Below, in pieces: positions 1 through 64,000 of a DNA stretch of 64,000 bases; within the stretch, counting starts at the first letter, position 1; every line of letters begins with the position of its first letter. Under the pieces are notes generated by a model. The model was not told where the DNA came from. It did no database searches and worked only from the letters and a program-made list of their open reading frames with translations. Both the position numbers and the translations under genes were made by a program. Source of the DNA: a virus. Location of the stretch: positions 64,001 to 128,000 of the IMG/VR virus record IMGVR_UViG_3300030329_003696; one strand, written 5' to 3'.

Positions 1-1008
1 AGAGGACATTAGCTTTAGGTAATCGTATACAACTAGACAGTCGTTAGTTTTTCCAAACTCGTCTTGACCAACCTCTTGCATAATCCAACGCTTTATTGTG
101 TTGAGTATGGTTTCAAACGGGGCACCAGCAACACTCACATATGTGTAGGGAATATCCCTAATCTCCTCCATAGCATTGCGAACTTTTATTAGCTTTTCAT
201 CATCCTCAGAAAATCGTCCGGTAGAAACTTCTTCGATTGGAACTCCACTAATGTTAGAAAGGATTCTGTTGAGGTGATCTTCCTTGCTCATTTCGGTATC
301 CAGCATCAACACTGGAATACCTTTACGGGCATTGTGTAGTGCTACATTATCAGCAAAAACTGACTTACCAACCCCGGGGCGAGCAGATACAAGATCGACA
401 CACTTACGCCGTAAGCCACCACCGACAACAGCATCAAACCGAGGGAAGCCACTTGATAGTCCGATTTGGTCACACTTATTCTCCACCAAAAAATCTAAAT
501 ACTCATCTATGTCATCTCCGAGCTTTTCCGGCTTTTGACCAATCTCATCATTTCTGAGAAATTCTGTTATTGGGTTCTCAATTAAGTTGACAATTTCATC
601 TATAGATTCATCGCCTTTTATCTCGTCGATATCCTTTGATATTTTATGAGCAACCTTCTTGGCCTGTCTAGCCAGTTCAAACTTTTTGATTTGGGCAGCA
701 AAGTGAGGAACGTTTTCCCTCTTCACTGGGTAATCCATTAAGGCGTTTATATACTCAAGCTCCTGCTTTGTGTGAACGCACTCAGACAAATTCAACTGTT
801 CGGCAGCAGAAAGTATGGACGGTATATCTACGTGAGCATCCGACCTTAAAATTTTCTCAATACATTTAAATAGTACCTGATTGTTTCTGTGTGCAAAACT
901 ATTATGCGTTAGAAAATCAGATATCTCAACATATGATTCGACACCAAAAGAGAAGAGACCGGCTAGAACAGCTCTTTCGGAACCGAGATCTGACAATTTA
1001 GAATCCAT
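1..1008 (-). CDS. dnaB: DnaB-like replicative helicase (runs off the window edge; not in ORF track)
   Basis: Manual translation from ATG at 1008: MDSKLSDLGSERAVLAGL...SSGFPRFDAVVGGGLRRKCVDLVSARPGVGKS (Walker A)...LDTEMS...VVYDYLKLM, DnaB motifs. Confidence 0.92.
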   Translation of the reverse strand, partial: MDSKLSDLGSERAVLAGLFSFGVESYVEISDFLTHNSFAHRNNQVLFKCIEKILRSDAHVDIPSILSAAEQLNLSECVHTKQELEYINALMDYPVKRENVPHFAAQIKKFELARQAKKVAHKISKDIDEIKGDESIDEIVNLIENPITEFLRNDEIGQKPEKLGDDIDEYLDFLVENKCDQIGLSSGFPRFDAVVGGGLRRKCVDLVSARPGVGKSVFADNVALHNARKGIPVLMLDTEMSKEDHLNRILSNISGVPIEEVSTGRFSEDDEKLIKVRNAMEEIRDIPYTYVSVAGAPFETILNTIKRWIMQEVGQDEFGKTNDCLVVYDYLKLMSS

Positions 1009-1009
1009 A

Positions 1010-1429
1010 CTACCTTCCTGTGCAACGATTGCATCTTGTAAATTCGCCGTAGATTAAGTTCTCGTTGATGTGAAAGTTCTTGCCGCACACATGGCACTCA
1101 ACCTGAATCTTTTTAGCTCTGCCACGATTTCGGACTGTTTTACCCATACGTTCAAATTTTTCTGGATCGAAGTCCGGATCTCTATCCTCTCCTGTATCCA
1201 CCCATTGATTTTTTCTACCTCTCACTGGAGTTTTCCTTTGGTCTAAATCATTTTGTTTTATAACTTTAAAATCCTCAGAAATGTTTGACTGAGGCTCCGG
1301 AGGTGCTACGTCCTCCTGTGTTTCGGGAGCATCGCTTTTTGCATTACTGCTTAAAAGCTGATCTATTAAATTTGACTTCTGCTCCGGCGTTAGTGATTCT
1401 AACAATGCTTTTACAAGGTCGTCACTCAT
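1010..1429 (-). CDS. hypothetical protein with C-terminal Zn ribbon
   Basis: CHVC...CNRC; tightly packed in operon. Confidence 0.75.
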   Translation of the reverse strand: MSDDLVKALLESLTPEQKSNLIDQLLSSNAKSDAPETQEDVAPPEPQSNISEDFKVIKQNDLDQRKTPVRGRKNQWVDTGEDRDPDFDPEKFERMGKTVRNRGRAKKIQVECHVCGKNFHINENLIYGEFTRCNRCTGR

Positions 1430-1890
1430 TTTCTCTTCCCTTTTTCTATTAGAATATCTGCCTTACGGCGAACGTTGTACTCTCTACTCTTAATGTTTTC
1501 TAGTCTGCCCTCCGCAGTCAATTTCCACTCGTTTATCTTTGCCGCTAAATCGTCATTGCGTAGAATTGTTGCGACTTTGGTTTCATGTTTAGCGTATTGA
1601 TCCCAAACGCCACCATTTAGCTCTTCGCATATTATACTTTGCAAGGCATTTCCGCACCACCTGACTACATTTTCGCAGTGTGCCTTCTCTCTAGAAACGT
1701 GGTCAGCAAATTGGTAGAGCTGATACGCATAATTAAAACATTCATCTTGTTTTAAGTTTTCCATATCCTCTATTGAAAGAGTTTCGGGTATTATAAAGTC
1801 TGGTTTAAATGCGGTAGGGACTACATTCTTAGCTGCAATGTATGCATCTATTCCGTCCAAAAAATGTTTTAGTCTATCTGCTGCGTTCAA
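1426..1890 (-). CDS. helical protein, possibly UvsY-like recombination mediator
   Basis: TTG start at 1890 after GGAGAG; coiled-coil C-terminus; lies between RecA and helicase (function is inference). Confidence 0.5.
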   Translation of the reverse strand: MNAADRLKHFLDGIDAYIAAKNVVPTAFKPDFIIPETLSIEDMENLKQDECFNYAYQLYQFADHVSREKAHCENVVRWCGNALQSIICEELNGGVWDQYAKHETKVATILRNDDLAAKINEWKLTAEGRLENIKSREYNVRRKADILIEKGKRK

Positions 1891-2290
1891 TTTGTTCTCT
1901 CCAATACTCTGGTGAATCATCCCACCTAAGTTCAACTAGGTTTATGTCGTTCGTACGACACCACTCTCTTTTATCCATGTCTCTTTTCTTAGCCATAGCA
2001 AATCCTGCCTTGCTTTTATGAAAGTACGGAGTATATTTATAATGCTGTTGTCCATGAACCTCAATACCCATTATAGCACTCGGTATGTAGAAGTCAAGGT
2101 ATAGAACAGATTTTTTTGAGGGTTTTACAGATCCCGGTAATTTAACCTCTTCGTAGATATTATAGCCACGAAACATTTCTTTCAATAGAACTCTTGCAAT
2201 TTTATGATAGAAGGAGCAATTTTCTCTCTGCTTGGTGTACTTTTTTAAGTCTAGATTATACTCTCTACCGTTTAACCCAGTCACCTTCAT
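1874..2290 (-). CDS. DUF559/Vsr-like PD-(D/E)XK endonuclease
   Basis: LDFYIP...GIEVHGQQHY...RDMDKREWC motif. Confidence 0.75.
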   Translation of the reverse strand: MKVTGLNGREYNLDLKKYTKQRENCSFYHKIARVLLKEMFRGYNIYEEVKLPGSVKPSKKSVLYLDFYIPSAIMGIEVHGQQHYKYTPYFHKSKAGFAMAKKRDMDKREWCRTNDINLVELRWDDSPEYWREQIERSR

Positions 2291-3405
2291 AGCAGTACTT
2301 CTCTAATTTGCTCATATAAGAACTGGGTTATAGTCTCATTTGTTTCTAGAAAGTTGGTGACCTTCTCCATACCTTGAAACTTGAATGCTTTCGTGATAGC
2401 TTCTTCATCTTCTAGGTCTACTTCATTATCTATTAACCAACTTTTTATTACCGGATCTTCTTTGTTGTCTATCGCACACGTTATAGTGTACCAAGCACCG
2501 CTACGTTCGATCATAGCAAACTCACTTGCTATCTGAGATATCTCCTGACACTCATCGATTCCTACCCCATATCTAATCCAGCTCTCGGTAGTTTTCAGTG
2601 GTGTTCCACCTGCGGCAGAGGTCTTAATTAACCAGTTTGCAACCTGCCCAACGTGTTGCCCAGAGTCTTTTGGAACCTCCCATTTTCCTCGGTGCGTGAT
2701 AACCATATTGGTTCCAGCTTGATACTGAAGCATGTTTCCACAATCCGCCATCTTGGAAGGTGCCCAGCGACTACCTCCGGTATTTGCTATGTTGTGTGTA
2801 ATAAAAATTACTATAGCTTTCATTCTGGATACGTCGCCGCTTATACGCTTAAAAAACATTGACAACAATCTTGGTAGGGCGTTGCGTACACCGGTTCTGA
2901 TTTCCCCTTCTATTTCATCTTTGGGAACCATGTTGGAGGTGGAGTCTACTATCGCCACTAGGTCTGGCGTTTGTTTGATGTATGACTCTAATGCGTTGAG
3001 GTACTTCTCGGCTGGCACAATAGGCTCTTCATCTGTAGCTTGCATCACCTCAATAGCACCTATATCAAGATCTTTGATGCCCTTGAAATTTTCCTTAGTC
3101 AGCCTTCCCTCGGTATTTAGATAAACAACATTCTTCCCCTCTTTTTGGGCTTTGGCCGCAAAGTATAAGGCCGTAGTTGTTTTTCCAGTTTTGGGGTCGC
3201 CAGTCATAACAACACAGCTCCCTTCTCTGAGACCGCCGCCCAATGCTATGTCCAATGCTGGAGATATACCGATGGTTTTAAAGTTCTCAAGTGACTCTAA
3301 AACAGCGGAGCCAGACTGAACAATACGCCCATATTTTTTATTTATGATGTTTGTGACTGGGTTATCGCTTTTTGCGACCTCGGTCTTCTTCGTTTTCTTC
3401 GCCAT
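2287..3405 (-). CDS. recA: RecA/UvsX recombinase
   Basis: SPALDIALGGG, GDPKTGKTT Walker A, IVDS Walker B, IERSGAWY. Confidence 0.93.
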   Translation of the reverse strand: MAKKTKKTEVAKSDNPVTNIINKKYGRIVQSGSAVLESLENFKTIGISPALDIALGGGLREGSCVVMTGDPKTGKTTTALYFAAKAQKEGKNVVYLNTEGRLTKENFKGIKDLDIGAIEVMQATDEEPIVPAEKYLNALESYIKQTPDLVAIVDSTSNMVPKDEIEGEIRTGVRNALPRLLSMFFKRISGDVSRMKAIVIFITHNIANTGGSRWAPSKMADCGNMLQYQAGTNMVITHRGKWEVPKDSGQHVGQVANWLIKTSAAGGTPLKTTESWIRYGVGIDECQEISQIASEFAMIERSGAWYTITCAIDNKEDPVIKSWLIDNEVDLEDEEAITKAFKFQGMEKVTNFLETNETITQFLYEQIREVLL

Positions 3406-3847
3406 TTTCAAATTTCCTTAGAGTGTCAAACAGGTTTCTTCTACCGTACTTCTTTTTCTGGTGGGAAGCATTCTTCTTAACGTCAATCTCTTGACATTTT
3501 TCGGTCTGGTCATTTAATAATAGCTGATACTTGCGAATAATACCAATGGCTTTTGGATGATTAAGAGAAAAAATACTCTTAAACTCATCTGAGTGAATAG
3601 CCTTTACCAGAGCTTCCTCGGATATTTTATGGTCTTTCAATATTTTATTAGCCGCAAACATTTGCTTCTTAAATGTCCAGTCCCAAGGCTTTTTGTTCCA
3701 AAATTTATAGGGTAAAGATCCTTTGTTCTTTCTCTCGGCATTTCTCTTACACATTATCTCAGCTACGTACGCAGCACAGGTACAGTAATCCCCAGTGCTC
3801 TCGTGTTTATACCTACTTTTCTGACTTCGCTTTCGTTTTTTCTTCAT
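3362..3847 (-). CDS. hypothetical basic protein
   Basis: ORF coupled to neighbours; likely start MKKKRK. Confidence 0.7.
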   Translation of the reverse strand: MKKKRKRSQKSRYKHESTGDYCTCAAYVAEIMCKRNAERKNKGSLPYKFWNKKPWDWTFKKQMFAANKILKDHKISEEALVKAIHSDEFKSIFSLNHPKAIGIIRKYQLLLNDQTEKCQEIDVKKNASHQKKKYGRRNLFDTLRKFENGEENEEDRGRKKR

Positions 3848-4250
3848 TGTAAATAATCGCCTCTTCAAAACAGTCCTCAATTTCATCCTCGTATTCCAAG
3901 TCTTTAAGTAGTTCGGGTATCATCCACATCTGTTTATGAATTAACCCGTCATCCTTAAGCAAACCGAGCGTTAGGAAGTTGGTTGTCCCTGCTCCCATCT
4001 CACCCATAGCAGATCTAACCAAATAAATTCCAGCGGGATCTCCTATGTCTAAAACACACTTGTGAGACCTAAACTGTAGATGCATCTCTTTTACAAAAGT
4101 CTTTTTAGACTCACAGTGTTTTTTAACTTTCGCCCAAGTCTCGTGTTTGCCGTCAAAGAAAAAGTGCTTTCCATCTTTAGTCATTACCTTAACCCAAACC
4201 TTATCCTTGTTTGAACTCCTGTAATGTTCCCTCCATTTTTCCTCGTCCAT
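3813..4250 (-). CDS. hypothetical protein
   Basis: ORF in operon, RBS GGAG. Confidence 0.7.
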   Translation of the reverse strand: MDEEKWREHYRSSNKDKVWVKVMTKDGKHFFFDGKHETWAKVKKHCESKKTFVKEMHLQFRSHKCVLDIGDPAGIYLVRSAMGEMGAGTTNFLTLGLLKDDGLIHKQMWMIPELLKDLEYEDEIEDCFEEAIIYNEEKTKAKSEK

Positions 4251-4251
4251 A

Positions 4252-4551
4252 CTACTCTCCCTTAATTGTTGTTACGCAGGAAGGTCTCTTTTTTGCATTG
4301 AATTCGACTCTTCTGGAGTCAGCCATCTCGGAGGCAGATTGTGTCATAACGGTAGACCCCTTTTCGTTTCTGCCGAACTGTTGATATAAAAGGCTGTCCT
4401 CTGTTTTTTTCTCTTTTGGTAATGTGCCTAGAAATTTTTTCACGCTAGACTTCGCCCTATCGAGATCTTTACATAGCGTGTCTAAGTCAACGCTCTTATG
4501 GTGTTCTAGGTAAAATCTTTCAGCCTTGCTTAGTGGTCCTTTTTTAGTCAT
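4252..4551 (-). CDS. hypothetical protein (possible N-terminal HTH)
   Basis: LDTLCKDLDRAKSSVKKFL; operon packing. Confidence 0.65.
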   Translation of the reverse strand: MTKKGPLSKAERFYLEHHKSVDLDTLCKDLDRAKSSVKKFLGTLPKEKKTEDSLLYQQFGRNEKGSTVMTQSASEMADSRRVEFNAKKRPSCVTTIKGE

Positions 4552-4876
4552 TTAAAAATCCTCTCTGAGCCTTTGTTAAGTAAATTGAATTATTAGTTTT
4601 TAAATATGTGATATAAAAATCAAATGTCGCTTTTGATACCCTTCTAATCTTTGTGTCTATGAATTTTTCACGCTTGCCGTAAGGCCCGTTTGGGTCGAAT
4701 AAGCTACTCTGATGTATCTTAGCAAAATAACTCTCATTGCCGTCTTCAGTTGTTATAACTTTAGCGTAATGGGAAATTATATACTTCTTTTCTTCTTCTA
4801 TTAAATTCCCAGTTTTATCAAAAAGACTTATACGGCTCGTATTCTTCTCTATATAACCCTCACCTATATACTTCAT
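4544..4876 (-). CDS. hypothetical protein
   Basis: ORF coupled to neighbours. Confidence 0.7.
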   Translation of the reverse strand: MKYIGEGYIEKNTSRISLFDKTGNLIEEEKKYIISHYAKVITTEDGNESYFAKIHQSSLFDPNGPYGKREKFIDTKIRRVSKATFDFYITYLKTNNSIYLTKAQRGFLND

Positions 4877-5229
4877 TTTTTACCCTCCATTATATATTTA
4901 GCTTTCTGTTTATTTGTCATTGAGTTTATCTCTTTTGATGTAGCGTTTCCGTGTTTATGGTACCATGCCTTACTCTCTTTCGGTTTAGATTCATTTTTCT
5001 TGTGCGTTTCTTCTGCGATTTTATTTTTATTGGCACTCGCATTCTTATCTGCGATGCTACCTATAGTATTAGAGCCTTTTACAAAACTATGAACTCCTCC
5101 CGTTATAACCCTATATAAGGCGGGTTCCTTGCATTCTGGGCAGAAGGATAATGGGTCGTCATTAAAAGACTGCTTGACATCTAAAATTTGATGTGAGCAT
5201 TTTTCACATTCGTAATCATATAGTGGCAT
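4873..5229 (-). CDS. FmdB-family zinc-ribbon protein
   Basis: MPLYDYECEKC...CPEC...LYRVI. Confidence 0.85.
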   Translation of the reverse strand: MPLYDYECEKCSHQILDVKQSFNDDPLSFCPECKEPALYRVITGGVHSFVKGSNTIGSIADKNASANKNKIAEETHKKNESKPKESKAWYHKHGNATSKEINSMTNKQKAKYIMEGKK

Positions 5230-5892
5230 TTAATTCTCCAATGCAGTTAGTACCCTGCCTATTATATCATTTCTCTGTATATCTTCGTATCCCAACCTAC
5301 AGATACCCACCCCGTCGATGCCCTCAAGTTTGGATATGCAGTAGTCTAGGCCACTCCTTCCTCGGAGGTCGTCTTGGTTAACATCTCCATTGATGAGAAC
5401 CTTACTGTTCTTTCCCATCCGAGTTATGAACATCTTGATTTGTTCGGTTGTACAGTTTTGTGCTTCGTCTAATATCATGTAAGCATTATGAAAAGTTGAA
5501 CCCCTCATTATTTCCAATGGCTTATATAGTATCTGCCCCTCGTTATCGTAGTGGCCATAATAGGATCTTCCAAAGAAAAACTTTAGATTCTCTTGCATTG
5601 GTAGTAGGTAAGGTGCTATTTTTTCACCAAGTTCTCCCGGTAAAGAACCAATATCCTTTCCTGTGCAAACCAATGGTCTAGTAATAATTATCTGTTCTAT
5701 GTCTCCTCTGTGTAGATGTTCTGCTGCTATACCGGCAGCGACAAAAGACTTGCCTGAACCCGATGGGCCAGAGCAGAACACGATATCGTTCTCTACAATT
5801 GATCTTATATATATTTTTTGGTTTTCTGTTTTTGCTTCAACATGCTGTACTTTGGGCTTTTCTTCTCTTCTGGTTCTTCTATTTCTCGCCAT
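5230..5892 (-). CDS. phoH: PhoH-like ATPase
   Basis: GPSGSGKS, MRGSTF, ILDEAQN, GDVNQDD. Confidence 0.93.
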   Translation of the reverse strand: MARNRRTRREEKPKVQHVEAKTENQKIYIRSIVENDIVFCSGPSGSGKSFVAAGIAAEHLHRGDIEQIIITRPLVCTGKDIGSLPGELGEKIAPYLLPMQENLKFFFGRSYYGHYDNEGQILYKPLEIMRGSTFHNAYMILDEAQNCTTEQIKMFITRMGKNSKVLINGDVNQDDLRGRSGLDYCISKLEGIDGVGICRLGYEDIQRNDIIGRVLTALEN

Positions 5893-5912
5893 TTATTGTT
5901 ACCTTCTAGGAA

Positions 5913-6353
5913 TTACAGGTCAGTTTCTTTAATAAAGATTCCGTCAACCATCCTACCTTTTCTATCCTTGATATCGTCCCAAGCCTTCGACAGACAATCT
6001 GCGAGACTTAACTTGTTCCGTTCTGCTATATTTAGTAGAACGACGATCATGTCTCCAATGTCGTCAGACACGTCCTCGCCTTTACAGATGTTGTCGGAAA
6101 GCTCACCGGCTTCCTGTATCAGTTTAGCAAATTGGTCTTTATCTGTTGACCCATCAATGAGATTACGATCATGGTGCCAGCCAACGATCTTTTTTACGTA
6201 GTCGTCGGTAGATAGATTTTCTTGCACTGTAATCCATTCTGGGTAACTATTAAAAACAACATCTTGTTTCACTCCGTGAACAGTCTCTAGTTTGTACCTG
6301 TGTAGTTGATCCATTCTAGCGTCTTGGTCGGGATGTGAGTTTTTTCCTGTCAT
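5913..6353 (-). CDS. MazG-like nucleotide pyrophosphohydrolase
   Basis: KLIQEAGEL...DDIGDMIVVL...AWDDIKDRKG. Confidence 0.85.
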   Translation of the reverse strand: MTGKNSHPDQDARMDQLHRYKLETVHGVKQDVVFNSYPEWITVQENLSTDDYVKKIVGWHHDRNLIDGSTDKDQFAKLIQEAGELSDNICKGEDVSDDIGDMIVVLLNIAERNKLSLADCLSKAWDDIKDRKGRMVDGIFIKETDL

Positions 6354-7423
6354 AGTTTCATATCTCCAAAGTCCATATCGTCCAAATCGTTTTTACTAGC
6401 ACCTATTTTATAACTAGTGATCTCGTGTTCTTGAGGTGCAACCTGAACACTCTCACTCTGCATCCACGCCTGAGTCCATCCTGCTATTGGGTTCTTGCCG
6501 ACATTCTCGTAAGGTAGCCCAATCATTTTTCTTCTGCTCATACAAAGCCAGTCAACATATTGATGCAAAACTGTTTCGTTGAGACCGATAATTGAACCAT
6601 CCTTAAATAGGTAAGACGCCCACTTCTTTTCCTCCTCTGCGGCGTTTTCAAACATTTTTACCGCATCTTCTTCGCACTGTTGAGCAATCTTGGTGAAACC
6701 CTCTGATTCTTCTTTTTGCAATATTTTAAGTATTTCTTTCGTGTTTGTTAGGTGTAACGCTTCGTCTCTTTTGATTAGTTTAATAATGTCCGCATTTCCT
6801 ACCATTTTTTTATTTTCAGCGAAAGCAAAACTGCAAACAAAGCTAACATAAAATCTAACGGCTTCTAGGATATTAATGCTCATTACGGTCATATATATTT
6901 GCTTCTTGAGGTCTGAAGGTTTGTTTTTATCACAAGCCATCCCCATCAGATTGTTATAATCACGAATGGCACCGTTTGCACGTTTCATGATTTCTTTATC
7001 CTCATAAATCCCCCCAAAGACCTCTGAGCTGTCTGCATACACGTTTTGAATAATGTATGAGTAAGATTGGCTATGAATTTTTTCAAAGAACTGCCACGTC
7101 ATGAGGCAGGCCTCTAGCTCTGTATTTGTAACAAACTCTAGTAAGGTTGGTACGCCTCGACAAATTACGCTGTCGAGCATAGTTTGATACTTCAAGTTAG
7201 AGGTGAAGATAAATTTCTCATTATCTGACATCTCTTTAAAATCTCCACGATCTTTTTTTAGCTCTATCTCTTCCGGCCTCCAGAAGTTCATCATCTGCTT
7301 ACTGTCAAGATCCTTAAAGATTGGATACTTAAGAACGTCGTAACGCTGAACACCTAAATCCTTCCCCAGAAATAGGGGTTGTGTCATTGGGTCTACGTTC
7401 TTGGTGTTGAAAATAGTCTTCAT
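6350..7423 (-). CDS. nrdB: class Ia ribonucleotide reductase beta subunit
   Basis: FWRPEEI, EKIHSQSY, EAVRFYVSF, RDEALH, QVAPQE. Confidence 0.95.
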   Translation of the reverse strand: MKTIFNTKNVDPMTQPLFLGKDLGVQRYDVLKYPIFKDLDSKQMMNFWRPEEIELKKDRGDFKEMSDNEKFIFTSNLKYQTMLDSVICRGVPTLLEFVTNTELEACLMTWQFFEKIHSQSYSYIIQNVYADSSEVFGGIYEDKEIMKRANGAIRDYNNLMGMACDKNKPSDLKKQIYMTVMSINILEAVRFYVSFVCSFAFAENKKMVGNADIIKLIKRDEALHLTNTKEILKILQKEESEGFTKIAQQCEEDAVKMFENAAEEEKKWASYLFKDGSIIGLNETVLHQYVDWLCMSRRKMIGLPYENVGKNPIAGWTQAWMQSESVQVAPQEHEITSYKIGASKNDLDDMDFGDMKL

Positions 7424-7824
7424 TTTTTTTTGGCCTCTTGAATTTTTTGCCTTAAACCGGATGATGAATACCCGAACCTCTTGCAGTAATGAATTTCTAT
7501 GTCTAACTCACTACCAGTAAAGTCCGTCTTTGTTATGTAGTCTTCGCCTAAGAATCTGATATGATAGTCACCACTTTTTAATATGACATACAGGTCTTCC
7601 TCAGTCTCGTAGGGTATTATTTCATCAATAAACACGTTTGATTTTAATCTTAGGTATCTTTGATAAACCGTCTCTATTGGTTTGTTTTTATCTGGTCTAT
7701 CAATTGTTGGGTCGGTGTGTAAGCCTACTGTAAGTTTTCTACAGTGCTTTTTGCACTCTTCCAACATAAGTATATGACCGGCATGACATAGATCAAAAGC
7801 CGAACAGGTGAAACCGTTTTTCAT
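7420..7824 (-). CDS. cytidylyltransferase (TagD-like)
   Basis: FDLCHAGH (HxGH), YSSSGLR; inserted between nrdA and nrdB. Confidence 0.88.
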   Translation of the reverse strand: MKNGFTCSAFDLCHAGHILMLEECKKHCRKLTVGLHTDPTIDRPDKNKPIETVYQRYLRLKSNVFIDEIIPYETEEDLYVILKSGDYHIRFLGEDYITKTDFTGSELDIEIHYCKRFGYSSSGLRQKIQEAKKK

Positions 7825-10049
7825 ATCGCACACGCTCCAGATTCGCAATTCATGCCCTTCTCTGTTTCTCCGTCACCATCTGGAGTGTTAGCATAATAAA
7901 AGTTTTTTAACCCATATTTGTAGCCGTATATCTGATCTTTAATCAGCACACTGAGTGGGATATTACCATCTTCATAATGGGAGTAGTTGTAGTACAGATT
8001 TGTACTCATACTCATGTCCACAAACTTCTGTATTACTGCGGCTATATTTATAATAGCCGTGTTATCTGTCATTTCCCAAGCTAAAGTATAATGTTTTTTC
8101 CTCATGTGGTAATTTGGAACTAACTGTTTAAGGATTCCGTTCTTTGCTTTCTTGTGTATCAACAACGATCTAACGGGTTCAATTCCATTGGTAGAGTTCT
8201 GAATGACGGAGCTAGATTCACAAGGCATAATAGCAGATAAAGTAGAGTGCCTAAGACCATGTTCTTTAATCCTCTCACGCAACCCCTCCCAGTCCATGTT
8301 ATAGTTAGGTTTTATTAGTTCGTCTACAGTTTTTTTGTACCAATCGATTGGTAACAACCCCTGAGAATACTTTGTGTCTTCAAACTTAGGGCAAGAACCT
8401 TTTTCTTCAGCTAACTCACAACTAGCGTTGATAAGGTTCCACTGAATTTGTTCCATAGTTTCATGTACTAGCTCTAGTGCTTCAACATCTTCGTACTTCA
8501 GCTTGTTCTTAGCCAAGAAGCCAGCTAGATTGGTGATGCCAATACCCAAAGATCTTCTGTTTTTAGTAAATGTCTCACCAGCTAAAACTGGGTAATCTTG
8601 ATAGTCGATAACAGAGTCTAGAGTCCTAACCGCCATCCGGCAGGCGTCCTCTATGTCTTTCTCGTTACCTAGTTCTAATAAGTTTAGTGCCGAAAGAATA
8701 CAGATGCCTATTTCACCCTCTGGATCGTCAATGGATTGAATTGGTTGGGTCGGGTGGATGATTTCTTGACAAAGGTTGCTCATATAGCAAGGTGTCGCCC
8801 ATGACCCATGTGCATTAGCTGAGTCAATATTCATGCTATATATACGACCAGTTTCAAGTCTCTCCCGAGCAAAAATCTCAGCCAGTTTACGTGCTGATAC
8901 CTTCTTCTTGAACTTTAGCGAAGTGGCTCTCTCATATTTTAAATATAGCTCTTCAAATTTTTCATTATCACCAAACGCATCGTATAGACCAGTTGCCTCT
9001 TGAGGACTAAACAGGGTAACGTCTTCATTGGCTATTAATCGGTCATAAAAGATCTTGCAAAATTGAATGCTATAATCTAATTTACGAACACGATTATCGT
9101 CTGTTCCTGCGTTGTTCTTGAGAACCATAATGTCTTCAATTTCATAGTGCCAGAACGGTACATGGACCGTAGCAGATCCTCCACGTAGTCCATTCTGAGA
9201 CGTTGACTTTACAGCAGACTCAAAGTTTTTTAGATATGGAATTAGGCCCGTATGGATAACCTCACCACCCCTGATGGGAGAATTGATTGGTCTCATTCTT
9301 CCAATGTTGAGTCCAATTCCCGCTCTTCTCGCTGTATACTTGCCCACCGCATGAATACTCGAAAATATACCGTCAAGATTGTCATCAACATCAACCAAAA
9401 CGCAACTGGCGAACTGACGTATGTTAGTCCTAACACCAGCCATAATAGGAGTAGGAAGATTAATTTTGAATGTAGAATAACAGTCATAAGCTTTCTTTAC
9501 CTCATTTATGTCATCAAACAAGCACATTGCTATACACATATAAGCGAATTGAGGGGTCTCGTATATCGCTCCGGTGCTTCTGTTTTTTACTAGGTACTTA
9601 TCAATAAGTTGTTGTAGCCCAGCAAACGTGAATTTGTCATCTCTAGAGTGGTCTATATATTTTCCTAGCTTGTCAACGTCTTCAATAGACCATCTAGCTA
9701 GTATGGCTGGATCATAGACCGCATTATCTACGTTTCTTTGTAGGAACAACAAGAAGTCTGTTGGTTGGTCGCCATACCCCCAAACCTCTTTTCGTAGCTG
9801 CATATTTAACAGTCTTGCGGCAACATATTGGTAGTTGGGGTTGGTTTCAGAAATTAAGTCATTAGCCGACTTGATGAGTATCTGGTGTATGTCTGAGCTA
9901 CTAATCCCATCGTAAATAGAGAGATTTGCGTTCATGCAGATATCTGAGAATGAAACCCCATTAATACCCTTGGTAGCCCATTGAACGACTTTGTGAATTT
10001 TTTCTACGGAGAACTCTTCTTTTTCTCCGCTTCTTTTGGTGACGTGCAT
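7821..10049 (-). CDS. nrdA: class Ia ribonucleotide reductase alpha subunit
   Basis: ATP cone, PTPIMAG, QFASC, SNLCQEI, C-terminal CESGAC. Confidence 0.96.
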   Translation of the reverse strand: MHVTKRSGEKEEFSVEKIHKVVQWATKGINGVSFSDICMNANLSIYDGISSSDIHQILIKSANDLISETNPNYQYVAARLLNMQLRKEVWGYGDQPTDFLLFLQRNVDNAVYDPAILARWSIEDVDKLGKYIDHSRDDKFTFAGLQQLIDKYLVKNRSTGAIYETPQFAYMCIAMCLFDDINEVKKAYDCYSTFKINLPTPIMAGVRTNIRQFASCVLVDVDDNLDGIFSSIHAVGKYTARRAGIGLNIGRMRPINSPIRGGEVIHTGLIPYLKNFESAVKSTSQNGLRGGSATVHVPFWHYEIEDIMVLKNNAGTDDNRVRKLDYSIQFCKIFYDRLIANEDVTLFSPQEATGLYDAFGDNEKFEELYLKYERATSLKFKKKVSARKLAEIFARERLETGRIYSMNIDSANAHGSWATPCYMSNLCQEIIHPTQPIQSIDDPEGEIGICILSALNLLELGNEKDIEDACRMAVRTLDSVIDYQDYPVLAGETFTKNRRSLGIGITNLAGFLAKNKLKYEDVEALELVHETMEQIQWNLINASCELAEEKGSCPKFEDTKYSQGLLPIDWYKKTVDELIKPNYNMDWEGLRERIKEHGLRHSTLSAIMPCESSSVIQNSTNGIEPVRSLLIHKKAKNGILKQLVPNYHMRKKHYTLAWEMTDNTAIINIAAVIQKFVDMSMSTNLYYNYSHYEDGNIPLSVLIKDQIYGYKYGLKNFYYANTPDGDGETEKGMNCESGACAI

Positions 10050-10176
10050 TTAGTTATATCCTTATTATATCTGCGATGTTGGCACATCTTCATTATAACA
10101 CATCTAGGCCGTAAGTCAAGTGACTAGATGCAAATACCCCGCAATAATCTGCTGGCGACTACGGCGGGGCATTAAA

Positions 10177-10350
10177 TCATTTTAAAATTTTAATTTCTAC
10201 ATTATCACCAATCTTAATCAGTATAATGTCTTTTCCATTCTCCTTTGTGAAAGAAATCATATCGAGTATTTCAGTTGCCTTGTCTATGTCTTTTTGTTCT
10301 ACGTTTACATGTTCTAGTATTGATTCAACTATTTTGTCCGTGATGCCCAT
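10177..10350 (-). CDS. small hypothetical protein
   Basis: coupled to upstream ORF (TAATG). Confidence 0.6.
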   Translation of the reverse strand: MGITDKIVESILEHVNVEQKDIDKATEILDMISFTKENGKDIILIKIGDNVEIKILK

Positions 10351-10820
10351 TATTGATGTACACCCCATGCGATAGCACTGAGTGAATCATGCAAGCTCTT
10401 TCTCTTTTTCGCTGTTAACTGACTATCTTCTAGACCTATTGTATTTACGATAATACTATCTATCTCTTCTCCAAGGTTGGGATACTTATCCTTTAGATCT
10501 AAGCCCGCAAAGTTAAGGCCACCAGACTTTATATTGAACTCTCTGAATTTTCCTGTGGAGTCCAAAAATCCGGGATCTGACTTAACTACATCTGCGACCT
10601 CTAGGAAGAAGTCCGATATCTGCGTTGCGTCTTTTTTATCTATATCCATATCTACAACCTTCTGAACGAGCGTTTTGTATTCCAAAGTTGGCTCGTCCAC
10701 GTTAACTGACGGTGTGTTAACAATCTCTACGTTATTTTTTACAATTTCAATGATCTGTTCGCCAAAGAAAGCAGCTACCACAAGGATGGTGGCTAGTATT
10801 AGCTTTACAGTATTAGGCAT
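10350..10820 (-). CDS. membrane-anchored/secreted protein
   Basis: N-terminal hydrophobic segment. Confidence 0.7.
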   Translation of the reverse strand: MPNTVKLILATILVVAAFFGEQIIEIVKNNVEIVNTPSVNVDEPTLEYKTLVQKVVDMDIDKKDATQISDFFLEVADVVKSDPGFLDSTGKFREFNIKSGGLNFAGLDLKDKYPNLGEEIDSIIVNTIGLEDSQLTAKKRKSLHDSLSAIAWGVHQ

Positions 10821-11103
10821 TTTTCACCTCTCTATCGTCCACCTTTGGAACAAAGAGAGGGAAGATCTTATCTAATTCGTCACAAGCAGAGTTTAGTTTT
10901 GCTTTCTCACAGCTAACCTTTAGATGCTCCCAACACCTGATAATTTCCACCAAGGAAGAGTCCTTCGGGATTCCGTCTTGGGGAATATATGGCTTTACAT
11001 CGCTAGGTTTAAAACTAGAGGCAAAGCCTTTAATATGGGGCCAAAAAACACTCAGTGCTAATATGGCCGCTCCAACAAGCATAATAATTTGAAAAGTGTT
11101 CAT
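10813..11103 (-). CDS. membrane-anchored protein
   Basis: N-terminal TM helix. Confidence 0.7.
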   Translation of the reverse strand: MNTFQIIMLVGAAILALSVFWPHIKGFASSFKPSDVKPYIPQDGIPKDSSLVEIIRCWEHLKVSCEKAKLNSACDELDKIFPLFVPKVDDREVKNA

Positions 11104-11105
11104 CT

Positions 11106-11447
11106 TTACTCCTGTATACTTTCCATTAAATCAAACAATTCTCTTTCTGAAAGTGTTTTTGACACCTCTGAGAAACTTTTGTATAACGCTTTTCTTTCGT
11201 CCTTGCCTTTAAAATTCTTCCTTATTTCTTTTCTTATTAGATATCTATGGATAATGTTGTCGGATCGAATTGCCGACAACATTTTTTCTTTCGAGTAACA
11301 CATATATAATAGCTTAACTACGGATATAATGCAATTACAAATTGCCATAATGGTGAACGGATCAAAAGAAAACTTGTCACATCTTGATTGTGCGTGTGCT
11401 AGTATTCTTCGACCGATCAATTGTTGTGCTTCTGGTAAATCACTCAT
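11106..11447 (-). CDS. hypothetical protein
   Basis: operon packing. Confidence 0.65.
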   Translation of the reverse strand: MSDLPEAQQLIGRRILAHAQSRCDKFSFDPFTIMAICNCIISVVKLLYMCYSKEKMLSAIRSDNIIHRYLIRKEIRKNFKGKDERKALYKSFSEVSKTLSERELFDLMESIQE

Positions 11448-12126
11448 CGTTTAATTTCTCCTGTATAGTCTCAACCATTTTACTAGCATCCATAAAGCCC
11501 GAAAATCTATGTACTGGGTTTTCTAGGTTATCATGATCGAGAAAAATTACGGTCGGGTAATACTTTACTTTGTAGTACAAAAAAAACTTCTTATGATCTG
11601 GATTATCCTCGTCATAAATAATAAGTTTTGCCTTCTTCTGCTCTATCGCTTCTTTGACCCTCCTGCTTGCCCAAGTCTGCTGTTTCATTTTCTCGCATGG
11701 GCCACACCACTTCGCTCCAAAATGATAGATGTAGAATTCTGGATCGTCTGAAGATATCAAAAAGTCTTGGGATGACTCTTTTTTTTTAACGTCTTCTTTT
11801 AGGGGGAAACATTGACCACTTTCTTGACAGTTACACTCTTGTTTATCGCAGCCGCAGTCACACCCACTGTTTGGCTTTGGGTCTGGCTCAGGCTTAACTT
11901 TGTCTTCGCACGCAGAACATCCGGGGCATTCTGTTTTGTGACCATCTCCGTGAGTAATCCATCCAGAACCATCACACTTTTCTTCTACTGTGTCCTCATC
12001 TTCAGTCATTATGACTTTGGCTAGGTTTGTAGATATATATGGTCTATGGTTTATGTTGTCTTCGTTCCCTGTAAAATTGAATGTCACTAAAGCTGAGGCT
12101 AAAAGCCAAGTACCTAGTATTTTCAT
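11440..12126 (-). CDS. exported thioredoxin-like protein with Cys-rich linker
   Basis: signal-like N-terminus, Cys clusters, FGAKWCGPC, YPT cis-Pro. Confidence 0.85.
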   Translation of the reverse strand: MKILGTWLLASALVTFNFTGNEDNINHRPYISTNLAKVIMTEDEDTVEEKCDGSGWITHGDGHKTECPGCSACEDKVKPEPDPKPNSGCDCGCDKQECNCQESGQCFPLKEDVKKKESSQDFLISSDDPEFYIYHFGAKWCGPCEKMKQQTWASRRVKEAIEQKKAKLIIYDEDNPDHKKFFLYYKVKYYPTVIFLDHDNLENPVHRFSGFMDASKMVETIQEKLNDE

Positions 12127-12135
12127 GATAGCACC

Positions 12136-13062
12136 CTATAGGTATGATGATGTACCGTAATCTGGTAAGTTTCTAGCTGGAAAACCTTCCACGTCACTAA
12201 AAACCCAAGATCCTTGTTCTGCCAACATTCCTCTGGCGTCCTTTTCACGTATCCAAAAACTACCTTCTGGTTGACCATGTACTTTTGGCCCACTATTCCA
12301 TTTACCCCAACTGTTTTGAACTAGGAAGAGGGTTTCTCGAAACCGTTTTTTGGTGTCATCACAAGCTATCCAAGCCATAGCATGGTTCCAGCCGGAGCCA
12401 CGCTTGGCAATCCCGTTAGTATCCCTACGACTGCTGAACCCATACCCTGAGCATACGCTGAGAGCGTAACCATTAGAGAGTGCATCTCTAGCTTCTTCGA
12501 CTGTGGTTATCATTGAAATAGTTTTTACCTGATGCTTTTTAGCCTCTGTAGAATAAATCTTAGAGGGTATTTGATGTCTAGCACCAAGGGCTGAGTTGTA
12601 TGTAGAGAGATCTACTTCGCCATAGTCTTTTCTTAGTAGAATACCGCCCTTAGAGTGGACGTACTTAGCGGCACCGGAACAGGTCATGCCTTGTCCTCTG
12701 TGGCCCCTAGATTGATATATTGCCTCTGTAGCACTGCGAGTTTCAAAAGATTCTAACTCGCCTTTTATGTCTATCTCCACTGCTCTCGTTATATCGACGG
12801 CGTTTCTGGTGGAGTGAGAAACACAGTCTCCTGTCGTTTGCCTTTCAGACGGCCCAAAACTTGAATCAAACTTCAGCAAAGACTTAAACGGCAGGGAGAG
12901 TTTACCCTCTCCGCTACCGAAAAGTCTGTAGGCGGTCGCACCAAAAATAGGTGTTTTTAACTTTGCGAGAAGCTCTGCTGTTTCTTCTGGGTCGCAGATG
13001 CTTCCCTCAAAACCGTTTCTGTAGGCATTCAACAATTCCCTCGGACTGCTGAATGTGTCCAT
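12136..13062 (-). CDS. papain-like (C1A) cysteine peptidase
   Basis: QTTGDCVSH (Gln/Cys), NHAM (His), LVQNSWG (Asn), GSFWI. Confidence 0.88.
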   Translation of the reverse strand: MDTFSSPRELLNAYRNGFEGSICDPEETAELLAKLKTPIFGATAYRLFGSGEGKLSLPFKSLLKFDSSFGPSERQTTGDCVSHSTRNAVDITRAVEIDIKGELESFETRSATEAIYQSRGHRGQGMTCSGAAKYVHSKGGILLRKDYGEVDLSTYNSALGARHQIPSKIYSTEAKKHQVKTISMITTVEEARDALSNGYALSVCSGYGFSSRRDTNGIAKRGSGWNHAMAWIACDDTKKRFRETLFLVQNSWGKWNSGPKVHGQPEGSFWIREKDARGMLAEQGSWVFSDVEGFPARNLPDYGTSSYL

Positions 13063-13064
13063 TA

Positions 13065-13277
13065 TTACTCCTCGTCTTTGTTGTCTTTAAGCCATTTAAT
13101 GGCGGTATCCAAACCAACAGCAACGATGGGTACAAAAAGTGTACCAAGAGTACCTAGATCAATTTGATCCAAATTGCCAGCTACGTAGGTAAGAGCTGCT
13201 GCTCCACCCACCAACAGGGCGTTCTTGCCGATCTTAGAAATATCGGCCCAGTTTAGTGTAAATTTCTTAGAACCCAT
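13065..13277 (-). CDS. holin-like 2-TM protein
   Basis: 70 aa, two hydrophobic helices, charged C-terminal tail. Confidence 0.55.
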   Translation of the reverse strand: MGSKKFTLNWADISKIGKNALLVGGAAALTYVAGNLDQIDLGTLGTLFVPIVAVGLDTAIKWLKDNKDEE

Positions 13278-13278
13278 A

Positions 13279-13854
13279 TCAGTTCTCCTTATAAAGATGA
13301 ATTAAAAAACCTTCGTGAGACTTTTCACTGATCCTGTACGGATAACCTAAAAAGTGAATTTTCTGTCCATGTACCGATTCAGTCTCTATATCGACTCTCC
13401 TGCACATTCTGAGGCAGGAATTGAACTCCTTTAAGAACTCTTCTCTTTCTTCCTCATTTATTATAGAAATCCAGTCAAGCCCCTCCGTGAAATCTCCATT
13501 GTCTTTCGTTAGTTCTTGAAAAGATTCATTGCTCCAAGTCACTCTACCGGTTTTATCAGTTTCAAAGAGAGGTCTACCGGTGTAGTGAAGTGCCGCTTTT
13601 GATCTTTGGTCTAAAACCTTTTGCGTTACTTCTATCCTTTGACAAGTATCCTTAAGGCAGTTGATTGCGTCTTTCATTGAGCCTCCGCCGTTTGGCGTGA
13701 CTTCGCTTTTAATAGTCTCGATAGAATCCTTTAAATACTCATGATCTTTTAGAAAAACCCTGCTAACCTTGAACACCCTCCACAAGAAAATAATTAATGA
13801 TCCACCAAGCCCTAATATTGTACCTATAGTTGTAGCTTCTTCTTGTGATAACAT
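13279..13854 (-). CDS. TM/coiled-coil protein with C-terminal PAS-like domain
   Basis: N-terminal TM, EVTPNGGGSMKDAI, LFETDKTGRVTWSNESF...GLDWISIINEEER. Confidence 0.7.
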   Translation of the reverse strand: MLSQEEATTIGTILGLGGSLIIFLWRVFKVSRVFLKDHEYLKDSIETIKSEVTPNGGGSMKDAINCLKDTCQRIEVTQKVLDQRSKAALHYTGRPLFETDKTGRVTWSNESFQELTKDNGDFTEGLDWISIINEEEREEFLKEFNSCLRMCRRVDIETESVHGQKIHFLGYPYRISEKSHEGFLIHLYKEN

Positions 13855-13871
13855 TTTAAGCTCCCAGTGTT

Positions 13872-13909
13872 AAAAATACCCCACCCCCCAGAGGGGAGCG
13901 GGGGTTTTT
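13872..13909 (-). terminator. intrinsic terminator-like hairpin
   Basis: GC-rich stem flanked by T/A runs downstream of 13929..14591. Confidence 0.55.
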
Positions 13910-13928
13910 AAGATGCACGTACAGGGGT

Positions 13929-14591
13929 TTAGATCACGCCGCTTTCTGGGGTGTCTTTACCTTTGTACTGATCCTGTTTCGGATTCTTACCACCAAACAT
14001 GTAGGTAAGTTCACCCGGAACAGCTCTGGTCGTATTAGCTTCATTGTCACTAGCAGCAACGTCTCCAGCACCACTTGGTGCTACCATGTTTACGTCGTTG
14101 GCAGCACCAGTTCTACTAGTTACGAAACCATTAATGGTTGTAGATGGGGTAGCTAGAATATCAATGACCGTATCACCGATTTTCTTACGCTTGTTGTTTG
14201 ACGTAACATTGCTTCTAGTTGCGTCCATACCTTCGCTATCAGCCGCACCGCCAATCAGCTTGGTGTTCGCTGCGTTGTTGAGAGTAGTGGTAACATTACC
14301 ACCCTGAACAACCCACTGAGTTGCGGTTGAATTGTATGCAATGGTTCCAGCTTGACCAGCTCTAGCTTGACTAACACCGGCTCTGTCTGTGGTATTAGCA
14401 CCCGAACCAGCATTTACTACAACCTTAGAACCAAAGCTCTCGCCAAAATCATCAGCGATGTCAGCGAGGCTAAGGTTCTTGGTCATGACTCCGGCGGCAT
14501 TGCTACCACCGTGGATGACGGTACCACCATCATTTTTTGCACCAGCTCCGACAGCTTCGTCGCCAGCACCACTTGGACGTACAGTAGGCAT
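13929..14591 (-). CDS. Gly/Ala/Thr-rich protein, probable virion structural protein
   Basis: composition; strong RBS; GTGTATAAT motif upstream. Confidence 0.55.
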   Translation of the reverse strand: MPTVRPSGAGDEAVGAGAKNDGGTVIHGGSNAAGVMTKNLSLADIADDFGESFGSKVVVNAGSGANTTDRAGVSQARAGQAGTIAYNSTATQWVVQGGNVTTTLNNAANTKLIGGAADSEGMDATRSNVTSNNKRKKIGDTVIDILATPSTTINGFVTSRTGAANDVNMVAPSGAGDVAASDNEANTTRAVPGELTYMFGGKNPKQDQYKGKDTPESGVI

Positions 14592-14672
14592 AAGGAATCT
14601 CCTTAAATAAGATAAATGAAATAAATTGTTTAGATTCCTTTTGTCCTGTAATGTAGTCCGTTTCCTGATATA

Positions 14673-15140
14673 TTATACACCATAACTCATTGATTTTCTC
14701 AACTTTTTTAGGTTTTTTTGCAACCTTATTCGTATAGTTTCTCCGCAAACCCCTCTGTCTTTTGCGATTTCGTTAATTGTCATATTTTTGTAAAACCTGT
14801 CATATATTAATTCGGGATCGTCGCACTGCTGTATTTCGTCCAGCATGTCAACTCTCTCCGTGTCATTTCGCTTCTCAGGCACACTTATTGTTAGCTGATT
14901 GGTTCTAGCTAGGTTGAACTTTCTCTGAGTCAAGCACTCAAACACAACCCCTCTATGTATAAAAGAAGTTAATTTACATTTACTTCCCGTTTTATACCTC
15001 TTTTTAGCTTTCCATAATGCTGAGAGTATACAGCTCTGAATTTCGTCCCTAGACAATGTAGAGGAAAAAGATGACGCAGCCTTATTTGCAACCTTCACAA
15101 TGTCCTCATTTGATAAATAATCCTCAATACCATTACTCAA
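14673..15140 (-). CDS. sigma70-family (ECF-like) factor
   Basis: region-2-like DEIQSCILSALWKA...LTSFIH; region-4 HTH MTINEIAKDRGVCGETIR. Confidence 0.75.
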   Translation of the reverse strand: MSNGIEDYLSNEDIVKVANKAASSFSSTLSRDEIQSCILSALWKAKKRYKTGSKCKLTSFIHRGVVFECLTQRKFNLARTNQLTISVPEKRNDTERVDMLDEIQQCDDPELIYDRFYKNMTINEIAKDRGVCGETIRIRLQKNLKKLRKSMSYGV

Positions 15141-15597
15141 TATTATTCTCCTTTTTAATTATTGTTTGTTCTATTTTCTTTCTGACATCTTTAAAATCAA
15201 ACATCTTTCCGACGCCAACAAAGAATCTATATCTACTACAAATCTTAAGGGCTTCTACACCCTCAGTTTGATCTAATGCTGTTTTAATGTCCTCTGTTAT
15301 GTTAAAGTTTGTGTGACCCATCCAACAATCAAAATTTGTTACTAAATTTATATTTTCAATAAGTTTGTCGTCAACTGGTATAAAACTTTCCTGCGGGTGA
15401 TTCATTTGTTGTCCACCCTGAGACTTTAACAATTCTTCTATTTCTTCTTCAGTAAAATCTTCTAGCTCTGTTATTTCACCGACCTCTGAAAGCATGTTAT
15501 CCTGAAATGATCTGTAGAGCTGTTGAAATAAAGGCGATTGCATTTGCTCTTCCAGCATGTCTTCATATTTTTGCCAGCCTATTTTATTTTCACTCAT
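15133..15597 (-). CDS. hypothetical protein
   Basis: ORF with RBS. Confidence 0.7.
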   Translation of the reverse strand: MSENKIGWQKYEDMLEEQMQSPLFQQLYRSFQDNMLSEVGEITELEDFTEEEIEELLKSQGGQQMNHPQESFIPVDDKLIENINLVTNFDCWMGHTNFNITEDIKTALDQTEGVEALKICSRYRFFVGVGKMFDFKDVRKKIEQTIIKKENNIE

Positions 15598-15606
15598 GAT
15601 ATTCTC

Positions 15607-15957
15607 CTATAGTATATCTGAAGGTTTGATGCACGGCTCGTTGCTTCCTTTTTGGTCTTCCTCCTTAAGTTCCTTTGACTGTTGCATTTTGGTTAGTAAT
15701 GATTCCGATTTAAGTAATATTTGTGAAATAAGAAGCTCAAGCTCCTCACCCTTACCATCCTCTAGGAACGCATCTTTTACTATGTTCATGGTTTGAACTT
15801 GAAACTGCACGGATGGAATTGATGCTAAGAGTGTTGATAAATGAGTTAGGGTTTGCTCTTCATAATCTTCTATATTAATATCTACTGAGTACTCATTGTC
15901 ATAATCTATACTGTAGCAAACAATTATCTTTTTATTCGTCTTTTGTTCATCAGACAT
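15607..15957 (-). CDS. hypothetical protein
   Basis: operon packing. Confidence 0.65.
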   Translation of the reverse strand: MSDEQKTNKKIIVCYSIDYDNEYSVDINIEDYEEQTLTHLSTLLASIPSVQFQVQTMNIVKDAFLEDGKGEELELLISQILLKSESLLTKMQQSKELKEEDQKGSNEPCIKPSDIL

Positions 15958-16996
15958 CTAATAAATCCATTATTTTGCTGGCAGAGTTGTCCCAACAGAA
16001 CCTCTTGGCTGTTTCTATACCAGCTTGATTAATCGTACCCTTCTTGTCGAGTATAAACCTCATCATTTTCATGCTCAAATCCCACTCTTCATGACTACCA
16101 ATTTTAGCCCATTTTCCTTGACCAAAGAACCATTTATTGTCAAACGCCAGTTCTGTATCTTTTATCGTCACTAAGCCCGCATTTTCTTTAGTACAAAATT
16201 CAGTATGGGCTGAATAATCAGTGGCTATTACGTGTTTACCACAAGACATCATCTCTAGGAGTTCTAAGTTCCAACCTTCTCCACGAGAGGGGAACACTCC
16301 ACAATCTACTTGGGACATAATATTATACACTTCTGCCTGTGTCTCAGCCCTTGGAATAATCTTGACATTTGGGTGAGAATAAAGATTTAGCCATTTATTT
16401 TCTTCTTCTGGGGAGTTGAACGGATTTGAACACATCATCCATAATTCTGCATCTTCTCCATGCTCAACAACCTTCTTGAAAGCGTTAATGAGAATATCGT
16501 GACCCTTACGAACCTCCCATTTACCACAATTAAAAAAGATTGTTTTATCGTCTTCTCTTACTGGTGCTGGGGAAAATAGTTCTGCGTCTACACCAAGAGG
16601 AACAACATCAACATGGGGTACATACGTTTGATCCAAGCATACATTTTTTGCCCACTCTGAACAAACCATTAATCTGTCACAGGAATTTAGGTGGTGCTTT
16701 TCTAAATCGCTAAAGGTATCTAACTCAAAGATGGGAAAGCCAATGAACTTGCCTGACCCTATACGTTCTGCCATCTGGTTCTGATGCCAAATCTTAATAC
16801 AGGGTGCATAAGCATCAAATCTCTTAGACGTTTCTACAGCACTCCTGACGGCATCTGCATCTGCCTGACTGGTAACTTGAGGTTGTCCAATCGGGAACAG
16901 GGATACGTTCGCCCTTTTTTGCAATGCTTTAAGGATGTTTAATCCAGCTACGCCGTAGCCAAGCTGATTGATTGGAGCCATTAAGTTTATGTTCAC
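15950..16996 (-). CDS. GT4/GT-B glycosyltransferase
   Basis: GKWEVRKG, FPSRGEGWNLELLEMMSCG. Confidence 0.9.
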   Translation of the reverse strand: MNINLMAPINQLGYGVAGLNILKALQKRANVSLFPIGQPQVTSQADADAVRSAVETSKRFDAYAPCIKIWHQNQMAERIGSGKFIGFPIFELDTFSDLEKHHLNSCDRLMVCSEWAKNVCLDQTYVPHVDVVPLGVDAELFSPAPVREDDKTIFFNCGKWEVRKGHDILINAFKKVVEHGEDAELWMMCSNPFNSPEEENKWLNLYSHPNVKIIPRAETQAEVYNIMSQVDCGVFPSRGEGWNLELLEMMSCGKHVIATDYSAHTEFCTKENAGLVTIKDTELAFDNKWFFGQGKWAKIGSHEEWDLSMKMMRFILDKKGTINQAGIETAKRFCWDNSASKIMDLLDV

Positions 16997-17685
16997 TTTA
17001 CGTATACTCCTGCAATAAACTCTTCAACTGATTTTGTGTTTGGATTATTTGTAAAATAATTGTTTGTTGTTGATTTAGCGACGGACTTCTTCTCCCCTAG
17101 ACTAACCAGTGCTGCTATACATTCTTGTATAAGCTCACTATTTTGCTCCACCTTTTGCGTCTTTGGTTTCTTGCTTTTTGGTTTCTTACTATTTGATTTC
17201 TTACTCTTTGATTTCTTAGTCTTTGATTTCTTAGTCTTTATCAATTCAGGTGCGTACATCTCGTAGTATTCAGGTGGATTCCAAGCATTCCCACTGTTTC
17301 CGGCTATATCTACAGCGTCCCAACCAGTACCGTTATATTCTTTAGGTTGGCTTTTCTCTCGTTTGTTTGCTCGTTTTAACTTTTGTATTTCCAGCTTGAG
17401 TCTTTTAACCTCTGAGTCTTGGCTTTTTACAGTACGTCTAGCCGTGGCTTTTTTTGTCCCTAGCGTGCAGTGTGCAGCTAGATACTCTTCATCACCTGTG
17501 GCGACCGCAAACAAGTCTTGATCGTCAATATTTGTTTTTAGGTTAGAGCCTACTGGTTTTACTTTCTCTGGCCCAGCAATCATTCCTATCATGAAGCAAA
17601 CCCCACAAAATGTAGCTATACCAAAAGCCAATAACTCTGCTATCCACTGATATGCCTGTAAATCTGATACGCCATCCATTCCCAT
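16993..17685 (-). CDS. membrane-anchored Lys-rich protein, possible RuvA-CTD-like C-terminus
   Basis: TM helix, KxKKS repeats, ECIAALVSLGEKKSVAK. Confidence 0.6.
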   Translation of the reverse strand: MGMDGVSDLQAYQWIAELLAFGIATFCGVCFMIGMIAGPEKVKPVGSNLKTNIDDQDLFAVATGDEEYLAAHCTLGTKKATARRTVKSQDSEVKRLKLEIQKLKRANKREKSQPKEYNGTGWDAVDIAGNSGNAWNPPEYYEMYAPELIKTKKSKTKKSKSKKSNSKKPKSKKPKTQKVEQNSELIQECIAALVSLGEKKSVAKSTTNNYFTNNPNTKSVEEFIAGVYVK

Positions 17686-17711
17686 AACTACACACTGCTC
17701 CGCAATTTAAA

Positions 17712-18119
17712 CTAGTTAATTGTAAAAGTTTTTAACTTCTTCTCTTCAGGAAGAACTTCCTCAGTAGACACGTATAACATGCCATCCCTCATAGAAACGT
17801 CCTTCACCTCATGATATTGTCCAAGAGAGAATTTAGTTGTAAACGCCCTCTTTGCGACACCTCTATAATTATACTCTATATCGTCCTGTTTGTCAACCCC
17901 ACTTGAGGAAATTGTCAAAACTTTGTCCTGAATAGTCACAGAAATGTCATCCCTACTGTATCCAGCAAGGGCTAACTGTATCTGTGTACCATCACCATCC
18001 TTAACGATATTGAATGGAGGGAAGTTTGAGCGGTTATTTGTAGAAACAACTTGGCTCAGTAGGTGTTCCCAACCTACGCTACGTCTTAAAAAGTCTTGAA
18101 TTAAAGTTGAGTTTGTCAT
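17712..18119 (-). CDS. small heat-shock protein Hsp20
   Basis: FPPFNIVK, LALAGYSRDDI, YRGVAKRAF, DGMLYV. Confidence 0.92.
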   Translation of the reverse strand: MTNSTLIQDFLRRSVGWEHLLSQVVSTNNRSNFPPFNIVKDGDGTQIQLALAGYSRDDISVTIQDKVLTISSSGVDKQDDIEYNYRGVAKRAFTTKFSLGQYHEVKDVSMRDGMLYVSTEEVLPEEKKLKTFTIN

Positions 18120-18180
18120 AATAAACCTCCTTTGTTACCCATTAGGCATAACTTGGGAGCAGTGCGTAGTTATAAGAATG

Positions 18181-18218
18181 AAAAAGCCCCGCCAAGCCAT
18201 TGAGACTCGACGAGGCTA
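18181..18218 (-). terminator. intrinsic terminator after ssb
   Basis: AGCCTCGTCGAGTC-loop-GGCTTGGCGGGGCT followed by T-run. Confidence 0.65.
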
Positions 18219-18281
18219 CTCGGTCGCTATAATTATCCGTTTTCATCGTCCTTAACGGTGGTACCGAGTCACGAATACTAA

Positions 18282-18638
18282 TTAAAACGGAGAACTTCCA
18301 TCTTCACTAGTGGTTCGCTTAGTAATTGTAGATGGATCGGGGCCAAGAGAAATCTCATCAGCCATGATGCAAACAGAACTTCTTTTGTTCTGGTTTTCAT
18401 CTTCATAATCATCAATCTTCAGCTTTCCAGTGATAGAAACGAGTCTACCTTTGAGCAGCATAGGATTGAGGCTTTCTGCCATCTTACCAAAACAAAGCAC
18501 ATTGATAAACAAAGTGTCGTCCATTCTACGGTCATTCACCGCCAAGCGGAACTTGGACATCGGTGTGCCCTTCTTTGTTGTAGTAAATTCTGCGTCTTTT
18601 GTGAGCCTTCCGGCTCCGTTCCAACTATTCTGATTCAT
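18282..18638 (-). CDS. ssb: single-stranded DNA-binding protein
   Basis: GRLTKDAE, FRLAVN, KGRLVSITGKL, C-terminal PF. Confidence 0.92.
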   Translation of the reverse strand: MNQNSWNGAGRLTKDAEFTTTKKGTPMSKFRLAVNDRRMDDTLFINVLCFGKMAESLNPMLLKGRLVSITGKLKIDDYEDENQNKRSSVCIMADEISLGPDPSTITKRTTSEDGSSPF

Positions 18639-18639
18639 A

Positions 18640-18951
18640 TTAAACTCCTAAAGCTGATCGAACCTTTCCACGTACTACCTGAGTATTGCCACGATTTGAA
18701 ACGCTCGTAACCGCGTCATATACATGAGATGTAAATCCAGTATTGAGACCTAAAACTTTTCCAGCACGAAGTGTCTCACGCTTATTTGTGCCGTAAACAG
18801 TGCCAGTAGTCTTGTAGGCTACCGCTGTCACGGGGTTTACGGCTTCGCCTCGGTACTGACCACCAGTAATCTCACCAACCAGCGAGCCTTCCTGATTGAA
18901 ATAGCTCTTAGGCAATTTTGCTAGTGCTTTGTAAAACTCATTACTTTCCAT
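18640..18951 (-). CDS. hypothetical protein
   Basis: RBS AGGAG. Confidence 0.7.
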   Translation of the reverse strand: MESNEFYKALAKLPKSYFNQEGSLVGEITGGQYRGEAVNPVTAVAYKTTGTVYGTNKRETLRAGKVLGLNTGFTSHVYDAVTSVSNRGNTQVVRGKVRSALGV

Positions 18952-19153
18952 AATTATCTCCTAAAAAGGTTTGACTTTGTGGAATTGGTGATTCCACTTG
19001 AATATCTTCTTCCAAAGTTTTCTTCCCCTCATCCAAATAGCTAGCCAGTCTAGCTATGTCTTGGTCGATGGCAGCTTTACGCTCATTGAGTTGTTGTATC
19101 TCTCTCTGAACATTAAGCAGGTGTGCCTCAGCCATTTCTTTTAAAGTTGCCAT
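18941..19153 (-). CDS. coiled-coil hypothetical protein
   Basis: start MATLK after AAGGAG; promoter at 19184-19212. Confidence 0.7.
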   Translation of the reverse strand: MATLKEMAEAHLLNVQREIQQLNERKAAIDQDIARLASYLDEGKKTLEEDIQVESPIPQSQTFLGDNYGK

Positions 19154-19208
19154 TAAAAATCTCCTTTGTTTCGGTTTACTTATATTATAGTCCACTTCGG
19201 CCTAAAAG

Positions 19209-19754
19209 TCAATCGGGTTCTTCGGTTTTTTTGAAAGTTTCTAAAATACATTCCAAGACATCGGTATCTAGCGACAACTTTGGTATGTACTTTAACTCCA
19301 ACTTACCCTTTAGTAATCTGAGAATTGTGTCATATTTTTTGGAATAGATTTCCATCTTGGGTGATGAGATGTCTGAGAATAAAATCCTTTTAATTCCACA
19401 TTGGTGAAGCATTTGGACGCAGGACAGACAGGGAACTGCTGTCACGTAGCAATCAGAATCAACTGTTGAGACACCATTCTTGGCGGCATTGTAGACTGCA
19501 TTAGCTTCGGCATGAATCATAAACGGATATTTTTCAGGTCTCTCTCTCGGTAAAATGGAGTCGTCTATACCAGAGATAAAGCCGTTGTAGCCAGTTGAAA
19601 TAATCCTTTTGTCTTTAACTAGCACTGCTCCACACTGTGTTTGTGAATCGTGGCTTCTTTTAGACCATAATGCAGCACTCAAGAGAAACGAAGTCTCCCA
19701 ACTGGTCGGCTCTTGACTCTGCAAGATTAGCTTAGACAAAACCCTGTTTATCAT
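19209..19754 (-). CDS. dCMP deaminase
   Basis: STGYNG, HAEANA, PCLSC. Confidence 0.92.
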   Translation of the reverse strand: MINRVLSKLILQSQEPTSWETSFLLSAALWSKRSHDSQTQCGAVLVKDKRIISTGYNGFISGIDDSILPRERPEKYPFMIHAEANAVYNAAKNGVSTVDSDCYVTAVPCLSCVQMLHQCGIKRILFSDISSPKMEIYSKKYDTILRLLKGKLELKYIPKLSLDTDVLECILETFKKTEEPD

Positions 19755-19759
19755 AGGTA

Positions 19760-20185
19760 CTACTCTTCATCTTTGTTTTTGGGAAAAAGTTTTTTAACTA
19801 TCTTGGGTATGGACTGCTTCATTTTTTTACCCTCCTCGGTGAGTTCGTAGTAAAAATTTCCATCTTCACCGACCAACTGGTCAATTAGCCCTTCCCCCAT
19901 TAGCTTTATTATCACTTCGGTAACGCTTTGCTCTAAGGCGTTATTGGACTTTTCTAAAAATGTTAAGATGTGTGGTTTCTCATTAAGGTCAAACTCTAAG
20001 ACATCATAAGCTACATCTATATTTTTTTTAGGTTGGTCTAGGTCTTCTAGTTTAACCGCATAGTTTAATGCTATATCTAAATCGTTAAAAGCACCAATCG
20101 GTTCTACTGAGTAGGAGTTTCCAAATAGCTTATCAATAGATATTTCCACGCAGACTAGAACGTAAATGGTTGAGGGTTTTGACAT
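19760..20185 (-). CDS. hypothetical protein
   Basis: operon packing; wHTH-like YYELTEEG. Confidence 0.65.
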   Translation of the reverse strand: MSKPSTIYVLVCVEISIDKLFGNSYSVEPIGAFNDLDIALNYAVKLEDLDQPKKNIDVAYDVLEFDLNEKPHILTFLEKSNNALEQSVTEVIIKLMGEGLIDQLVGEDGNFYYELTEEGKKMKQSIPKIVKKLFPKNKDEE

Positions 20186-20187
20186 CT

Positions 20188-20403
20188 TTAATCATCTCCG
20201 TATACGCCTCTAAGCCACTCTATAGTTTCTAGCCTATCATTAGCATCTACTAAATTGTTTAAGGACTCATTTAGGTTAGAAAGGAAGTCTGACGTTGAGT
20301 GATCGCCAATCCCGACTGCCTTTTCTAGTAATAAATCAAACGCTAGTAACGCTGCTTGCTGATCCGACTCCGCTTTTTTTTGTAGGTAGTTTAACGCCTT
20401 CAT
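20188..20403 (-). CDS. hypothetical protein
   Basis: AVGIGDH motif; operon packing. Confidence 0.65.
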   Translation of the reverse strand: MKALNYLQKKAESDQQAALLAFDLLLEKAVGIGDHSTSDFLSNLNESLNNLVDANDRLETIEWLRGVYGDD

Positions 20404-20639
20404 TTATATCTCCTGCTTGAATATCTATTTGGGTCAGCGAGACCGCTGTCTAACTTTTTCTTTTCGGTTATATAATAACCATTGTCATCTTGACATAATA
20501 CCTGATCTTCGGAGAGGGTTACATCTCGCCCTCCAATTTGCACTTCCGAATGATCTACTACCATTGAAGCGTGTGAACCAAACCAAGTGGGTGTAGTTAT
20601 ACTGCTTCCTGTTTGATGTCTCGTTCTGTTTCTTGCCAT
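20400..20639 (-). CDS. hypothetical protein
   Basis: start MARNR after GGAG. Confidence 0.65.
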   Translation of the reverse strand: MARNRTRHQTGSSITTPTWFGSHASMVVDHSEVQIGGRDVTLSEDQVLCQDDNGYYITEKKKLDSGLADPNRYSSRRYK

Positions 20640-20640
20640 T

Positions 20641-20955
20641 TTAATCTCCATAGGGCCAAATTTTGGCCAGTTCATCAGTTACACCTTGAATATGTACGAT
20701 CCAACGACCGTACTTCCCCGTCTTCTCTGTCCTAATTATTATCTTGCCCTCGTAAGGAAAGGATGCCGCAGCTTTGTTTAGCAGCTCTCTACATTTTTGG
20801 GTAGCAAGTAGGAAATCAGGTTGCCCTCGTTCAGGCGTGTCAACGCCAGCAAGCCTAGTCCGTATTTTCATACCAACACTGAAACCTAGATCAACATAAA
20901 AGTCAACCGTATCCCCATCAACTACTCTATCAACTATAGCTTTATATTCATACAT
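20641..20955 (-). CDS. thermonuclease (SNase-like)
   Basis: RVVDGDT, RLAGVDTPE, GKYGR. Confidence 0.88.
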   Translation of the reverse strand: MYEYKAIVDRVVDGDTVDFYVDLGFSVGMKIRTRLAGVDTPERGQPDFLLATQKCRELLNKAAASFPYEGKIIIRTEKTGKYGRWIVHIQGVTDELAKIWPYGD

Positions 20956-21239
20956 TAGAACATGATCCCATAATATAAGTATCCATTGTTACAAACTACA
21001 AGCATCATAGCTATGTCTAGGATACATAGAAACTCATTGGTTATTTTCTCTCTAAAATAGTACAATGCTGCACAAACAGCTATCTTTTGAACCCAAAGCC
21101 CATATGGTACTAGGAGCATGAAGATCGCTACCGGCCCAATCTCTTGATATATGGGCCATTTTGTTATTTCGTATGTAAATATATTATCTATTACACATAA
21201 AAAAACAAATAAGACCGACAGTACTATCCTAGCCGACAT
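20955..21239 (-). CDS. multi-TM membrane protein (DUF5658-like)
   Basis: hydrophobic; D..T...E.GP pattern. Confidence 0.55.
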   Translation of the reverse strand: MSARIVLSVLFVFLCVIDNIFTYEITKWPIYQEIGPVAIFMLLVPYGLWVQKIAVCAALYYFREKITNEFLCILDIAMMLVVCNNGYLYYGIMF

Positions 21240-21910
21240 TGAATTGCCTCCAACGTGTGTTTAAACGGTTCTCCCTCAATGCTCTCAACTAAATCCCACA
21301 TCGACTGTGCGATCTCTCTAATCTCTTTTTGTGCGTGTTCGCTATTTCTTAGCTTTATAAAGTTAGCAAAACTACGCATGTTAAACATAATGTCTGCCTG
21401 AATCTGGCTGTTGTAGGTCTTGAAGAAGCGGGCGGATTCCTTCGCCCTCTTTCTGCCCAATGTAGGTTCAATATCTTCCACGCACTGGTGATACAATAAA
21501 TTTCCTAGCTCTGTATATCTTCTTAAGATCGTAGTCCACTTTTGGTGCTTCTCCCCATTCCCGTCTATACGAAGGTTAGGATTGGAGTTTCTAATTTCAG
21601 TCCAGTCTTCAGGGAGGTAATACTTATCTTCTTTTAATTCTTTATAGCGGGCTGATTCAGCATTAAGAGAGCTAATCCTATGTTTAAGGAGATGGATATG
21701 AGAAGCAATCTCACAATCCACCAAGAAGTGCACAACACCCTTCTCAAAAGGAGTTTCGTGTCCTTCCCTCCACAACATGCTAATGAGCTTTCCAATTCTA
21801 CTTCTTTTTTCATTTGTTAAATCTCTTGATGTAGATGTCCATGCGGAGCAGGCGATAACTTCGTCTGATCCATAATATCCTAATAAATCCACCTTGTTAT
21901 TCAAAGTCAA
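21224..21910 (-). CDS. thyX: flavin-dependent thymidylate synthase
   Basis: GHETPFE, KHRISSLNAESARY, KLRNSEHAQKEIR. Confidence 0.93.
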   Translation of the reverse strand: MTLNNKVDLLGYYGSDEVIACSAWTSTSRDLTNEKRSRIGKLISMLWREGHETPFEKGVVHFLVDCEIASHIHLLKHRISSLNAESARYKELKEDKYYLPEDWTEIRNSNPNLRIDGNGEKHQKWTTILRRYTELGNLLYHQCVEDIEPTLGRKRAKESARFFKTYNSQIQADIMFNMRSFANFIKLRNSEHAQKEIREIAQSMWDLVESIEGEPFKHTLEAIQCRLG

Positions 21911-22325
21911 TCCTCATACAGTTTTCATGGTGAATAAATCCACAGGATTCATAGAATGGTATATTTTCTTTTGAGCAGTCTAGTATAGCTTTGTAACAAA
22001 ATCTTTCTTTACAGAAATCTATACATGCGTTGATAAGCCCTCTGCCCACACCAGATAGCCTTGATTTGCTGTCAACTACCACATCTTCAATATGTCCAAC
22101 CTTAGAACCGCAGTGAAGTAGTTTGTTCTCTATTAGAACCGTTGCTGTTCCTACTATGTTGTCGCTACCCTCAAAGACAAAGGTTTGGTGGTCGTCGTTA
22201 TCTTCGTATTTCAACCAAAATGTCATCGCGGTTTGCCATTTAATATGTTTGTTTTTTCCGCTGAGTTGGCAGAGCAACTCCATGTAATCATCATTAATAT
22301 CTAGTAACTCTAGACCTCTAATCAT
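21897..22325 (-). CDS. GNAT, glucosamine-6-phosphate N-acetyltransferase (GNA1-like)
   Basis: IENKLLH...GHIEDVVV...CYKAILDC...FYESCGF. Confidence 0.85.
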   Translation of the reverse strand: MIRGLELLDINDDYMELLCQLSGKNKHIKWQTAMTFWLKYEDNDDHQTFVFEGSDNIVGTATVLIENKLLHCGSKVGHIEDVVVDSKSRLSGVGRGLINACIDFCKERFCYKAILDCSKENIPFYESCGFIHHENCMRIDFE

Positions 22326-22758
22326 TCTTTACCTTTTCTAGCAGGGTGCTTGATGATTCGGTTTTACCTCCACCAATATTGTAGAAGGTTGTTATACCGT
22401 TTCTAGAACAATATTCTTCTTCGGGGGTGTTACCCGCAACTCTATCGCCTCCATTCATAAACACAAATGAGGTCACAAACGGGTCATCTCTATTCCAGTT
22501 GTAAATCCACTCTATACTCTTAACCACTGTTCCGTCATCGTCTTTAGCAATCAATCCCCTATCTACGGGTTTTAGTGCTTTCACGATTCTTAACCTACTC
22601 TCCTCGTCCATAAAACGCTCACTACCTTTAATGTCTACTTGTTTATCACTGTTTACTATAACATACAGTAGGTCACAAGCATTTTTTGCTCCCTCAATAT
22701 AATCTAAATGTCCTGTGTGGACGGGGTTAAAGTACCCCGATACAATTCCTACTATCAT
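22318..22758 (-). CDS. cytidylyltransferase-family nucleotidyltransferase
   Basis: GYFNPVHTGH, NGGDR, KTESSS. Confidence 0.88.
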   Translation of the reverse strand: MIVGIVSGYFNPVHTGHLDYIEGAKNACDLLYVIVNSDKQVDIKGSERFMDEESRLRIVKALKPVDRGLIAKDDDGTVVKSIEWIYNWNRDDPFVTSFVFMNGGDRVAGNTPEEEYCSRNGITTFYNIGGGKTESSSTLLEKVKND

Positions 22759-23240
22759 TCCGTTCTCCCGTAGTCGTCCTCTACCCTAACAATATCATCT
22801 TCCCGACAGTCACCAGTTTGCAGTTCTAAAATCACTAATGGTACGTCGCTCTCGTTCGTAATCCTGTGTACCTCAAGTTTGCCTATCTCAACTCTGTCCC
22901 CAGTCTCAACATCCCAAACAGCATTCCCGATCTGCATCTCACCTTTTCCAGAGAGTATGTGCCAAGTCTCCATTCGATTGCGATGTAGTTGTAGGCTAAG
23001 TCTCCGGTCGCGGTTTACAACAATCTTCTTGACCTTGTAGCCCTCTTCGTCTAATAGGTTTTCAAACGAACCCCAAGGTCTTGTCTCCCTCTTCTTGTCT
23101 CCAGAAAAACCACCCAGTCGAATGACATGATCTTCTTTGTCCACCTCCTCTGCAAAGAAAGATGTTTCTCCACAATGGTGACATTCATACGGAACCTTAT
23201 CCACTATTGCTTCACAGCAACTAAGTCTAAGTTGTCTCAA
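22755..23240 (-). CDS. mannose-6-phosphate isomerase type II cupin (ManC C-terminal-like)
   Basis: RPWGSF, LSLQLHRNRMETW, EDDIVRVEDDYGR; start uncertain (23240 or 23264). Confidence 0.85.
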   Translation of the reverse strand: MRQLRLSCCEAIVDKVPYECHHCGETSFFAEEVDKEDHVIRLGGFSGDKKRETRPWGSFENLLDEEGYKVKKIVVNRDRRLSLQLHRNRMETWHILSGKGEMQIGNAVWDVETGDRVEIGKLEVHRITNESDVPLVILELQTGDCREDDIVRVEDDYGRTE

Positions 23241-23848
23241 TTCCAATTCTCCTCTACGAACCATTCGCTAAAGTCTTTTTGTTTTAATACAACGCCCGAC
23301 TTACCACCCATATAATTTATCGGTTTAAACAGCGACTTTTCTTTAGCGTTATTGTAAAATTCTTTCACTCTTGGAGACCACATGATACCCCACTTGATTT
23401 GGTCTGCTTTCGACTCAATTAAACGTATGTGTCTCTCAAAGTCGTAGTCTTTAGGCTTACGCATGTCCGTACCACATCTCACAGAATTGTAGATGAAAAG
23501 AATACTTGCCTCTTCTTCTACATATGCTTTTAAATCATTTTCCTTTAGGGTGAACTTACCAGCCGTTGGAACCCATTTAATTTCTAGTGGTTCTTCAGTT
23601 AGTTTTGCATCTAGCCCGACACCTCTAACTGACCCGCTAATTTTATAGTCAGCACCGGCTGTATTCCCCTTTGCGATAAATTCTCCATCGTTACCGCAGC
23701 CATTGTCTGACCAGTCGGAAACATATATGCTTGAACTTTGTTCGAGAACATTAAGCCATTGGTGAAAAAAATATTTCTCTAGCTTCGTGCTGAACTTTAT
23801 GTCTTTCTTAAATGTGTTTACGGTTCTATTATCAAATCTACTTGGCAC
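23237..23848 (-). CDS. hypothetical protein, possible PD-(D/E)XK nuclease
   Basis: ADY...LEIK; GTG start after AGGAG. Confidence 0.55.
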   Translation of the reverse strand: MPSRFDNRTVNTFKKDIKFSTKLEKYFFHQWLNVLEQSSSIYVSDWSDNGCGNDGEFIAKGNTAGADYKISGSVRGVGLDAKLTEEPLEIKWVPTAGKFTLKENDLKAYVEEEASILFIYNSVRCGTDMRKPKDYDFERHIRLIESKADQIKWGIMWSPRVKEFYNNAKEKSLFKPINYMGGKSGVVLKQKDFSEWFVEENWN

Positions 23849-24053
23849 CAAACCACTCCTTAATTCTTTTCCATAGGGATTTCTTGCGTCTAGGCGGCTT
23901 CGCGTTAGCCTCAAACCTTCGACGGCGTAATTCCATTATACTACATCTTTCTATTTTGTCAAGAGTCTCTTTGTGTTTTTCTAGAAAAAACTTTTGTGAT
24001 CTGTAAAATCCGCTATCGGATAATCCTGAGTCTCCTCTTAAATTACTTTTCAT
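23838..24053 (-). CDS. hypothetical protein
   Basis: operon packing. Confidence 0.55.
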   Translation of the reverse strand: MKSNLRGDSGLSDSGFYRSQKFFLEKHKETLDKIERCSIMELRRRRFEANAKPPRRKKSLWKRIKEWFGAK

Positions 24054-24310
24054 TCTTCTGTTCCCATGACATATATTGGGGTGTGTTTGCCAATGTAAGA
24101 CGATATTGTGTTAAATTCAATCCATTCAAGAGCGTCGTTATAAGTCATGCCAGCTTCCACCATGCAGGCTTCCACCATGCTTGCGTAGCAGTATACAACT
24201 CTCTGAGAGTCGTGACCACAGGCAACGCCTATTATAGCATCGTCAAAACCATCGGCAAAGATTAATTCTTCTCCGTAAATATTTGAAAGTTTTTCTCTTA
24301 CACTAGACAT
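24050..24310 (-). CDS. conserved phage protein
   Basis: ADGFDDAIIG...ALEWIEFN...YIGKHTP. Confidence 0.75.
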   Translation of the reverse strand: MSSVREKLSNIYGEELIFADGFDDAIIGVACGHDSQRVVYCYASMVEACMVEAGMTYNDALEWIEFNTISSYIGKHTPIYVMGTEE

Positions 24311-25004
24311 AGTAACTATTTATTATGCTCCTTGTATCTTTCCAGCCATCGACTTGGTGGAATTTTTCTGACGCTCTTGAAATGGTGTAGTCGTTTCCTC
24401 CTTTGTGACACTTGTCTCCAAAGAAAATCGTCTCTCCTTTCATGTGTTGTAATACTTGGCTTTTGTCTTTCCCTTTGGGATATATATCTGTGCTAATTTC
24501 TCCACCTACATCGAACTGTAATCTTGGGTATCTAAGAGATAACCATTCTGCATTTTGTTCTCGCTCCTTAGTAAACTTGTCCCACAAGGCATATGCTTTT
24601 CGTTGTTTCTGTGTTGCCGTTCTACCAACCGTAGAGAAGTTTACCATTCCAATACGCTCCTCTATATTTTGCTCGGCCTTACCAAACCAAGGACTCCGCT
24701 CCGCTAGGATTAAAAGGTCAAGTCTTAGGTGTGCCGAGATAACCCATTTTGATTGATATATTAGCGAGTTGCGAATAAATAGCTGGTTTCCACAATTTTG
24801 GTATACTCCATTCATCAGTCTATATAGAGGCAATCCAACCTGTGATATTGTTTTGGGTTTGTCGGAGCCTGTAACTAGGAACACCTCGTCGCCGTTTGAT
24901 TGAACATCTAATACCCATTCCCCAAAAAACCTAGAAAACTCTGGATTAACTGGTTCTCTTGGGTTGGTTAGTGTTCCGTCTACATCAAACAGAAAATGTG
25001 TCAT
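24303..25004 (-). CDS. HAD-type (eukaryote-like) phosphomannomutase
   Basis: FDVDGTLT, VTGSD, EERIGMVNFS, GGEISTDIYPKG, FFGDK...GGND. Confidence 0.88.
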   Translation of the reverse strand: MTHFLFDVDGTLTNPREPVNPEFSRFFGEWVLDVQSNGDEVFLVTGSDKPKTISQVGLPLYRLMNGVYQNCGNQLFIRNSLIYQSKWVISAHLRLDLLILAERSPWFGKAEQNIEERIGMVNFSTVGRTATQKQRKAYALWDKFTKEREQNAEWLSLRYPRLQFDVGGEISTDIYPKGKDKSQVLQHMKGETIFFGDKCHKGGNDYTISRASEKFHQVDGWKDTRSIINSYYV

Positions 25005-25186
25005 AGCTTCTTGAATATCTCTACTAAAAAATCTATAAGTAGGGGTTGAAATAAAAAAATAGAAAGGATCACAACAGCAAAGATGAACCCGCCCCAGTCT
25101 GTCTCGTCTTGCTCTCTAACAGTTTCAAGCCAACGGTCGTAGTCCCTTTTGGGATCAGTCTTGGGGGGTTGATACGGGTTCTTCAT
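25001..25186 (-). CDS. small membrane protein with NPYQPP motif
   Basis: one TM helix. Confidence 0.65.
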   Translation of the reverse strand: MKNPYQPPKTDPKRDYDRWLETVREQDETDWGGFIFAVVILSIFLFQPLLIDFLVEIFKKL

Positions 25187-25445
25187 TTAACTTCTTGAAA
25201 TTGGCGGCAAACTCTTTGAACAATTTGACACCTTCTTCTCTGCTGGCCTGCCTTGCTATTGATTCCATTTCTCTTGGAGCCATCTCAACAAAACTTTCCA
25301 ACATCATGTGAATATCATTGATGTGCTGTTGTTGACCTACGAACGCCGACATTTGCCTGTCTGCCTTCTTTTCTAGTCTATATGACTCCCAGCACAACAC
25401 CCCGAGAAACAATAAGATTACGATGTTAAACTTATTCTCCTTCAT
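25155..25445 (-). CDS. membrane-anchored hypothetical protein
   Basis: N-terminal TM. Confidence 0.6.
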   Translation of the reverse strand: MKENKFNIVILLFLGVLCWESYRLEKKADRQMSAFVGQQQHINDIHMMLESFVEMAPREMESIARQASREEGVKLFKEFAANFKKLNEEPVSTPQD

Positions 25446-25560
25446 TTTTCTTTCTCCTTTTAATGACCTTATTTTCTTCGTGCGTGAGCAGGAGGAACAT
25501 AAGGGTAGCTACGATTAACTCGATGCTCCATGCCAACAGGCCAGCTATAATTGCGTCCAT

Positions 25561-25842
25561 TTACACAAACTTAAAAACTAGGTAGCCAACGATTACAGCG
25601 GCGATGATTAGGAATAACCATTTTCTTTTTGCCGCCACTGCGTATATTTTTTCTTTTAGTGCGTGTATTTTTTCAATTCGGTAATTTCGCTTGGCCTCAC
25701 GTTTTTTCCGTCTGTCCTCCCAGCGTTGACGGCGGGACTCAAGTCTTTCCTCTCGCTTGGTTTTTTCTTCAGGGGTTTCGTCCACTGGTGCAACCTCTAA
25801 GTCGTCACCACCTCGGATAAAATCTACTATCCAGTTAAACAT
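25561..25842 (-). CDS. hypothetical protein with C-terminal TM
   Basis: ORF composition. Confidence 0.6.
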   Translation of the reverse strand: MFNWIVDFIRGGDDLEVAPVDETPEEKTKREERLESRRQRWEDRRKKREAKRNYRIEKIHALKEKIYAVAAKRKWLFLIIAAVIVGYLVFKFV

Positions 25843-25850
25843 TAAATTAT

Positions 25851-26090
25851 CTATTTATTCTCCTTGTAATTTTGTTTGTTGTCTTCGTAGTATTGTTTAT
25901 TCTCTAGTACAGAAGTTGCCTCGTGTTCATGCTTAAAATAATGCTTGAATTGTTTGTATAGTGCTTTCACCTGCTCAAATGCTTCTTCTTCGCATATCTT
26001 GCCGCCTTGCTCCAAGTCACATATGATAGACATCTGTATATTAAAGGCTCTAAAGGGGTCATCGTACTTTTCAAATTTGAATTTACTCAT
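25851..26090 (-). CDS. hypothetical protein
   Basis: ICDLEQGGKI; coupled start. Confidence 0.65.
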   Translation of the reverse strand: MSKFKFEKYDDPFRAFNIQMSIICDLEQGGKICEEEAFEQVKALYKQFKHYFKHEHEATSVLENKQYYEDNKQNYKENK

Positions 26091-27322
26091 TATCTCCAGC
26101 CTTCACGCAACACTCTTAAAGCATTACCTCCTAAAAACTTAGCTATTACTTCGTCTGAATATTTTTGTTTTCCAAGCCCGCTTGTGAGACACTTAAGATA
26201 CTTCGTTATTCTCGGAATCTCTGACATATCTGTGATCTCGTCTGGTGGATCGGTGAAGCCATCAAAGTCCGTGCCGATGCCAACAATGTCTGAACCACCA
26301 ATCTTCATGGCGTGTTCTAAAGTTCTTTCAATATATTTAATCCCTAAAGGTGAGTCAACGGGACTAATCCAGTAGTTCATAAAGATAATACCTAGAACGC
26401 CTCCGTGTTGGCTAAACCATTCTAGCTCCCAGTCGTGTAGGTTGTACGGGTCTGGGTTTACCTCGAAAACTCCTGTATGACTGCTTATGACTCGGTTCTG
26501 CCTGTCCCCAACAATTTCGTAGACCTGCGACCTAGCCTTTGGTGTGCAGTGTGCGATGTCTATAATCATACTTAGTTCACACATACGCTCTACAACCTTC
26601 TTGCCTATCTCGGAAAGACCTACGTTCATATCCCAGTTAGCCATGAGCTTCTTCCAGTTGCCCCTTTTGATGCCATAGTTGGGGTACGGAAACACTGGGT
26701 GTGCGACGAGGTTGGGATAGAAGTGTGCAAGTGTCAGATACGCTACGCCTCTCTCAGCAAAATAGTCTAGGTGCTGTAATATTTCAGCTTCCTTCACTCT
26801 CATATCTGTTGAGGTTTCGCAATCAACACCCTGTAGACTATGACCCCCTTCAATAGAGTGAATCATAGCAATGTGATTGTTTTCAATACACTGTGTAAGT
26901 TCGTGATTGTTCTTAACTATACATACCGGCTTAGATTTTGAGAAATCTATTTTATTATTATATTCAGTTATATGCTTCTCCATGTCGTCAATCATGTTGA
27001 CGGTAGCATCAAAGTAAAAGGGATCAAAAACCCTTCTTCTTACACTCGGTGCTAGGGCTAGTGCCAGCTTCACTAAACTCTGGTCTTCGAGCCATTCCCT
27101 TTCTGGTATATAGCAAGTAGAGAGAATAATATCTACTCCACCCTTCTCCACTAGGGGAAATGTAGTACGCTGACTTAGAGGCCAGAACGCTCTTTTGAAC
27201 AGGCCAGCCAGAAACTTGGTTTTGCTGGCAGAGAGATCCCTGTCTAGTAAGAAACGCTTGAGTACAGCATGGTTGTGTAAGTCAACAACCGTAGAATTTT
27301 TATGTAAGTCTTGCCAATTCAT
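26090..27322 (-). CDS. membrane dipeptidase family (M19) metallopeptidase
   Basis: DLHNH, SIEGGH, IDIAH, SSHTG, GIGTDFDG, KFLGGNALRV. Confidence 0.88.
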   Translation of the reverse strand: MNWQDLHKNSTVVDLHNHAVLKRFLLDRDLSASKTKFLAGLFKRAFWPLSQRTTFPLVEKGGVDIILSTCYIPEREWLEDQSLVKLALALAPSVRRRVFDPFYFDATVNMIDDMEKHITEYNNKIDFSKSKPVCIVKNNHELTQCIENNHIAMIHSIEGGHSLQGVDCETSTDMRVKEAEILQHLDYFAERGVAYLTLAHFYPNLVAHPVFPYPNYGIKRGNWKKLMANWDMNVGLSEIGKKVVERMCELSMIIDIAHCTPKARSQVYEIVGDRQNRVISSHTGVFEVNPDPYNLHDWELEWFSQHGGVLGIIFMNYWISPVDSPLGIKYIERTLEHAMKIGGSDIVGIGTDFDGFTDPPDEITDMSEIPRITKYLKCLTSGLGKQKYSDEVIAKFLGGNALRVLREGWR

Positions 27323-27324
27323 TT

Positions 27325-27819
27325 TTAGTCACCTATATATTCGTGAGAGTAGCAGACACGAAGTGATAGCGACTCCTTGATCATATTGTTGTAATTCTTT
27401 TTTCTGTTAAGGTTGTCGGGTCTGGCTTTCCCGTTCTTGCTTGTGGGTCGCCAGATGTCCTTCCCGTTTCTATACTCTCCAAGTTTTATATTTGCGGTTT
27501 TTGAAAAGAACCGCTTATCTTCCGATCTTAAAATCTTACCGATACATTCTGACATTCTATTACCAATGCCCATTCCTTGATAGTCAGACAGAACAACCAG
27601 TCGATGTTCCCTCCAAGCGTTTTTTAATGAACCGCTAGGCATAGCAAGAACCGAGTTAAATGCAACAGGATTTTCCCAAAGGTAGGCAACCCAACAGCGA
27701 GCCGCTTTATTTAATGTCTCTCCTAAGTAGTGATGTTTCTTAAATAATGCCCAATACTTTTCCTTAAGTTCTTTTGGTACTTCGTATACTTCTAGCTCTA
27801 TGGCTGGTCTTTTAAACAT
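27325..27819 (-). CDS. GNAT acetyltransferase
   Basis: FKKHHYL, RLVVLSDYQGMGIG. Confidence 0.8.
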   Translation of the reverse strand: MFKRPAIELEVYEVPKELKEKYWALFKKHHYLGETLNKAARCWVAYLWENPVAFNSVLAMPSGSLKNAWREHRLVVLSDYQGMGIGNRMSECIGKILRSEDKRFFSKTANIKLGEYRNGKDIWRPTSKNGKARPDNLNRKKNYNNMIKESLSLRVCYSHEYIGD

Positions 27820-28439
27820 TAGAGTATCTCTATCCTCGCTACCTTTTTTAAGGAATCTCTTGGGTCGTCGTTTACAAATCGTTCGCCACTGTCGCAATCA
27901 AAAACCCAATCGGGTTCTATCCACTCAATTATATCTTTATGGCAGGAACATAAAACAACATTCTTAATACCCTTGCGTCTAATATATTTACTGAGTGCGA
28001 CCGACAAACTCTTTGCCGTTTCCCTGTTTACCTCTGAGGTAAATTCGTCTAGCATCATTCCATCTTGTAGTTTTCTAGCTACGGTGGCACGATACTTTTC
28101 ACCGTTACTAAGAACGTGGAAGGGTTTACATAGTGTAGGCACTGATGCCAACCCACACGCAAATAGTTTTTCAATAGCTTCGTCTGGTGTTTCAAAGTGT
28201 GAAACAACAGCCTTATCTCGTACCCAAGTGGTCTGTTTGTGAACTAAACCAAAGTGGTGACTTAAAATTTGACTTTTGCCAGAACCACTGGCTCCCACTA
28301 TCATCCCTATATTATAGGGTTCAGTCGGCTGGAGAAACTCCGGTATCTCCGTAGTAATTGTTCCGTCAAACTCTAGGTCGAACGCTTGAGCTACCTTTTC
28401 AGTAAACTCATCTGGCTGGATACTAATACTTAATTTCAT
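27819..28439 (-). CDS. ABC-type ATPase
   Basis: GASGSGKS, LSNGEKYR, LDEFTS, CSCHKD. Confidence 0.85.
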   Translation of the reverse strand: MKLSISIQPDEFTEKVAQAFDLEFDGTITTEIPEFLQPTEPYNIGMIVGASGSGKSQILSHHFGLVHKQTTWVRDKAVVSHFETPDEAIEKLFACGLASVPTLCKPFHVLSNGEKYRATVARKLQDGMMLDEFTSEVNRETAKSLSVALSKYIRRKGIKNVVLCSCHKDIIEWIEPDWVFDCDSGERFVNDDPRDSLKKVARIEIL

Positions 28440-28526
28440 GCTAATCTCCTAATTTCGGCTACTCTATTATAGTCTAGTATCGGTTAATTGTCAATAGGTT
28501 CTTTATAATTTTTCAAGTATTTTTTG

Positions 28527-28724
28527 TTAATTATCTTCTTCTAGGGACTCGCGTATAAGCTCGATCAGATCGTTCAACTCTTTGGGTGTTACTTCAATAC
28601 CTTGTTCGGCCATACTCTGTCGTATCATGGATGGGTTCTGTCGGTATTCGTCTACTGCATTTTGAAGTCTTTGGTGATTGTTACTAACAAACTCTAACCA
28701 AGTCTTTCTTATCCGTTCATCCAT
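28527..28724 (-). CDS. hypothetical protein
   Basis: ORF. Confidence 0.55.
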   Translation of the reverse strand: MDERIRKTWLEFVSNNHQRLQNAVDEYRQNPSMIRQSMAEQGIEVTPKELNDLIELIRESLEEDN

Positions 28725-29197
28725 TTGTCAGCCCCTTCTGGTAGGATACACTTTACTCCAAAAAAATGTTCCAACTGTTGGATCATCTTGTCTCGATATT
28801 CATCAAGCATGAAACTTGACTTCATTTGGTTAGCGTCAAATGATGCTAAACCGCAGTTCTCTATGTCGCTTGTTCCACCTTTACTCAGCGGTACTATGTG
28901 ATCTAACGAATACTGCTTTGAGTCCATCAGGTCTATCTTTTCTCCTGATAGGTAACAGTATGGATTTGCTTCCAGTTTATCTCTTAACTCTTTATTGGTA
29001 AACTTTTTCACAATCTTATCTCCAAATTCTTTTCTTTCTGCTTTTGACTGAGTTCTAGCGAAGTTACAGTGTTTTCTATGAATTACTCTTGCGATTGTTA
29101 GTTTATGATGCTTGGTGTCTGTCATTGACTTTCTATTAAAAGTTTTTGGCTTCTCGTACATAAATCTACTAACTTTTTTCATCAATACTTTATTCAT
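28709..29197 (-). CDS. HNH endonuclease
   Basis: CYLSG...LDHIVPLSKGG...NCG...ANQMK. Confidence 0.85.
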   Translation of the reverse strand: MNKVLMKKVSRFMYEKPKTFNRKSMTDTKHHKLTIARVIHRKHCNFARTQSKAERKEFGDKIVKKFTNKELRDKLEANPYCYLSGEKIDLMDSKQYSLDHIVPLSKGGTSDIENCGLASFDANQMKSSFMLDEYRDKMIQQLEHFFGVKCILPEGADKWMNG

Positions 29198-29208
29198 TTG
29201 TCAGCTCC

Positions 29209-30120
29209 TTAGTGTAGTGCGTACATGGACTTAGCGTTCTTGAGATGTGAGGCACAGGCACGAATCGCTGCGTCCTTAGACTTGAGTTCGATGTCCCAGT
29301 CGTAGTCATCGCTACATGGAAAATCTACGGGCATGTCTGCGTGACTGCGTGGATTGGTCTTGTCAGGATGTGACTCACTGTAATGAAACAGTGGTTTGCA
29401 AGGCCAAGTCTCTGCACACTCTAGGTAAGTATTCTTGGCTGACGGATTGCACTTGTCGTGCAGGTTGTCGTATGTGATAGGTAAGCTAAAATACTTGAGC
29501 AGGTTATCTACATTCCAGCAACCTTTGTCTTCGTTCTCTAAGACTAAACGAGAAGTTACGCTTTGATCGCACTGGTTTAGGTTAGACATGAAGCGAGCAG
29601 CGATGTCAGCGAGATCGCCCTTAGTACAGTTGACATGGATGTTGATAGGGTTGTAGTAGCTACGCTCACAGCCTAGCTGATCCATGACCCAGCCATGATG
29701 GTTGAGTTCTAGGATCGTCTTATCTACTGACCCTTGATTCTCGCTTGCAAGCACGTTAAACTGGTCAGGATGCGTAGATAACCGCACGCCCCAGAAGTTC
29801 TTGTTTTCCCATGCGGTATCGTTGAGAGTTTCCATGATAGCTTCGTACTGAGGTACGTCTGAGATGTCGTAACCGAACTCAGGATGTGTTAGCACAGGGA
29901 ACAGATTGCTTGAAATGCGATAGCCCCAGCGGTTTTGCCAGCAGTGCAGGATAGCAAGTCTAGTGACTTTGACATTATTGAGCCAGCGTGAGCCTAGCTC
30001 GTTGAGTGCGTGAGAGACACTGTGCTGACTGCACAGGTCATTGTAACGCTTCCATGTCATGGTCTGGAAGGAGTGGCCTTGTTCTTTGAGTTCGTTACTG
30101 ATGCAACATAGATTGTACAT
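29209..30120 (-). CDS. uvsE: UV-damage endonuclease UvsE
   Basis: YRISSNLFP, RLSTHPDQFNVLAS, LVLENED, FHYSE, HAD, ELKSKD. Confidence 0.92.
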   Translation of the reverse strand: MYNLCCISNELKEQGHSFQTMTWKRYNDLCSQHSVSHALNELGSRWLNNVKVTRLAILHCWQNRWGYRISSNLFPVLTHPEFGYDISDVPQYEAIMETLNDTAWENKNFWGVRLSTHPDQFNVLASENQGSVDKTILELNHHGWVMDQLGCERSYYNPINIHVNCTKGDLADIAARFMSNLNQCDQSVTSRLVLENEDKGCWNVDNLLKYFSLPITYDNLHDKCNPSAKNTYLECAETWPCKPLFHYSESHPDKTNPRSHADMPVDFPCSDDYDWDIELKSKDAAIRACASHLKNAKSMYALH

Positions 30121-30210
30121 ACTTGTCTCCTGTTAGTTGGTTAGTATCCACTGTATTATAATTTATCTATCGGCAGATGTCAATAGGTATCTTTAATTTA
30201 TTTTAAATAT

Positions 30211-30498
30211 TTGCGTACCGACAGCGTTTATACCTACGAAGAACTATGAAAGCCAGTAGGTATATGGTAGTGTTTATAGGCAGTATCTTACAAGCTAATG
30301 GAAATTTTTTGCTAAAACCGAAGTTATCTTCGTAGGTCTAGGTTGCTCGCCAGCATTGCCTAGATTTAATTTTTCGATACCTCTGAGTGGTCGGACACTC
30401 AACTGCAACCTATACTTCTCAATGGGTCAGGAACGCAAGACTGCACCCAGTTACGTCTTTATACAAATCTATGAGAAGCGATAATACTGAACTACCAT
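30211..30498 (-). ncRNA. unassigned ~290-nt multi-pseudoknot RNA, copy 1
   Basis: ORF-free; shares invariant blocks and about 11 covarying helices with 52939-53230; lies 3' of tRNA-Leu. Confidence 0.8.
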
Positions 30499-30534
30499 TA
30501 TTATCTAATCATTATATTTAATCATTATATTTAA

Positions 30535-30619
30535 TCTCGATGGAGGGGATCGAACCCTCACTCCCAATAAGGGAACCGGATTTTAAGTCCGATGCGTCTG
30601 CCTATTCCGCCACATCGAG
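30535..30619 (-). tRNA. tRNA-Leu(TAA)
   Basis: CTCGATG/CATCGAG acceptor, CTTAAAA loop, long variable arm, GGTTCGATCC. Confidence 0.93.
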
Positions 30620-30814
30620 TTAGTCTTTTCTGAAGAACTTTTTAAATGTGTTCCAGAGAAAACTTTTTATCACGCTTTTATGGACGATCCTTCCCCCTTC
30701 TTCTTTGAGTCCAAAGTGTTCCAAAGAGCAGTCTTTACAATACCAAAGATGACATATCCTACAGCGGTAGGACTGGTTAATTTCAATCTCTTTGTCGCAA
30801 CTTTCACATTTCAT
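30620..30814 (-). CDS. small Zn-finger protein
   Basis: CxxC x3 + H. Confidence 0.6.
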   Translation of the reverse strand: MKCESCDKEIEINQSYRCRICHLWYCKDCSLEHFGLKEEGGRIVHKSVIKSFLWNTFKKFFRKD

Positions 30815-30817
30815 AAG

Positions 30818-30889
30818 TAGCTCGACGAGGAATCGAACCTCGAACTAGGGTTTAGAAGACCCTTGTTATATCCGTTTAACTATCGAGCC
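30818..30889 (-). tRNA. tRNA-Arg(TCT)
   Basis: AGGGT-CTTCTAA-ACCCT anticodon arm; GGTTCGATTCC. Confidence 0.93.
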
Positions 30890-30894
30890 AGAAG

Positions 30895-30967
30895 TCCGGC
30901 AGGGTGGAATCGAACCACCGACTCCCGCTTTATAAGAACGACGCTCTAACCCCTGAGCTACTGCCGG
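30895..30967 (-). tRNA. tRNA-Ile(TAT)
   Basis: CCGGCAG/CTGCCGG-A acceptor, loop CTTATAA. Confidence 0.88.
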
Positions 30968-31106
30968 TTCACGGAGGTTGTCGCCCTGATTATTCTCAGC
31001 CGTTGCACTTTTAAGCAACCGAACACTTAGTGAGAACAGCGGTGTGTCCTGTATTATTATATTCAATCTATCGTCATTTGTCAATGGGTTCTTTAGATAA
31101 TTTCAT

Positions 31107-31384
31107 AAAAAAAGCCAGCTTTGGTAACAAGGTGCTGGCAAACCCCGTGACCTACGAATAGGTCAGTCGGCCACCTAAGCGGCCATTGCGTAATTCTCTA
31201 CGCCGTTTAAAGTTGTGATAGATTTTTAGCGTAGCCCTTCTATCAACTACGACATGCAGTCATTAACTACGCAACCAGTCGATACCATTACGCCCCCATG
31301 AGTTGGCAAGTGGAGGCGGGGAGAATCGAACTCCCGTCCTGCATTGGTTCACTAATAACGTCTACATGCTTATGCCCGAAGGCA
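31107..31384 (-). ncRNA. ssrA: circularly permuted (two-piece) tmRNA, tag (A)GVENYAMAA
   Basis: Acceptor piece (..GACGGGAGTTCGATTCTCCCCGCCTCCAC, ends 31310) precedes coding piece (GGGGGCGTAATGGTATCGAC.., starts 31297); G3.U70; tag ORF 31204-31175. Confidence 0.9.
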
Positions 31385-31385
31385 G

Positions 31386-31458
31386 TACCCCATAGGAGAA
31401 TTGAACTCCTGTTTTCGGCGTGAAAAGCCGATGTCCTAGTCCACTAGACGAATGGGGC
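31386..31458 (-). tRNA. tRNA-Glu(TTC)
   Basis: TCGGC-TTTTCAC-GCCGA anticodon arm; GTTCAATTC. Confidence 0.93.
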
Positions 31459-31585
31459 GGTGATGCTACGCAAATGTTCGGTAGATCACAATTAACATTG
31501 ACAAACTAATGCCAGATAAAAAACCTAAGCTATAGTCTTTTAACATAAGATTTCTTTCTCCTCTTTTTACCATATTCTCCCCTGA

Positions 31586-32044
31586 TTAAAACTTAAACTC
31601 AACAAGAGTAATGAACTCTTGATTATCGATTCCTCTATGCAAAGGATAGATAAGATCGCTTGGCAATAATTGCTTATCACACTCCGAGGGAGGTGCTGGA
31701 TCGCCTAGAATCCCCTCTGGTTCTACAATCGGAGGTTTCGTTGGGAGTCTCTCCAGCTTAGGAGGAACCCAGTAACCTCTTTCATATCGAAACATCTTAG
31801 GTTGAGGCCAATAAAATTTAGCCCTGAATGGGGATGTGATAATTCTACCAGCACCCTTAAGCATAGCTCCAGTCCCCCGAATGGTCTTCTGTCCCACGTC
31901 TTTAACATAGAGTCCCACTCCCGACAATACGTCGCAAGGGGTGACAGCCTTAAAAAATATAGGCTCTTTTTCCTGTGCCTCTGCGTCTGCGGTGATAGAC
32001 ACGCTAGACGCTAAAAACATCAAACTAATAAATAAGCCTTTCAT
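31586..32044 (-). CDS. secreted hypothetical protein
   Basis: signal peptide ending AxA; RBS GAGGAGG. Confidence 0.65.
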   Translation of the reverse strand: MKGLFISLMFLASSVSITADAEAQEKEPIFFKAVTPCDVLSGVGLYVKDVGQKTIRGTGAMLKGAGRIITSPFRAKFYWPQPKMFRYERGYWVPPKLERLPTKPPIVEPEGILGDPAPPSECDKQLLPSDLIYPLHRGIDNQEFITLVEFKF

Positions 32045-32128
32045 AGTTTCCTCCTCAGATAAACAACAAAAAAATCAAAAGCACTAACAGTGCTAAACCT
32101 ACACCAAGTCCTTTCCAAAAGCCCTTCT

Positions 32129-32527
32129 TCATATTCTGTGTTCTCCCATATAGAACTCGAAGAAAAGTTTAATAGGTAATCCAAAATCTTTTCCAAACAT
32201 ATCGCCTGTATCACCTGCAACGTGGAACGTCAAATAGTAAAACAAGCAGAGTTGAAAAACAAAAACCGGCCATACTATTAATTTATATCTAGTTTTTAAC
32301 AAGGCCAGCATAATAGCTACGGCAAGCACGGTTGTCACAGCTTTAATTTCTACTAAACCACTGACTCCTTTGGTTTCGATAATCCAAGAGGCAACAGGGT
32401 TTTTTTCGTCCATCTTTAAAGTCTTAAAGAAGATGACATTCATCACGTTATCATAAACCGAGATTAATCCTGACAAGAATACTGCAAGTGCTGACAGATA
32501 GAAATTGCTAAATAGTTTTTTAAACAT
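32129..32527 (-). CDS. multi-TM membrane protein (DUF5658-like)
   Basis: D...EKNP...K plus hydrophobic helices. Confidence 0.6.
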   Translation of the reverse strand: MFKKLFSNFYLSALAVFLSGLISVYDNVMNVIFFKTLKMDEKNPVASWIIETKGVSGLVEIKAVTTVLAVAIMLALLKTRYKLIVWPVFVFQLCLFYYLTFHVAGDTGDMFGKDFGLPIKLFFEFYMGEHRI

Positions 32528-32602
32528 GCGTGCATAACTCCGTGTGTGTCGTTACAAGAGTCCTACGCTCTCCAGTTCTTACACACTATTATACACATTT
32601 AG

Positions 32603-32758
32603 CTATTCTTCCTTCCAGTAGAACCCTGACAGTTCTTCTTCTGTCGGACGGTCAGTCATATCATTGTCGTGAATATACCAATAGGGGTCGTAGTCTTTAC
32701 GGTTTCTTTCGTGAACTTCATCAAAATAAAATTCCCAAACAACTTCTTCAGCAGTCAT
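32603..32758 (-). CDS. small acidic protein
   Basis: start MTAEE coupled to upstream ORF. Confidence 0.5.
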   Translation of the reverse strand: MTAEEVVWEFYFDEVHERNRKDYDPYWYIHDNDMTDRPTEEELSGFYWKEE

Positions 32759-32924
32759 GTTTTCTTCTTTCCAGTTCCTTGATTTGTGCGTTGAGTTTCT
32801 TGATTGTGTTCTCATACTCGTCTGCATCTTTCCTAAAAAGTGTCGTCTGAATGGCTCTTTCGTAATAGTCAATAGCATTAAACATCTGTTGAATCTGCCA
32901 GTCAATGTCGTTCATAGTAGCCAT
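32748..32924 (-). CDS. small coiled-coil protein
   Basis: start MATMND after AAGGAG. Confidence 0.55.
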   Translation of the reverse strand: MATMNDIDWQIQQMFNAIDYYERAIQTTLFRKDADEYENTIKKLNAQIKELERRKHDC

Positions 32925-32996
32925 AACATTTCTCCTTGAAAAGAAAAGAAAGGGGAGCAGGGCGAACCATACTCCCCATGATCTAACCAACCACGA

Positions 32997-33824
32997 TTAG
33001 AAATCTACTCCTTGTTCGTAATAGTCGTCCTCGTACAGGGTTTCGTCTTCCATGTACACTTCTTCTTCGAGTTGCTCACGAGCAACGCTGACCACAGTGT
33101 ACTTACTGACTCGCATCTTAGAGAATTCGCAGTCAGTTGGGACACTAACGATGTCGGCAGGGTCGAACTTAACAAGCAAGACAACTCCACCATGACCAGC
33201 CCAGTCGTTTGCGTACTCGTAAGTACCCACATGCAGACCAGCGGCACAACCCTCGTTGCAGTTATCGCTGACCCTTCGACGGTTCATACTGCACTCGTCA
33301 CCGATGTTGTTACGGAACGAGGTTCCTGTATACTTGTCAACGTGATCGCCAGCAGTAAGAGGACGACCGTTCTTATCTGTACGATCTTCACCACTATAGA
33401 TGGACACGCCCTTGTAACCGATTAACATTCCGTCATCAGTAATTGGCAGTCCCTTGTGACTACACCATGTGTAAGACTCTTGCACAGCACGATTGCTGAC
33501 GTTCTGATACAGACGCTCAAGGTAGGCAAGCATAGGCTTGTGATCCCAACCATTCTTTAGCATGTTGATGATACGCTCGGTTGGCTGGCTGGCTACCTGC
33601 TCGTCCTCGTAATATAGGAATCCATCACGAAACTCGAACTCGCCATTCGACCAGTCCTCTATGACCGTCCCTGTATTAAAGAGGTTCACAAACTCGTTCT
33701 CGTCACCAGCCATGACGCACTCACACAACCCATTATACTCTGGGTGAGTATGGTCGTACTGGAATGGCTGACCTCCGAGTACAACTGTCCAATGATTGTC
33801 ATTTGATTTGATATGTGACAACAT
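32997..33824 (-). CDS. rIIB: rIIB-like protein
   Basis: LPITDDGMLIGYKGV, CAAGLHVG..YA, VKFDPADIVSVP.D, KMRVSKY. Confidence 0.88.
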   Translation of the reverse strand: MLSHIKSNDNHWTVVLGGQPFQYDHTHPEYNGLCECVMAGDENEFVNLFNTGTVIEDWSNGEFEFRDGFLYYEDEQVASQPTERIINMLKNGWDHKPMLAYLERLYQNVSNRAVQESYTWCSHKGLPITDDGMLIGYKGVSIYSGEDRTDKNGRPLTAGDHVDKYTGTSFRNNIGDECSMNRRRVSDNCNEGCAAGLHVGTYEYANDWAGHGGVVLLVKFDPADIVSVPTDCEFSKMRVSKYTVVSVAREQLEEEVYMEDETLYEDDYYEQGVDF

Positions 33825-33919
33825 AATCCTAATCCTTTGCTAAATTAAAGTAATGTGATTGGTTTCACTCTATTATAGTATAGTTATCGTCAAAGTCAAG
33901 AGGTATCTTTAACTTTTTT

Positions 33920-34132
33920 CTAATTTTCTTCTTCTTTTTCTATCGGTTCTAATTCCGACTGCATTTGCTCTGAATAAGTTTCTTCAAAAACATCATAGTC
34001 CTCGATGGTATAGTCCCAATCCTCTGGTAGTCCTCTGACATCTACACACATGCCACCTTCAATGACTACTGTGATTTCGTGATGCCTATCCACTACCATC
34101 TCATGCTTGCTTAAAGTTACTGTATTACTCAT
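33920..34132 (-). CDS. hypothetical protein
   Basis: coupled ORF. Confidence 0.6.
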   Translation of the reverse strand: MSNTVTLSKHEMVVDRHHEITVVIEGGMCVDVRGLPEDWDYTIEDYDVFEETYSEQMQSELEPIEKEEEN

Positions 34133-34503
34133 GTTCTAATTCTTCCTAATAAATCTTTATGCTTGTCAACCGGTTCGGCGGTTTTATCCACGATCATCTG
34201 TTCATCGGGATAGTAGAAAACAAAATATGAATGTATAATCTTAGTGTTTGGACAGAACTGCCCCATCTCATACGTTGTTTGCCACACGTTAATTCTATAT
34301 CGTTGAATGTTACCTTTCTCCCATAGGAATCCAGCACGAATCTTAGATATATCTTTTAGCGTACTTAAGTTACATTTCTCCTCTAAAAAGTCTTTTAAAA
34401 TTTCATTGGGTATCTCAGGCTTGCTCACCTTTGCCTCGATTGGCTTAGGTGCGACAGGCCTAGTTCTCGGTCGTCTTTGCGTTTTCACGAATAGTACCTC
34501 CAA
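34129..34503 (-). CDS. hypothetical protein
   Basis: RYRINVW; coupled ORF. Confidence 0.6.
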   Translation of the reverse strand: MEVLFVKTQRRPRTRPVAPKPIEAKVSKPEIPNEILKDFLEEKCNLSTLKDISKIRAGFLWEKGNIQRYRINVWQTTYEMGQFCPNTKIIHSYFVFYYPDEQMIVDKTAEPVDKHKDLLGRIRT

Positions 34504-36400
34504 TATAGTTTGCGATTTTTGTTTGGTATTCCTCGTCAGTATGAGTCATCTCCCAGTCTGACAAGAATGTAAGCATCTCGTACTTGACGAAGAACTCGTC
34601 CATCATATCCTGAATCATGGTGTCCTTCTCCATGTCGGCAACTTCACGATCCTGATTGAGAGAGGATAGCCAGTCAGCTACCTCGCTGTTACTGTGACTT
34701 TCTACGAGTTCTATCATGTCACTGATGTCCTGCTGTTGCATGTGCTTGTGCATCTGCTTGAACACGCCGAACTGACGAACATTGTAGTCGTAGTAGGTTT
34801 TAGGCGAACGTGCGGCCAACTCACGCTTGACGTAATCTGCAAGGTCAATGAAGTTACCCTTCTCGAATTGCTTGGTCTTAAGAAACGCTGACTTCAGAGC
34901 AATAACTTTTGGTGCGTCTATGCCACACTTCTCCAGACGAGACAATACCCGTCTAACGTCACTATTGCAGTAGTACACACCATTTGCCCCCTGTGGCTCC
35001 CAACGATTGATCTCGATGTACACTATCTCGTCGCCATCAATAGTTAGCTCGGTTTCGTCGAAGTAGTCTTTGTTTGTCCAGCCAGAGTGGTTACGGTCAA
35101 ACACAAACGTCTTGACTGTGCTACCTGCTGTGGCGTAACTCTGGCGTACAACTTTCGGCAAGTCCTCCAAGTCCAGCAATACGTCCTCGTCGATCAAGCA
35201 CTCTTTGATTTGCTCGTCCGATAGGATAACCATTGTTAGCTTTCTGAAGCCTTTGAGGTATTCCTTGATACGAGTCTGCATACGGTCTTTATGACGGTAA
35301 TACTGGATATTGTCACCCACTGGTACACGCTTGGATGTAGCCTTGTCGGTGCTACTCCAGCTACGCTGGAAGTAGGTAAACTCTTTGGTTGGCTCTGGTA
35401 GATCGTACTGCTCAAGGTTTGCCTTGATATGCTTACCAAGATTACCCTGACGCAGGCGGTTAGCAAGAACAGCCTGTTTGAACGGAGTGTCCAACTCTGC
35501 AATTTGCTGACCCGCTTCTACAGCCAACTTATCTTTTACCTCTTGAAACTTATCCTTGATAGCCTTCTTGGTCTTGTCGTCCATAGCAAGGTTCTCACGG
35601 GCAGTATCAAAGCTCAACTCACCCAGATCAAACTTAAGGTATCCCTTAGTGTTGAACTCGTCTAGCTCATCAGGAATCTTGTAGGCGATGTTGCCCATTA
35701 GAGCGTACATGCTACCCCAACCAGCGGTCAGGCCAAAGTCGTCACCCCTGAAGGCATATTCCTCACGGGTTTCCTCGATGGCCTCCATGACGCTTTTGTC
35801 GTTGATCTGCGGTACAGTACCTTCCCAGAATCGAAACACATTCTGTGCCTCCTCTGAGAACTCGTACCACTTGCCCTCTACGGACAGGCTGACCTCCAGA
35901 CCGTTAGCCTCATCTGTCGCTAACTCTGTAAGCAGAGCCACCACTGGCTTACGTTCTTCGTCACGGTAGCATGTGTAGGTACGGCACACACCGTCGATAT
36001 AACTTTTTACGGTAAAACTATCTGTCATAGAGTAGGGTGACAGACTGCCAATACCGAAGCAACCAATGACCTCGTTGCTGTCACGCTTGGTACTGATACC
36101 AATACCAGCAAAGATGTTACGCACCTCGTCATCTGACAGACCTGTGCCAAAATCCCGTATAGAGAAGAATGGCTCTAACTGTGTAGGCAGATGTACGTTG
36201 AATGGTACGTCTGTAGTGCCAGCCATGACATGGCTGTCGTGTGCGTTGCAAGATAGCTCACGGATAATCGCTCGCTCTTTATGAGAGTACACCTTGTCAG
36301 CGAACATATCTACGATGAATGCGATGTCGCCAATGGCAAAGTCGGATGTCTCGAAGTCGCCGTGTACGTTTACGTTCTGATCTTCTGTGTAAAGTTTCAT
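34460..36400 (-). CDS. rIIA: rIIA-like protein (N-terminal GHKL ATPase)
   Basis: AIIRELSCNAHDSH, IRDFGTGLS, STKRDSN..IGCFGIGS; near rIIB. Confidence 0.88.
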   Translation of the reverse strand: MKLYTEDQNVNVHGDFETSDFAIGDIAFIVDMFADKVYSHKERAIIRELSCNAHDSHVMAGTTDVPFNVHLPTQLEPFFSIRDFGTGLSDDEVRNIFAGIGISTKRDSNEVIGCFGIGSLSPYSMTDSFTVKSYIDGVCRTYTCYRDEERKPVVALLTELATDEANGLEVSLSVEGKWYEFSEEAQNVFRFWEGTVPQINDKSVMEAIEETREEYAFRGDDFGLTAGWGSMYALMGNIAYKIPDELDEFNTKGYLKFDLGELSFDTARENLAMDDKTKKAIKDKFQEVKDKLAVEAGQQIAELDTPFKQAVLANRLRQGNLGKHIKANLEQYDLPEPTKEFTYFQRSWSSTDKATSKRVPVGDNIQYYRHKDRMQTRIKEYLKGFRKLTMVILSDEQIKECLIDEDVLLDLEDLPKVVRQSYATAGSTVKTFVFDRNHSGWTNKDYFDETELTIDGDEIVYIEINRWEPQGANGVYYCNSDVRRVLSRLEKCGIDAPKVIALKSAFLKTKQFEKGNFIDLADYVKRELAARSPKTYYDYNVRQFGVFKQMHKHMQQQDISDMIELVESHSNSEVADWLSSLNQDREVADMEKDTMIQDMMDEFFVKYEMLTFLSDWEMTHTDEEYQTKIANYIGGTIRENAKTTEN

Positions 36401-36483
36401 TTCCTAATCTCCTGTGGTTGGTTGGTTGGTTGGTTGCCCGTTGATTGGGCGATACTTCGATTATACAATAGTTATCGTCGAAG

Positions 36484-36804
36484 TCAAGTGGTAACTTTAG
36501 TTTTTCCTAAAAATTTCTCAAAAGCCTCCACTACGTCGTCATAAAGCTCGCCCGCTGGACTACAAGATACAGCATTGCTTCCCAGTACATCGTGCTTATG
36601 TTCCAACAGTTCGTGAACTATCCAGTCTACAAGATTAGTCTTACCTCGTTCATGTTCTAGAGCTTCACATAAACACTGTATGATGTAATGTTCTGTGAAC
36701 CCCTCCAGTGGAACTGAATCTGGTGCTGGATGTTGGTGAGTACCAAAACTGTTGATACATTTAATTATGATTTCTTTTTGCTTGTCGCTATACACTCGGC
36801 TCAA
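36484..36804 (-). CDS. hypothetical protein
   Basis: ORF. Confidence 0.55.
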   Translation of the reverse strand: MSRVYSDKQKEIIIKCINSFGTHQHPAPDSVPLEGFTEHYIIQCLCEALEHERGKTNLVDWIVHELLEHKHDVLGSNAVSCSPAGELYDDVVEAFEKFLGKTKVTT

Positions 36805-37070
36805 TTTCCTGTACCTCCATTAACTGGTTCCAGCCCTCAATCCTGATAACTTCATATGCCTCATTATTATGATAGTACAAGTCTCCTATCTCGTAACCAT
36901 CTTCTAAATCTACATAATAACTTTTTAATTCGCTCACCACTCCTCCTCTACTGATATTACAATTTCGCCCTTTTGTAGTTGCTCGATATACCAAGCGGTA
37001 GCTTGCTCACGAGCATCTTCTTCTGACGTTGCTTCAAACGCACAACCTGATTCAATAAACATATAATATG

Positions 37071-37454
37071 TCACGCTCTGTCCTCCGCTGAAAACTTCAT
37101 AGCAAGATTGTAGACAGACTCCAAATATGATGCCTTATCTAAGGTTAAGTATGCCTCTGTTGGATTATCACCCCAAGACATACCGCCAGAGTAGGTGAGG
37201 TACACGGTATTGCCGTTCTCATCGTACTCAGACCACTCGCCTGTTTCTCTGGTCACAAGGTCAGATGCTTCCTCGATAACTTGTAGCATGTCCTCAATAA
37301 CTAAACTGTCACTCTCATCATCAAAGTAGTAGCAGTCACGCAAATACTCTTTGTCATCCTCCGTCATAGATTCCAAAGTCTGACGGAACTCTCCCTTACG
37401 GGCTTCGTTAAAAGTAAATCTTGGAAACTTAGCCATACAAAAATTTGCACCCAT
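37071..37454 (-). CDS. hypothetical protein
   Basis: RBS AAGGAG, own promoter; SGGMSWGDNPTE. Confidence 0.7.
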   Translation of the reverse strand: MGANFCMAKFPRFTFNEARKGEFRQTLESMTEDDKEYLRDCYYFDDESDSLVIEDMLQVIEEASDLVTRETGEWSEYDENGNTVYLTYSGGMSWGDNPTEAYLTLDKASYLESVYNLAMKFSAEDRA

Positions 37455-37663
37455 TTCAATTCTCCTTTTTCAATCGTGGTTTGTTTGGGTTATGCCTTCA
37501 TTATACAATAGTTATCGTCAAAGTCAATAGGGGTTCTTTAATTTTCTTGAAAATTTTTTCACAAATTAGGTAAATGAACAATGCTTCTACAGCACCCTCA
37601 AAAGGCAGTTGTATCGCCATCATTACGGACAAGAATCCTATTTCTGCTTTTTTCATCTTTTTA

Positions 37664-37888
37664 CTATATTACGTTATTTGATTTATCCTTGCCCTTTTTT
37701 GGTTCAGGAGCAGGCTCAGGAGCAGGCTCAGGAGTAGGCTCAGGAGTAGGCTCAGGAGTAGGCTCAGGAGTAGGCTCAGGAGTAGGCTCAGGAGCAGGTT
37801 CTTCTACTGCCGGTTCTGGAGTTACTGCTGGAATTTCTGCTTCTACTTTTTTTGGTTCTTTGTTATTGAACGAAAATTGGTATGACAT
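37664..37888 (-). CDS. Pro/Glu-repeat protein
   Basis: (PEPT/PEPA)n. Confidence 0.65.
   Translation of the reverse strand: MSYQFSFNNKEPKKVEAEIPAVTPEPAVEEPAPEPTPEPTPEPTPEPTPEPTPEPAPEPAPEPKKGKDKSNNVI
37701..37801. repeat. 12-bp tandem repeat GGCTCAGGAG(T/C)A x~8
   Basis: directly visible. Confidence 0.9.
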
Positions 37889-37905
37889 TTTTTTGCCTTT
37901 CTAAA

Positions 37906-47274: not shown

Positions 47275-47574
47275 TCATAGTTCTGTACTCCATTCGTGAT
47301 ATTGTTCGGTACTCATAAAACTCATATCTTCACCGTGAGCAAGTACCCACGGAAAACCAAATTCATCTTCTACCCATAGTTCAAGCAAATCTAAATTGCC
47401 AGCGGCTACAGCTTCGTCAAGTACCTCAGTAGGTACAGCGACCTTCATAGAACTAATCGCTCCACCTTCAGGGGTTTCTCCAAACCACTCGCACTGTTGC
47501 CAGTTCGACGGTTTCAATATCCTGCAAAGTGTAACCATACAAACGCCCATCGGGGGCAAAATTCCATCATTCAT
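47275..47574 (-). CDS. hypothetical protein
   Basis: coupled ORF. Confidence 0.6.
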   Translation of the reverse strand: MNDGILPPMGVCMVTLCRILKPSNWQQCEWFGETPEGGAISSMKVAVPTEVLDEAVAAGNLDLLELWVEDEFGFPWVLAHGEDMSFMSTEQYHEWSTEL

Positions 47575-48008
47575 TATTCGGTCTCCAAGTCATCCCATTC
47601 AATCAGTCCACCGTTAACCATACCACGAACAAAAGCGTATTCGTTTTTGGCAAGCTGAATTTCATCGGCTTCGTTTTCGCCATAGTCAAAACCACTTTCC
47701 ATATCGACGAAATCCGTACCGCCTTTATGCGTGGTGTAAATTGCTTTTTCCTCGAATTGCTTTCTCAGCTTTTCGATGTTGCGAGCTTTTGCCGCTTTCG
47801 CTTTTTGGTGTGCGGTTTCGGTTTCTTCTTCTTCCGCAATCAATTCATTCAAGCGTGCAAGCGTACGACCACCACGAATCTTGTCGTGATACTTTTCAGG
47901 CAGCAAATCGTTAGGAACTTCGATGCACTCAGCGAACACGCCTTCAACGTGTGCATTGAGTTCGTCGATGTTGTTGAATCCGCAGTAAGGTTTAGTTGAG
48001 TCTAGCAT
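47574..48008 (-). CDS. hypothetical protein
   Basis: RBS GAAAGGA, promoter 48042-48070. Confidence 0.7.
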   Translation of the reverse strand: MLDSTKPYCGFNNIDELNAHVEGVFAECIEVPNDLLPEKYHDKIRGGRTLARLNELIAEEEETETAHQKAKAAKARNIEKLRKQFEEKAIYTTHKGGTDFVDMESGFDYGENEADEIQLAKNEYAFVRGMVNGGLIEWDDLETE

Positions 48009-48066
48009 AGTTTTCCTTTCGAGTGTGTTTTGTATATCTAAATTTTACTTTATGAAATTGTATTTG

Positions 48067-48222
48067 TCAAGGGGTTTCAGAAACTTTTTCCGACTTTTTT
48101 GCTTCTTTGTCTATGACAACCATAGCGTCAATAATAGCGTTTGTGGCTGCCCTTGATGCTCCGGCTTCCTTAGCCTTGTGCCATACTTCCCACAACAGTG
48201 ATTTTAGTTCTTTCGTTTTCAT
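48067..48222 (-). CDS. small hypothetical protein
   Basis: RBS and promoter 48248-48276. Confidence 0.55.
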   Translation of the reverse strand: MKTKELKSLLWEVWHKAKEAGASRAATNAIIDAMVVIDKEAKKSEKVSETP

Positions 48223-48571
48223 TTTCTTTCCTTTCGTTATGTTTATCATTATACCATAATTATCGGCACTTGTCAATAGCAATCTTAACTAATTCTCATA
48301 ATAATTTAATATTTTTGTGACAACCCAGCCGACTGGAATCAACAACGCCGGAACAATTACGAACATCATCAATTCTTCGTTTTCAATCATCCACTCAAAA
48401 CTCATAGCTTTCCTTTCGTGTTAACTTCTTAAGTCTATCATATATATCGGCCACTGTCAAGGGCAATCTTTAGAAAATCTCAAAAAAAAGGCAAAAAATC
48501 CCGGCCGGGGCCGCCCGGATCGACTCACTGTCAATAGGGAAAGTTTGAAAAAGACAAGTTTTTCCCAGTTT

Positions 48572-48784
48572 TTAGAACCCGCCTAATCCGTGCATGTCGT
48601 GCAACACATCCCAAGCCGATTGGGAAGCGTTCCATTCATCGACAGTCATTCCGAATTGTTCATGAATTGGGATCTCTTTGACTTCCGATTCTTTCCAGCT
48701 ATTGCCGTTTGCAATGCTTGGCTTGTCAGAGCCACCGATTAACAAATACTGTTTTCCCTGTTCGGGCTTATCTTTTTTAGTCAT
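48572..48784 (-). CDS. hypothetical protein
   Basis: RBS GAAAGGA. Confidence 0.6.
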   Translation of the reverse strand: MTKKDKPEQGKQYLLIGGSDKPSIANGNSWKESEVKEIPIHEQFGMTVDEWNASQSAWDVLHDMHGLGGF

Positions 48785-48840
48785 AATCTTTCCTTTCGTT
48801 GATTTCTTATATTATTATTATCGTCTATGGGCGTGACACG

Positions 48841-49053
48841 TTAGGTCATCCGAACGTATTTTCCTACAAGTTTATGCCACTTTTTCATGACATATTCGTA
48901 TTTGCCCTGACACTCAGGATTGCCTATTGCAGCTCCGGTTGAACCTACCCAACTACAGATTGCCCACTTGTTTGTATGATTGCATCGCACTAGGTAACGC
49001 ATGCCGGTTGGCGTATCTTTGGTCATTCTGATTGTATAAGGTTGGTAGTTCAT
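48841..49053 (-). CDS. hypothetical protein (sigma54-type promoter upstream)
   Basis: start MNYQPY after GAAAGGA. Confidence 0.6.
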   Translation of the reverse strand: MNYQPYTIRMTKDTPTGMRYLVRCNHTNKWAICSWVGSTGAAIGNPECQGKYEYVMKKWHKLVGKYVRMT

Positions 49054-49090
49054 AATCTTTCCTTTCGATTGCTTTCTATAGTATATATAG

Positions 49091-49340
49091 TGCATTACCC
49101 GTGCCAAACGTGCCGATTGAGCCAATAAAATAAAATAATCTTTTATTAGCCTGTAAAACAAGGGGTTTCAGAACATAAATAAATTTTTGTGTTTTGGCAT
49201 GGGTTTTGGCATGGCTTGAAAAGTGTTATCAAATTGATACAACCTGTTATCAAATTGTCCTAATGCTACTATACAAGTATAATACGAGGTAACCAAAAAT
49301 CAAAATGATGACACATTAACATAGAGCAAATACCGTGCCA
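49091..49340 (-). promoter_or_regulatory. two sigma54-type boxes plus tandem TGTTATCAAATTG sites
   Basis: TGGCACG-GGTA-ATGCA (49106-49091), TGGCACG-GTAT-TTGCT (49340-49325); repeats at 49224 and 49245. Confidence 0.6.
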
Positions 49341-49420
49341 AAAATTGCCGACCGGGCGGCCCCGGAGCTGGTGGCTGTCAATAGGGAAAGTTTGAAAAAG
49401 ACAAACTTTTTCCTAGTTTT

Positions 49421-49945
49421 TTATAGCTCATCTGGGAAGTCTTCCATGTCAAACAGCTCAACGTGTTTGTGTACCAAGTCCAGAGGGACGGGAAGATTGT
49501 ACCCTTTGCGGCTTTCCTTTCGTTTAGAAGCCCACTGATCCCAGAACCTTTCGCTAGTTGTCCATTTCAATATGATTCCCTCGGTCGGATGAACAAAAGC
49601 GAAAACAATATACTCAAACGATTCCGGACATATTCCCATAAAGAAAAACCGTTTATTAGTCTGATTGCTATTGGTCACCAAAGCCGATTTTACCTCAACT
49701 CTCACAGGGCGGTCTGTAAGCTCAACCGTAATATCCCACTCGCCCGTATGAACGGTTTGAGTTGCTTCAAAGCCCATATTTTTAATGTGTGAGAAGACTA
49801 CGCTTTCAATGCGTGTTCCTCGGTTTGTGGAAGTCATCTTTGACGCAGCGAAAGAGGATGGGCAATGATCCCCATAAAGCGACTTGTTTCCTTCTTGTCC
49901 TTCTGCGTCGATTAACTGATCAAGTGTGATTTCGTTGTAGCTCAT
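49421..49945 (-). CDS. PD-(D/E)XK-like nuclease
   Basis: RGTRIE...WDITV...VEVKSA. Confidence 0.65.
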   Translation of the reverse strand: MSYNEITLDQLIDAEGQEGNKSLYGDHCPSSFAASKMTSTNRGTRIESVVFSHIKNMGFEATQTVHTGEWDITVELTDRPVRVEVKSALVTNSNQTNKRFFFMGICPESFEYIVFAFVHPTEGIILKWTTSERFWDQWASKRKESRKGYNLPVPLDLVHKHVELFDMEDFPDEL

Positions 49946-50046
49946 TTTTTTACCTTTGCTTGTGTTGTGCTTAATTGCTTATGTCTTAATTATAATATAC
50001 TTATCGGATTTGTCAAGGGGAATCTTTAATAATTCCCAAAGTTTTT

Positions 50047-50355
50047 TTATCCTGCTACCCATGCGTGCAACGATGCTTCATCCCATTTACGGGGAAAGCC
50101 CGAAGCATCGCAATCGCTAGGGCAACCGCACTGAATCCAAACCTTGGCCGAATTCAGAAGCTCGCTCAATGGAGCGTATGGCGAATAATTGAAAACCATA
50201 GCGTTGCCGATTGGATCAACGACGTAAGCAATCAGCTTGGTAACCATTACGTTACCATCTGGATCGAGTTCGCTAATCTTATCAACCCATAGGGTATGAT
50301 CTTCAAGGCCGTAGTTTTCAGAATTAAAGATATTTTTAACAGCTTCAGTTTTCAT
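50047..50355 (-). CDS. hypothetical protein
   Basis: RBS and own promoter. Confidence 0.65.
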   Translation of the reverse strand: MKTEAVKNIFNSENYGLEDHTLWVDKISELDPDGNVMVTKLIAYVVDPIGNAMVFNYSPYAPLSELLNSAKVWIQCGCPSDCDASGFPRKWDEASLHAWVAG

Positions 50356-50432
50356 TTTAACTTTCCTTTGTGTTGTTTTGTTATGTTCTTATTATACTAT
50401 AACTATCGGCAAAAGTCAAGGGGTATCTTGAA

Positions 50433-50546
50433 CTATTTTTCAAAAATATTGAAATAAATAATGTGTGCCCCAAGCGTTGCGATTGATACAATAATGCCGG
50501 TTGAAACGATAATCTTCGAGAGAATTTCTAATTGTGCCATTTTCAT
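50433..50546 (-). CDS. 37-aa membrane peptide (..HIIYFNIFEK)
   Basis: manual translation; own promoter and RBS; paralog at 51699-51797. Confidence 0.65.
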   Translation of the reverse strand: MKMAQLEILSKIIVSTGIIVSIATLGAHIIYFNIFEK

Positions 50547-50732
50547 TTTCCTTTGTGTTGTGTTTTTGTTATGCTTCTATTATACATAGATCGGCAGAAA
50601 TGTCAATAGGCTTTAGCTAAAAATCCAGAAAAAAAGCAAAGTTTTTCCGGGGCCGCCCGGATCGCCCAGGTGTCAACAGTAAATCTGGTCTTTTTGTCGA
50701 AGTACTGTGACGCCCCTAGGCGATTGGTTAGG

Positions 50733-51014
50733 CTAAGACGGCAAGCATCCGTCAACTATACCACCGTGAGCGTCAAGCTCTGCCTGTACTACCTCAATCG
50801 GCACGAAACCATAAACGGTCTCGGTGTAGTCGCTAGTACCGCACAGCTCTGCATAGTTGCGTAGCTCTGCTGTCTTTGGTGTAGTGGTAGGAAATCCACA
50901 CTCTACAGTAAGCAGGTTGCCTGCTGTGTTACGTTGGCAGTAGCTACCATCGTGAGCCTGTACGCTGATATTAAAGCCATCGTTGCAAGTGATTCTAGGA
51001 TTGTGATTGTACAT
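50733..51014 (-). CDS. conserved phage protein
   Basis: CNDGFNISVQA...YC...VECGFP...TVYGFVP...HGG. Confidence 0.75.
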   Translation of the reverse strand: MYNHNPRITCNDGFNISVQAHDGSYCQRNTAGNLLTVECGFPTTTPKTAELRNYAELCGTSDYTETVYGFVPIEVVQAELDAHGGIVDGCLPS

Positions 51015-51130
51015 AAGATAAACCTTTTCTAGTATAGTGTAGTTGTGTTGGCCATTGTTATTCTCTTAGGCTTGAGTGGTTATTGTTATAGTGTTAAACC
51101 TTCACTCAGGAATAGCTACACGCTACCCAT

Positions 51131-51364
51131 CTACTCGTTGGCGGTTCCGTACTTCTCGAAGTATCGACGCATAGCGTCCATCTTGGATTGCGGTACTTCC
51201 GTAACGCTGATAGTCTCAACGTCATTATGATAATGATTGTAACGGAAGCGGGTTTCACCGTGTTCGTTGGTGAATAGCGAATCCTGCCCAACAGTGCAGA
51301 ATGTAGTTTCTCGACCTGTTACTGGGTGTATAGCCAGAACGTCAAAGTTTTTTTTGTTAGTCAT
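51131..51364 (-). CDS. hypothetical protein
   Basis: RBS and own promoter. Confidence 0.6.
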   Translation of the reverse strand: MTNKKNFDVLAIHPVTGRETTFCTVGQDSLFTNEHGETRFRYNHYHNDVETISVTEVPQSKMDAMRRYFEKYGTANE

Positions 51365-51443
51365 ATTGTTACCTTTCGTGAATGACTGTTGTGTGTTATG
51401 CTTTAAGTATACCATACTTATCGGCGTTTGTCAAGTGGTTTCT

Positions 51444-51614
51444 TTAACTATTCATGATATTTTTTAGAATATCTTTTCTAGCCCAAAGCACTTCCAATTC
51501 GTTCATTATCTCAGTTTTCTTATAGCGTGAACGTGCGTTGGCGTGTTCGTTGACTTTCGCTTCAATTTGTCGGTTAGTCGTGAACAGTTTCAGTTTAGCT
51601 TCGTTGCGAGTCAT
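51444..51614 (-). CDS. 56-aa helical protein
   Basis: manual translation MTRNEAKLKL..; RBS GAAAGGA and promoter. Confidence 0.6.
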   Translation of the reverse strand: MTRNEAKLKLFTTNRQIEAKVNEHANARSRYKKTEIMNELEVLWARKDILKNIMNS

Positions 51615-51698
51615 GTTGTGTTCCTTTCGAGAACGTTGTTTAATTGTTATGTCTTAAGTATATTATATATATCGGCAAAAGTCAATAGCAATCTTTAA

Positions 51699-51797
51699 TT
51701 ATTTTCCAAGAATATTAAAATAAATTATGTGTCCGATTAAACCTGCGAAAGCTGTTACTGTGCCGATTGTTACGATTGTTGTTGCGATGATTGTCAT
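51699..51797 (-). CDS. 32-aa membrane peptide (..HIIYFNILGK)
   Basis: manual translation; own promoter and RBS. Confidence 0.65.
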   Translation of the reverse strand: MTIIATTIVTIGTVTAFAGLIGHIIYFNILGK

Positions 51798-52051
51798 AGT
51801 TAACCTTTCGTTGTTGTTTGTTATGCTTTAAGTATATCATAAAGATCGGCACTTGTCAATAGTAAACTGAAATAATTCTGAAAAAAAACAGAAAAAATCT
51901 GATCCGGGCCCCCCCAGCTTATGTGGTGGGTGTTTTATCTTCGATGTCAATCTACTTTTCAATAAGAAAAAAGCCCTAGGTGGTTCAGTCACAATTCGGA
52001 GCACTCTCTAGGGTTGTCTTACCTAAACCACACCATTAAAGTAAATAGGTA

Positions 52052-52918
52052 TTAGTCCGTAGAATCGACTTGTGCCCCATAGATACGCTTCCAGTCTTGA
52101 TCTTCCCTAACAGAGAGGTTGTAGCTCCACGCTGCTTCTAATAAAGGACAATCGACGCCCTGTTCTGCAAAAAGAGTAATCATACCATTTAAATCTTTTG
52201 GAAAACACTTGCCCCCAAACCCCAATTGACCGTCAGGTCCCGGTACATTCCAGTGTGACCCTCCCAATCTAGAGTCTGTTTGGTTCGCTGCCCCTATAAA
52301 TTTATTGTAATCAATACCTAAAGATTCACTAAGTTGATACATATGATTCGCAAAGGTCACCCTAACCGAAAGATAACTGTTGATTGTATACTTTATTAGC
52401 TCTGCCTCTGTGTTTGATACAAATATACATTCACACCCCACCCACAATGACTCATGATATCTTTGGAATATGCCCCTTAAGGACTCTGAGTCGCCCTCTG
52501 GAAGCCCTAAAACATGATACTTGGCATTGCGTAGGTCTTCGTAAGCATTTCGCTCTGTGAGGAACTCAGGGTTTGTTACAATCACAATATTACTAAATTC
52601 TTTTTTGAGTCGCTCTGAAGTTCCCGGTGACATAGTTGATTTTATTAAAACGATGGGCTTGTCTACCCTATTTTCTGACAAATCGCTGATCAATCCTAAA
52701 CTTTGCTCTAATATTCCCGTATGACACTTACCATTTTTATCCATAGGCGTCGGAACTGCCACATAAATTAACTCTGAGCGTGTTACAACGCGATTATAAC
52801 CCTCTGAAATGTCGCCGTCTCTTGCATCAAACGCTTCTATTGAATGATGAGAGTTTTCGATGAGGAACTTTTCCATAGAACCACCAACAAAACCTCTACC
52901 AATAATACCGATTCTCAT
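52052..52918 (-). CDS. UDP-glucose/GDP-mannose dehydrogenase family protein
   Basis: GIIGRGFVG, VPTP, IKST, NPEFL, GFGGKCFPKD. Confidence 0.9.
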   Translation of the reverse strand: MRIGIIGRGFVGGSMEKFLIENSHHSIEAFDARDGDISEGYNRVVTRSELIYVAVPTPMDKNGKCHTGILEQSLGLISDLSENRVDKPIVLIKSTMSPGTSERLKKEFSNIVIVTNPEFLTERNAYEDLRNAKYHVLGLPEGDSESLRGIFQRYHESLWVGCECIFVSNTEAELIKYTINSYLSVRVTFANHMYQLSESLGIDYNKFIGAANQTDSRLGGSHWNVPGPDGQLGFGGKCFPKDLNGMITLFAEQGVDCPLLEAAWSYNLSVREDQDWKRIYGAQVDSTD

Positions 52919-52938
52919 AACTTCTCCCTATTTTGTTA

Positions 52939-53230
52939 TTACATACCAAGACCATTTATACCTGTAAAGATATTACAAGCACTTTAGTTGAGATAGGAAG
53001 CAGTTAGGTCTTCAACACTAATTTCTTTACACTCACTCAATAAATTTGCCTTGAGGCCTTTACAGGTCTAGGTTGGTTGGTCACACAGAGCCTAGATTTC
53101 AATTTTGCCTAACCTTGGAGTCCTTGGAAACTCGCCGGTAACTTCCTAATTCAGCTGGACTTAGGTGAGGCTACAGCCCAATTATTCACTTTATACAAAT
53201 ATTTGCTGAATCTGATCACTTTTCAACCAT
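52939..53230 (-). ncRNA. unassigned ~290-nt multi-pseudoknot RNA, copy 2
   Basis: homologous to 30211-30498; promoter TTGCTA-17-TAGAAT at 53270-53242. Confidence 0.8.
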
Positions 53231-53338
53231 TGATCTACTATATTCTAGCTCTTTTTACAAGTTTTAGCAAAACGTTTTTTGGAATTTTGCCCTCTTCTGT
53301 GTATAATAGGATGGAGAGACAGTAACAAGCACTAAGAT

Positions 53339-53539
53339 ATGGAACAAAAAATGACTGAAAAAATTAATGGTGACAAAAAAAATCCAACGAAATGTGAATC
53401 TGTGACTTGCTGCAAGGCGACAGCATCGCTACAGAAGTCTGTGGCCGAAGATTTGAAGAAGGAAGACAAGAACTTACAGGATATTTTAAATGACGACTCT
53501 GAAAACACTGCCGCTGGGGATCAGCCCTGCGAAGATTAA
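53339..53539 (+). CDS. small hypothetical protein
   Basis: first ORF after TGTGTATAAT. Confidence 0.5.
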   Translation: MEQKMTEKINGDKKNPTKCESVTCCKATASLQKSVAEDLKKEDKNLQDILNDDSENTAAGDQPCED

Positions 53540-54194
53540 GCAAGAAAAAGTTATAATAGACGCTTGCTGCTTTGATGACCTAAAGCACCCCTATTATTCT
53601 GAAGACACAGAGTGTATAAAAGACCACTGCCTACAGGATATTGTGGGTTTAGACACTGAATTTATGTATTCAGCCTTTTGTTTTGGCAAAGAAATCGAAA
53701 CAGATAGTGGTACTCACGGGGAAGTGGGGTTAGGTAGACTAACCAAAGAGGACGATCAAGTAATTTTACTTAGAGAGTCCGCTATTTTCTACCAAAATCA
53801 AGATTCTGGAAGAGTTCCACCCCAAAATGACAACGAAATAAACCAAGGCTTCTTTGAAGAAGACTCAAACCTGCTTATATCAGTCTTCCAAACAGACCCT
53901 TTAGACTCTCATCTCATACAAAACACACTTTTCTACAATGGTGGGTATGTAAAACTCACCGATGAGGGTATATTATGCTCCCTAGATGGTCACTTAATTA
54001 AATTTAGCCCTCAAGACTTGGTTAAATTTATATCTAGAAGTAGTGCTAACATATCAACTGGCCCTATTTCTATTAAACCATTAAAAACTCGGCCCTCTAG
54101 AGTCAAAAAAGGAACAGTTATCTTCAACGAAATCAAAAGCAAGCTTGAAGTATACGATGGAACAGAGTGGAAAACTCTAAAATGGGAGGACTAA
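53490..54194 (+). CDS. hypothetical protein (C-terminus resembles tail-fibre-type motif)
   Basis: GTVIFN...KLEVYDGTEW. Confidence 0.6.
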   Translation: MTTLKTLPLGISPAKIKQEKVIIDACCFDDLKHPYYSEDTECIKDHCLQDIVGLDTEFMYSAFCFGKEIETDSGTHGEVGLGRLTKEDDQVILLRESAIFYQNQDSGRVPPQNDNEINQGFFEEDSNLLISVFQTDPLDSHLIQNTLFYNGGYVKLTDEGILCSLDGHLIKFSPQDLVKFISRSSANISTGPISIKPLKTRPSRVKKGTVIFNEIKSKLEVYDGTEWKTLKWED

Positions 54195-54195
54195 C

Positions 54196-54711
54196 ATGAA
54201 ATTACCCAAAGGAATGACTGAACAACAGGTTATAGATCAAATAAATATTGTCTGTAATAGAATATCACCTAGATATACCTTTTATGGATATACAGTTGAT
54301 GACATAAAACAGGAATCTTTCATTATTTGTATGGAAGCCCTAAACAGATATGATGGAATTCGCCCTTTGGAAAACTTCCTGAGTGTAAATCTATCTAATC
54401 GACTTAAAAATTTCGTGAGAGACAATCACTTTTTAGGTTCTGAGAACACAGAGAGACAAAAAGTTTACCAACCGGCTCAGTTGGAATACGAGGACTACAT
54501 AGTAGACGAAGAAAATAAACTTTCTATATCATACGATCATATACAAAAGGAAGAAATGGTTGATGCTATTAATAAATACCTACCAGCCAACATGAGAATG
54601 GATTATCTCAAGATGATTAATGATGTTTATATTACGAAACAACGAAGAGAAGAGATCACAAATATAATTATAGATATTTTACAGGAACACGGTTACCATG
54701 AAGAAGGGTAG
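54196..54711 (+). CDS. sigma-factor-like protein (region 2)
   Basis: DDIKQESFIICMEALNRYD...LENFLSVNLSNRLKNF. Confidence 0.65.
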   Translation: MKLPKGMTEQQVIDQINIVCNRISPRYTFYGYTVDDIKQESFIICMEALNRYDGIRPLENFLSVNLSNRLKNFVRDNHFLGSENTERQKVYQPAQLEYEDYIVDEENKLSISYDHIQKEEMVDAINKYLPANMRMDYLKMINDVYITKQRREEITNIIIDILQEHGYHEEG

Positions 54712-55510
54712 ATTCTCTAAAGACGAGATAAAATTCATAAAAGAGAATATTGATACCGGTGCAAACCGAATAGCAACCGAACTAAACCGAGATCCTGACA
54801 GTGTTTTGGATTTAATCAAGAGAAATGTTGCCAAGGGCGAGTTTGAGCGTCCAATTTGGATGGAAGATCAGGGCGATGTAGAAAAAGCCAAGTACGATTT
54901 AACCTTTAGACCGTATTGGACAGAGCTAAAACAGCAATTTACCGACGACGAGCTTGAATTATTCCAATACCACTGGGCAAGAATCATCTCACAGTTTAAA
55001 GATGATGTGATTCCCACCGAAGAACTACAAGTTGTTGACCTAATTAAGCTAGAATTGCTAATGAATAGGGCACTCAAGCACAACAAAGAGAACATCGAGC
55101 AGATATCAGCCCTAGAAGCCCTCATATTAAGCGAGAGACAGCGTGATCCAGATCAGGTAGACAAAGACGCCTTGTTTAATATGGAGCGTCAGGTGGCCTC
55201 TCTGAAGGCCTCACAGGAGTCTTTGAATCGTGACTACAGAGATTTACAAACAAAGAAGAACTCGATGTTAAAGGAAATGAAGGCGACCCGTGAGCAACGA
55301 GTTAAAAGATTAGAAGATAGTAAACAGAACTTTACTAGTTGGATGTCGTATCTTGTAGCTAATCCGGAAGTAACAAATGCTTATGGTCTTGAGATGGAAA
55401 AAATGAGATTAGCAATGAACAAGGAAAAAGAAAGACTAGCACAATACCACAAATATACGGATGAGATGGTAGATCAACCATTTCTAACACCCGAAACAGT
55501 TAAAGACTAA
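54698..55510 (+). CDS. HTH + coiled-coil protein (possible small terminase)
   Basis: IATELNRDPDSV; long coiled coil; upstream of terminase. Confidence 0.5.
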   Translation: MKKGRFSKDEIKFIKENIDTGANRIATELNRDPDSVLDLIKRNVAKGEFERPIWMEDQGDVEKAKYDLTFRPYWTELKQQFTDDELELFQYHWARIISQFKDDVIPTEELQVVDLIKLELLMNRALKHNKENIEQISALEALILSERQRDPDQVDKDALFNMERQVASLKASQESLNRDYRDLQTKKNSMLKEMKATREQRVKRLEDSKQNFTSWMSYLVANPEVTNAYGLEMEKMRLAMNKEKERLAQYHKYTDEMVDQPFLTPETVKD

Positions 55511-55526
55511 AAGGAACAGGACTAAA

Positions 55527-64000: not shown

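Follow-up and report, generated by a model that had tools for sequence, protein, structure and literature searches.

Large, structurally complex non-coding RNAs of bacteria and phages are few, and those of known function are mostly ribozymes or core machines. The raiA and ARRPOF RNAs are encoded on chromosomes or plasmids, in Firmicutes/Actinobacteria and Fusobacterium. Theta ribozymes are tRNA-associated, HDV-like phage ribozymes of ~60–90 nucleotides, which cleave at a fixed tRNA 3′ position. Group I and II introns interrupt a gene and are marked by the P7 G-binding site or the domain V catalytic triad; RNase P RNA has its 5′ and 3′ ends paired in P1 and a conserved CR-I/CR-V P4 pseudoknot; and phi29 pRNA is a virion-associated ring on a terminase-less packaging motor.

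Here, we describe an apparently undescribed family of structured non-coding RNAs of ~300 nucleotides with a distinct architecture, of which two genes lie in a 64,000-nucleotide stretch of viral DNA (the window). GOLLD and ROOL are similar to this family in being phage-borne, often located by tRNA clusters, rich in pseudoknots and encoded by independent genes; the raiA motif (205 nucleotides, a monomer) and ARRPOF (255 nucleotides, a dimer) share its size class and its ornate, compact fold (PMC12286853, PMC12990946). An earlier reading of the window, made from the sequence only, had set GOLLD and ROOL aside as much longer, rightly: they measure 550–830 nucleotides against 263–368 nucleotides in the new family (n = 62), all of it below the >~550 nucleotides expected of their members. 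No covariance-model match links them to the new family, and the order of helices differs, as judged from text descriptions of these RNAs. Unlike GOLLD and ROOL, the new family has two paralogous classes per genome, and was found in only one clade of probably lytic phages. Its class B shares their location in tRNA islands, lying 2–199 nucleotides after tRNA genes in 10 of 11 aligned members, whereas class A is not linked to tRNA genes. The new family falls outside GOLLD and ROOL, although it resembles ornate phage RNAs in its setting, and has an architecture of its own. It also differs from raiA and ARRPOF in lacking an Rfam match.

Theta ribozymes are likewise phage RNAs that have nested pseudoknots and lie immediately 3′ of tRNA genes, but the new RNAs are ~300 nucleotides in size, have no HDV-like topology and, over all cases examined for class B, lie at variable distances (2 to ~2000 nucleotides) from the tRNA. 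The absence of intron and RNase P signatures, as first read from the sequence, also holds. The new RNA is intergenic, with its own promoter, variable flanks, an unbulged helix P8 and no Rfam intron match. Its 5′ end forms a local hairpin and its 3′ tail pairs with two separate loops, so that the ends are not paired together, and RNase P CR motifs were not found in the family consensus.

Database searches gave a consistent picture. Rfam 15 returned no match over copy 1 or copy 2 at the gathering threshold, and up to E = 10 the best matches of both copies were to unrelated eukaryotic families at 15–18 bits; a third class of the RNA (class C, see below) and another class B copy were likewise without match. 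Elsewhere in the window, Rfam 15 recognised four tRNAs and a permuted tmRNA. Copy 1, copy 2 and class C had no blastn match in 50,697 GenBank phages. The exact 3′ motif, which covers only those members that bear it, occurred once in 185,579 prokaryote genomes, in a non-member. Literature searches by motif and description did not find the family, and a catalogue of IMG/VR candidates lists only motifs of 29–151 nucleotides, among which a fragment of the family could figure (PMC10690425). The suggestion of a compact, heavily pseudoknotted and possibly undescribed family is thus borne out, by the lack of an Rfam match together with strong covariation among homologues.

Copy 1 belongs to class B and occupies positions 30214–30505 of the window on the minus strand, linked to tRNA genes. 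Copy 2 belongs to class A (52942–53237, minus strand) and lies at a strand switch, back-to-back with an operon of sigma-like, terminase and portal genes. The two are 53% identical, with a local alignment score of 160.5, compared with 65 ± 8 (maximum 96) in 1000 base-shuffles and a maximum of 84.5 for unrelated tiles of the window. An HMM built from both copies matches these two sites only in the virus record that holds the window (166,833 bp, rated 100% complete). The five invariant blocks recognised by the sequence-only reading recur in the same order, and all 22 helix strands were found where it had placed them. It was also correct in describing copy 1 as an ORF-free RNA downstream of tRNA-Leu, since tRNA-Leu(UAA) (30535–30619, minus strand) ends 30 nucleotides upstream, but the gene starts about 7 nucleotides further upstream than proposed, with a 5′ hairpin from 30505. 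Across members, the longest stop-free frame has a median of 53 amino acids and lengths are spread over the three frames, as in non-coding DNA. The structure does not emerge from minimum free energy folding by itself (z = −0.91), which is expected of a fold dominated by pseudoknots. We consider it almost certain that this is a stand-alone structured RNA gene.

The family currently counts 64 full-length members: 62 unique ones from pattern scans and iterative nhmmer searches, and two more from whole-genome searches. Every member lies in a metagenomic or viral contig. Pairwise identity over core columns averages 62% (minimum 35%). Two members, L387 and L392, are natural minimal versions of 263–264 nucleotides.

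The architecture consists of 13–14 helices, including five crossing pairings (pkA, pkC, pkD, pkE and P8). In a structure-blind MAFFT alignment (A6) of 61 members, a 59-pair model is 96.2% paired, with double-sided changes at 49 of the 59 pairs; no shuffle attains this pairing, and slid partners reach 33–42%. Covariation was assessed by a G-test over all column pairs, with a null simulated along the tree. This check, which the sequence-only reading had called for, yielded 26 significant pairs, of which 20 fall in proposed helices, 4 in proposed helices split between registers and 2 are non-canonical. P1, pkA, P4, P5, pkD, P6, P7, P7a and P8 each contain at least one significant pair, and pkE is significant within the proposed pair set only. 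Nine of the eleven pairings originally proposed are upheld by covariation, and the view that several of them cross as pseudoknots is supported in homologues. The remaining two are unsupported: TTGC/GCAA (TTAC/GTAA in copy 2) is 21–77% paired without covariation, hence not conserved, and TTTGTA/TATAAA shows no compensatory change, has a C·A mismatch in 15 of 61 members and is unproven. The pairing TCTAGG/CCTAGA was confirmed, but is not invariant as had been thought, for it covaries across the family. Five helices were added (P1, P3b, P7a and the pseudoknots pkC and pkE).

In copy 1, with all positions on the minus strand, the RNA opens with hairpin P1 (30505–30499/30486–30480, spanning 30480–30505; 6/6 pairs significant), whose loop forms pkA (30498–30491 with 30271–30264; 2 pairs significant). 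A 5′ domain follows (30415–30478), made up of P2 (30478–30472/30421–30415), P3a (30449–30445/30427–30423), a bulged G, P3b (30443–30441/30430–30428) and pkC (30456–30451/30438–30433). P2, P3 and pkC align poorly, and the evidence for this domain comes from an alignment-free swap test, in which the native partner was the stronger in 96%, 85% and 72% of comparisons, respectively, and from an anchored parse, itself fitted to structure, in which the strands of all three change together; the pkC duplex reaches −1 kcal/mol or lower in 48 of 61 members. The three-way junction core (30275–30414), identified by covariation, contains P4 (30414–30408/30281–30275), P5 (30401–30396/30389–30384), P6 (30381–30376/30287–30282), P7 (30364–30359/30342–30337) and P7a (30355–30353/30346–30344). 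P4 terminates in a U·G at the P4/P6 junction, which is invariant in 61 of 61 members and present in class C too. The long-range helix P8 (30337–30327/30242–30232) also emerged from the covariation tests. Finally, the 3′ tail is locked twice (30218–30394), by pkD to the P5 loop (30394–30390 with 30222–30218; 1 pair significant over all pairs) and by pkE to the P7a loop (30351–30348 with 30226–30223; 2 pairs significant in the proposed set only). Both RNA ends are thereby tied in: the first loop finds its partner near position 250, and the final nine conserved bases are held by pairing to two separate hairpin loops. About 56 positions are near-invariant, many of them within junctions.

The 3′ strand of P8 can alternatively pair with a local strand just upstream, to form helix Y (30264–30256/30237–30229 in copy 1, minus strand). 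Y and P8 overlap by about four pairs, with the AGGU of the same 3′ strand in common, and P8 is the stronger duplex (mean −14.0 versus −7.7 kcal/mol). Y is not significant in the tree-aware G-test on columns of the 61 members, and its support comes from case-by-case tracking of changes, to which template-switch mutation could contribute. A C in column 366 is matched by G in Y in 33 of 44 cases, and a U there by A or G in 6 of 8; a C in column 372 is matched by G in 6 of 8. In L387 and L484 the same base has changed in all three strands (Y and both of P8). These changes are suggestive of a folding hand-over or a two-state toggle; the column test alone leaves Y unproven.

In related phages, class A is replaced by class C, likewise undescribed and represented by 33 unique sequences of ~340–390 nucleotides (for example L389:750-1107, minus strand, L433 and about 30 other loci). 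Cross-HMM comparison detected no sequence similarity between class C and classes A and B. The helices of class C nonetheless map one to one onto those of A and B, with 24 of 24 strands in identical order, and mostly show double-sided changes; P8 and Y are invariable in a sample of low power (effective number 16). Since the mapping was made by eye, homology of class C to A and B is a strong inference and not a statistic. Three loci (L429, L432 and L435) carry another 5′ domain upon the same class C 3′ core. The new family thus adds a five-pseudoknot fold in 300 nucleotides, with a natural 263-nucleotide minimal version and a class of the same topology but unrelated sequence, which together make it a ready target for cryo-EM and structure prediction, with essential nucleotides pinpointed, and a smaller test case for what RNAs of the GOLLD and ROOL type do.

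Copy 1 and copy 2 are not a recent duplication; they represent paralogous classes that have long persisted, each at a fixed place in the genome, and class B forms a separate branch of the tree. Class A sits where the early strand gives way to the operon of sigma-like gene, terminase and portal, with no tRNA nearby, and class B at or near the tRNA/tmRNA region. When loci of the clade were chosen through the adjacent sigma-like protein and not through the RNA itself, the class A slot in 64 loci with enough sequence held class A in 50, class C in 10 and neither in 4 (relatives lacking the RNA at this slot include L398, L400 and L405). All four near-complete genomes carry two copies within the reach of the searches, A and B in G000, G001 and G002, and C and B in G006. 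That almost every sampled member of the clade has retained two versions implies a real role in infection. The close relative G001 has 24 tRNA matches at 148100–165008 of its contig C1, compared with 4 in the genome of the window, and the same two RNA copies.

Promoter signals accompany both classes. In 49 of 50 non-B members (background 5.6%), a −10 box precedes the invariant AUG of the loop by 9–13 nucleotides, and in copy 2 it is part of the promoter TTGCTA-17-TAGAAT (53242–53270, minus strand). Copy 1 has a TATAAT box (30511–30516, minus strand) 6 nucleotides before P1, inside a 13-nucleotide tandem repeat. Further upstream, a perfect sigma-70 promoter with a 12/12 match (31056–31084, minus strand) probably drives transcription of, in order, tRNA-Ile, tRNA-Arg, a 64-amino acid ORF, tRNA-Leu and copy 1. 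Between class B and its downstream gene there is usually another promoter, here a perfect sigma-70 promoter (30155–30183, minus strand) between copy 1 and uvdE (29209–30120). In the same region of the minus strand, an unannotated, hairpin-rich leader without Rfam match extends from the perfect promoter to tRNA-Ile (30970–31045), and a phage two-piece (permuted) tmRNA whose tag ends in ENYAMAA (31084–31400) is conserved in related phages.

The carriers form a clade of uncultured ~165-kb bacterial viruses, with a terminase only ~24% identical to those of cultured phages. Beyond the window, three DUF1501 genes stand in tandem (G000:C1:55051-59532), each with a twin-arginine-like N-terminus. They are conserved at 75–90% in many related contigs, an unusual auxiliary gene set for a phage, and one of them has close relatives in Tara ocean data. 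DUF1501 is concentrated in Planctomycetes, Verrucomicrobia and Lentisphaerae (PMC3542564), and these three genes point to a PVC bacterium, probably a planctomycete, as the host. A conserved element (51900–52030 of the window, minus strand), with the motifs TTTAGGTAAGAC, GAACCACC and GAAGATAAAAC followed by a C/G tract, is located downstream of the class A and class C RNAs and occurs too in relatives that lack the RNA. Of 79 loci, 63 have a contig end on the element side of the sigma-like gene and 19 on its other side, at no fixed distance. The element looks like a DNA site, for example a packaging start, a genome end or an origin.

From this context, the RNA would be transcribed by the host sigma-70 polymerase as an independent molecule: class A would use its own promoter, and class B would either rely on its own −10 box or be excised from a tRNA transcript. 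With both ends tied into the fold it would be expected to resist exonucleases, and would act in trans. By analogy with GOLLD, ROOL and raiA, it could be a stable structural RNA that serves as scaffold or decoy during host takeover, binding a host or phage protein or self-assembling through kissing pairs. Helix Y may form first during transcription and then pass its strand to P8 by strand exchange, as a programmed folding path or a two-state toggle. We tentatively place this mechanism, a stand-alone, end-protected scaffold or decoy acting in trans, at a little below an even chance. No co-inherited RNA-binding protein partner was identified, and the lack of the RNA at the class A slot of some relatives also counts against this mechanism. 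A conserved divergent 234-amino acid protein was considered and rejected as a partner, being very variable, with its sole conserved part matching a cyanophage motif. Neither copy shows complementarity above 13 nucleotides to the rest of the genome, with same-sequence and opposite-strand matches included, so nothing points to an antisense target within the phage. Oligomerisation is not to be assumed, as raiA of similar size is a monomer (PMC12286853). In ROOL, however, a kissing pair predicted from covariation was first read as intramolecular and proved to be intermolecular (PMC12286853), and some pairs in the new family may therefore join separate molecules; covariation does not separate the two kinds of pair.

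The sequence-only reading had offered a ribozyme-like or a scaffold RNA, and these remain the right pair of options, both inferred. As a ribozyme of a new class, the RNA could for instance act in trans as a nuclease or ligase in the maturation or repair of phage tRNA or tmRNA, with the Y/P8 exchange as a step of the catalytic cycle. The near-invariant, often junctional positions fit a catalytic core as well as a scaffold or decoy, and to that extent count against the latter. The compact multi-pseudoknot fold, the invariant U·G, an invariant bulged G, A-rich junctions, the conserved alternative pairing and the proximity of class B to tRNA 3′ ends (2–31 nucleotides in 6 members) all agree with catalysis. 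The tRNA distance nevertheless ranges from 2 nucleotides to about 2 kb, so that a fixed self-cleavage site is missing; class A has no nearby tRNA, there is no interrupted gene or exon, and Rfam ribozymes give no match even at E = 10. We regard this ribozyme reading as possible though unlikely. A broader proposal, in which A/B and C, diverged beyond sequence recognition around one 12-helix topology with Y/P8 strand exchange, would be a large natural ribozyme of a new class, or an RNA machine with two states, deployed in trans on tRNA or the translation machinery, appears to us distinctly unlikely.

A packaging or virion RNA similar to phi29 pRNA, acting as an oligomer on the portal or as a mark of the packaging start, would suit the back-to-back position of class A with the terminase and portal operon, its distance of 50–900 nucleotides from the conserved DNA element, which may be a genome end, and loop–tail kissing pairs that could be intermolecular. 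The RNA-carrying phage, however, has a conventional large terminase; the promoters, on the early strand, are of host sigma-70 type, class B is located with the tRNA genes, and relatives without the RNA retain the element, all of which make a packaging RNA improbable.

We consider it very improbable that the RNA is a cis-acting riboswitch or translation leader of the downstream gene. Two competing helices exist, and an ORF starts at most 40 nucleotides from the class A 3′ end in ~12 of 31 loci, including the UDP-glucose dehydrogenase of the window. Yet the genes downstream of class A are mutually unrelated (sugar dehydrogenase, HNH nucleases, cytidylyltransferase) or absent, with no such ORF in most loci, which disfavours a cis regulator; a promoter separates class B from its downstream gene, and both Y and P8 lie clear of any ribosome-binding site or terminator.

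The least probable reading, and a largely refuted one, is that the RNA belongs to a mobile element as its guide or scaffold (as do HEARO/omega RNAs, bridge RNAs and the ncRNAs of retrons and DRTs) or is a remnant of such an element: the HNH nucleases after class A in ~8 loci and the RuvC-fold, IS110-like ORF beside the RNA in 3 loci are sporadic associations, the latter ORF is missing from five large RNA-carrying genomes and has a repeat array of its own, and the RNA, unlike a mobile element, stays at fixed orthologous slots, with no reverse transcriptase (PF00078; controls matched) in the complete genome, no TnpB in G000 and no adjacent TnpB or IS110 gene inherited together with the RNA. The genome also has no match to TROVE/Ro60 (PF05731), the gene expected near a Y RNA, which again disfavours a guide RNA.

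The HNH nucleases are free-standing, of homing endonuclease type, and directly follow class A RNAs (L206:4352-5131, L181, L266, L306 and L321), which suggests that this site is an insertion hotspot for them. The RuvC-like protein (~377 amino acids; L081:11558-12685, plus strand; L218:7949-9094, minus strand; L108:1994-3127, plus strand) has a RuvC-like N-terminus and no Pfam match, and a low-confidence model of it weakly resembles, over its full length, the fold of IS110 bridge recombinases (E about 0.03). Its ORF is flanked by short GGGTTCA/GGATTCA repeats, about nine of them in L108:1640-1960, and it may possibly belong to an RNA-guided system of the IS110, TIGR-Tas or VIPR type. Finally, small ORFs at 42000–51900 of the window are preceded by more than 12 repeats of an early-promoter cassette and by a GC-rich palindrome in several copies, a pattern typical of a host-takeover region.

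Follow-up and report, generated by a model that had tools for sequence, protein, structure and literature searches.

The minus-strand element that precedes the UDP-glucose dehydrogenase gene of this phage is almost certainly a stand-alone gene for a structured non-coding RNA, and the RNA very probably acts in trans. As far as can be judged from sequence, the RNA belongs to a real class that is apparently undescribed among structured phage non-coding RNAs. The element lies in a window of 64,000 nt (the whole stretch of DNA analysed), which is part of a complete phage record of 166,833 bp; the terminase of this phage matches Bacillus phages at 24%, and none of its cultured relatives is close. 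In an nhmmer search of the 167-kb genome, the element (copy 2, type B) matched a second locus (copy 1, type A) with an E-value of 2.3e-8, while the next match had an E-value of 0.86, and a covariance model with both copies in its training set found exactly two loci, scoring 250 and 240 bits. The two copies are ~52% identical, and BLASTN of one against the other is marginal (E 0.015). The preliminary description was thus right that copy 2 is a second copy of the same RNA, but its boundaries needed correction. The RNA starts at ~53235 rather than at 53230, with the 5' arm of the first hairpin and 7 nt past the -10 box, and conservation stops at ~52945, 26 nt and not about 20 nt ahead of the ATG (52918) of the dehydrogenase gene, to which it is indeed adjacent. 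An ORF search found no ORF of at least 60 aa overlapping copy 2. The features of the locus are collected in Table 1.

Table 1. Features of the RNA locus and of its fold (window coordinates).
Feature	Position	Strand	Pairing or basis
RNA copy 2 (type B), ~290 nt	52945..53235	-	nhmmer, covariation, covariance model
RNA copy 1 (type A)	30217..30505	-	starts ~30 nt after tRNA-Leu; nhmmer, covariance model
Sigma70-type promoter of copy 2, TTGCTA-17-TAGAAT	53242..53270	-	-10 box in all 65 type-B homologs and a TTG at -35 in 42 of them
Divergent promoter for plus-strand genes, TTGGAA-17-TATAAT	53279..53307	+	TTCCAA upstream of most type-B homologs
P1 hairpin	53214..53235	-	53235-53231 with 53218-53214; 5/5 pairs two-sided, 99.5% paired
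PK1	52986..53228	-	P1 loop 53228-53223 with 52991-52986; 4/6 pairs two-sided, 96.9% paired
P2	53148..53212	-	53212-53205 with 53155-53148; encloses H-type pseudoknot PK2 + P3; per-sequence helix search
PK2	within 53148..53212	-	53189-53186 with 53168-53165
P3	within 53148..53212	-	53180-53175 with 53161-53156
P4	52995..53147	-	53147-53141 with 53001-52995; 6/7 pairs two-sided
P5 hairpin	53118..53133	-	loop CAAG 53126-53123
P6	within 52995..53147	-	53113-53108 with 53008-53003; 5/6 pairs two-sided
P7	53068..53095	-	53095-53091 with 53072-53068
P8, the long helix of the preliminary description	52961..53066	-	53066-53058 with 52969-52961; 99.6% paired, 3 pairs two-sided
Variable P9 hairpin and A/U-rich linker	53013..53057	-	least conserved part
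PK3	P7 apical ACCA 53081-53078 with 3' tail UGGU 52954-52951	-	covariation
PK4	P5 loop CAAG 53126-53123 with 3' tail CUUG 52950-52947	-	100% paired
UDP-glucose dehydrogenase gene	52052..52918	-	passenger in variable slot after the RNA
Conserved downstream DNA element, bounding the slot, outside the RNA	51975..52030	-	sequence conservation

Taken alone, the hexamers upstream of copy 2 are a 9/12 match, and the region contains 6 such matches against 3.9 ± 2.0 expected. The comparison among homologs confirmed the promoter that had been proposed at 53270-53242: the -10 box lies 9-15 nt upstream of an invariant AUGG in 65/65 type-B homologs, and this fixed spacing places the predicted +1 at P1, the first helix. 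No terminator was found downstream of copy 2 in the window, so that the 3' end is probably formed by trimming. The earlier contrast between a tRNA trailer (copy 1) and a promoter-proximal leader (copy 2) was overstated, since many type-A copies have a promoter of their own; 8 of the 10 that abut a tRNA lack an own -10 box, and behind 24 of 36 type-A copies lies a separate promoter. In the gap from tRNA-Leu to copy 1 we noticed a 13-bp tandem duplication with a TATAAT (30534-30509, minus strand), absent from the nearest homolog L135, which may serve as the promoter of copy 1.

The folding energy of the single copies is ordinary (z -0.33 and -1.26), and therefore the case for structure rests on covariation. 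Mutual information on a plain MAFFT alignment recovered the helices without any folding model. In 75 sequences, 97.3% of the 3811 cells are paired and 36 of 52 pairs show two-sided changes, while control partners slid by 1-3 columns pair in 31-47% only. These data support the earlier proposal that selection preserves the structure of both copies. The excess of G-U over A-C in the helices (172 versus 20), together with GNRA and UUCG loops (27 and 8 of 87 P9 hairpins, respectively), indicates an RNA encoded on the minus strand. We give almost no credence to a DNA-level element or a chance similarity, with which the ordinary folding energy would agree, because the two-sided covariation extends to crossing helices and is accompanied by the one-strand G-U excess, the RNA tetraloops and the constant promoter spacing.

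From 5' to 3', the RNA consists of P1, whose loop opens with the invariant AUGG; P2 around the H-type knot of PK2 and P3; the 5' strand of P4; P5; the 5' strand of P6; an A-rich linker of variable length; P7; the 5' strand of P8; the variable P9 with its linker; the 3' strands of P6 and P4; the PK1 strand; the 3' strand of P8; a UAUAAA linker; and the tail, which pairs first with the apical loop of P7 (PK3) and then with the loop of P5 (PK4). Five helices cross others, P8 crossing P4 and P6, and in the predicted fold both ends are buried, the 5' loop on the strand after P4 and the 3' tail through two loops. P2, P3 and PK2 shift in register, so their support is weaker than that of the other helices. 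PK4 alternates between A-U (39) and G-C (36) at one pair and between G-C (46) and C-G (29) at another, and PK3 occurs naturally as ACCA/UGGU, GGCG/CGC, GGCA/UGC and ACCG/CGGU. The strands of PK2, PK3 and PK4 pair better with their own partners than with permuted ones, also within a subtype, where the margins of PK3 and PK4 are small. Outside the helices the invariant unpaired bases are the AUGG, two UA-N-AAA linkers and an AAG. Covariation reads the same for pairs within and between molecules; the linker lengths would let all knots form in one molecule. A second TACCT strand, a possible partner of AGGTA in a switch, is conserved almost without covariation and overlaps P8 in some homologs. A T-box-like UGG:CCA pairing was rejected, as these bases covary inside PK1.

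The fold also bears on the suggestion that the variable interior of the long ACCT...AGGT helix, P8, specifies different partners. This was not supported: the interval is largely occupied by the 3' strands of P6, P4 and PK1, with a majority-base frequency of 0.76 in these structural strands and 0.47 in the variable part, and when the variable segments were searched for complementarity, antisense matches in the phage genome were no better than those of shuffles. The copies differ instead in the codes by which loops and tail pair, and these codes covary within either copy.

Short-pattern searches found the RNA in at least 117 metagenomic, 41 viral and 2 genome records, a few of which are chance matches. 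Removal of duplicates left 101 distinct full-length homologs of 259-362 nt from viral and metagenomic contigs, with a median identity of 59%, carried by large, mostly marine phages. As most were found by a 3' pattern, the conservation of the tail is inflated, and copies obtained by other routes vary more there. Independently of any RNA pattern, 80 loci were retrieved through the neighbouring sigma-like protein, and 45 of them have the RNA in the same place; nearly all of the closer loci do, while about two dozen more distant ones with enough flank lack it. Two minimal variants of 259 nt (L206:2025-2283 and L211:2274-2532) lack P9 and have type-A codes at the type-B locus. At the other extreme, six homologs (L002, L016, L034, L077, L164 and L227) have hairpins of up to ~60 nt inserted in the P3 loop, which thus appears to tolerate insertions.

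Outside this group, BLASTN found no match in cultured phages or plasmids, and the covariance model, which matches G000, G001 and G004, found none in the RaK2 or T4 genomes. Under strict filters, its sole match in 150 Planctomycetota and 150 same-family genomes was an island copy (see below). Rfam 15, searched at gathering and loose E-values with both copies and six homologous loci, gave chance matches only. We found no description of the RNA in the literature searched, which was covered in part and mostly without subscription papers. The candidate RNAs of one survey are at most 151 nt long (PMC10690425), and a fragment of the present RNA may be among these short candidates.

Type-A copies lie in the tRNA/tmRNA region, 14 of them 2-47 nt after tRNA-Leu or tRNA-Arg; in the present genome this region comprises four tRNAs and a permuted tmRNA (30535-31458; ARAGORN, Rfam). 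Five phage records have one type-A and one type-B copy, 20-28 kb apart, and one near-complete genome has type A only. A tree of the homologs requires 2 changes of locus label, versus 17 for shuffled labels, although its bootstrap is not fully settled and intermediates between the types exist (L206, L211, L253, L257 and L261). The two copies thus appear to be old paralogs at fixed loci. Behind copy 1 follow a gene for a UvdE UV-damage endonuclease (29209-30120, minus strand) and an HNH gene (28709-29197, minus strand) with their own promoter; pyrimidine-dimer glycosylase genes take their place behind type A in other phages.

In each of the five records with two copies, the PK1 code of one paralog pairs imperfectly with that of the other, and the same is true of PK4 in four of them, a mismatch that would fit orthogonal assembly or simple divergence. 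One reading of it is an RNA-only homo-oligomer, a cage or ring like those of ROOL and GOLLD, in which PK1, PK3 or PK4 would be intermolecular and the differing codes would keep the paralogs unmixed. ROOL and GOLLD, both of which occur near tRNA islands in phages, have kissing loops that were initially detected by covariation and turned out to be intermolecular (PMC12286853), and the present RNA, too, has a variable unstructured linker. Yet it is half the size of those RNAs, no palindromic loops were seen, its linkers allow closure within one molecule, the PK3 codes of the paralogs can cross-pair in G004 and, in part, in G177, and plain divergence also yields mismatched codes; we consider an oligomer distinctly unlikely.

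Sixty-three of the 65 type-B copies occupy a single syntenic slot, back-to-back with a sigma-like gene block. In the window, the plus-strand genes here begin with a small ORF, after which come genes for a 234-aa protein, a sigma-region-2-like protein, a protein of 270 aa and a GDP-mannose dehydratase. The preliminary description had correctly seen divergent plus-strand genes here but took them for a morphogenesis region, whereas the terminase comes only 5 kb further. Among the divergent products, a 171-aa protein (54196-54711, plus strand), kept in these phages, gives a weak match to sigma-70 region 2. On the other side, the slot between the RNA and the conserved downstream DNA element is a cassette hot spot. 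It holds UDP-glucose dehydrogenase, GNAT, KdsB-like or methyltransferase-like ORFs or HNH endonucleases, the latter by several independent insertions, and it is empty in about half of the type-B loci, as counted with a gene filter that missed a few real genes.

This context supports the earlier preference for a trans-acting RNA over a gene-specific cis-regulator. A survey of gene contexts had been proposed there, with homologs confined to one gene class as the sign of a cis-regulator; instead, the downstream proteins fall into 17 unrelated clusters, or there is no gene. With a passenger gene behind the RNA that changes from locus to locus (sugar enzymes or HNH endonucleases, and often none at all), a riboswitch is unlikely. 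More broadly, a cis-acting element might be a riboswitch, a put-like antiterminator or a 5' stabiliser of the downstream transcript, and it would suit the transcription of type B from the +1 without a terminator as well as the 20 of 59 type-B copies with a gene within 50 nt, several of which are sugar-nucleotide enzymes. However, for about half of the type-B copies the next 130 nt contain no gene, the genes that do follow are unrelated, the ribosome-binding site is not part of the conserved fold, a separate promoter comes after most type-A copies and strong promoters lie just downstream in the window, all of which makes such a role very unlikely.

The element that bounds the slot is present in a single copy and has two blocks at fixed spacing, TTAGGTAAGACA and, after ~20 nt, TTG.GT.TGAACCACC, followed by a T-run. 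It was rejected as a second domain of the RNA, since it shows no covariation and also occurs in sister phages without the RNA at that place. Located where the early region begins, it is a candidate for a site of protein binding or packaging, or for an origin. The beginning of this region is marked by a row of near-consensus sigma70 promoters (51859-51400, minus strand) with one short ORF behind each.

A third context was found outside the phages. On a Pirellulaceae chromosome contig from a metagenome-assembled genome (MAG), the RNA is part of a small island that encodes tyrosine recombinases and sits at a tRNA-Arg, with HypD and an AMP-ligase as flanking genes, and relatives of this island occur in metagenomes. 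In the island (L262:11000-19600, G003 C13), as also in L142, L097 and L149, the RNA precedes an 85-aa ORF and a GNAT-like gene, and an extra P1-like hairpin lies ahead of it. L149 looks chimeric between the L161 and L097 types, and type I restriction-modification-like genes flank L142. The island RNAs belong to two lineages of type A (AU p 0.027, for a group picked after an earlier tree and with L161 on a long branch). No protein is common to the islands and this phage genome, which argues against a cis-encoded partner protein shared by both carriers, and the capture by islands suggests a benefit of the RNA that is independent of phage proteins. The phage host is probably a Planctomycete, given the RNA in the Pirellulaceae MAG and a Tat protein, which we take to be DUF1501-like, on a related contig.

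Mobility within the phage, also raised in the preliminary description, was not borne out: nearly all type-B copies share one slot, the tree keeps the two loci apart, and the genome encodes no reverse transcriptase (RT) or TnpB. A nuclease-associated RNA of a selfish or guide type, whether HEARO- or omega-RNA-like or an antisense guide in the variable interior, could draw on the island copies from two phage lineages and on the 10 of 59 type-B loci at which an HNH gene directly follows (endonuclease-VII-like in 8, HNH_3-type in 2). We regard it as highly improbable, as this genome has no gene of the endonuclease-VII-like HNH family, which also occurs elsewhere in these phages, and as the loci are fixed and the antisense matches at chance level.

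Our best, still tentative, explanation is a stand-alone trans-acting RNA that would bind a host factor as a decoy or scaffold. The RNA would be transcribed from a host sigma70-type promoter with the +1 at the first base of P1, and would fold, mostly within one molecule, into a compact body in which five helices cross others. The buried ends, whose pairs are themselves supported by covariation, could protect it from nucleases; the 3' end would probably be produced by trimming as far as the knot, with the slot gene simply co-transcribed. The stable, end-protected RNA would be made early in infection and, by elimination, would bind a host-encoded protein or ribonucleoprotein, for which the translation, RNA-decay or anti-phage machinery is a candidate. 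The two old paralogs would then provide dosage or two timings rather than two guide sequences. We favour host-factor binding because no shared phage protein accompanies the RNA and because it lies among tRNA and tmRNA genes. Against it, a search under strict filters of 150 Planctomycetota and 150 same-family genomes yielded no host homolog for the RNA to mimic.

The invariant junction bases would fit a catalytic core equally well. Size and knot density of the RNA are those of large catalytic RNAs, and a new ribozyme class could process transcripts of the tRNA region or its own, or act on host RNA; the type-A copies that abut a tRNA and lack a -10 box would need 5' processing. We nevertheless consider a ribozyme unlikely. 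First, no Rfam 15 ribozyme matches, and the helix order is unlike group I, RNase P and HDV-like folds. Second, type B begins at the +1, which leaves no upstream cis substrate. Third, tRNA trailers can be released by host RNases.

Large, heavily knotted RNAs are rare in bacteria and phages, and those with an established function (RNase P, self-splicing introns and tmRNA) do central biochemistry; to our knowledge, the function of ROOL, GOLLD, OLE and raiA is still open. The present RNA adds a distinct, small and well-aligned class, with ~100 natural variants of 259-362 nt and a minimal form of 259 nt. A bolder interpretation, which we hold to be rather unlikely, is a new large ribozyme class or an RNA-only machine whose kissing-loop codes are interchangeable, with two orthogonal paralogs and repeated capture by integrative islands of the host, as a contested tool in the conflict between phages, satellites and hosts. 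With these variants, three loop codes that are swapped in nature and a pair of paralogs in a genome, the choice between monomer and oligomer, as well as catalysis, becomes directly testable in vitro without the uncultured phage.

Among known RNAs, the present one appears to resemble GOLLD and ROOL in setting and ornateness without being a member of either. It is likewise phage-encoded, often near tRNA genes (type A), and has several pseudoknots and loop-loop pairs and a poorly conserved internal linker, but it has no Rfam match to either, its helices follow another order, genomes carry two paralogs of it at fixed loci, and its length is ~300 nt versus >800 for many GOLLD RNAs. The raiA motif RNA and ARRPOF are pseudoknotted RNAs of 200-260 nt. 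They share with it the size class, a compact multi-pseudoknot fold and stand-alone transcription (here predicted), but Rfam gives no match, topology and hosts differ, and the present RNA is borne by phages and islands and did not turn up as a core gene of a chromosome in the genomes searched. The T4 species 1 and 2 RNAs (rnaC, rnaD) are also stable phage RNAs beside tRNA genes, but measure about 120-140 nt, and our model has no match in T4. With HEARO and the IscB omega-RNA it shares an HNH gene directly downstream at a minority of loci, but there is no Rfam match, and the nuclease is free-standing, endonuclease-VII-like and missing at most loci as well as in this genome. Theta (HDV-like) ribozymes occur at the 3' ends of phage tRNAs, and type A often begins a few bases after a tRNA. 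The present RNA, however, is four to five times longer and begins with a local 5' hairpin; lacking the 5' double-nested pseudoknot, it is excluded from the HDV-like and theta ribozymes by topology.

Further known classes were also rejected. Group I and group II introns do not fit an RNA that starts at the +1 in an intergenic gap and has no Rfam match, nor does RNase P RNA, as P1 is a local hairpin instead of joining the 5' and 3' ends, again without an Rfam match. A retron, DRT or DGR RNA was dismissed because the complete genome has no PF00078 reverse transcriptase (the control matched), and a TnpB reRNA because it has no TnpB. It is not the tmRNA either, which ARAGORN and Rfam place elsewhere (31084-31400, minus strand). 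This tmRNA is circularly permuted and carries the tag GVENYAMAA; the tag in relatives is ADESLALAA.
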